30,779 nucleotides of DNA from Thermoplasmata archaeon (lineage in GTDB: Archaea; Thermoplasmatota; SW-10-69-26; JACQPN01; JAJPHT01): contig JAXDQU010000076.1 of NCBI GenBank assembly GCA_034667685.1, forward strand, positions 1-30,779, written 5' to 3'. The first letter of the stretch is position 1; every line of letters begins with the position of its first letter. The notes beneath the pieces were generated by a model. The model worked only from the letters and a program-made list of their open reading frames with translations, was not told the DNA's origin and made no database searches. Positions 1 through 30,779 of the stretch are shown in pieces. A program made the translations under genes and the position numbers.

Positions 1-60
1 GCCACAGAGGACACAGAGGTCACAGAGGCGACTTTCTCGTTCCTCTGTGACCTCTGTGGC
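1..60. repeat. Palindromic intergenic element built from 9-nt CACAGAGG(A/T) units (may be truncated by the window edge)
   Basis: GCCACAGAGG-ACACAGAGG-TCACAGAGG...CCTCTGTGA-CCTCTGTGGC. Same family as 4899-4984. Confidence 0.85.
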
Positions 61-79
61 GGAAGGCGGAGCGCGAATG

Positions 80-958
80 CTAGAGCGGATGCGCAAGCCG
101 CATCAACGCGAAGAGCAGATCGCCCGCGAAGAACGCGCAGACGAAGCCCGCGAGCAGCGGGATCATGAACGGGATCTTGGGCGAGACCCAGACGCGCTCG
201 TCGCCCAGCGCCTGGATGCGCTCGAAGCTGGCCGCGATCTCCTCCTCCGACATGCGCGAGGCCATCAGGCGCGTGCCGCGCGTGCCGTCCTCCGCCACGG
301 TCTCCATGGGCCAGGCGTGTCCCTGCCGCACGTCGCGCGCGGGGCGCTTCACGCCCAGGAAGAGGTTCGGGAAGCGCGCGTCGCCGTGCGCGAGGTTCCA
401 GATCGCGAGCGAGATCGGGATCAGCAGGAAGAGGAGCAGGCTGTCGGTGAGGATCGTGAGCGCGCCGGGGAGCGGGCCCGCGAGCGGAGGGACGCCCTCG
501 GCCAGCGCGAGCGGAAAGGGGGCGAGCGTGCCCAGGGCCATGAGCGCCTTCGCGTCCGCGCCGCCCGCGATCAGGCCGAAGCGGTAGAAGAGGTAGATGA
601 CCGCGGCGAAGACCGGGACCGCGAGCAGGAACGGCCAGCGCGCGGGAAGCATCTCGGGCGCCACGCGCGCGAGGACGCCGACCGCCGCCGCGCCGCCCAG
701 GCCCAGGACGCCCGCGATCAGGTCGAGCGCGTCGGAGTCCGAGAGCAGGAAGACGACGACCGGGATGCCCAACAGGTAGGGCCAGCGCGCGCTCCACGGC
801 GCCGGGTCGGAGAGCGCCTCGACGAGCAGGAGCAGCACGCCCGCGCCGCCCAGCACGGCCCAGAGCGCGTTGGGTGCGCGGCGCCAGCGCCAGTCGGTGT
901 ACGACGCGAACGCGAGGACGCTCACGCCCAGGAGCAGGCGCGCGAGGTCGAGGAGCAC
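80..958 (-). CDS. A24-family prepilin/preflagellin peptidase (FlaK/PibD-like) with archaeal C-terminal domain
   Basis: ASYTDWRWRRAPN (first catalytic Asp), GGADAK (GxGD motif) and C-terminal VWVSPKIPFMIPLLAG. Start taken as GTG at 958 because the upstream ORF extension runs through repeat DNA. Confidence 0.9.
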   Translation of the reverse strand: MLLDLARLLLGVSVLAFASYTDWRWRRAPNALWAVLGGAGVLLLLVEALSDPAPWSARWPYLLGIPVVVFLLSDSDALDLIAGVLGLGGAAAVGVLARVAPEMLPARWPFLLAVPVFAAVIYLFYRFGLIAGGADAKALMALGTLAPFPLALAEGVPPLAGPLPGALTILTDSLLLFLLIPISLAIWNLAHGDARFPNLFLGVKRPARDVRQGHAWPMETVAEDGTRGTRLMASRMSEEEIAASFERIQALGDERVWVSPKIPFMIPLLAGFVCAFFAGDLLFALMRLAHPL

Positions 959-1009
959 GCGGCGGACTCGGACGCTCCCCGCAAGAGGGTATCGTTTCGT
1001 CCGGCTCCG

Positions 1010-1160
1010 GCTGGGGGCTGCCGCCCCAGACCCCCGCCATGCGGAGCGCGCGAGAGGCGCGGGGCGCGCGAAGCGACGAGAAAAGGCGCCCTTCGCGCGC
1101 TCCGCGCTCGCCGCGCGCTTCGCATCGGAGGGGGGTTTCGGGGGGACGCTTCCCCCCGAC
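1010..1160. repeat. REP-like multi-hairpin intergenic element
   Basis: CTGGGGGCTGCCGCCCCAG, GCGAAGCG...CGCTTCGC and TCGGGGGGACGCTTCCCCCCGA hairpins between divergent genes. Confidence 0.6.
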
Positions 1161-1206
1161 CCGAATGAAACGATATCGTGAAAGCCGGTGCGCGCGATGC
1201 AGCCCC

Positions 1207-2007
1207 GTGGACCTGCGCCGACTCTATCCGCCGCGCCCCGAGTCGTCACGCAAGGGCGACTTCGGGCGCGTGGTGGTCGCGGGCGGGAGCGGCGTGTACG
1301 CGGGCGCGCCGGCGCTCAACGCGCTCTCGGCCCTGCGCGCGGGGGCCGACCTCGTCTTCGTCGTGGCGCCGCGGCGCGCGGCCGACCTCGTGGCGGGCTA
1401 CGCGCCCGACCTCATCACGCATCCGTGCGACGCGGCGTTCCCCGAGCCCGACGCGGTCTTCGCGCACGCGCCCGACGCGATCGTGCTGGGCGGGGGCGTC
1501 GCGCGCACGCCGGAGGCGCACGCGGCGCTGCGTGAGATCGTCCAGCGCGCGGCGTGCCCGCACGTGGTGGACGCCGAGGCGCTGCACGCGATCGCGGGGA
1601 AGCCGGAACTGCTGGCGGGCAAGCGCGCGCTGCTCACGCCGCACGGCGGGGAGTTCGAGGCGCTGACCGGACGCCGCTGGGACGGCGCGGGCGAGACGGC
1701 GCGCGAGGCGGCGCAACGATATCACGCCTCGATCATCGTCAAGGGCCGGATCGACGTCGTCAGCGACGGCGCGCGCGTCGTCACGGACGAGGAGGGATCG
1801 AGCTATCTCACGAAGGGGGGCTGGGGCGACCTGCTGGCGGGCGCGGCGGGCGCGTTCCTCGCCAGGAAGGCCGACCCGTTCACGGCGGCGCGCGCCGCGG
1901 CGTACCTGACCGGCCGGGCGGGCGCGCGGGCGGCGGCGCGGCTGGGCGAGAGCACGATGGCCTCGGACGCGCTGGGGGAGTACGCGGCGGTCATCCGAGG
2001 AGACTGA
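1207..2007 (+). CDS. nnrD: ADP-dependent NAD(P)H-hydrate dehydratase (YjeF C-terminal / carbohydrate kinase family)
   Basis: RPESSRKGDFGRVVVAGGS..YAGAPAL, GADLV, VVDAEAL, LLTPHGGEF, GGWGDLLAG. GTG start at 1207 lies about 30 nt after an AT-rich box (AAACGATATC). Confidence 0.92.
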   Translation: MDLRRLYPPRPESSRKGDFGRVVVAGGSGVYAGAPALNALSALRAGADLVFVVAPRRAADLVAGYAPDLITHPCDAAFPEPDAVFAHAPDAIVLGGGVARTPEAHAALREIVQRAACPHVVDAEALHAIAGKPELLAGKRALLTPHGGEFEALTGRRWDGAGETAREAAQRYHASIIVKGRIDVVSDGARVVTDEEGSSYLTKGGWGDLLAGAAGAFLARKADPFTAARAAAYLTGRAGARAAARLGESTMASDALGEYAAVIRGD

Positions 2008-2009
2008 TG

Positions 2010-2040
2010 AAAAAGGAGCGCAGGGGGCGCGGGGCCCCGA
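2010..2040 (-). terminator. Putative terminator (GC hairpin plus U-tract) for the small minus-strand ORF
   Basis: Minus strand reads GGGGCCCCGCGCCCC...CTCCTTTTTCA just after the TAG at 2050-2052. Confidence 0.4.
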
Positions 2041-2049
2041 GCAGGCGGC

Positions 2050-2214
2050 CTAGCGGCGGAGCTGGCGGTCGAACGCGGGCATCTCGGGCGCACCCGCGGG
2101 CTGCGCGCCGCGAGCCTGGCCCTCGATGCGCACGATCTTCCCGTCGATGAGCGCGAAGTGCGCGTCGGAGTGCCCTTCCAGCTCGATGGACGGCATCTTC
2201 TTCCCCTTCTTCAT
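2050..2214 (-). CDS. Small hypothetical protein, 54 aa (MKKGKKMPSIELEGHSDAHFALIDGKIVRIEGQARGAQPAGAPEMPAFDRQLRR)
   Basis: Translated by hand, not in the ORF track. ATG at 2214, TAG at 2050-2052, host-like G/C third positions, terminator-like tract downstream. Confidence 0.65.
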   Translation of the reverse strand: MKKGKKMPSIELEGHSDAHFALIDGKIVRIEGQARGAQPAGAPEMPAFDRQLRR

Positions 2215-2235
2215 GCGATGGTACCCCGTCTGTTC

Positions 2236-2400
2236 ACACCCACTTCCTCCTTCAAACCGGTTTCGGCTCCGATGTCGGATATCTCGCAGTCGAGCGGTTG
2301 CGACGAAGGAAGTTCAGGATGTCATCTCCCCCGAGCGGGTGGAACCTTGTTTGATCCGGAGCGACGAACAAGCAGCCGGGCGTGGCGGGTGCCCGCGTGC
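2236..2400. ncRNA. Candidate structured RNA or leader (multi-stem junction), strand uncertain
   Basis: ACTTCCT/AGGAAGT closes three internal hairpins, followed by three further hairpins. Several positions are G-U compatible. Confidence 0.35.
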
Positions 2401-2429
2401 CTGATATCACCCCTTCGCCATGCGGCGGC

Positions 2430-3425
2430 GTGCGTCCGGCGCCGCTGCTGCTCCTTGCCTTCCTGCTCGCGCCGGGCCTCGTCGCCGCGCAGCAGGCGCC
2501 CGCCGACGCGGCGCTCCCGGAGGGCGTCGCCATCGTCCAGGGGGGCGCGCCGGGCGTCCACGTCACCGTGAACGGCGAGGACGTCGGCCAGGCGACGGGG
2601 CCGCGCGCCGCCATCGCGTTCGACCCCTCCCGGAGCGCGAACCTGTCGCTGGCGCTCTCGCCGCCGCCCGGCTCGACGTGGGAGATCCGCCGCTTCGAGG
2701 TCGGCCTCGTGCTCACCGGCGAGGGCGGGAAGCCCGCGATCACGCGCGCGAGCGAGACGAACACCAGCATCCCGTCCGGGTTCACCGTCTACATCAACCG
2801 CAGCGTGGACCTCAGCGCGTTCAAGCGCGTCGGCGCGGGCCTCTTCCTCATGGAGGTGCGCGTCGAGGACGACCACGGCGCGGACCTCTACGCGCAGAAC
2901 TTCTTCGTGAAGGTCGAGGGCAACCCGCTGCTCACCGTCGCGGGCGCCACCGTGACCGTCATCACCGTAGGCACCGGCTACGGCGTCTGGCAGATCCTGC
3001 GCGACCTCAAGGAGCTGAAGAAGGCGCGCGACCGCCACAAGGCCGAGGAGGCGCAGAAAGGCCGGCTCTCGAGGCTCGCCGACGTCGCGGGCGCCGGCCT
3101 CGATCTCACGGCGGGCGTGGCGGGCACCGTCTCCGCCGCGCAGGACCGCGACGCGCACGCCAGCCGCCTGGAGCGCCGCCGCCCGATCGCGTGGACCGCG
3201 ACCGGGCTGGGGCTGGGCGGCGTGGGCGTCTCGTGGGCGCAGTTCATGGGCCTCGTCCCGCTCGACGTCGGGAACCTCCTGGCCTGGACGCTCGGCGTGG
3301 GCGCGCTCTTCCTGAGCTGCGCATTGCTCGCCGTCGCGCTCTACAGGCGCACGCTCCGCGCCCGGACGCGCACGCTCATCCCCGAGGCGCCGGAGCGCAC
3401 CGTGGACCACAAGGTCCGGCGATAA
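2430..3425 (+). CDS. Hypothetical membrane protein (signal peptide, extracellular beta-rich domain, three TM segments)
   Basis: GTG start at 2430 about 25 nt after CTGATATCA, hydrophobic signal ending in AAQQA, strong GC3 codon bias. Confidence 0.8.
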   Translation: MRPAPLLLLAFLLAPGLVAAQQAPADAALPEGVAIVQGGAPGVHVTVNGEDVGQATGPRAAIAFDPSRSANLSLALSPPPGSTWEIRRFEVGLVLTGEGGKPAITRASETNTSIPSGFTVYINRSVDLSAFKRVGAGLFLMEVRVEDDHGADLYAQNFFVKVEGNPLLTVAGATVTVITVGTGYGVWQILRDLKELKKARDRHKAEEAQKGRLSRLADVAGAGLDLTAGVAGTVSAAQDRDAHASRLERRRPIAWTATGLGLGGVGVSWAQFMGLVPLDVGNLLAWTLGVGALFLSCALLAVALYRRTLRARTRTLIPEAPERTVDHKVRR

Positions 3426-4169
3426 TCATGTATTGCCTCGGCCCATCTCTCGCTCCAGCAGTTCCTTAATCTCGCCGGCGAGCCGATGCTGTGTTCGAAC
3501 AAGTTCTCTCAGCCGAGGTCCGTCCGACCAAGCGGAAATGGCAGCATTGACTTCTGCAATCACGGATTGCCATGCGCCATGATCTGATGAGATGTAGCCG
3601 TCAACCAATACCTCAAGGCCTGCTTGCGCACTAGGTACACGCGCCGTGACAAAGTCCTGTGCCCACGTGGCCGGACTTACGGCTGACAACCAGAAGTCCT
3701 CAAGTCGCGTGACGGTGTGCAACGGTCGCGTTCCACCGGGCCCATGAGCCATAACTCGGATGTTCACGTCTCCAACGGTTGTCTTGTTGGGGTCGCCGAT
3801 TGAATGCCCGGCGCGTCTGCCGGCATCCCTCGCGATGTCGTTCGCAACGCTTCCGAGTAGCACAGACTCCTCATGCATGGCGGAGAGTTGCACGAGCTTC
3901 TTTCGGAGCCGACGTGGCACACTTCGCAGAAGATACGGCTTTTCGTCCTCAAACGTTCGCCAGCACGTGACGATGCCCGTCTCATTCCCCCAAGTTTCGG
4001 GAAAAACATGGTGAACTCTGGCTTCGTGGAGCATTCTCACGTATAGTAACTCCATGAGTTGATCGCGTCGGGCGCGGCCCCTGTCGCGCGCGACGATGAT
4101 CGCCGACGCAGATGTTGCGATCGCCGTCACTGACCCAATGACAAGCTCGGCTGTCGTGGTGTAGTCCAT
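3426..4169 (-). CDS. Hypothetical protein with N-terminal TM helix, atypically low GC, likely horizontally acquired
   Basis: 247-aa ORF filling exactly a visibly more AT-rich segment, with many A/T-ending codons unlike its neighbours. Confidence 0.75.
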   Translation of the reverse strand: MDYTTTAELVIGSVTAIATSASAIIVARDRGRARRDQLMELLYVRMLHEARVHHVFPETWGNETGIVTCWRTFEDEKPYLLRSVPRRLRKKLVQLSAMHEESVLLGSVANDIARDAGRRAGHSIGDPNKTTVGDVNIRVMAHGPGGTRPLHTVTRLEDFWLSAVSPATWAQDFVTARVPSAQAGLEVLVDGYISSDHGAWQSVIAEVNAAISAWSDGPRLRELVRTQHRLAGEIKELLEREMGRGNT

Positions 4170-4226
4170 ATTTGGGCTGTTCTCGGAACGACAGCCTATT
4201 CATGCCGAATAAATGTAGAGCGACAC

Positions 4227-4892
4227 GTGATCCGCGCGTTCGCCTTCGACCTCGACGAGACGCTCACGGACTGCGAGCCGCAGCACGTCGCCGCCACGCG
4301 CGCGATGCTGCACGCGATCGGCGCCGACCCCGCGAAGGTGGCCGACGCGTTCCATGATATCACGGGCAAGCGGACGCGCGACGTCGTCGAGACGATCCGC
4401 GAGGCGGCCGGCGCGAAGCCCAGCGTCGACGAGCTGCTCGCGCTCCGCCACGCCGCGTTCCTCGCGGCGCTCGACGAGGCGCCCGCGCAGCCCCGCTCCG
4501 GCGCGCTCGACCTCGTGCGGGCCTGCCGCGCGCGCGGGCCCGTCGCGCTCGTGACCAGCGGCCACCGCGACGACGCGCTCGCCACGCTCGGCTCCCTGCG
4601 CGCGACGCCGCTGTTCAACGCCATCGTCACCGGCGAGGACGTCGAGCTGCCCAAGCCCGACCCCGAGCCGTACCGGATCGCCGCCTCGCGCCTGGGCGTG
4701 CCGGCCGCGGACGTGCTCGTCTTCGAGGACTCGGCGCGTGGCGTCGCGAGCGCCAAGGCCGCCGGTTGCCGCGTCGTCGCGGTGCCCAACGCGCGCTCGA
4801 CGAGGTCGGAGCAGGTGCGTGCGGCGGATATCGTCCTGGCCGAGCCCGGCGACGCGCTGCCGCTGGAGACGCTTCTGGCTCGATTGGCGTGA
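4227..4892 (+). CDS. HAD-superfamily hydrolase (beta-PGM/CbbY-like phosphatase)
   Basis: FDLDETL (motif I), LVTSG (II), KPDPEPY (III), VFEDSARGV (IV). Confidence 0.93.
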   Translation: MIRAFAFDLDETLTDCEPQHVAATRAMLHAIGADPAKVADAFHDITGKRTRDVVETIREAAGAKPSVDELLALRHAAFLAALDEAPAQPRSGALDLVRACRARGPVALVTSGHRDDALATLGSLRATPLFNAIVTGEDVELPKPDPEPYRIAASRLGVPAADVLVFEDSARGVASAKAAGCRVVAVPNARSTRSEQVRAADIVLAEPGDALPLETLLARLA

Positions 4893-4898
4893 GCGGTG

Positions 4899-4984
4899 CG
4901 ACTCCAGCCACAGAGGACACGGAGGACACAGAGGCGGGTTTTCTCGTCCTCTGTGAACCTTCGTGTCCTCTGTGGCTGGAGTCG
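4899..4984. repeat. Palindromic element of 9-nt CAC(A/G)GAGGA units
   Basis: CGACTCCAGCCACAGAGGACACGGAGG pairs with CCTTCGTGTCCTCTGTGGCTGGAGTCG, with an inner CACAGAGG/CCTCTGTG stem. Confidence 0.9.
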
Positions 4985-5030
4985 GAGCGGGACAAACGCT
5001 CAAGCGGCCGACCGAGGCTGCGGCATCCGG

Positions 5031-5444
5031 ATGCCCTGCGGCCACGCCTACTTCGACCACACCGCCGACGTGGGCATCCACGCCTGGGGCGAGACGCTGG
5101 AGGAGGCGTTCGCAGAGGCGGCCGTGGCGCTCGTGGCGTACATGGTGGAGACGGCCGACGCGAAGCCCGTGGGCGAGGCGCGTCTAGAGGTAGAAGCCGA
5201 GACGCGCGACCGCCTGCTCTACCGCTTCCTGGACGAGGTGCTTGATTTGCTCCAGACGCGGCTCTACGTCGTGACGCGCGCCCGCGTCCGCTTCGAGGGC
5301 GCCACGCGCCTCGTGGCCGACGTCGAGGGCGAGGCGTACGACGCGGCGCGGCACGGCCACGTCCACGAGGTGAAGGCCATCACGTTCCACGACCTGCACG
5401 TCTCGGAGCGGCCGCCGGACGTGCGCGTCATCTTGGACATTTGA
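5031..5444 (+). CDS. Archease (RtcB activator)
   Basis: YFDHTADVG, EEAFAEAA, EVKAITFH and terminal VILDI signature motifs. ATG at 5031. Confidence 0.95.
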   Translation: MPCGHAYFDHTADVGIHAWGETLEEAFAEAAVALVAYMVETADAKPVGEARLEVEAETRDRLLYRFLDEVLDLLQTRLYVVTRARVRFEGATRLVADVEGEAYDAARHGHVHEVKAITFHDLHVSERPPDVRVILDI

Positions 5445-5445
5445 C

Positions 5446-5570
5446 CGCTCGGGCCGCCTCCGGCGGAGAAGGACGGAATCTCCGAATCGCGGAACCTCAG
5501 GCTCGTCGCCCTGATCGGAGATTCCAAGATTCGGAGATTCCGTCCTTCCCCGCCGGAGGCGGCCCGAGCG
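5446..5570. repeat. Long inverted repeat (43-bp arms, 1 mismatch) with 8-nt periodic inner units between convergent genes, possible bidirectional terminator
   Basis: 5446-5488 versus the reverse complement of 5528-5570. Inner units GGAGATTC-CAAGATTC-GGAGATTC. Confidence 0.9.
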
Positions 5571-5576
5571 CTCAGA

Positions 5577-5894
5577 TCAGTACTTCGCCAGCCGGTCGTC
5601 GACCTCGTCCGCCCAGGCGTCAATACCGCCGGCGACGTTCTCGGCGCGGTAGCCCCGCGCGGCGAGCCACGCGGCCACCATCTGCGAGCGGCTGCCGTGG
5701 TGGCAGATCACGAGGACGGGCTTGTCCTGCGGGATCTCGGCGAGCCGCGCCGGCACCTCGCGCATGGGGATCCAGAGGGCGCCCTCGACCTCGGCGATCT
5801 CGATCTCGCTCTCCTCGCGCACGTCGAGCAGGGTCGCGGCGCCCGCCCGGAAGCGCAGCGCGGCGGCGACCACCTCGGTCTGGGGGACCGGCAT
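5577..5894 (-). CDS. Single-domain rhodanese-like sulfurtransferase
   Basis: LLDVRE, active-site loop ICHHGSRS, NVAGGIDAW, C-terminal VDDRLAKY. Confidence 0.93.
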   Translation of the reverse strand: MPVPQTEVVAAALRFRAGAATLLDVREESEIEIAEVEGALWIPMREVPARLAEIPQDKPVLVICHHGSRSQMVAAWLAARGYRAENVAGGIDAWADEVDDRLAKY

Positions 5895-5920
5895 CGGAGC
5901 CGGCAAGCGGGCTGCTGCAC

Positions 5921-5999
5921 TTGGGGCTTTGGGCTTGGGGAGGGCTCGGGGCTCTGGACTCGGGGCTCAGGGCTCCGGAGCCCTGAGCCCCGAGCCCGA
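5921..5999. repeat. Palindromic element of 7-nt GG(G/A)CTC(A/G/T) units
   Basis: CTCGGGGCTCAGGGCTC-CG-GAGCCCTGAGCCCCGAG with further degenerate heptamers upstream. Confidence 0.88.
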
Positions 6000-6090
6000 A
6001 ACGTAAGGTTATGTCCGGAGAGCCTTGATGCGACCCCCGCCCCTCCGACCGGATGCAGCGGCATCGGACCCCGGGAATCTGGTAGTTTCG

Positions 6091-6106
6091 CAGCACCCGG
6101 GTGCTG
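6091..6106. promoter_or_regulatory. Perfect 16-bp palindrome in the radA leader (operator or RNA stem)
   Basis: CAGCACCCGGGTGCTG, ending 32 nt upstream of the ATG. A TATA-like TAAGGTTATG lies at 6004-6013. Confidence 0.4.
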
Positions 6107-6138
6107 ACTCATGCCGCGCCGCAGGATTGGAGAGAACC

Positions 6139-7143
6139 ATGGCCAAGAAGGCTACCACCGTGACCCTCGAACCCGAAGACGACACCCCGGTCACCGAAGG
6201 CCAGACCATCACCGACATCGGCGATCTGCCCGGCGTGGGCCCGGCGACCGCGGAGAAGCTGAAGGAGGCCGGGTTCACCGACCTCATGTCCATCGCCGTG
6301 GCCAGCCCCAGCGACCTGGGCGAGGCCGCGGACCTGGGCGACGCCGTCGCGGTCAAGATCATCGCCGCGGCCCGCAAGCTCGCCAACGTGGGCGGCTTCG
6401 AGACGGGTGACGTCATCGCCGACCGGCGCAGCCGCGTGGGCAAGATCACCACCGGCTCGAAGGCCCTGGACGAGCTCCTGGGCGGCGGCGTCGAGACGCA
6501 GGCCATCACCGAGTTCTACGGCGAGTTCGGCAGCGGCAAGACCCAGTTCATGCACCAGCTCGCGGTGAACGTCCAGATGCCCGCCGAGGACGGCGGCCTG
6601 GGCGGCGAGGTCATCGTCATCGACACGGAGAACACGTTCCGCCCCGAGCGCATCGTGCAGATGGCCGACGCCATCGGCCTCGATCCGAAGGAGGCGCTCT
6701 CCAAGATCCACGTGGCGCGCGCCTTCAACTCGCACCACCAGATGCTCCTGGCCGAGAAGGCCACGGAACTGGCGAAGTCGAAGAACATCAAGCTCATGGT
6801 CGTCGACTCGCTCACCGCGCACTTCCGCGCCGAGTACGTGGGCCGCGGCACGCTGGCGAACCGTCAGGGCAAGCTCAACACGTTCATGCACGACATCCTG
6901 CGCTTCGGCGACCTGAACAACGCGGCCATCGCCGTGACCAACCAGGTCCACGCCAAGCCGGATGCGTTCTTCGGCGACCCGACGCGCCCCGTGGGCGGCC
7001 ACATCGTGGGCCACACGGCGACGTTCCGCATGTACCTCCGCAAGTCGAAGGGCAACAAGCGCATCGTGCGGCTCATCGACTCGCCGCATTTGCCGGAAGG
7101 AGAAGCGATCGTCAGCGTGACCGAAGATGGGATTCGGGACTGA
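6139..7143 (+). CDS. radA: DNA repair and recombination protein RadA
   Basis: N-terminal HhH ([13 protein letters not shown]), Walker [56 protein letters not shown] at 6139 after GGAGAG. Confidence 0.98.
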
Positions 7144-7315
7144 GCGAAGCGAAGGCCCGAAGGCCATCGAGTCACGCTGGCGACCGTTTCGACTGAAGGC
7201 AAATGCGGCGAGGTGATGATAGGCCGGACCGCAGTCCGGCCGTGTCATCGACTCGCCGCATTTGCCGGAAGGAGAAGCCATCGTCAGCGTGACCGAAGAC
7301 GGGATTCGGGACTGA
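7073..7315. repeat. Direct-inverted-direct triplication of the radA 3' end
   Basis: 7073-7143 and 7245-7315 are 69/71 identical. 7171-7219 matches the reverse complement of 7073-7121 at 39/49. Hairpin GGCCGGAC-CGCA-GTCCGGCC at 7222-7241. Confidence 0.95.
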
Positions 7316-7320
7316 AGAAG

Positions 7321-7359
7321 GAGGATCGGGGGCGCCTCGCGCCCCCGCGTCTCGTCCTC
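7321..7359. terminator. Hairpin between convergent radA and PGF-CTERM genes
   Basis: GAGGA..CGGGGGCGC-CTC-GCGCCCCCG..TCCTC. Confidence 0.5.
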
Positions 7360-8218
7360 ACTTGCGGCGCCGGAGCGCGAGCACCGCCGCGACGACGCCC
7401 AGCGCGCCCAGCGCGAAGACCGCTTCGAAGCCCGGCGCGCCCTTGCTCGTCGTGCCGGTCGACTCGTTGGTGCCGCTGCTGTTGCCGCCAGTGCTCGTGT
7501 TGCCGGTGCCCGTGCCGGACGTGCCCGTGCCGGTCGAGGTGCCCGTGCCGGCGCCACTGGACTTGATGGTGCCCACGACGGTGCCGGTGTTGGCGAGCAC
7601 GAGGCTCACGTTGCCCGACGCCGGGAGGCTCACCTTCACGGTGACGGAGCCACAGCCGGGGACCGTCACGGGGAAGGTCGACATGGCGCCGCCGGTGCCA
7701 TTGCCCGTGCCGTTGCTGCCCGTGCCGGTGCCGCCGGTCGCGCCGCAGGTCATCCCAGAGCCGGTCATGTTGCCCGTGCCCGACGTCGTCCCGGTGGACG
7801 AGCCGGTGCCGCACGACGAGCCGCTCGTGCCGGAGGTGCCGCCGCTCGAGGTGCCGTTGCCGGTGCCCGCCGTGCACACGTCGAGCATGACGTCGCTCGA
7901 GCCGTTGTTCACGAACTTGAGGGTCAGGCTCGTCGCGCCGCTGGGCGCCGTGATGGTGGCGGGCGACAGGCAGCCGTTGCCCGTCGTGCCACCGGCGCCC
8001 CCGGAGGCGGTGCCGTTCGACGTGCCGTTCGACGAGGTTGCCGAGCCGCACGCGTCGGTCAGGTAGACCGTGATCGTGGTCGTGCTGTTGGAGGCGCCGC
8101 TGCCCGTCGTCGAGCCCGAGCCGGTGCTGCCGGAGCCCGAGCCATACTGCGCGTCGGCGAGCGTCGCAAAGCCCAGCGCGCCGCAAGCGAGGAGGGCAAG
8201 AAGGATCCTGGTGTTCAT
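7358..8218 (-). CDS. Gly/Ser/Thr-rich secreted surface (glyco)protein with PGF-CTERM sorting signal
   Basis: Signal peptide MNTRILLALL...ADA. C-terminus KGAPGFEAVFALGALGVVAAVLALRRRK (PGF, TM helix, basic tail) is the archaeosortase A target pattern. Many N-x-T/S sequons. Confidence 0.88.
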   Translation of the reverse strand: MNTRILLALLACGALGFATLADAQYGSGSGSTGSGSTTGSGASNSTTTITVYLTDACGSATSSNGTSNGTASGGAGGTTGNGCLSPATITAPSGATSLTLKFVNNGSSDVMLDVCTAGTGNGTSSGGTSGTSGSSCGTGSSTGTTSGTGNMTGSGMTCGATGGTGTGSNGTGNGTGGAMSTFPVTVPGCGSVTVKVSLPASGNVSLVLANTGTVVGTIKSSGAGTGTSTGTGTSGTGTGNTSTGGNSSGTNESTGTTSKGAPGFEAVFALGALGVVAAVLALRRRK

Positions 8219-8308
8219 GGAGACCGGCCCCAGCGAGCAAGCGCGCGCGGATGGCCTCTTTCGAACACGGGGGGAAATCGAGATGCGCCGCGGCAGCCAT
8301 CGCCAGGC

Positions 8309-9019
8309 GTGGGCGCGGCGGACGAGATCCTGGCGACCCTGCGCGCCGAGGCGAGCGAACGGAACGTCGCGGGCATGGCGCGCTTCGGCATCCGCGGCGC
8401 GAAGGCGTACGGCGTCCCGGTCCCCCGCCTGCGCCAGCTCGCCAGGCCCCTCGGCCGCGACCGCGCGTTGGCCCGGGCGCTCTGGCGCGACGGGAGCGTC
8501 GAGGGCAAGATCCTCGCCTCGCTGCTCGACGAGCCGGACAAGCTCACGCGGCGCGGCGCGGAACGATATCTCCGCGGCTTCGAGAATTGGGCCGAGACGG
8601 ATGCGTTCGCGATGAACCTCTTCGACCGCGCGGCGTGGGCGCACGAGGCGGCGGTGGCGTGGAGCGCGCGCGAGCCCGAGTTCGAGAAGCGGACCGCGTT
8701 CGCCCTCATGGCCGCCCTCGCCTCGCACGACAAGAAGGCGCCCGACGCCGCGTTCCTCCGCTTCCTCCCCGTGATCGAGCGCGAGGCCGGCGACGCGCGC
8801 AACTTCGTCAAGAAGGCCGTCAGCTGGGCGCTGCGCGGCATCGGCAAGCGCAACCCCGCGCTGCGCCGCGCGGCCGTGGCGAGCGCCAAACGCATCCGGA
8901 AGCGGGGCACGCCCGGCGCGCGGTGGATCGCGGCCGACGCGCTTCGCGAGCTGGCGCCGAAACGGAGCCGGGCCCACGAGAAGCGCCCAAGCCGTCCGCG
9001 CCCTCGGCGCTGCCCGTGA
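8309..9019 (+). CDS. DNA alkylation repair protein (AlkD-like HEAT-repeat family)
   Basis: GMARFGI...YGVPVPRLRQLA, WAETD, EFEKRTAF, DARNFVKKAVSWALRGIGKRN. Confidence 0.9.
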   Translation: MGAADEILATLRAEASERNVAGMARFGIRGAKAYGVPVPRLRQLARPLGRDRALARALWRDGSVEGKILASLLDEPDKLTRRGAERYLRGFENWAETDAFAMNLFDRAAWAHEAAVAWSAREPEFEKRTAFALMAALASHDKKAPDAAFLRFLPVIEREAGDARNFVKKAVSWALRGIGKRNPALRRAAVASAKRIRKRGTPGARWIAADALRELAPKRSRAHEKRPSRPRPRRCP

Positions 9020-9021
9020 GC

Positions 9022-9054
9022 CGCGCCGCGCGCACCCGCTCGCTGCGCTCGCTA
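9022..9054 (-). repeat. Short repeat anchored on a TAG stop codon (second copy at 26964-26993)
   Basis: Plus strand GCGCCGCGCGCAC(C)CGCTCGCT(G/A)CGCTCGCTA is shared by both sites. The final CTA is the stop of the minus-strand gene in both. Confidence 0.75.
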
Positions 9055-9423
9055 ACGGCGCTTCTGCTGCTTGTCGAAGCCGCGCGCGAGGTCGCTGCGC
9101 TTCTTCTGGCCACCCTTGGCGGCGACCTGCGCGACGAGGCTGCGCGTCTGGCGCGTCTGCCCCTGCTTCCGGGCGTGCGCCGTCTCGTCGGTCACGCGCA
9201 TCTCGCTGGCGACGACGAGCTTGACCTGGAACTCGCTGGGCTCCGTGCCCTCCACCGCGCCGCGGATCTCCTTGACCTCGAACCAGCGCAGCGGCCCGTA
9301 GACGGAGTCCTCGCCTTCCTCGGCCTCGACCTGGGCGCCCACCTGTGAGAGCGCGGCGCGGATCGCGTCGCTCACCGACGTCCCCGAGGTGCCCACGCAC
9401 TCGATCATCTTGTAGACGGTCAT
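9052..9423 (-). CDS. Dodecin-family flavin-binding protein with an acidic insertion and a basic C-terminal extension
   Basis: VYKMIECVGTS..SVSDAIRAAL, LRWFEVKEIRG, EFQVKL. Confidence 0.85.
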   Translation of the reverse strand: MTVYKMIECVGTSGTSVSDAIRAALSQVGAQVEAEEGEDSVYGPLRWFEVKEIRGAVEGTEPSEFQVKLVVASEMRVTDETAHARKQGQTRQTRSLVAQVAAKGGQKKRSDLARGFDKQQKRR

Positions 9424-9463
9424 CGGCGTCTGCGCGGCCCGCAGCGGGAAGCCGTTTCTCGTA

Positions 9464-9589
9464 CTATTCCGGGAAGAGCCCGAGGATCTTCATCGCGAGA
9501 AGGAGGAGCGCCACGATGGCGACGAGCGCCGCCGCCCACCAGAGCCACGGCGCGCTCGCGGTGCCCTGCACGACGTCGCTCCAGCTCAC
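9464..9589 (-). CDS. Small single-TM membrane protein, 41 aa (MSWSDVVQGTASAPWLWWAAALVAIVALLLLAMKILGLFPE)
   Basis: GTG at 9589 about 25 nt downstream of AAAACCCTATCT (minus strand), host-like codons, clear hydrophobic helix. Confidence 0.6.
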   Translation of the reverse strand: MSWSDVVQGTASAPWLWWAAALVAIVALLLLAMKILGLFPE

Positions 9590-9647
9590 GCGCGCCGATC
9601 CGGAGTCCGCGAGATAGGGTTTTGCCCCGGCCGGGGGCTTCGGGCGC

Positions 9648-11144
9648 GTGCGACTCGCCCTCCTCGTCCTTGCCCTGCTCAGCGCCGGCTGCGCCAGCCT
9701 CGCGCCCGGCGGGGCGCCCCCGTCGCAGCACGCGGCCATCGCGGGCTGGACGCTCGACTGCGGCCTGGGCGCCTTCGAGCGCGCGAACAACTCCTCGTGG
9801 CCGCAGGACTGCGTGGCGCGCGCGACCCACGCGCCGGGCCACAAGCAGGAGATCTGGCTCGCGATCAATCCGACCGACCCGGACAACGTCGTCATCGGCG
9901 CGAAGGACCTCAACCCCGCGAGCAGCAAGGACTGCGTCTGGAACGGATTGGGCGTGACCCACGATGGCGGCCGTACCTGGAAGGACGTGACGGTGGGCGG
10001 CACGTACGACTCGCGCCAGCCCGGCTCGCCGTGGTTCGGCTACGCGTGCAACACCGACCCGATGTTCGCGTTCACGAAGGACGGCGCGCTGCACTACGTC
10101 GTCGAGATGTACAACCTCGGCGGGCAGAACGGCTACGGGCCGCTTCCCCCCGCGCCCACGAACGGCCGCGGCGTCTTCCAGCCCGGCTGGGACCTCGTCC
10201 TCGCCACGAGCACGGACGGCGGGAGCACCTTCCCCGACGGCCAGGTGATCGACCTGATCCGCGGCGACGGCATCGGCGTGCTCAACGACTACTCGCGCAT
10301 GGTCGTCTCGCCCACGTCGGGCGCGATCCTCGTCGCGATCAACACGTACAACGCGTTCGGCGACCAGATCCTCCCGCAGACGATCGTGGACACGTGCAGC
10401 GTCATCGCGAGCCGCGACGGGGGCAAGAGCGCGGACCCGCCCGTCGAGATCACGAGCACGCAGGGCCCGCCCGGCGTCGGCTGCCAGGCCATCGCCGCGG
10501 CGCCGGACGGCACGATCGTCGTCCTCGCGGACCAGGGCGACAAGGTGTGGCGCAGCGAGTCGAAGGACGACGGCAAGACGTTCAGCGATCCGGCGCCGGT
10601 CTTCACCAAGGCGCCCATCGTGGGCCAGTTCTCGGAGAGCAAGTACCGCACCGGCACCAACTTCGAGTGCCGCTTCGACGTGGGCGCGAACTCCACGCGC
10701 AAGGGCGCGCTCTACTGCCTCTATGCGGACGCCTCTCGCGACGAGGCCGACGAGTGGATGCGCGCCTCCACCGACATGGGCAAGTCGTGGAGCGACCCGG
10801 TGCGCGTCAACGACGACAACGCCGGCACGCACCAGTTCATCGGCGACTTCGCCATCGCCGGCGACGGCAGCCTGCACGCCTTCTTCTTCGACAAGCGCTA
10901 CGACCCGGCCCACAAGCTCATCGACATCACGCACGCGCTCTCCACCGACGGCGGGAAGACGTGGACCAACGAGCGCGTCACCACGCGAAGCTGGGACGGC
11001 GACCTGGGCAAGCACCAGGAGGGATTCCCCTTCATCGGCGACTACATCGGCGCCGACTGCGTCGGCCTCCACTGCTGGGCCGGGTTCCCCGACGCGACGC
11101 CGGGGATCACCGTGATCGCGGCGGCGCACGTCGAACGACGCTGA
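9648..11144 (+). CDS. Lipoprotein with BNR/Asp-box repeats (sialidase-like beta-propeller)
   Basis: Lipobox LSAGC. Repeated S/T-x-D-x-G-x-T/S-W/F motifs (THDGGRTW, STDGGSTF, SKDDGKTF, STDMGKSW, STDGGKTW) and FIGDYIG. Confidence 0.88.
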   Translation: MRLALLVLALLSAGCASLAPGGAPPSQHAAIAGWTLDCGLGAFERANNSSWPQDCVARATHAPGHKQEIWLAINPTDPDNVVIGAKDLNPASSKDCVWNGLGVTHDGGRTWKDVTVGGTYDSRQPGSPWFGYACNTDPMFAFTKDGALHYVVEMYNLGGQNGYGPLPPAPTNGRGVFQPGWDLVLATSTDGGSTFPDGQVIDLIRGDGIGVLNDYSRMVVSPTSGAILVAINTYNAFGDQILPQTIVDTCSVIASRDGGKSADPPVEITSTQGPPGVGCQAIAAAPDGTIVVLADQGDKVWRSESKDDGKTFSDPAPVFTKAPIVGQFSESKYRTGTNFECRFDVGANSTRKGALYCLYADASRDEADEWMRASTDMGKSWSDPVRVNDDNAGTHQFIGDFAIAGDGSLHAFFFDKRYDPAHKLIDITHALSTDGGKTWTNERVTTRSWDGDLGKHQEGFPFIGDYIGADCVGLHCWAGFPDATPGITVIAAAHVERR

Positions 11145-11182
11145 GGGGGCAAGGGGTGCGCTCTCGTACCGCCTTCGGGTGA

Positions 11183-11259
11183 TGGCGCTCCTTTCCCAAC
11201 ACGGCGCATCCGAGCCAGCCGCGGATTCCGGGATTCGCGGTGTTGGGAAGGGAGCGTCA
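11183..11259. repeat. Long hairpin between convergent genes
   Basis: TGGCGCTCCTTTCCCAACAC (11183-11202) pairs with GTGTTGGGAAGGGAGCGTCA (11240-11259), with two G-U pairs on the plus strand. Confidence 0.75.
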
Positions 11260-11287
11260 CGCTGGCCGGCGTGGTCCGGAGCCACGC

Positions 11288-11521
11288 TCAGAAGAAGAAA
11301 TCGTCCAGCAGCTCGTCCTCGTCCGGCCCTTCCACGAGAAGCACGCGCGGCTCGCCGCGGCGCGGCGGGATGTCGCGCCAGCCGCGGGCGTCGAGCTTGA
11401 GCTGGTGCTTCATGTCCACGACGACGAGCCGGCCCGCGCGGGCGGCGCGGCGGTGGGCGTCGGTGAGCCAGCGCGTCCGGCGGACCTGGAGGCCGGGCTT
11501 CGAGATCAGGAGATAGGCCAT
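11288..11521 (-). CDS. Small hypothetical protein (77 aa, basic N-half, acidic tail DEDELLDDFFF)
   Basis: ATG at 11521 inside ORF 11288..11860, host-like codon usage. Confidence 0.7.
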   Translation of the reverse strand: MAYLLISKPGLQVRRTRWLTDAHRRAARAGRLVVVDMKHQLKLDARGWRDIPPRRGEPRVLLVEGPDEDELLDDFFF

Positions 11522-11612
11522 GAGGGTGCCAGCGTCGAACCTGGCTTCTTTCTTCTCCGGGGATCGCCGCTCGCGGGCGTCCGGAGGCAGCCACGCTGCC
11601 GTGAGGACGGGA

Positions 11613-12269
11613 TCAGCCGGGCAGCGCGACGTCCTCGGCGAGCGTCGTCGTCTTGTCGTCGCCCAGGCGCCGCCAGCGCTCCAGGAAGGCGGCGAGCGGC
11701 GCGCGCAGCGAGGGCTCGAAGCGGTCGTTGCCCACGACGCGCTGGTCGCCGAAGACGAACGTCGGCACGCGCTGGACGCCGGCCCGCGTCGCGGCGGCGT
11801 CGATCTGCGCGAGGCGGTAGGCGTAGCTCGGATGCTCAAGGTCGGCGTCCTCGACGCCACACTTGCGCAGCAGCTCCTCGACCGCGGCGCGCGGGCTGAG
11901 GTCCGTTCCCTCCTCCCAGAGCGCGCGGAACGCGGCCTCGTGATAGCGTTCGAACGCGCCCGCGTCCTCGGCGGCCAGCGCGCCCCGCAGCGCCCAGTGG
12001 CTGTTGGCGTGGAGCGGCGGGTTGCGCGGCGCGGCGCCGACCTCCGCGGCCAGCTCGCCCACCCAGCTTCCCACCGGCTGCCCGCCCTTGCCGTCGTGCC
12101 GCGGCTCGCCCGCCGGCGCGCGCTCCGGATGGATCTCCCAGGGGAGCCACACGACGCGGACGTCGTGCTCCTCCGCCAGCCGCCGGGCGCGGTGCCAGCC
12201 GACGTACGCGTAGGGGCAGGTGTAGTCGTAGAACACGTGCAGCGTCGGGCGCGGCTCCTCGTCGCTCAT
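11613..12269 (-). CDS. DsbA/FrnE-like thioredoxin-fold protein (single-Cys CPYA motif)
   Basis: VFYDYTCPYAY, WLPWEIHPE, GVQRVPTFVFG...GNDR. Confidence 0.88.
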   Translation of the reverse strand: MSDEEPRPTLHVFYDYTCPYAYVGWHRARRLAEEHDVRVVWLPWEIHPERAPAGEPRHDGKGGQPVGSWVGELAAEVGAAPRNPPLHANSHWALRGALAAEDAGAFERYHEAAFRALWEEGTDLSPRAAVEELLRKCGVEDADLEHPSYAYRLAQIDAAATRAGVQRVPTFVFGDQRVVGNDRFEPSLRAPLAAFLERWRRLGDDKTTTLAEDVALPG

Positions 12270-12324
12270 CGCGGGGCGATGACGGGCGCTCCATCATCCG
12301 TGTTTCGGCACCTCGGGGTGACCT

Positions 12325-12347
12325 TGGGCTCAGGACTCTGGACTCGG
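12325..12347. repeat. Partial (one-armed) copy of the 7-nt-unit element
   Basis: GGGCTCA-GGACTCT-GGACTCG. Confidence 0.6.
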
Positions 12348-12388
12348 TCGTGGCAAAATCCTATCCCCGCAGCCGAGGCTCCGCCCGC

Positions 12389-13174
12389 ATGCGCTTCCCC
12401 GGCACGCCCTTCCGCGACGACCTCTTCGCCGGACAGACCGCGATGGTCACCGGCGGCGCGACGGGCATGGGGCGGAGCATCGCGCACGCCTTCGCCGCGC
12501 ACGGGGCGGACGTGCACATCTGCAGCCGCAGCGAGGAGCACCTCACCGACACGGCCGCGTTCATCCAGAAGGAGACGGGGCGCAAGGTCGCGTGGCACGT
12601 GTGCGACGTGCGCGAGCCCGAGAAGGTGGACGCGATGTTCGGCGCGCTCCCGCGGCTCGACCATCTGGTGAACAGCGCGGCGGGCAACTTCGTCGTGCCC
12701 TTTGAGACGATGAGCCGCAACGCGTGGAGCACCGTGGTCAACATCGTGCTCAACGGCACGTACAACACGACGCGCGCCGCGTTCCCCCTGCTCCAGAAGC
12801 GCGGCGGCAGCGTGACGAACATGGTCGCGACCTACGCCTGGGGCGCGGCGCCGTACGTCTCGCACTCGGGCGCCGCGAAGGCTGGCGTCTTGAACCTCAC
12901 GCGCTCGCTCGCCATCGAGTGGGCGCAGTTCGGCATCCGCCTCAACGCCGTGGCGCCCGGGCCCGTGAAGTCCGAAGGCGCGACGAAGAACCTCTTCGCC
13001 GACCCCGACCTCCAGAAGAAGATCGAGGACTCCGTGCCGCTGAAGCGCTTCGGCACGCCCGAGGAGATGGCGCTCGCCGTGCTGTACCTGGCCTCGCCCG
13101 CCGCGTCGTACGTCACGGGCGACTGCCTCACGATCGACGGGGGCCAGTGGCTCTCGAACGGGCTCTTCGCGTGA
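12389..13174 (+). CDS. Short-chain dehydrogenase/reductase, 2,4-dienoyl-CoA reductase-like
   Basis: VTGGATGMG, NSAAGNF, HSGAAKAGV (no YxxxK Tyr, as in DECR/SPS19-like SDRs), LNAVAPGP, YVTGDCLTIDGGQWL. Confidence 0.9.
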   Translation: MRFPGTPFRDDLFAGQTAMVTGGATGMGRSIAHAFAAHGADVHICSRSEEHLTDTAAFIQKETGRKVAWHVCDVREPEKVDAMFGALPRLDHLVNSAAGNFVVPFETMSRNAWSTVVNIVLNGTYNTTRAAFPLLQKRGGSVTNMVATYAWGAAPYVSHSGAAKAGVLNLTRSLAIEWAQFGIRLNAVAPGPVKSEGATKNLFADPDLQKKIEDSVPLKRFGTPEEMALAVLYLASPAASYVTGDCLTIDGGQWLSNGLFA

Positions 13175-13176
13175 GA

Positions 13177-13491
13177 TCAGGCTAGCGGGTACGCGCCGCC
13201 GAGGTAGAGGCAGTAGGGCGTCACGAACTGCACGTGCGGGTCGACCCAGACCGCGCAGTGGAAGAAGCAGCGGCCGGGCATGTCGCCGGGTCCGGCGCAC
13301 GGACCCGCGGGCGTGTAGCACGAGGTCTGAACGGGCTGGTTGCACGGCGGCTCGGGGTCGGGGCTGCCGGGGTCCACCCAGCATTCGAAGGCGCCTGGCG
13401 CCACGACGCACGGCGGCTGGCCGGCGCTGGCGAGAGGCACGAAGGCGAGAAGGGTCGCGGCGATTCCGATGGCGAGGAAGCTCGATCGCAT
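13177..13491 (-). CDS. Small secreted Cys/Pro-rich protein
   Basis: Signal peptide ending ASA, 8 Cys in an 81-aa mature part, own TATA-like CCTTATCG upstream. Confidence 0.72.
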   Translation of the reverse strand: MRSSFLAIGIAATLLAFVPLASAGQPPCVVAPGAFECWVDPGSPDPEPPCNQPVQTSCYTPAGPCAGPGDMPGRCFFHCAVWVDPHVQFVTPYCLYLGGAYPLA

Positions 13492-13566
13492 GGGGTCACG
13501 TCCTGGTGGCGCGGAAGCCCAGCGGAGGACGATAAGGAGTCTGTGCCGTTGCTTTCTGGACGCGCG

Positions 13567-15018
13567 TTACCCCTTCACGCAGCCGATCGGCCGCAGCTTG
13601 ACGACCTTGCGCCCGATGCCGGCGCCGTGGCACGTGTCGACGACGTCGCTGACGTTCTTGTACGCGCCGGGCGCCTCTTCCGCGGCGACGCGGGGGCTGG
13701 CGGCCTTGACGATGATGCCGCGCTCGTCGAGCCCCTTGAGCACGTCCTGCCCCTTCCACATGGAGGCGGCCTTCGTGCGTGATAGCACGCGGCCCGCGCC
13801 GTGGCAGCAGGAGCCGAACGTCTCGGAGAGCGCGCCTTCGGTGCCGGCGAGGACGTAGCTCGCGGTGCCCATGTCGCCGGGCACGAGGACGGGCTGGCCG
13901 ACCGCGCGGTAGTCGCTCGGGACGTGCGCGTGGCCCGCGGCGAAGCTGCGCGTGGCGCCCTTGCGGTGGACGTACACCTTGCGGCGCTGGCCCTCGACGA
14001 CGTGCTCCTCCAGCTTGGCGATGTTGTGGCACACGTCGTAGACGAGGTCCATGCCCATCGTCTCGGGGTCGGAGCCGATGACCTCGCCGAACGCCTGGCG
14101 CGTCCAGTGCGTGATGAGCTGGCGGTTCGTCCACGCGAAGTTGGCCGCGGCGCACATGGCGCCCCAGTAGTCGTCGCTCTCGCGGCTCGTCACCGGCGTG
14201 GCGGCGAGCTGGCGGTCGACGAGCTGGACGTGATAGCGATCGGCGGCCTTCTCCATCCGCTCCAGGTGGTCGGTGCAGATCTGGTGCCCCGCGCCGCGCG
14301 AGCCGCAGTGGACCATGATGCACACTTGTCCGCTGCGGAGGCCGTAGGCCTCCGCGGCGAGGGGATCGAAGACCTCGTCGACGACCTGGATCTCCAGGAA
14401 GTGATTGCCCCCGCCCAGCGAGCCGACCTGCGGCGCGCCGCGCGAGATGGCCTTCTGCGAGACCTGGTCGACGTTCGCGCCGTCGAGCCGCCCCTGCTGC
14501 TCCATGTGCGCGAGGTCGCGCTCCCAGCCGTAGCCGTTGGCGATGGCCCAGCGCGCGCCCTCGGTGAAGACCTCCTTCACCTGGCCTTTTGATAGCTTGA
14601 TCCGCGCCTCCTCGCCCACACCCGAGGGGATCTTGTGGAAGAGAGAGTCCACGAGCGCGCGCAGGTGGGGCCGCACGTCCTTCTCGGTGAGGTCGGTGCG
14701 GATCAGGCGCACGCCGCAGTTGATGTCGAAGCCCACGCCGCCCGGTGATAGCACGCCCTCGTTGGCGTCGAAGGCCGCCACCCCCCCGATCGGGAAGCCG
14801 TAGCCCCAGTGGATGTCGGGCATCGCCATGCTGCGCCCCACGATGCCGGGCAGCGTCGCGACGTTGGCGACCTGCTGGAGCGCGTTGTCCTCCATCATGT
14901 GGGGAAGGAGCGCGTCGCTGGCGTACACGCGCCCCGGCACGCGCATCCCCGCGAGGTGCGAGGTCGGGATGTCCACGCGCCACGGGTCGACGCGCGTCAG
15001 TTGTCCCTGCCAGGCCAT
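13567..15018 (-). CDS. rtcB: tRNA-splicing/RNA-repair ligase RtcB
   Basis: MPDIHWGYGFPIGGV, GVGFDINCGVR, GSLGGGNHFLE, HCGSRG, HNIAK, HRKGATR, PGDMGT, HGAGR, EEAPGAYK. Confidence 0.97.
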   Translation of the reverse strand: MAWQGQLTRVDPWRVDIPTSHLAGMRVPGRVYASDALLPHMMEDNALQQVANVATLPGIVGRSMAMPDIHWGYGFPIGGVAAFDANEGVLSPGGVGFDINCGVRLIRTDLTEKDVRPHLRALVDSLFHKIPSGVGEEARIKLSKGQVKEVFTEGARWAIANGYGWERDLAHMEQQGRLDGANVDQVSQKAISRGAPQVGSLGGGNHFLEIQVVDEVFDPLAAEAYGLRSGQVCIMVHCGSRGAGHQICTDHLERMEKAADRYHVQLVDRQLAATPVTSRESDDYWGAMCAAANFAWTNRQLITHWTRQAFGEVIGSDPETMGMDLVYDVCHNIAKLEEHVVEGQRRKVYVHRKGATRSFAAGHAHVPSDYRAVGQPVLVPGDMGTASYVLAGTEGALSETFGSCCHGAGRVLSRTKAASMWKGQDVLKGLDERGIIVKAASPRVAAEEAPGAYKNVSDVVDTCHGAGIGRKVVKLRPIGCVKG

Positions 15019-15056
15019 GCGCGGCGCAGCGGAGGCTCGGTCCTAAAGGTTGCGCG

Positions 15057-15140
15057 CGTCCCGATCCGAGTCCGAGCCCGATTCCGAGCCCTGCAAGCGC
15101 AAGCAGGGCTCGGAATCGGAAGAGGAATCGGGTCGGGACG
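15057..15140. repeat. Palindromic element of 6-nt (T/C)CCGA(G/T) units
   Basis: CCGATTCCGAGCCCTGC pairs with GCAGGGCTCGGAATCGG, and outer CGTCCCGA pairs with TCGGGACG. Confidence 0.8.
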
Positions 15141-15233
15141 AAGAAGAATCAGGGCCGCCCAGCGCCCGCCCCGCGTTGGAGGGGACGCGAACTCCGCGGG
15201 GCTTGCGCTGGGCGGCGATGAATGGGAGAGAGG

Positions 15234-15321
15234 GGGCTCTGGGCTCAGGACTCTGGGCTCGGGGCTCTCCGGCTGCAAACCAACCGGGAGCCCCGAGCCC
15301 AGAGTCCTGAGCCCGGAGCCC
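15234..15321. repeat. Palindromic element of 7-nt units
   Basis: GGGCTCT-GGGCTCA-GGACTCT-GGGCTCG-GGGCTC versus GAGCCCC-GAGCCCA-GAGTCCT-GAGCCCG-GAGCCC. Confidence 0.92.
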
Positions 15322-15335
15322 AGGCGTTCGTCACG

Positions 15336-18300
15336 TTACTCTGCCTTGCGCCGGATGCGCGGGTACACGGCCTGGCCCACGACGACGACCGCGAGGCCGA
15401 TGGTGGTCCAGAGGAACACCGAGGGCGGGCTGGGCTCGGAGAGGGTGATCGTCCTCGTGCTGAAGTGCGCGAGGGTGACGATCGCCTGGAGGCCGGCCTC
15501 GGCCTGCGTCGTGATCAGGTAGTACTTGTCCGCGTTGGGCGTGAGCGCGTCCTGGTACGACTTGGCCTGGCTCAGCTCGTGGCCGTCGACCATGAGCTTC
15601 GCGTTGCCGTCGATCAGGCCGCTGACCGTGTTGCGGTCGAGGCTCAGGATGACGCTCTTGCCGGTGTGCGTGGCGCTGTCGATGGCGACCTGCACCTGGT
15701 CGGTCGTGGCGACCTGCGCGACCGCGAGCACGTTGCCGTAGTAGTTGACGACGGCGCTCGTGGTGGCGTGCGTCGCGGCGTCGGTGTGCACGATGACCTG
15801 GCCCAGGAGCTTGCCGCTCGCGATGGCCTGCGCCTGCGCCTCCTTCTGCGCCTCGGAGAGCTCGCTCTCGAAGCCGCTGAAGGCCTTGAACATCACCGTG
15901 GCGCCAGCATCGAGCCCGGCGGACACTTGTCCGCCGGCTTCTCCGCTGGTCTGGAGCGCGCCGTTGCCGATCGCGATGAGGGCGCCGCTGAAGTCCGGAG
16001 CGCTGAGCATGACGACCTGGTCGTCGAGCTGCGTGGGCTGCACGTTGCTGGCGAGGTCGAAGACCGCATGGGTGTTCTCCGCGGCGGTCGCCTTGAGGAC
16101 GGCCTCGCTCACGTCGAACGCCTCGACGCTGCCCGAGGGGCCGACCCACTTGATGCTGCTGGGGCTGCTGCCCGAGCCGGCGTCGAAGGCCGCGTTGCCC
16201 AGGCGCACCGCGTCGAACACCTTGGTCGTGGTGCCGGCCGCGGCGTCCGCGGAGGCCTTCGCCGCCACGGTGTAGTCGAGCACGAGGCCCGCCTCGGGCT
16301 TGGCGACCAGGCTCACGATCTTGCCGCTCTGCGCGCCGCCGTAGCCGGGCACGAACTCGCCGAAGACGTCGAGCGCGGCGGCCTCGCGGCTCGCCTGGTC
16401 GAGGTTGCTCTTGGCGACGATGCTCGCGGCCTCGCCCGCGGCGAGGTAGGGGACGAGGACGATGACCTGCGTGAGGCCCTCGCTCGTGCCGACCCAGTAC
16501 TGGGCCTGCGCGTTGGCGTTCGCGCTGACGGAGGCGAGCGCCTCGGCCGCGCTGTCCACCGCGACCGCGGCCTTGCCGTTCACGGTGACCGCGACGTCGC
16601 TGGCGGTGCGCGCCGCGAGGGTCGCCTGGTCCGCGACGAGGACGACCGCGGTGGCCTGCGCCTTCGCGGCCGCGTCGTTGACCGCGTCGAGCGTCACGAC
16701 GCCGCGGTGCGTGGCGTCCGCGCCCTGCTTGATCGCGGTGTGGAAGTCCTTGTGGTAGTCGACGTGCACGCCCTCGATGGCGTTGGCGACGTAGCCGACG
16801 CTGGCCTCGCTCCCGACCGCGCCGGAGGCGATCGCCTTGGCGATGATGTCGGCGCTGGCCTTGCCCTGCGCCTCGATGGCGCCGCGGAAGACGAGCTTCT
16901 CGCCCTGCGCGATCTTGGCCTTGACCTCCTCGGTCTTGGAGAGGTCGAACTGCGAGTGCGCGGCGGCGGTGCCGTCGGCGCCCGTGAGGATCAGGTACCC
17001 GACCTTGCCGGCGGGCCCGTCGAGCTCCACGACGTTCGCGGCGTCCGCGAGCGCGTGGGCGCTGATATCATTGGACAGGTGGAAGTCCTCGGTGGCCGCG
17101 AGGTCGGCCTCGGTCTGGATCGCGCTGTAGACCGAGTCGGTGAACTCGGTCGAGGCGGCGACCTGCCCGGCGACCTTCGTGGTCATGATGACCGCGGCGC
17201 CCGCGGTGGCCTGCGCGCTCTCCTTGGCGTAGGCGCTCGCTTCGAGCTGCGCGCGCGAGGTGAACTCGGCGGCCGCGTCGGCGGCGATGTCGCCCGCGAC
17301 CTCGATCTTCGTGAAGATCTCCTGGCTGGAGCGCACGTCCGTGAAGTGGCGCACGCTCGTGTCGCCCTTCGCCTCGCTCGCGAAGAACTCGCTGAAGCTG
17401 CCGATGACCTGGCCGCTCCCCGCGGCGCTGGTCTCCAGGTCGCCCAGCATGCTGTAGCCGCCCTGGATCTGCTCGGTCAACGCGCTCGCGGCGTCGAGCT
17501 CCGCCAGCGTGCTGGCGGCGGCCTCGCCCTGCGCGAGCGCGGCGATGGTCACCTGGGTCGCCGCGTCGACGCGGGCCGCGACGTTGGTCACGACGAGGAC
17601 GCGGCCGTCCACGGCCCACGCCCAGTAGGAGTCGGCGTGCGTCGCGACGTCGGACGCGGCGGAGACGCGCTGCGCGAGCGCGCCATCGACGTAGACTGCG
17701 ACGGAGTCCGCGGTCTGGGCCGGGACGTCGACGTAGTCGAGATCGTAGGCAAGGACCTCGGCGTGGGCGCACGCCTGGGCGGACGCGGACCCAGTCGCGG
17801 CGACGGCCTGGCCTGCGGCGTCCGCGGCGCTGCAAGCCTCGGCGCTGGCCGTGGACTTGAGCGTCGTGGTGACGCGCGTGCTCTCCTTGACCTCGGTGCG
17901 CGCCTGCGCGAAGGCGTGGTACTGCGCCTGCGCGATGAGCTGCGCGCCGCTGGAGAACTCGGTCGTGGCCTCGCCGACGAGCTTGCCGCTCGCCATGAGG
18001 TGCACGACCTCCTGGTTGTACGCGGACGCGGCGGCGTCGATCGCGCCCGTGGCGCGGTTGACGTACGACGCATCCGAGCGGAAGACGAGCTGCGCGCCCT
18101 GCTTGAGCTTGGCCTGCGCGGTGTGCTGGCCGGCGAGCGCGACGTTGCTGCCGTCCTGCGCGGAGTCGTTCTGGTCCGCGCGCAGCAGCACGATGGCGCC
18201 CTGCACGGCGCCGGCGCCCTGGCCCGCGACGCGCCAGACGTTCTGGGCGTCCGCGTCGGGCGAGAGGAGCACGTCGGCCGGCGTGTGGAACGTGACGAAC

Positions 18301-18752
18301 TGGTCGTGCGCGCCCACGGCCTTGATCGTGAGCAGGCTGTTGACGTTGTCCGTCAGCGTGACCAGGAGGTCGTCGTTCTTCATGGCGAGGGACGAGGTCC
18401 CGACGCCCTGGAGCTGGCTGGTGGGCGAGAAGCCCTGGATGTCGATGGCGCTGAAGATGTCCTGCGGGGCGGCCCCCTGGGGGCCGCTGACCGCGAAGTC
18501 CTTGAGCACGCCGTTGCCGCTCGCGTCGGCGCCCGCCTCGGCCAGGAGGCTCGAGACGAGGCTGCCCTGCGCGCGGCCCTGGCCGGCGCCCGCCGGCGTC
18601 ACGTCGAACGTGCCCACCGAGCGGTTCGCCCCGGCGCCCAGCGCGGGCGCGGCGGGGGCGCCCTGCACGAGGGGCGCGCCCAGCGGGGCAAGCAGGATCA
18701 GGAAGGTGAGGCTGGCGACGAGACGATGGGTGTTGCGGGCTTTGGCGTCCAT
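15336..18752 (-). CDS. Large Ala-rich cell-surface protein with three internal repeats and a C-terminal TM anchor (S-layer candidate)
   Basis: Signal peptide, three roughly 370-aa modules, terminal HFSTRTITL followed by a TM helix and RIRRK. RBS GGGGAGG and a structured leader of about 100 nt. Confidence 0.9.
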   Translation of the reverse strand: MDAKARNTHRLVASLTFLILLAPLGAPLVQGAPAAPALGAGANRSVGTFDVTPAGAGQGRAQGSLVSSLLAEAGADASGNGVLKDFAVSGPQGAAPQDIFSAIDIQGFSPTSQLQGVGTSSLAMKNDDLLVTLTDNVNSLLTIKAVGAHDQFVTFHTPADVLLSPDADAQNVWRVAGQGAGAVQGAIVLLRADQNDSAQDGSNVALAGQHTAQAKLKQGAQLVFRSDASYVNRATGAIDAAASAYNQEVVHLMASGKLVGEATTEFSSGAQLIAQAQYHAFAQARTEVKESTRVTTTLKSTASAEACSAADAAGQAVAATGSASAQACAHAEVLAYDLDYVDVPAQTADSVAVYVDGALAQRVSAASDVATHADSYWAWAVDGRVLVVTNVAARVDAATQVTIAALAQGEAAASTLAELDAASALTEQIQGGYSMLGDLETSAAGSGQVIGSFSEFFASEAKGDTSVRHFTDVRSSQEIFTKIEVAGDIAADAAAEFTSRAQLEASAYAKESAQATAGAAVIMTTKVAGQVAASTEFTDSVYSAIQTEADLAATEDFHLSNDISAHALADAANVVELDGPAGKVGYLILTGADGTAAAHSQFDLSKTEEVKAKIAQGEKLVFRGAIEAQGKASADIIAKAIASGAVGSEASVGYVANAIEGVHVDYHKDFHTAIKQGADATHRGVVTLDAVNDAAAKAQATAVVLVADQATLAARTASDVAVTVNGKAAVAVDSAAEALASVSANANAQAQYWVGTSEGLTQVIVLVPYLAAGEAASIVAKSNLDQASREAAALDVFGEFVPGYGGAQSGKIVSLVAKPEAGLVLDYTVAAKASADAAAGTTTKVFDAVRLGNAAFDAGSGSSPSSIKWVGPSGSVEAFDVSEAVLKATAAENTHAVFDLASNVQPTQLDDQVVMLSAPDFSGALIAIGNGALQTSGEAGGQVSAGLDAGATVMFKAFSGFESELSEAQKEAQAQAIASGKLLGQVIVHTDAATHATTSAVVNYYGNVLAVAQVATTDQVQVAIDSATHTGKSVILSLDRNTVSGLIDGNAKLMVDGHELSQAKSYQDALTPNADKYYLITTQAEAGLQAIVTLAHFSTRTITLSEPSPPSVFLWTTIGLAVVVVGQAVYPRIRRKAE

Positions 18753-18859
18753 GGGGATCCTCCCCGCACCCGCTTGACGCGCGCCTGGCCTTCTGGGCGA
18801 CGTTTTCAGGACTCCGGCCGGGTCCCGGAAGGGCGGAGGGCCGGCCGGTCCGACTGGTC

Positions 18860-18921
18860 AACGTGTCGACCCGAACGTTTATCATTCTCTTGGAGGGTCG
18901 AAAGCCGGGGAAGCTTCAGTC
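18860..18921. promoter_or_regulatory. Divergent promoter region between the S-layer-like gene and the lipoprotein operon
   Basis: Single AT-rich patch AACGTTTATCATT (about 18874-18887), positioned about 35 nt before ATG 18922 and ahead of the leader of the minus-strand gene. Confidence 0.5.
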
Positions 18922-19947
18922 ATGCATCTGCGTCTCGCGTCACTTTTTCTCATGGCCGTCGTCCTCGCCGGCTGCACCTCGTCCACGCCGTCCGCGACCG
19001 TCCCGTCGCTGCCCGTGGCGAACCCGGCCGGCGACATCAGCACGGCGTCGGTCTCCAACGCCTCGGGCTCGGGCGGCGGCAACGTCCGCGACGTCGCGGC
19101 GACCGTGCCCACTTTCACTGACGCGACCGCGACCACGGACAACAGCGGCAGCGGCATCGTCTCCTTCAGCGGCACCGTCTCGGACGCCAACGGCGAGTCC
19201 GACCTGGCCTTCGTCTTCGTGAAGGGCACGACGTTCAACGCGACCAACGGCGTCCAGACGCTCGGCGTCAACCACACGATCAACGGCACCGACCGCAGCC
19301 TCACCAGCGAGCCGGGCGCCTTCGGCTCCGACGGCTACAAGGTCTGGGACTGCGGCACGCGCGACGGCATCCTGTGCTTCAAGTACAACCTCCAGGTCGC
19401 GCAGTTCGCCCAGGCCGGCACGTACACGTTCAACGTGACGAGCGGCAAGAACAGCAGCGTCGTGCAGTCCGCGGTGGGCCTCGTGGGCACGACCGTCGTG
19501 ACCTCGTTCAGCCAGATCGACTTCGCCCCCTACCCGGTCGACACGGCCGGCGCGGTGCAGACGGGCTCCAACTGGGGCGCGTGGACCGCGAACCCCGGCG
19601 ACACCAACGTCGTCGCGGGCAACTACCTCAAGCTGACCAACAACGGCGACGTGCCCAACGCGCGCGTCCAGATCAGCTTCAGCGGCACCGCGTTCGTGGG
19701 CGCCAGCGACGGCTCCTGGACCGTGCCCTTCGCCAACAACGTCCAGTTCGCGACGTGCGACGCGGCCGCGGGCGTCGCCCCCAGCGCGTGCACCTTCAGC
19801 GGGTGGAGCGCGGCCAACGCCGGCGCCGTGACCGTCACGTTCGGCGGCAAGGGGCACGTCATCTACGTGCAGTACCGCGTCGTCCAGATGCCCGCGACGC
19901 TCCCGGCGCAGAGCTACGGCGCCTCGTTCACCGCCACGGAGCTGTGA
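18922..19947 (+). CDS. Lipoprotein, paralog 1 (two beta-sandwich-like domains)
   Basis: Lipobox VLAGC. C-domain WGAWTANPG..NYLKLTNNG..IYVQYR..LPAQSYGASFTATEL. Confidence 0.9.
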   Translation: MHLRLASLFLMAVVLAGCTSSTPSATVPSLPVANPAGDISTASVSNASGSGGGNVRDVAATVPTFTDATATTDNSGSGIVSFSGTVSDANGESDLAFVFVKGTTFNATNGVQTLGVNHTINGTDRSLTSEPGAFGSDGYKVWDCGTRDGILCFKYNLQVAQFAQAGTYTFNVTSGKNSSVVQSAVGLVGTTVVTSFSQIDFAPYPVDTAGAVQTGSNWGAWTANPGDTNVVAGNYLKLTNNGDVPNARVQISFSGTAFVGASDGSWTVPFANNVQFATCDAAAGVAPSACTFSGWSAANAGAVTVTFGGKGHVIYVQYRVVQMPATLPAQSYGASFTATEL

Positions 19948-19951
19948 GCAG

Positions 19952-20938
19952 CTGCTCCGCAGGGTCCTCCTCGCCACGTTCATCCTCGCGCTCCTCGCGC
20001 CAAGCGCCGCCGCGTCGAGCTTCACGCTCCTCGCGGACCGGCACATGGCGCAGGGCGCGGGGACCGAGGGCATCACCGTCTTCGCGATGCCCGTGCAGGT
20101 CAACGACCCGGGCTTCGTCTACGCGAAGGTGCTGGCGACGGAGGGCAACGCGGTCAACGACGGCTATCACGCCAACGGCAGCGTCGAAGGGCGCACCGGC
20201 TGGCGCGTGTCGTTCGCGTGGATCTACGCCAACGGCACGCGCGTCGAGCTCGGCGAGTTCGTCGACGGCACGCCCACGCAGCTCGTGCCCGTCGCGCCCG
20301 AGTCCGACCAGCTCGTCATGACGGTGCGCTGGCCCGCGGACGCGCAGACCGTGGGCGGCGCCGACCAGACCGCGTGGACCGCGCTCGCGTTCCGCCAGCA
20401 GGCCTCCAGCGACCCGGGCTCCACCTCGGGCGTCAGCATGGACCAGGCCAAGGCCATCGCCCTCGCGCTCCACTTCGACGCGGGCATCGCCACCGCGCCC
20501 GCCGGCACCGGCGCCACCATCCCCGCCACGCCGCAGGCGCCCACGCCGACGCCCGCGACGCCCACGCCCGCCTCGGGCAACACGAAGCCCCCCACGCCCG
20601 GCGCCAGTCCCAGCCCAAGCGCCAGCCCCAGCCCCAGCCCCAGCCCCAGCCCCAGCCCGGCGGAGCAGAGCCCCACGCCCGCCGTGGGCCCCATCGAGTC
20701 CACCGCGCCCGCCAACCAGGTGCAGCTTGTCTACGTCGCGCCCCCGACGTGGTTCTACGCCACGCTCGCCGTGGTCGCCGTCGTCGCGGTCGCGAGCCTG
20801 CTCCTCGTCGCGGTCGGCCTCGTGCTCCTCGCGCGCGCCCGCCGCCGCGCCCCGCTGATGCGCCGCGTCGTGCGCGTGCCGGTGCGCGTGCACGCGCAGT
20901 CCGAGCGCACCGTCGAGGAGCCGCGCCAGGAGGAATGA
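19952..20938 (+). CDS. Secreted protein with Pro/Thr/Ser linker and C-terminal TM anchor, probable CTG start
   Basis: The frame of ORF 20045..20938 extends upstream into an intact signal peptide (LLRRVLLATFILALLAPSAAA) beginning at CTG 19952, 4 nt after the previous stop. Confidence 0.8.
   Translation: MLRRVLLATFILALLAPSAAASSFTLLADRHMAQGAGTEGITVFAMPVQVNDPGFVYAKVLATEGNAVNDGYHANGSVEGRTGWRVSFAWIYANGTRVELGEFVDGTPTQLVPVAPESDQLVMTVRWPADAQTVGGADQTAWTALAFRQQASSDPGSTSGVSMDQAKAIALALHFDAGIATAPAGTGATIPATPQAPTPTPATPTPASGNTKPPTPGASPSPSASPSPSPSPSPSPAEQSPTPAVGPIESTAPANQVQLVYVAPPTWFYATLAVVAVVAVASLLLVAVGLVLLARARRRAPLMRRVVRVPVRVHAQSERTVEEPRQEE
20604..20659 (+). repeat. Coding hexamer tandem repeat (AGCCCC)n encoding a Ser-Pro linker
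   Basis: Encodes SPSPSASPSPSPSPSPSP. Confidence 0.85.
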
Positions 20939-20941
20939 GGC

Positions 20942-22048
20942 GTGCGCGCCCTCGTCCTCGCGCTCGCGCTGGGCGTCCTGCTCGCCGGCTGCACGAGCCT
21001 CGACCCACGCATCTCGCGGGCCGACGTCAATGATAGCACCGACGCGCCGGCCGCCGACGTGACGACGCCCGATGCCACCGACACCGCCCCAGCCCCGGAC
21101 GTGGCCGCGCCCGTGGCCGACGCGGCGCCCGCGCCGGACCCCTCCGCCGAGCCCGCGCCGGAGCCCTCCGTCGAGCCGGCCCCGCCCGAGGAACATGCGA
21201 CGGCGCCGCCCGACGAGAACGCCACCGTCCCCACCAACGACACCACGCCCCCGCCGCCGGCCGCGCCCGCGCCGCTGGCCTTCACGCTGGGCCCGATCGC
21301 CTCCTCCACCGACCTCGTGGAGGCCGGCTCGCCGGGCGCGCTGGTGAGCGGCGTGGCGAGCGGTCCGGGCGCGTCGGGCATCGTCGCCTTCGAGGTGCGC
21401 GGCGCGCTGGCGGGCTCGGAGGATATCATCCTCGACCAGACGCCCGAGGGGTGCAGCGCGCAGCCCGCGCCGGAGGGCGGCCTCTCGTTCGCGTGCCGCT
21501 TCTACGCGCCGCGCGGCGCCGACGCGGGCGTCTACGCCGTGGTGGTGGAGGCGCGCGGGGCGGACGGCGGCGTCGCGGACTCCCGCCCGATCGACGTCGA
21601 GGTGGCGCCCGTGACCGAGATCACCATCGGCGCGCCCGCCGACGCGTCGGGCAACGTCTCGTCGATCCCCGTCTGGGGCGGCTGGGCGGCGCGGCCGGGC
21701 GCCACGGGCGTGAGCGCGGCCAACTACTTCCGCATCCTGAACACGGGCGACGATCCCGCGACGCGCGCCGTCATCGACCTGGGCACGCAGGGGTTCGTCG
21801 GGCAGTACGACGCGCGTTTCGTGATCCCGACGCAGAACAACGTCGAGTTCGCGTGGTTCGAGGTGCCTCCCGGCGCCGCGCCCGCGGGGCACGTCCTCGC
21901 GTGGCACAACGGCACCGGCGCCGCGTCCGACACGCTGGCCTTCACGCAGAAGGGCGGCGTCATCTACGTCGCCTACCGCATCGCGCAGATGCCGTCCATC
22001 CTTCCCGCGCAGCCCTACGTGGCGAGCGTGACGGTCACGGAGGTGTGA
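20942..22048 (+). CDS. Lipoprotein, paralog 2 (Pro/Asp-rich linker plus shared C-domain)
   Basis: RBS GGAGG, lipobox LLAGC. WGGWAARPG..NYFRILNTG..IYVAYR..LPAQPYVASVTVTEV. Confidence 0.9.
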   Translation: MRALVLALALGVLLAGCTSLDPRISRADVNDSTDAPAADVTTPDATDTAPAPDVAAPVADAAPAPDPSAEPAPEPSVEPAPPEEHATAPPDENATVPTNDTTPPPPAAPAPLAFTLGPIASSTDLVEAGSPGALVSGVASGPGASGIVAFEVRGALAGSEDIILDQTPEGCSAQPAPEGGLSFACRFYAPRGADAGVYAVVVEARGADGGVADSRPIDVEVAPVTEITIGAPADASGNVSSIPVWGGWAARPGATGVSAANYFRILNTGDDPATRAVIDLGTQGFVGQYDARFVIPTQNNVEFAWFEVPPGAAPAGHVLAWHNGTGAASDTLAFTQKGGVIYVAYRIAQMPSILPAQPYVASVTVTEV

Positions 22049-23349
22049 GGCTGGCGCGCGGCGTCGCGGTCCTGCTGGCGGTCCTCCTGCTGGCGGGGTG
22101 CACGCGCCACGAGGATCCTCTGGCCCCCGCGTCCTCGGGCGGCGGCGCCGTGCTCGACGTGCCGGCGTACTTCAGCGCGCTCGCGTCCGACGCCACGCAG
22201 GTGGACGACGGAGGCGCCGCGCAGGTCGTGCTATCCGGAACGATCCAGGACAACAACAGCGAGACGGACGTCGCGTGGATCGGCGCCTCGCTCCTGGGAA
22301 GCGCGGCCGCGAGCGTCAACCACACGGTGACGGCCGCCGAGCGCGCCGCCTCGGCCGAGCCCGCCTCCTTCGGCGCGGACGGCGTGAAGGTCTGGACGGG
22401 CGCCAGCGCGATCGACGGCGCGCTCCTCTTCAAGTGGCGCGTCGGCGTCACGAGCGCGTTCCCGCCCGGGCTCTACGTCCTCAACGCGAGCGAAGGCAAC
22501 CCCGGCGCGCGCGTCTACGGGCCGCAGCTTCCGCTCACCGTCACGAAGCCCACCAACGTCGCCGTCGCGGCCTGGCCCGTGGACGCGAGCGGCGCGGCGC
22601 AGACCGGCGTCTCGTGGGGCGCGTGGAACGCGTCGCCGGGCGCCACAAGCGTGACGTCGGGCAACTACCTCAAGCTCGTCAACCAGGGCGGGCTCTCGCG
22701 CCCCGTCGTCGTGGTGGACTTCAACGACCTCGCGTTCTCAGGCGCGAGCGACCCGGCGTACACGATCCCGATCAACGGCAACGTCGCCTTCGCCTGGTGG
22801 GACGACGCCACGCCCAACCTCACCGCGCCCAGCGAGGGCGCCTACAATTTCGTGACGAGCGCCGACGGCTCGCTCACCGTGCAGTTCGGCAACGCCAGCG
22901 ACATCATCTACGTCGCGTACCGCGTGCTCAGCCTGCCCAGCGTGCTCCCCACGCAGACCTACGCGGCGTCGTTCACCGCGACCGACACGGGCGGCGACGA
23001 CGGCGCGAACGCGCTGCCCGACCTCGTGATGACGAGCCTCACGCCCTCCAACCTGGCGCCGCACCACCCCGCGGCCGTGACGTTCAACGCGACGTTGGTG
23101 AACATCGGCCTGGGCGGCGTGGGCGCGAGCGGCGCCAACGTCACCTTCCTCGCGTCGGGCTCCACGTTCGCGACGGTGCACGTCGCCGGGCCCATCGCCT
23201 CCGGCGCGAACGTGACGCTGACGACGCCGAGCTTCACCACGAGCAAGGGCACGTTCACCATCGTCGCGCGCGCCGACGCCGAGGGCGCGGTCGTCGAGAC
23301 GGTGGACGCCAACAACGACGTGACGTACGCCAGCTACGTCGTGTCCTGA
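22045..23349 (+). CDS. Lipoprotein, paralog 3, with added C-terminal CARDB-like Ig domain
   Basis: GTGA start/stop overlap, RBS GGAG, lipobox LLAGC. WGAWNASPG..NYLKLVNQG..IYVAYR..LPTQTYAASFTAT, then PDLVMTSL..NIG..ADAEGAVVETVDANN (CARDB pattern). Confidence 0.9.
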   Translation: MRLARGVAVLLAVLLLAGCTRHEDPLAPASSGGGAVLDVPAYFSALASDATQVDDGGAAQVVLSGTIQDNNSETDVAWIGASLLGSAAASVNHTVTAAERAASAEPASFGADGVKVWTGASAIDGALLFKWRVGVTSAFPPGLYVLNASEGNPGARVYGPQLPLTVTKPTNVAVAAWPVDASGAAQTGVSWGAWNASPGATSVTSGNYLKLVNQGGLSRPVVVVDFNDLAFSGASDPAYTIPINGNVAFAWWDDATPNLTAPSEGAYNFVTSADGSLTVQFGNASDIIYVAYRVLSLPSVLPTQTYAASFTATDTGGDDGANALPDLVMTSLTPSNLAPHHPAAVTFNATLVNIGLGGVGASGANVTFLASGSTFATVHVAGPIASGANVTLTTPSFTTSKGTFTIVARADAEGAVVETVDANNDVTYASYVVS

Positions 23350-24140
23350 GCGCGCACCCGCGAGGCCGCGGTCGTGTGCAGCTCGTTGGCCGTGCCGCGC
23401 ACGCGCGTCTCCAGCGCGTCGACGGCCACGCGCGAGCCGGGCGCCAGCGCGCGCGCCTGCTTGACGCAGTCGTCGTGCAGCACGACGCGCGCCTTGCCCG
23501 CGGGCGTGCGCACGTCGAGGTCGGCGAGGAACTCGACGCCGCCCGCGGGCTTGGGCTGCGCGCGCGTCGCGGAGAGCGCGACCACCTCGCCCGCGATCTC
23601 GCGGGGCGCTTCGGGCGCCGGCTCGTCCGTCTGCACGTCGGCGAGGAGCTTGCGCTTCGCCGCGTCGGGCGCCCCTTCGACCTCCAGGACGGTCCACGGG
23701 CCGACGTGCAGCTCGACGCCCCACTTGCTCTCCTTCACGCGCGCGTTGACGAGCGTGAGGCGCGCGCCGACGCGCAGCGTGCCATCGAGCGTCTTGTCGA
23801 CGTCGCGGTCCCAGAGCACGACGCGCGCCTCGCCCGTCGCGTCCGTTACCAGGAGGTTGCACACGCGCCCCTCGGGCCGCCCCTCGCGCTGGAACGTGCG
23901 CGGCGCGTCGATGCGCGAGACGGCCACGCGCACGGTCGCCTCGCCGCGCCCCGCGAGGTCGTCGAGCGTCGCGTACGCGCCTTCGTTGAAGCCCAGCTCG
24001 TCGAGCACCAGCAGCGCCAGCGCCTCGTCGTCGAGCAGCTCGCCGAACTCCGCCCGCGCGGCGCGGATGCGCGCGAGGAACTCCTCCTCGCTCATCTTGC
24101 CGGCGAGCTTCGCGTAGTGGGACGCGAGGGCGGGGTCCAC
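23334..24140 (-). CDS. Replication protein A / single-stranded DNA-binding protein (OB folds)
   Basis: N-terminal EFGELLDDEALALLV helix typical of euryarchaeal RPA. OB fold PRTFQREG..GRVCNLLVTDATGEARVVLWD..NARVK..ELHVG, plus a second degenerate OB fold. Confidence 0.85.
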   Translation of the reverse strand: MDPALASHYAKLAGKMSEEEFLARIRAARAEFGELLDDEALALLVLDELGFNEGAYATLDDLAGRGEATVRVAVSRIDAPRTFQREGRPEGRVCNLLVTDATGEARVVLWDRDVDKTLDGTLRVGARLTLVNARVKESKWGVELHVGPWTVLEVEGAPDAAKRKLLADVQTDEPAPEAPREIAGEVVALSATRAQPKPAGGVEFLADLDVRTPAGKARVVLHDDCVKQARALAPGSRVAVDALETRVRGTANELHTTAASRVRAQDTT

Positions 24141-24180
24141 GCGGGACGACGCGCCCGCCCTCGCTTGAGCATTGTCCCGT

Positions 24181-25503
24181 TCAGCGGACGTAGAACGTCG
24201 TGCTCAGGGTCTTCTCGCCCTCGGGGCACTTCATCGCGACGCTGAACGTCACGAGGTACGCGTCGCCGTCGACCGACTTGACGTCCCACTGGTTCGCGGC
24301 GGGCTGCGACACCATGGGGCCGATGCCGTCGTTGAGCGGCGGCACGTCGTGGCTCGTCGAGTAGGTCCACGAGACGCGCTCGATCGTGCACTGGCACGGC
24401 TTGAGCGCGATGTGCACGGTGCCCACGTAGCTCGGGTAGGCAGGGTCGGTCGGGTAGAGGCTGATGCCGACGGCGGGGACCGCCGTGGGCAGGCCCGTCT
24501 CGGCGGGCGTGAGCACGCAAGCGTTGACCGCGGCGGGGCCGATCAGGCCGGTGAGGCCCCCGAGGAGACTGCCCAGGCCCGTGGGGTCGGGGCCCAGCAG
24601 GTTGTCCGAGTCGATGGTGCCCGTGCAGAGGTCGACGGCCACGAGCGATTCCGCGTGGTCTCCGTCGCCGCCCAGCGTCACGGCGGGGTCCACCGTGCCG
24701 TCGGGCGAGAGGATCGCGGCGCGGCCCGACACGGCGAGCGCGGGGCTGCACGGATCGCCGGCTTCGCAGCCGCAGCGCGAGGCCCAGTCGACGCCGTACT
24801 TCACGAGGTTGACCGCGCTCGGGTTGCCATACGTCGCGTGGAAGTCGATGTCCGAGCCGCTCACGAAGACGCAGCCGGCACCGTAGTTGCCCGCGCGGTC
24901 GATGGACTCGTTCTTGTTGTTCACCGCCAGCGTGTGCGTCAGGTAGGCCGGCCACGAGACGAAGTAGTTGTGGTAGGAGTTGCCCCAGTTGGAGAGCGTG
25001 GCCGTGGTCTGGCCCGTCATGATGGGGTGGCCGGGGTCGGTGAGGGTCACGTCCTCGGCGTTGACGGCGACGATGGAGAAGGAGGAGCCCTGCGGGGCGA
25101 AGGCGTAGGCCGCCGCGCCCTGCGAGCTCTGCGAGCTCACGACGAGGCCGCCCCCGCCGCTGACGAACGCGTCGATCCACGCCGCCTTGGCGTTGAGCGC
25201 CGTCAGCTCCGAGGAGAGGGACGAGGCGGACCAGCCGACGTAGATGACCTGCCGGCCGCCGAAGGTGGCGGGCGTCACGAGCGAGGGCTTCACGAGGTCG
25301 AAGCAGTAGGGGCCCGTCGAGGCGGAGCAGGCCGGGATGCCGGCTGCGGCCAGGGAGTTGGGGACGTCCGTCGTGCCGGTGTCCATGGCGAGGATGAGGC
25401 CGGGCGAGGCCGCCGAGGCGGGGGCCGCGAGGAGCGCCAGGAGCAGCGGCGCCGTCATGATGCTGGCGAGGAAGAGCGAGGTCGTTCGGGCAGGATGTCG
25501 CAT
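24181..25503 (-). CDS. Secreted two-domain Cys-containing hypothetical protein
   Basis: Signal peptide ending APASA. N-domain with WIDAFVSGGGGLVV (class-I glutamine amidotransferase-like fold pattern) and a beta-rich C-domain. Confidence 0.82.
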   Translation of the reverse strand: MRHPARTTSLFLASIMTAPLLLALLAAPASAASPGLILAMDTGTTDVPNSLAAAGIPACSASTGPYCFDLVKPSLVTPATFGGRQVIYVGWSASSLSSELTALNAKAAWIDAFVSGGGGLVVSSQSSQGAAAYAFAPQGSSFSIVAVNAEDVTLTDPGHPIMTGQTTATLSNWGNSYHNYFVSWPAYLTHTLAVNNKNESIDRAGNYGAGCVFVSGSDIDFHATYGNPSAVNLVKYGVDWASRCGCEAGDPCSPALAVSGRAAILSPDGTVDPAVTLGGDGDHAESLVAVDLCTGTIDSDNLLGPDPTGLGSLLGGLTGLIGPAAVNACVLTPAETGLPTAVPAVGISLYPTDPAYPSYVGTVHIALKPCQCTIERVSWTYSTSHDVPPLNDGIGPMVSQPAANQWDVKSVDGDAYLVTFSVAMKCPEGEKTLSTTFYVR

Positions 25504-25585
25504 GGGTGTCACGTGGGCCTCCAAGGCCCGCCCTGAAGCAACACCGCGTGGCGATAACAGGTTGCAGGAACGAACTTGCAAGCCC

Positions 25586-25735
25586 TCAGGGACCAACGAA
25601 CTCGCGCACGAACCGCCGCGGCACGCCCTTGCCGCAGCGCGGGCAGGGCACGTCGTCGAGGAGCGTCTTGTACTGCTCCAGCATCATGCGCGGCAGCGGG
25701 GCGCCGCACCAGGGGCAGGGCGGGGCGTCGGGCAT
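25586..25735 (-). CDS. Small zinc-finger protein (49 aa, two CPxCG motifs)
   Basis: MPDAPPCPWCGAPL...VPCPRCGKG. ATG lies 5 nt after the upstream stop. Confidence 0.8.
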   Translation of the reverse strand: MPDAPPCPWCGAPLPRMMLEQYKTLLDDVPCPRCGKGVPRRFVREFVGP

Positions 25736-25740
25736 GCGGC

Positions 25741-26157
25741 TCAGGCCTCCGCGGCCTGCGGCTCCTCGCGCAGGCGGGCGAGGGGCACGTCGGCCGGGTC
25801 GAGGGTGCGGATGAAGTCGTGGCGCGTCGTCTTGGGCGGGTAGAGGTGCCCCTTCGCGGCGCGCGCCATCACCTCGTCCTTCGTGGGGACGGGCTCGTCC
25901 TCGCGCCACGCGCGGATGCCGATCGACGCGTCGCGGTAGTCGACGAGGACGGCGGGGACCAGGTGCGCGCCCAGCCGGCGCAGCGCCTCCAGGCGGTGGT
26001 GGCCGTCGATGACGGTGCCGGTCTCGCGGTCCGCGACGACGGCGTAGTCGACGAGGCCCGTGCGGCGGAAGCGCTCCACGAGCTCGACGACGCGCGCCTC
26101 GACATACTCCTCGTGCGCCTTCAGCCAGCCCAGCAGGACGAGCGCGTGGCGCGTCAC
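25741..26157 (-). CDS. ParB/sulfiredoxin-fold protein related to SerK/SbnI (single domain)
   Basis: LKAHEE, VIDGHHRLEAL, VLVDY, TKDEV, YPPKTTRH. GTGA overlap with the upstream gene. Confidence 0.85.
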   Translation of the reverse strand: MTRHALVLLGWLKAHEEYVEARVVELVERFRRTGLVDYAVVADRETGTVIDGHHRLEALRRLGAHLVPAVLVDYRDASIGIRAWREDEPVPTKDEVMARAAKGHLYPPKTTRHDFIRTLDPADVPLARLREEPQAAEA

Positions 26158-26753
26158 GGCGCCACCCTCCGCGTGTTCTGCAGGTGTGAGAGCAGGGGCG
26201 CGGCGCGGTGCGCCTGCACGAGGCAGAGCAGCGGCGCGCGGCCGTCGGTGAGCGCGCGGGTGAGGCGCCCCCAGGCGGCGTCGGCGTCCTCCTGCGCGCG
26301 CCAGACGTCGGCCTTGGCGAGCGCGTCGGCGAACGCGGGGCCGAACGATTTGATATCGACGGGCGCGACCGACGCGGCGGCCTTGCGCGCGCGGCGGCGG
26401 TCGAAGAAGCCCGGCTTGGGCGCGGTGGCGCGCAGCGGGATGGTGACGGCGCCGCGGTTGCGCGCGACGCGGGCCGCGACGAGGACCGGGTGCTCGCCGG
26501 GGAGCGCGTCCTTGGCGTAGCGGGCGACGACCTCGTCGTGGAAGAGCTGGTCGACGAACGACGGGACGAAGGCGGGCTTGGCCGCGCCCACGGCCTCGCG
26601 GAGGCGGAGCGCGTCGTCGGTGTCGAGGTCCATGAGCACGACCGCGGGGTCCAGCGCGCCCATCTCGCGCGCGACGCGGTCGCCCTCGCCCGGCAGGCCC
26701 GGCCAGACCGGCAGGACGTGGAGGCGCACGCCGCCCAGGTCCACCGTTTCCAT
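26154..26753 (-). CDS. Hypothetical protein (199 aa)
   Basis: ATG at 26753 about 25 nt downstream of GATTAAGAAT, host codon bias, translationally coupled to the next gene. Confidence 0.8.
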   Translation of the reverse strand: METVDLGGVRLHVLPVWPGLPGEGDRVAREMGALDPAVVLMDLDTDDALRLREAVGAAKPAFVPSFVDQLFHDEVVARYAKDALPGEHPVLVAARVARNRGAVTIPLRATAPKPGFFDRRRARKAAASVAPVDIKSFGPAFADALAKADVWRAQEDADAAWGRLTRALTDGRAPLLCLVQAHRAAPLLSHLQNTRRVAP

Positions 26754-26787
26754 GCGGAGCCATCCCGGCAAGGGATTCTTAATCGTT

Positions 26788-26993
26788 CTTGCTTGCGCCG
26801 CTCCTCTCGCTGCGTCGGCCTTCGGCCTCCTCGCTCGGGGCGGCGAGCGCGCGGCGCAAGCGCGACGCGAAACGCGTCGCGCGAGGCCGAACCGAGGTTC
26901 GGCCGAATGCGCGCCTCCGGCGCTTGTCTCCGCTCCGGCCCTTCGGGCCGGGCTGCGACCCTGCGCCGCGCGCACCGCTCGCTACGCTCGCTA
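26788..26993. repeat. REP-like cluster of very stable short hairpins
   Basis: GGCCTTCGGCC, GCGCGACGCGAAACGCGTCGCGC, GGCCGAACCGAGGTTCGGCC, CCGGCCCTTCGGGCCGG, ending in the stop-anchored repeat. Confidence 0.75.
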
Positions 26994-28130
26994 GCACAGA
27001 TACACGACAGTCGTGTCCGTCGCCGTGAGGTCGGGCGCGGGGACGTCGGGCGGCACGTAGACGCCCGGGTAGTGCGCGCCCACGGTGAGGATCTCCTGGA
27101 GGCACGTCTGGTTGGCGCGGACGTTGGGGACCTCGATCGGGGGCGTCAGGACGCCGAACCCGCCGTCGGACGCCGTGCGGCCGGCGAAGGGGGACGAGGC
27201 GAAGTGGGGCCACGTGAGCAGGTCGGTGGAGTTGTCCAGGGCCGTGCCGTTCCAGGGCTCGCCGGGCACCGCGGCGCCCAGGTTCGTGAGCCGCCCGGCG
27301 GCATGGACGCGCAGCGTGACCGGGAGGTTGTCGCCGCCCACGAAGGCGATGTCGTAGGGCGCGACGTTCACGCAAGCGCCCGCGTGGCAGACGTCGACGC
27401 TGCGGGCCGCGAGGGCGAGCGCGTCGGCCGCGGGGGGAAGCGCGGGGGTGACGGCGATCCACGGGCTGGACGCGCCGGCGCCGGCGAGGTTGACGCCGGT
27501 GACGCGGTAGGAGATCGCGACGCCGGGCGTCTGCGTGTCGCTGGCCGCGTGCACGAAGCCGTTGACCCGCGCGACGCGCGAGACCGTGCCGTCCGCCGCC
27601 ATGCGCTCGACGAGGTAGCTGTCGACGGGGCGCGCCTCGTCGGCGGGCGGCGCGGCCCAGCGGAGCCACGCGTCGCCCGTGTGCGGGCCGGGGCCGCCGG
27701 TGACGTTCTGCGGCGCGGCGGGCGGGAGGACGACGAGCACGTCGAGGACCTGGCTGCGCGCGACCGTCTCGCCGAGCGCGTCGGCGCGGGCGAGCAGGGC
27801 GTGGTGCCCGGCCTCGGCGACGGGGGGAAGCTGGAGCGCGTAGCGCCCCTGGCCGTCGGTCGTCGCGGTCGCCACGTCGCGGCCGTCGAGCGAGAGCGTG
27901 ATCGTCTGCGACTGGAGGGGCACGCCCAGGGGCGCGGCGGCCGGGCGCAGGTCGTACGCGCCCCACGCGGCGAGGCTCACGTTGGCCGGGACGCGCGCGT
28001 TCGCCACGAGGGAGAGCTCCAGGCCGGGCGTGGAGCCCACGGACGGGAGGGCGCCGAGGGCGAGCGGGGCGAGCGCGACGAGGACGAGGCCCAGCGCGAG
28101 GACGCGAGCGGACCTGCGGTGGGCAACCAT
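26991..28130 (-). CDS. Secreted protein with Ig-like and fibronectin type III domains
   Basis: Signal peptide, ATATTDGQGRY (Ig/carboxypeptidase-regulatory-like), PAAPQNV..LRWAAP..SYLVER..YRVTGVNLAGAG (Fn3). Confidence 0.85.
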   Translation of the reverse strand: MVAHRRSARVLALGLVLVALAPLALGALPSVGSTPGLELSLVANARVPANVSLAAWGAYDLRPAAAPLGVPLQSQTITLSLDGRDVATATTDGQGRYALQLPPVAEAGHHALLARADALGETVARSQVLDVLVVLPPAAPQNVTGGPGPHTGDAWLRWAAPPADEARPVDSYLVERMAADGTVSRVARVNGFVHAASDTQTPGVAISYRVTGVNLAGAGASSPWIAVTPALPPAADALALAARSVDVCHAGACVNVAPYDIAFVGGDNLPVTLRVHAAGRLTNLGAAVPGEPWNGTALDNSTDLLTWPHFASSPFAGRTASDGGFGVLTPPIEVPNVRANQTCLQEILTVGAHYPGVYVPPDVPAPDLTATDTTVVYLC

Positions 28131-28208
28131 GGCAACGCAGCCCGCCTCGCGACGCGGCACGAGATAAGGCGTCCGCTGTTTGCCGGGGGGTGACGCGTGG
28201 AACGGTGT

Positions 28209-28376
28209 TCAGCTCCAGGCGGAGAGCGGCACCTCGGGCCGGGGGGCGGGGGCGAGGTCCGGGTCCTCGTCGATCCAGGCGTACTTCTGGCGGCGGGAGC
28301 GGGGGAGGGCGGGCTCCGCCGCGGGGAAGAGGCCGGTGTGGAGGTCACGGAGGGTGGGGGCGCGGGTCGCTTGCAT
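28209..28376 (-). CDS. Small hypothetical protein (55 aa, alternative start at 28406)
   Basis: MQATRAPTLRDLHTGLFP...KYAWIDEDPDL, host-like codons, divergent from the regulator. Confidence 0.55.
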   Translation of the reverse strand: MQATRAPTLRDLHTGLFPAAEPALPRSRRQKYAWIDEDPDLAPAPRPEVPLSAWS

Positions 28377-28408
28377 GAGGAAGGACTCGCGTGGGGAGGC
28401 AATCATTC

Positions 28409-28431
28409 TGTTCACGTTCAAAAGGTGAACA
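28409..28431. promoter_or_regulatory. Inverted-repeat operator candidate TGTTCAC-N9-GTGAACA in a divergent promoter
   Basis: Perfect 7-bp arms in an AT-rich intergenic patch. The spacer contains TTTTGAA on the minus strand. Confidence 0.6.
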
Positions 28432-28462
28432 TTATTTGTAGCCGGAACAATGTGTAGACGGT

Positions 28463-29200
28463 GTGGAACAGGATCTCCGCATCCACGTCGCGGGCCAGGG
28501 CTTCGAGGTGCGGCGCATCGTGGACGCCGCGCTCCAGATGCGCGCCGACCGCGTCTACCTCGTGACCGACCCGCCGCGGCGCGAGATCCGCCCCTACCTG
28601 GACGCCGTGGTCCACGAGCTGAAGCAGGGGGGCGTCGAGGTCCGCGAGCGGCACTGCGCGGTCTGGGACCCCAACGTCGTCGTGGGCGAGATGGGGCGCA
28701 TCGCCGACGAGGAGAAGGGGAACCACCTCTACGTGAACCTCGGCACGGGACCCAAGACGTGCGCCATCGCCGGGACGCTCGCCGCCATGCTCTGGGGCTA
28801 TCAGGCCTACTACACGCGCGTTGACTATGGCGTGGACCCCGCGACGCTCGCGCTCAAGGACGACTGGCCCCTCAAGGAGGTCACGAGCATCCCGACCTTC
28901 CACCTGGAGCCGCCGGGCGGCGACGTGCTCGCGCTCCTGGAATTGCTCGCGGAGAAGAAGGGGCGCGCGGCGCGCAAGAAGGAGGTCGTGGAGCGCCTCA
29001 AGGAGCGTCGTCACCTGGAGGCCAACAAGAGCGCGCAGGCCGAGCAGAACGTCGCCGACCGCGTGCTGAAGCGCGCGCAGGAATGGGGCTTCGTCGACAG
29101 CGAGGGAGAGGGGCGCAAGCGCCGCCTCCGGCTCAACGCGCGCGGCGACGCCGGGCGCAAGATGTTCTCGCACCTCGCGACCATCAAGGCCGAGGAGTGA
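28463..29200 (+). CDS. DUF6293/HFX_2341-like transcriptional regulator (CARF-like N-domain plus winged HTH)
   Basis: RIHVAGQGFEVRRI..ADRVYLV, LYVNLGTGPKTCAIAG, C-terminal wHTH with wing EWGFV..EGRKRRLRLNARG. Confidence 0.8.
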   Translation: MEQDLRIHVAGQGFEVRRIVDAALQMRADRVYLVTDPPRREIRPYLDAVVHELKQGGVEVRERHCAVWDPNVVVGEMGRIADEEKGNHLYVNLGTGPKTCAIAGTLAAMLWGYQAYYTRVDYGVDPATLALKDDWPLKEVTSIPTFHLEPPGGDVLALLELLAEKKGRAARKKEVVERLKERRHLEANKSAQAEQNVADRVLKRAQEWGFVDSEGEGRKRRLRLNARGDAGRKMFSHLATIKAEE

Positions 29201-29324
29201 GCTCCACCCGGTCCTCCAGGATGGCCCGCACCGGCTCGCTCAGGTCGGACGGGAGCAGCCCGTAGACCTGCTCGTGCTTGATCGCGCGCTCGAGCTCCAG
29301 GATCGTGATATCAACGGTCCTCAA
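29184..29324 (-). pseudogene. Possible small ORF or gene remnant, 46 aa (MRTVDITILELERAIKHEQVYGLLPSDLSEPVRAILEDRVELTPRP)
   Basis: Hand-translated with coding-like GC3 bias. TTG start, and an upstream in-frame ATG is cut off by a TAG. Confidence 0.35.
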
Positions 29325-29404
29325 GACCCATCGCCGGAGCAGCTACGCACCCATGGTGCATATGATGTCGCCCGGCTGCCTTCGTTTGCTCGAAGGACAA
29401 ACGC

Positions 29405-29671
29405 CTACTTCGCGGCCCGGGCGACCGTCTCCAGGCCCGAGATGATGTTCCAGATCATCGTGCGGCCGTGGAGGGGGATGTTGGGGTCGTTGGCCAGCTC
29501 GTCGAGCACCGAGACGGCGCTCGCGATCCGGACGTCGAGCGCCTCGCCCTTGTTCAGGAGGTGCTTCTTGGCGCTGTCCGCCCCGCGGCGGATGTTCCGC
29601 GGCACGCTGGTGTCGTCGATGAGCTGATCCATGACGCTGGCCAGTTGCTGCAAGCGATCGTCCGCGGCCAT
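29405..29671 (-). CDS. UPF0147 family protein
   Basis: DTSVPRNIRR, LDELANDPNIPLHGRTMIWNIISGLE. RBS GAGGAGG. Confidence 0.93.
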   Translation of the reverse strand: MAADDRLQQLASVMDQLIDDTSVPRNIRRGADSAKKHLLNKGEALDVRIASAVSVLDELANDPNIPLHGRTMIWNIISGLETVARAAK

Positions 29672-29844
29672 GAGAGGGAACCTCCTCGGAAGGAGAAAAC
29701 CGGGCTCAGCCCGGGGCTGGGCGCCGAATGGACTTCTCCTACATAAGGATTCGGAGCGCTTCGGGGCTCCGGGTGCTGGGTCAGCGTCCCTCCGTCCGTC
29801 GTTATAGCTTGTGGTGCGACGTGCGGACCCGCCCCTGCCAACGG

Positions 29845-29933
29845 GGCTCTGGACTCAGGACTCGGGACTCAGGGCTCTGGACTCGGGACTCAAGGCTCCG
29901 GAGCCCCGAGCCCTGAGTCCTGAGCCCAGAGCC
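29845..29933. repeat. Palindromic element of 7-nt units
   Basis: About eight GG(A/G)CTC-type units followed by five inverted GAG(C/T)CC units. Confidence 0.9.
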
Positions 29934-29977
29934 TGCGGAAGCAAAGGCTCATCACGCATCGCCGTCTCGGTGCGACC

Positions 29978-30670
29978 GTGCCCCCGCTGCGCCTGACGGA
30001 GATCTTCCACTCTCTCCAGGGCGAGGGCTCGACGGTCGGCCTTCCGACCACGTTCGTCCGCCTCACGGGCTGCTCGCTGCGCTGCTCCTGGTGCGACACC
30101 ACGTACTCCTTCACCGGCGGCCAGGACTGGACGGTCCCGCAGGTCCTCGAACGGCTCGCGCCGATCGCCACGAAGCGCGTCTGCGTCACGGGCGGCGAGC
30201 CGCTCGACCAGTACGACGCGGCGATGGACCTCATGGAGACGCTGCTCGCGCGCGGCTACTTCGTCGTCCTGGAGACCAGCGGCAGCATCGACGTCGCCCG
30301 CGCCGACAAGCTGGCGCCCCGCGAGATGCTCCAGATCAGCCTGGACGTCAAGTGCCCCGCCAGCAACATGCAGAAGCGCAACCACCTCGCGAACCTCGCG
30401 CTCCTGCGCCCGCACGACCAGCTCAAGTTCGTGCTCAGCGACCGCCGCGACTACGACTTCGCCAAGGAGATCCTCGCCGCGCACCCCACGAAGGCGCAGG
30501 TCCTCTTCCAGCCGATGTGGCCCTCGCCGGACCCCGTGACCGACACGAAGCTCGTCGGCGACAAGGCCACGCTCGCGGCGGTCGCCGACTGGGTCCTCGC
30601 CGACGGCCTCGACGTCCGCGTCGGCACCCAGATGCACAAGGTCATCTGGGGCCACGAGAAGGGACGCTGA
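29978..30670 (+). CDS. queE: 7-carboxy-7-deazaguanine synthase (radical SAM)
   Basis: EIFHSLQGEG, FVRLTGCSLRCSWCDT (CxxxCxxC), VTGGEPL, LETSG, QMHKVIW. Confidence 0.93.
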   Translation: MPPLRLTEIFHSLQGEGSTVGLPTTFVRLTGCSLRCSWCDTTYSFTGGQDWTVPQVLERLAPIATKRVCVTGGEPLDQYDAAMDLMETLLARGYFVVLETSGSIDVARADKLAPREMLQISLDVKCPASNMQKRNHLANLALLRPHDQLKFVLSDRRDYDFAKEILAAHPTKAQVLFQPMWPSPDPVTDTKLVGDKATLAAVADWVLADGLDVRVGTQMHKVIWGHEKGR

Positions 30671-30688
30671 CGAAGGGAGGCGGTGGGT

Positions 30689-30779
<91 letters not shown>

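Follow-up and report, generated by a model that had tools for sequence, protein, structure and literature searches.

The repeated 3' end of an archaeal radA gene belongs to a dispersed family of small hairpin elements

Results

The radA gene end recurs in direct and inverted orientation around a short insert

We analysed a stretch of 30,779 nucleotides from a Thermoplasmata archaeon (the window), in which an intact radA gene is followed by further copies of its own 3' end. The gene product is an archaeal RadA recombinase, with matches at E values of 1e-95 to 1e-219 in 38 of 41 related genomes. The parts of the locus are the following:

6139..7143, + strand: radA coding sequence, 334 amino acids, intact, its 3' end being A1 (from the ORF list and homologues in relatives)
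7073..7143, + strand: A1, in-frame copy of the gene end with the TGA stop (from repeat and codon comparison)
7144..7155, + strand: loop module at the first turn, 12 nt, purine-rich, a mini-hairpin with a GAA loop (from motif recurrence)
7153..7219, - strand: A', inverted, degenerate copy of the gene end (ungapped portion 7171-7219)
7219..7244, + strand: 26-nt hairpin module, the hallmark of the family (stem 7222-7229 / 7234-7241, loop 7230-7233)
7245..7315, + strand: A2, displaced and presumably untranslated second gene end that carries its own stop and is shifted out of the radA frame (offset 172)
7316..7358, no strand assigned: ordinary GC-rich inverted repeat outside the element (arms 7316-7335 / 7339-7358)

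The direct copies A1 and A2 are 71 nt each, lie 172 nt apart from start to start and are identical at 69/71 positions. Among their 23 whole codons 21 are the same, two differ synonymously and none non-synonymously, both changes falling at third positions. A1 starts after base 1 of a CTC codon, before 'TC' and 70 nt ahead of the radA stop, and the RadA protein is unchanged by the insert; in the frame of A2, no start codon occurs between an in-frame TAG (7220-7222) and A2 itself. Without gaps, the inverted copy pairs from 7171 to 7219 with both of its neighbours, at 80% over 49 nt with A1 (7073-7121; 39 Watson-Crick pairs, 3 G-T pairs and 7 mismatches) and at 78% with A2 (7245-7293; 38, 3 and 8, again over 49 nt), and with one small gap the alignment extends back to ~7153, covering 66 nt of which 53 are identical to A1. 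The hairpin at 7222-7241 has a perfect 8-bp GC stem and a 4-nt loop. The preliminary description of this DNA, which had reported the final 71 nt of radA recurring 172 nt downstream with two synonymous changes, the inverted copy at 39/49 and a perfect 8-bp hairpin behind it, is confirmed on each of these points. A reading of the radA-end sequence made no bulge-helix-bulge intron motif evident through which the insert might be spliced out. Past the element, the inverted repeat at 7316-7358 lies between radA and a convergent gene for a secreted, C-terminally anchored protein.

Codon usage changes at position 7073, A/T-ending codons making up 7/22 of the radA repeat against 10/312 in the rest of the gene (Fisher p = 2.5e-5), which bears out the earlier remark that the repeated part switches to rare codons. 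The fold of 7060-7360 reaches -171 kcal/mol, far more stable than shuffled sequences (-124.9 +/- 5.8 kcal/mol; z = -7.9; 0/100 shuffles as good). Two alternative RNA hairpins are predicted, A1 with A' (-97.5 kcal/mol) and A' with A2 (-110.2 kcal/mol), which are mutually exclusive and similar in energy. No Rfam family matched at its gathering score, the best of 8 weak matches in total being to a plant miRNA hairpin model (33.2 bits versus 268).

Since the arrangement might have arisen by misassembly, as the preliminary description had pointed out, we turned to contigs from other sequencing runs. A 198-nt contig from run X1 agrees with 7077-7274 at every position; as this run is possibly the source sample, its support is not independent. 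A contig from run X3, which belongs to another study, begins inside the hairpin at 7227 and continues through A2, so that the hairpin/A2 junction is seen independently, whereas the junction from A1 to A' is spanned only in X1, the possible source sample. The A1 region of X3 is nearly identical to that of the window (1 difference in 154 nt), and its A2 carries 5 further differences, all synonymous and toward G/C-ending codons, together with a different downstream flank. Run X2 contains another hairpin copy and has no contig over 7107-7341 in either filled or empty form; in the RNA library X9, a radA contig from a more distant relative ends at 7140.

Other radA genes lack the layout

To place the locus among its homologues, radA 3' ends were collected from 30 loci of relatives and 80 metagenome contigs; 3 had no recognisable end, leaving 107 located ends, 106 of them testable downstream. 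The layout was present in one of these 106, that of the window, with a direct-repeat score of 132, while the next scores were 24-27 and lay away from the gene end. In the closest relative (G003, 94% RadA identity) the site is empty: behind the stop come an ordinary hairpin and then the same convergent gene as in the window. The one close RadA relative among the metagenome contigs (93%) also has an empty site. The radA gene of G008 bears a miniature version, an 11-nt repeat around a different hairpin. Conservation of the arrangement in the radA 3' flanks of related genomes, which the preliminary description had proposed to test, is thus not borne out, the closest relative and 104 others being without it.

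The hairpin module is dispersed in the genome

When the window's own genome (G000) was searched with 7073-7315, the stretch around the hairpin was found to recur on other contigs. The recurring unit is a 26-nt module with the consensus pattern AYAGGCCGRRCCGNAGYYCGGCCGTG, present in 15 copies in G000 with up to 5 substitutions and in 20 according to a structure-based scan. The latter also revealed a second hairpin subfamily, which has one member in the window at 26882-26907 and some copies that belong to larger composite repeats. With a tolerance of up to 2 mismatches, the module was counted 11 times in G000, once in G003 from the same genus and 6 times in G008 from the same family, and 38 other relatives had no copy; reversing the pattern as a control gave 0 everywhere. 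A second pattern applied to the whole order (15 genomes) added one more copy, in G005. A 22-nt hairpin pattern was too generic for genome contigs, GC-rich bacteria being among the matches listed, and a search of viral contigs for the element returned 0 matches.

Across 20 aligned copies the stem is paired in 144/144 cells, 4/8 pairs have changed on both sides and 0/500 shuffles reach the covariation score, although the search pattern already favoured complementary purine/pyrimidine pairs at two stem positions. The module opens with a 5' tag of the form NNAG, which reads ATAG in 11/20 aligned copies and GTAG in 1/20. Some copies stand alone. One is embedded in frame in a HAD hydrolase gene, where it adds ~14 extra residues in a variable loop; a radical SAM gene has one on the other strand at its 5' end, and further ones are intergenic. 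Flank searches of 13 hairpin loci without a local repeat found no distant partner. The loop module is recurrent as well, its 10-nt motif standing directly after TGA on contigs C76, C19, C68, C84 and C15 and behind tRNA-Leu on C108; at 6 loci of G000, loop module and stop make up a 13-nt string behind the tRNA end or the final sense codon. Altogether, these results show that the feature at the radA end is a member of a dispersed family of small hairpin elements, so far found only in this archaeal family.

The same layout occurs at unrelated gene ends and tRNAs

Other gene ends with the direct-inverted-direct arrangement, for which the preliminary description had proposed a genome scan, were indeed found. 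At 8 of 23 hairpin loci examined in G000 a direct repeat begins exactly at the hairpin 3' end, with the end of the same-strand upstream gene as its partner, and 5 more loci with the same layout were reached by other routes. The order of parts is a gene end with its stop, the short loop module, the inverted copy, the hairpin and the second copy of the gene end. Hosts at the 8 loci are the genes for S10, S2, RNA polymerase subunit N, an AAA ATPase, a C-terminally anchored surface protein, a conserved protein encoded at the start of contig C9, RadA and tRNA-Gln; the layout is also present at the 3' end of a gene for an acidic ribosomal protein and at a second tRNA-Leu. A MutS-like gene has a 161-nt repeat of which the inverted copy spans the first 23 nt only, and its loop motif is within the hairpin loop. 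At the tRNA-Leu on C108, the loop motif caps a perfect 20-bp fold-back and there is no second direct copy.

Across loci the direct repeats range from 14 to 161 nt, and the inverted copy, which is always directly adjacent to the hairpin and pairs with the first part of A2, varies in length from 6 nt to the whole repeat. By reading, the insertion point lies after codon base 1 and before 'TC' at 8/8 coding loci, a codon phase to which we give little weight because it is favoured by GC-rich codon usage. Layout-bearing elements stand on the coding strand at the 3' end of the host gene and are therefore likely to be transcribed. A scan for triple k-mers yielded 13 loci, 4 of which (radA, C118, C61 and C72) are gene-end elements by eye and the rest GC-rich or coding repeats; its reversed-genome control was invalid, as reversal keeps both kinds of repeat.

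Gene ends are also affected in the relatives. S10 gene ends are altered in G001, G002, G004 (three copies), G008, G010 and G011, the repeat in G002 being perfect over at least 78 nt (~113 nt by eye) around another insert without an inverted copy. For rpoN the affected genomes are G004, with three tandem copies, and G005; for the gene on C9 they are G002 and G008 (a 52-nt repeat at another insertion point), with degenerate forms in G003 and G004. The repeated gene ends of relatives often hold other inserts, and empty sites exist for the S10, rpoN and C9 genes. Two hairpins occur on one G008 contig (C263).

The direct copies differ almost only at synonymous sites

We next compared the direct copies with one another. 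Seventeen A1/A2 pairs comprise 188 whole codons, 38 of which differ, 35 synonymously, 2 non-synonymously (both in G002) and 1 from stop to stop, a count whose strict clipping missed two non-synonymous changes recognised by eye (Leu to Pro in the S10 copy of G001, Lys to stop at one G008 locus). By codon position, the nucleotide differences in the 17 pairs number 7/2/34. The MutS-like pair, at 161 nt and 53 codons, has 7 differences, all synonymous, and the copies are identical at C82, at C84, at S10 in G002 and at rpoN in G004. A copy drifting after duplication in place would be expected to change mostly non-synonymously, so both copies diverged while serving as gene ends, either in different lineages or with one copy regularly replaced by a functional allele.

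In comparison with the closest relative, 29/151 sites are different in the A1 regions and 170/2015 in the gene bodies (p = 6e-5); for radA, A1 is 24% different against 11% for the body. As judged by reading, A2 tends to resemble the empty-site ends of relatives and A1 has the rarer codons. Pooled over 9 loci, A/T-ending codons account for 14/71 and 12/71 in the two direct copies versus 113/1906 in gene bodies, the body figure for S10 overshooting into non-coding sequence. At radA in G000, A2 shares most of the unusual codons of A1, which means that later gene conversion is needed or that the copies are young. Whether A' follows A1 or A2 came out as 27:1 when aligned to A1 and 10:12 when aligned to A2; because this result depends on the alignment reference, we dropped it as evidence, the only alignment-independent sites being the two of radA, both A1-type.

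Recombinase genes of hairpin carriers lie away from the elements

Matches to the tyrosine integrase family (PF00589) number 5 in G000, 3 in G003 and 7 in G008, and there are none in G001 and G007, both of which are without the hairpin. No recombinase adjoins any element, and the 5 located tyrosine integrase genes of G000 lie elsewhere. The three integrases whose surroundings we examined (one on C79 in G000, two in G008) are each beside a tRNA gene, and tRNA ends of G000 show tandem repeats of their 3' ends. Y1/RAYT proteins (PF01797) were found in 0/5 genomes, the same search being positive in 6/14 control genomes, and IS110 and TnpB family proteins were likewise not found in the 5 genomes.

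Discussion

Relation to known systems

Several known systems share parts of this anatomy. MITEs have terminal inverted repeats of their own and a short target duplication of fixed length; this class is excluded here, the inverted arms being each locus's own gene end and the direct repeats 14-161 nt long. Integron attC sites carry R and L boxes, with GTTRRRY at the crossover, and come with a cassette array and IntI; by reading, the junction here is ...CGTG|TC..., with no GTTRRRY and no cassette array, and we rejected this assignment also. In tRNA-targeting archaeal integrases and in the hybrid atp6 of Allomyces, it is the newly arrived copy that completes the gene, and the former end stays behind as an untranslated downstream remnant. 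The elements described here resemble such gene-end-restoring integrative or homing-endonuclease elements in their replacement 3' end and in the synonymous differences of the remnant, but those are kilobases long and encode their own enzyme, whereas here 100-250 nt encode nothing.

REP and REPIN sequences are GC-rich imperfect palindromes of 20-40 nt with a GTAG or CGTC tag and a cognate RAYT. The 26-nt module, with its 8-bp stem and ~20 copies, is a palindrome of this description, its copy number being low for REP. It resembles REP, REPIN, BIME and the Rickettsia palindromes in being a GC palindrome, dispersed behind genes, that sometimes supplies the stop codon and has one in-frame copy (in the HAD hydrolase gene), and departs from REP in the lack of RAYT/Y1 in 5 genomes and in its long stems, which here are target sequence and not element sequence. 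PMC3733652 describes REPs as tagged GC palindromes, dispersed and mostly behind genes, which sometimes supply a stop or lie in frame within genes, and it reports no target duplication, which is not a trait of REP sequences.

PMC13334657 deals with small inverted triplications of ~148/160/148 bp, presented there as replication errors with spacers and short junctions that are lost precisely by hairpin slippage. The radA locus is like these, and like origin-dependent inverted-repeat amplification in yeast and human tumours, in its direct-inverted-direct form, its spacers at both turns and its capacity to form hairpins. Such triplications are sporadic, though, and their spacers local; the present loci have family modules as spacers, lie at gene ends with a fixed cut context and show divergence of a coding type.

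The order of parts is also that of CTXphi, one of the elements that exploit Xer recombinases. As set out in PMC4246890, its attP consists of two inverted att copies ~90 bp apart on a folded single strand, whose stem mimics the chromosomal site; one exchange takes place and replication completes the integration, which leaves the order site - element - inverted site - loop - site. The radA element has a CTXphi-type order and inverted site copies able to fold, judged against that account (PMC4246890). It differs in its target, which is not dif but the final 14-161 nt of a tRNA or housekeeping gene, in being essentially free of cargo (101 nt between the copies), in a loop that is a conserved 26-nt hairpin, in its archaeal host and in having no recombinase gene beside it. 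A limited literature search found no prokaryotic description of gene-end duplications, direct plus inverted, around dispersed hairpins.

A miniature integrative element as the leading reading

The interpretation that we favour, if tentatively and at somewhat less than even probability, is that of a miniature integrative element which brings a replacement gene end with it and integrates at the hairpin foot, in the manner of the folded attP of CTXphi. The mobile unit would consist of A1, loop, A' and hairpin, ~172 nt at radA. In the single-stranded or extruded unit, A' would fold back across the hairpin, pair with the gene end carried by the unit itself and so create a mimic of the chromosomal target; strand exchange at the 3' foot of the hairpin, before 'TC' and after codon base 1, would then join the unit to the gene, and replication would complete the insertion. 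The element-borne end A1 would become the translated one, and the resident end A2 would be shifted downstream. A candidate enzyme is one of the tyrosine recombinases of the genome, and the first capture of a new gene end would most likely have been a double fold-back copying error.

This integration model accounts for the order of the parts, for A1 and A' travelling together, for A2 as the resident end and for the sharp insertion boundary, as well as for a unit that ends just past the stop codon and for tandem copies. We counted in its favour the X3 sequences, where the same A1 type is accompanied by a different allele of A2, linked to the hairpin and with another flank behind it, the junction pieces, which are family modules and not local flank, and the combination of an empty site in the closest relative, a sharp boundary and synonymous-only divergence. 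Against it we counted the identical copies at several loci, as duplication in place predicts, the repeats of relatives that have other inserts and no inverted copy, and the need of a gene-end-specific element for a means of acquiring new ends. The idea, already voiced in the preliminary description, of an element integrating into radA through a folded site fits the anatomy and the substitution pattern. No recombinase is beside the elements; the larger cargo that the description had suggested looking for between the direct repeats did not turn up, no locus with kilobases of it having been found.

Alternative explanations

A replication error is an unlikely but serious rival. A nascent strand would have folded back and switched template twice at stable hairpins, giving rise in place to a small inverted triplication (DUP/INV/DUP); homologous recombination with element-free strains would later have overwritten one copy with a functional allele, which is how differences that are only synonymous would have entered. 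The layout is exactly direct-inverted-direct, identical direct copies exist at several loci and the tRNA-Leu fold-back, with its perfect 20-bp stem, has no second direct copy, all of which agree with such an origin; in X3, the second copy and its flank differ jointly, as a recombination tract would, and the enrichment of A/T-ending codons in both copies fits a local mutation hot spot. This account does not explain why both turns hold modules common to unrelated loci, neither of them found at the outer borders of the repeat, or why the insertion falls before 'TC' in one codon phase at 8/8 coding loci; 35 synonymous against 2 non-synonymous differences would require very frequent recombination at every locus. 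The earlier doubt about a plain neutral duplication was justified, both junction pieces being family-wide modules. We consider it improbable that the locus is the scar of a large virus or plasmid which entered the radA end by means of a tyrosine integrase and was then deleted almost entirely, leaving attL and attR 101 nt apart. Gene-end direct repeats of which the upstream copy completes the gene typify such integrations, tyrosine integrases are present in the 3 hairpin carriers searched (G000, G003 and G008) and were not found in G001 and G007, and tRNA 3' ends in G000 are repeated in tandem; yet identical deletions at more than 10 different genes would each have had to spare the same hairpin and loop module, no kilobase cargo lies between the copies, flank searches at 13 hairpin loci gave no distant partner, and the inverted copy would stay unexplained.

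Two further explanations have very little probability. In the first, a conserved RNA switch or terminator of radA, A' would have the choice between the end of the coding sequence and A2 as its pairing partner and would thereby govern mRNA stability or termination. A switch of this kind was suggested in the preliminary description, and two exclusive, very stable hairpins are indeed predicted (-97.5 / -110.2 kcal/mol, z = -7.9) for elements that sit on the coding strand at gene 3' ends and are likely transcribed. However, the 105 other radA ends, that of the closest relative included, are without the layout (1/106 has it), Rfam gave no family at threshold, and the same construction stands at unrelated genes and tRNAs, which makes it a property of an element and not of radA regulation; a conserved radA riboregulator is not supported. 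More remote still is an assembly or library artefact, that is, chimeric fold-back reads or a hairpin adapter that was not removed. Amplification chimeras can yield direct-inverted-direct structures, and the sole contig over the first junction comes from the possible source sample, but the hairpin with gene-end repeats appears in four separately assembled genomes and contigs of other studies contain another hairpin copy (X2) and the hairpin/A2 junction (X3). Diverged copies with compensatory stem changes, moreover, cannot be adapters.

Implications

For radA itself, little is probably to be expected beyond a very stable hairpin at the 3' end of the mRNA and locally unstable DNA. In these genomes, the 3' ends of radA, of ribosomal protein genes and of rpoN are mosaics, and their displaced ends mimic gene fragments, which calls for caution in annotation. 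On the replication-error reading, these loci would provide a naturally occurring set of small inverted triplications that have become fixed where essential genes end.

Returning to the integrative-element reading, one may speculate, at a probability that we would still call low, that the family represents a new class of miniature, enzyme-less archaeal integrative elements. Each would consist of the recoded last 5-55 codons, or the tRNA 3' end, of an essential gene together with an antisense copy that imitates the target by folding across a conserved hairpin, so that the target would be set by base pairing within the element and re-set by the capture of a new gene end; the elements could spread between species by way of the most conserved genes while remaining harmless to them. 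If the leading reading is true, these would be the smallest known integrative elements and the first case of archaeal integration through a folded attachment site whose specificity resides in a stem copied from the target, and the acquisition of targets by site-specific elements would become testable.

Surroundings of radA and other hairpin repeats in the window

The genes around radA were identified by ORF translation only, and two further types of hairpin repeat lie in the same window:

4896-5444, archease-like ORF, neighbour of radA
5577-5906, rhodanese-like ORF, neighbour of radA
7358-9400, convergent with radA, secreted protein rich in Gly, Ser and Thr with a C-terminal PGF-type anchor
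26882-26907, between two minus-strand genes, hairpin module of the second subfamily (structure-based scan)
5935-5996 and ~29872-29933, separate abundant palindromic repeat family (BLAST of the genome)

The flanks of the second-subfamily hairpin (up to 42 nt) are found again on contigs C13, C64, C109 and C111, so at this site it is a piece of a larger composite repeat. One of the two palindromic repeats (5935-5996) lies just upstream of radA, and its family yields 133 BLAST segments spread over dozens of contigs of the window's own genome (G000). This genome is rich in several hairpin repeat types that are mutually unrelated.

Hairpins and repeated 3' ends at tRNA genes

Repeated gene ends also occur at three further tRNA loci, one in G000 and two in G008, a relative of the same family:

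G000 contig C79, ~17514-17760 (L321:5515-5760), tRNA-Arg with tandem 3'-end copies
G008 contig C166 (L319:6055-6256), tRNA-Ser with a partial second copy
G008 contig C342 (L039), tRNA with CAT anticodon and a partial second copy

The last 16-17 nt of the tRNA-Arg are repeated two more times behind it, and small hairpins separate the copies; a six-base motif in the loops of these hairpins is also present in the family hairpin. A tyrosine integrase gene lies ~420 nt upstream of this tRNA. At both G008 loci a partial copy of the 3' half follows ~10-16 nt behind the tRNA and is itself split by the hairpin module; these loci show a variant layout, with the hairpin within the second copy.

A conserved gene at the start of contig C9 carries the element (G000:C9:662) and has a further match at the end of contig C110, adjoining another hairpin copy; the G000 assembly probably breaks within a repeat here.

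Copies inside genes and at gene starts

Two G000 copies lie within a gene or at its 5' end:

contig C11, ~31900-31950 (L043:1013-1921), minus strand, hairpin module in frame within a HAD-family hydrolase gene
contig C39, ~43700-43850 (L049), radical SAM gene on the opposite strand, with the hairpin at its 5' end

In the hydrolase, the hairpin contributes ~14 residues to a loop, against 3 residues there in the closest relative. The first 7-8 codons of the radical SAM gene occur twice, and the inner copy of the start is preceded by a Shine-Dalgarno-like purine run, which together suggests that gene starts, too, can become duplicated.
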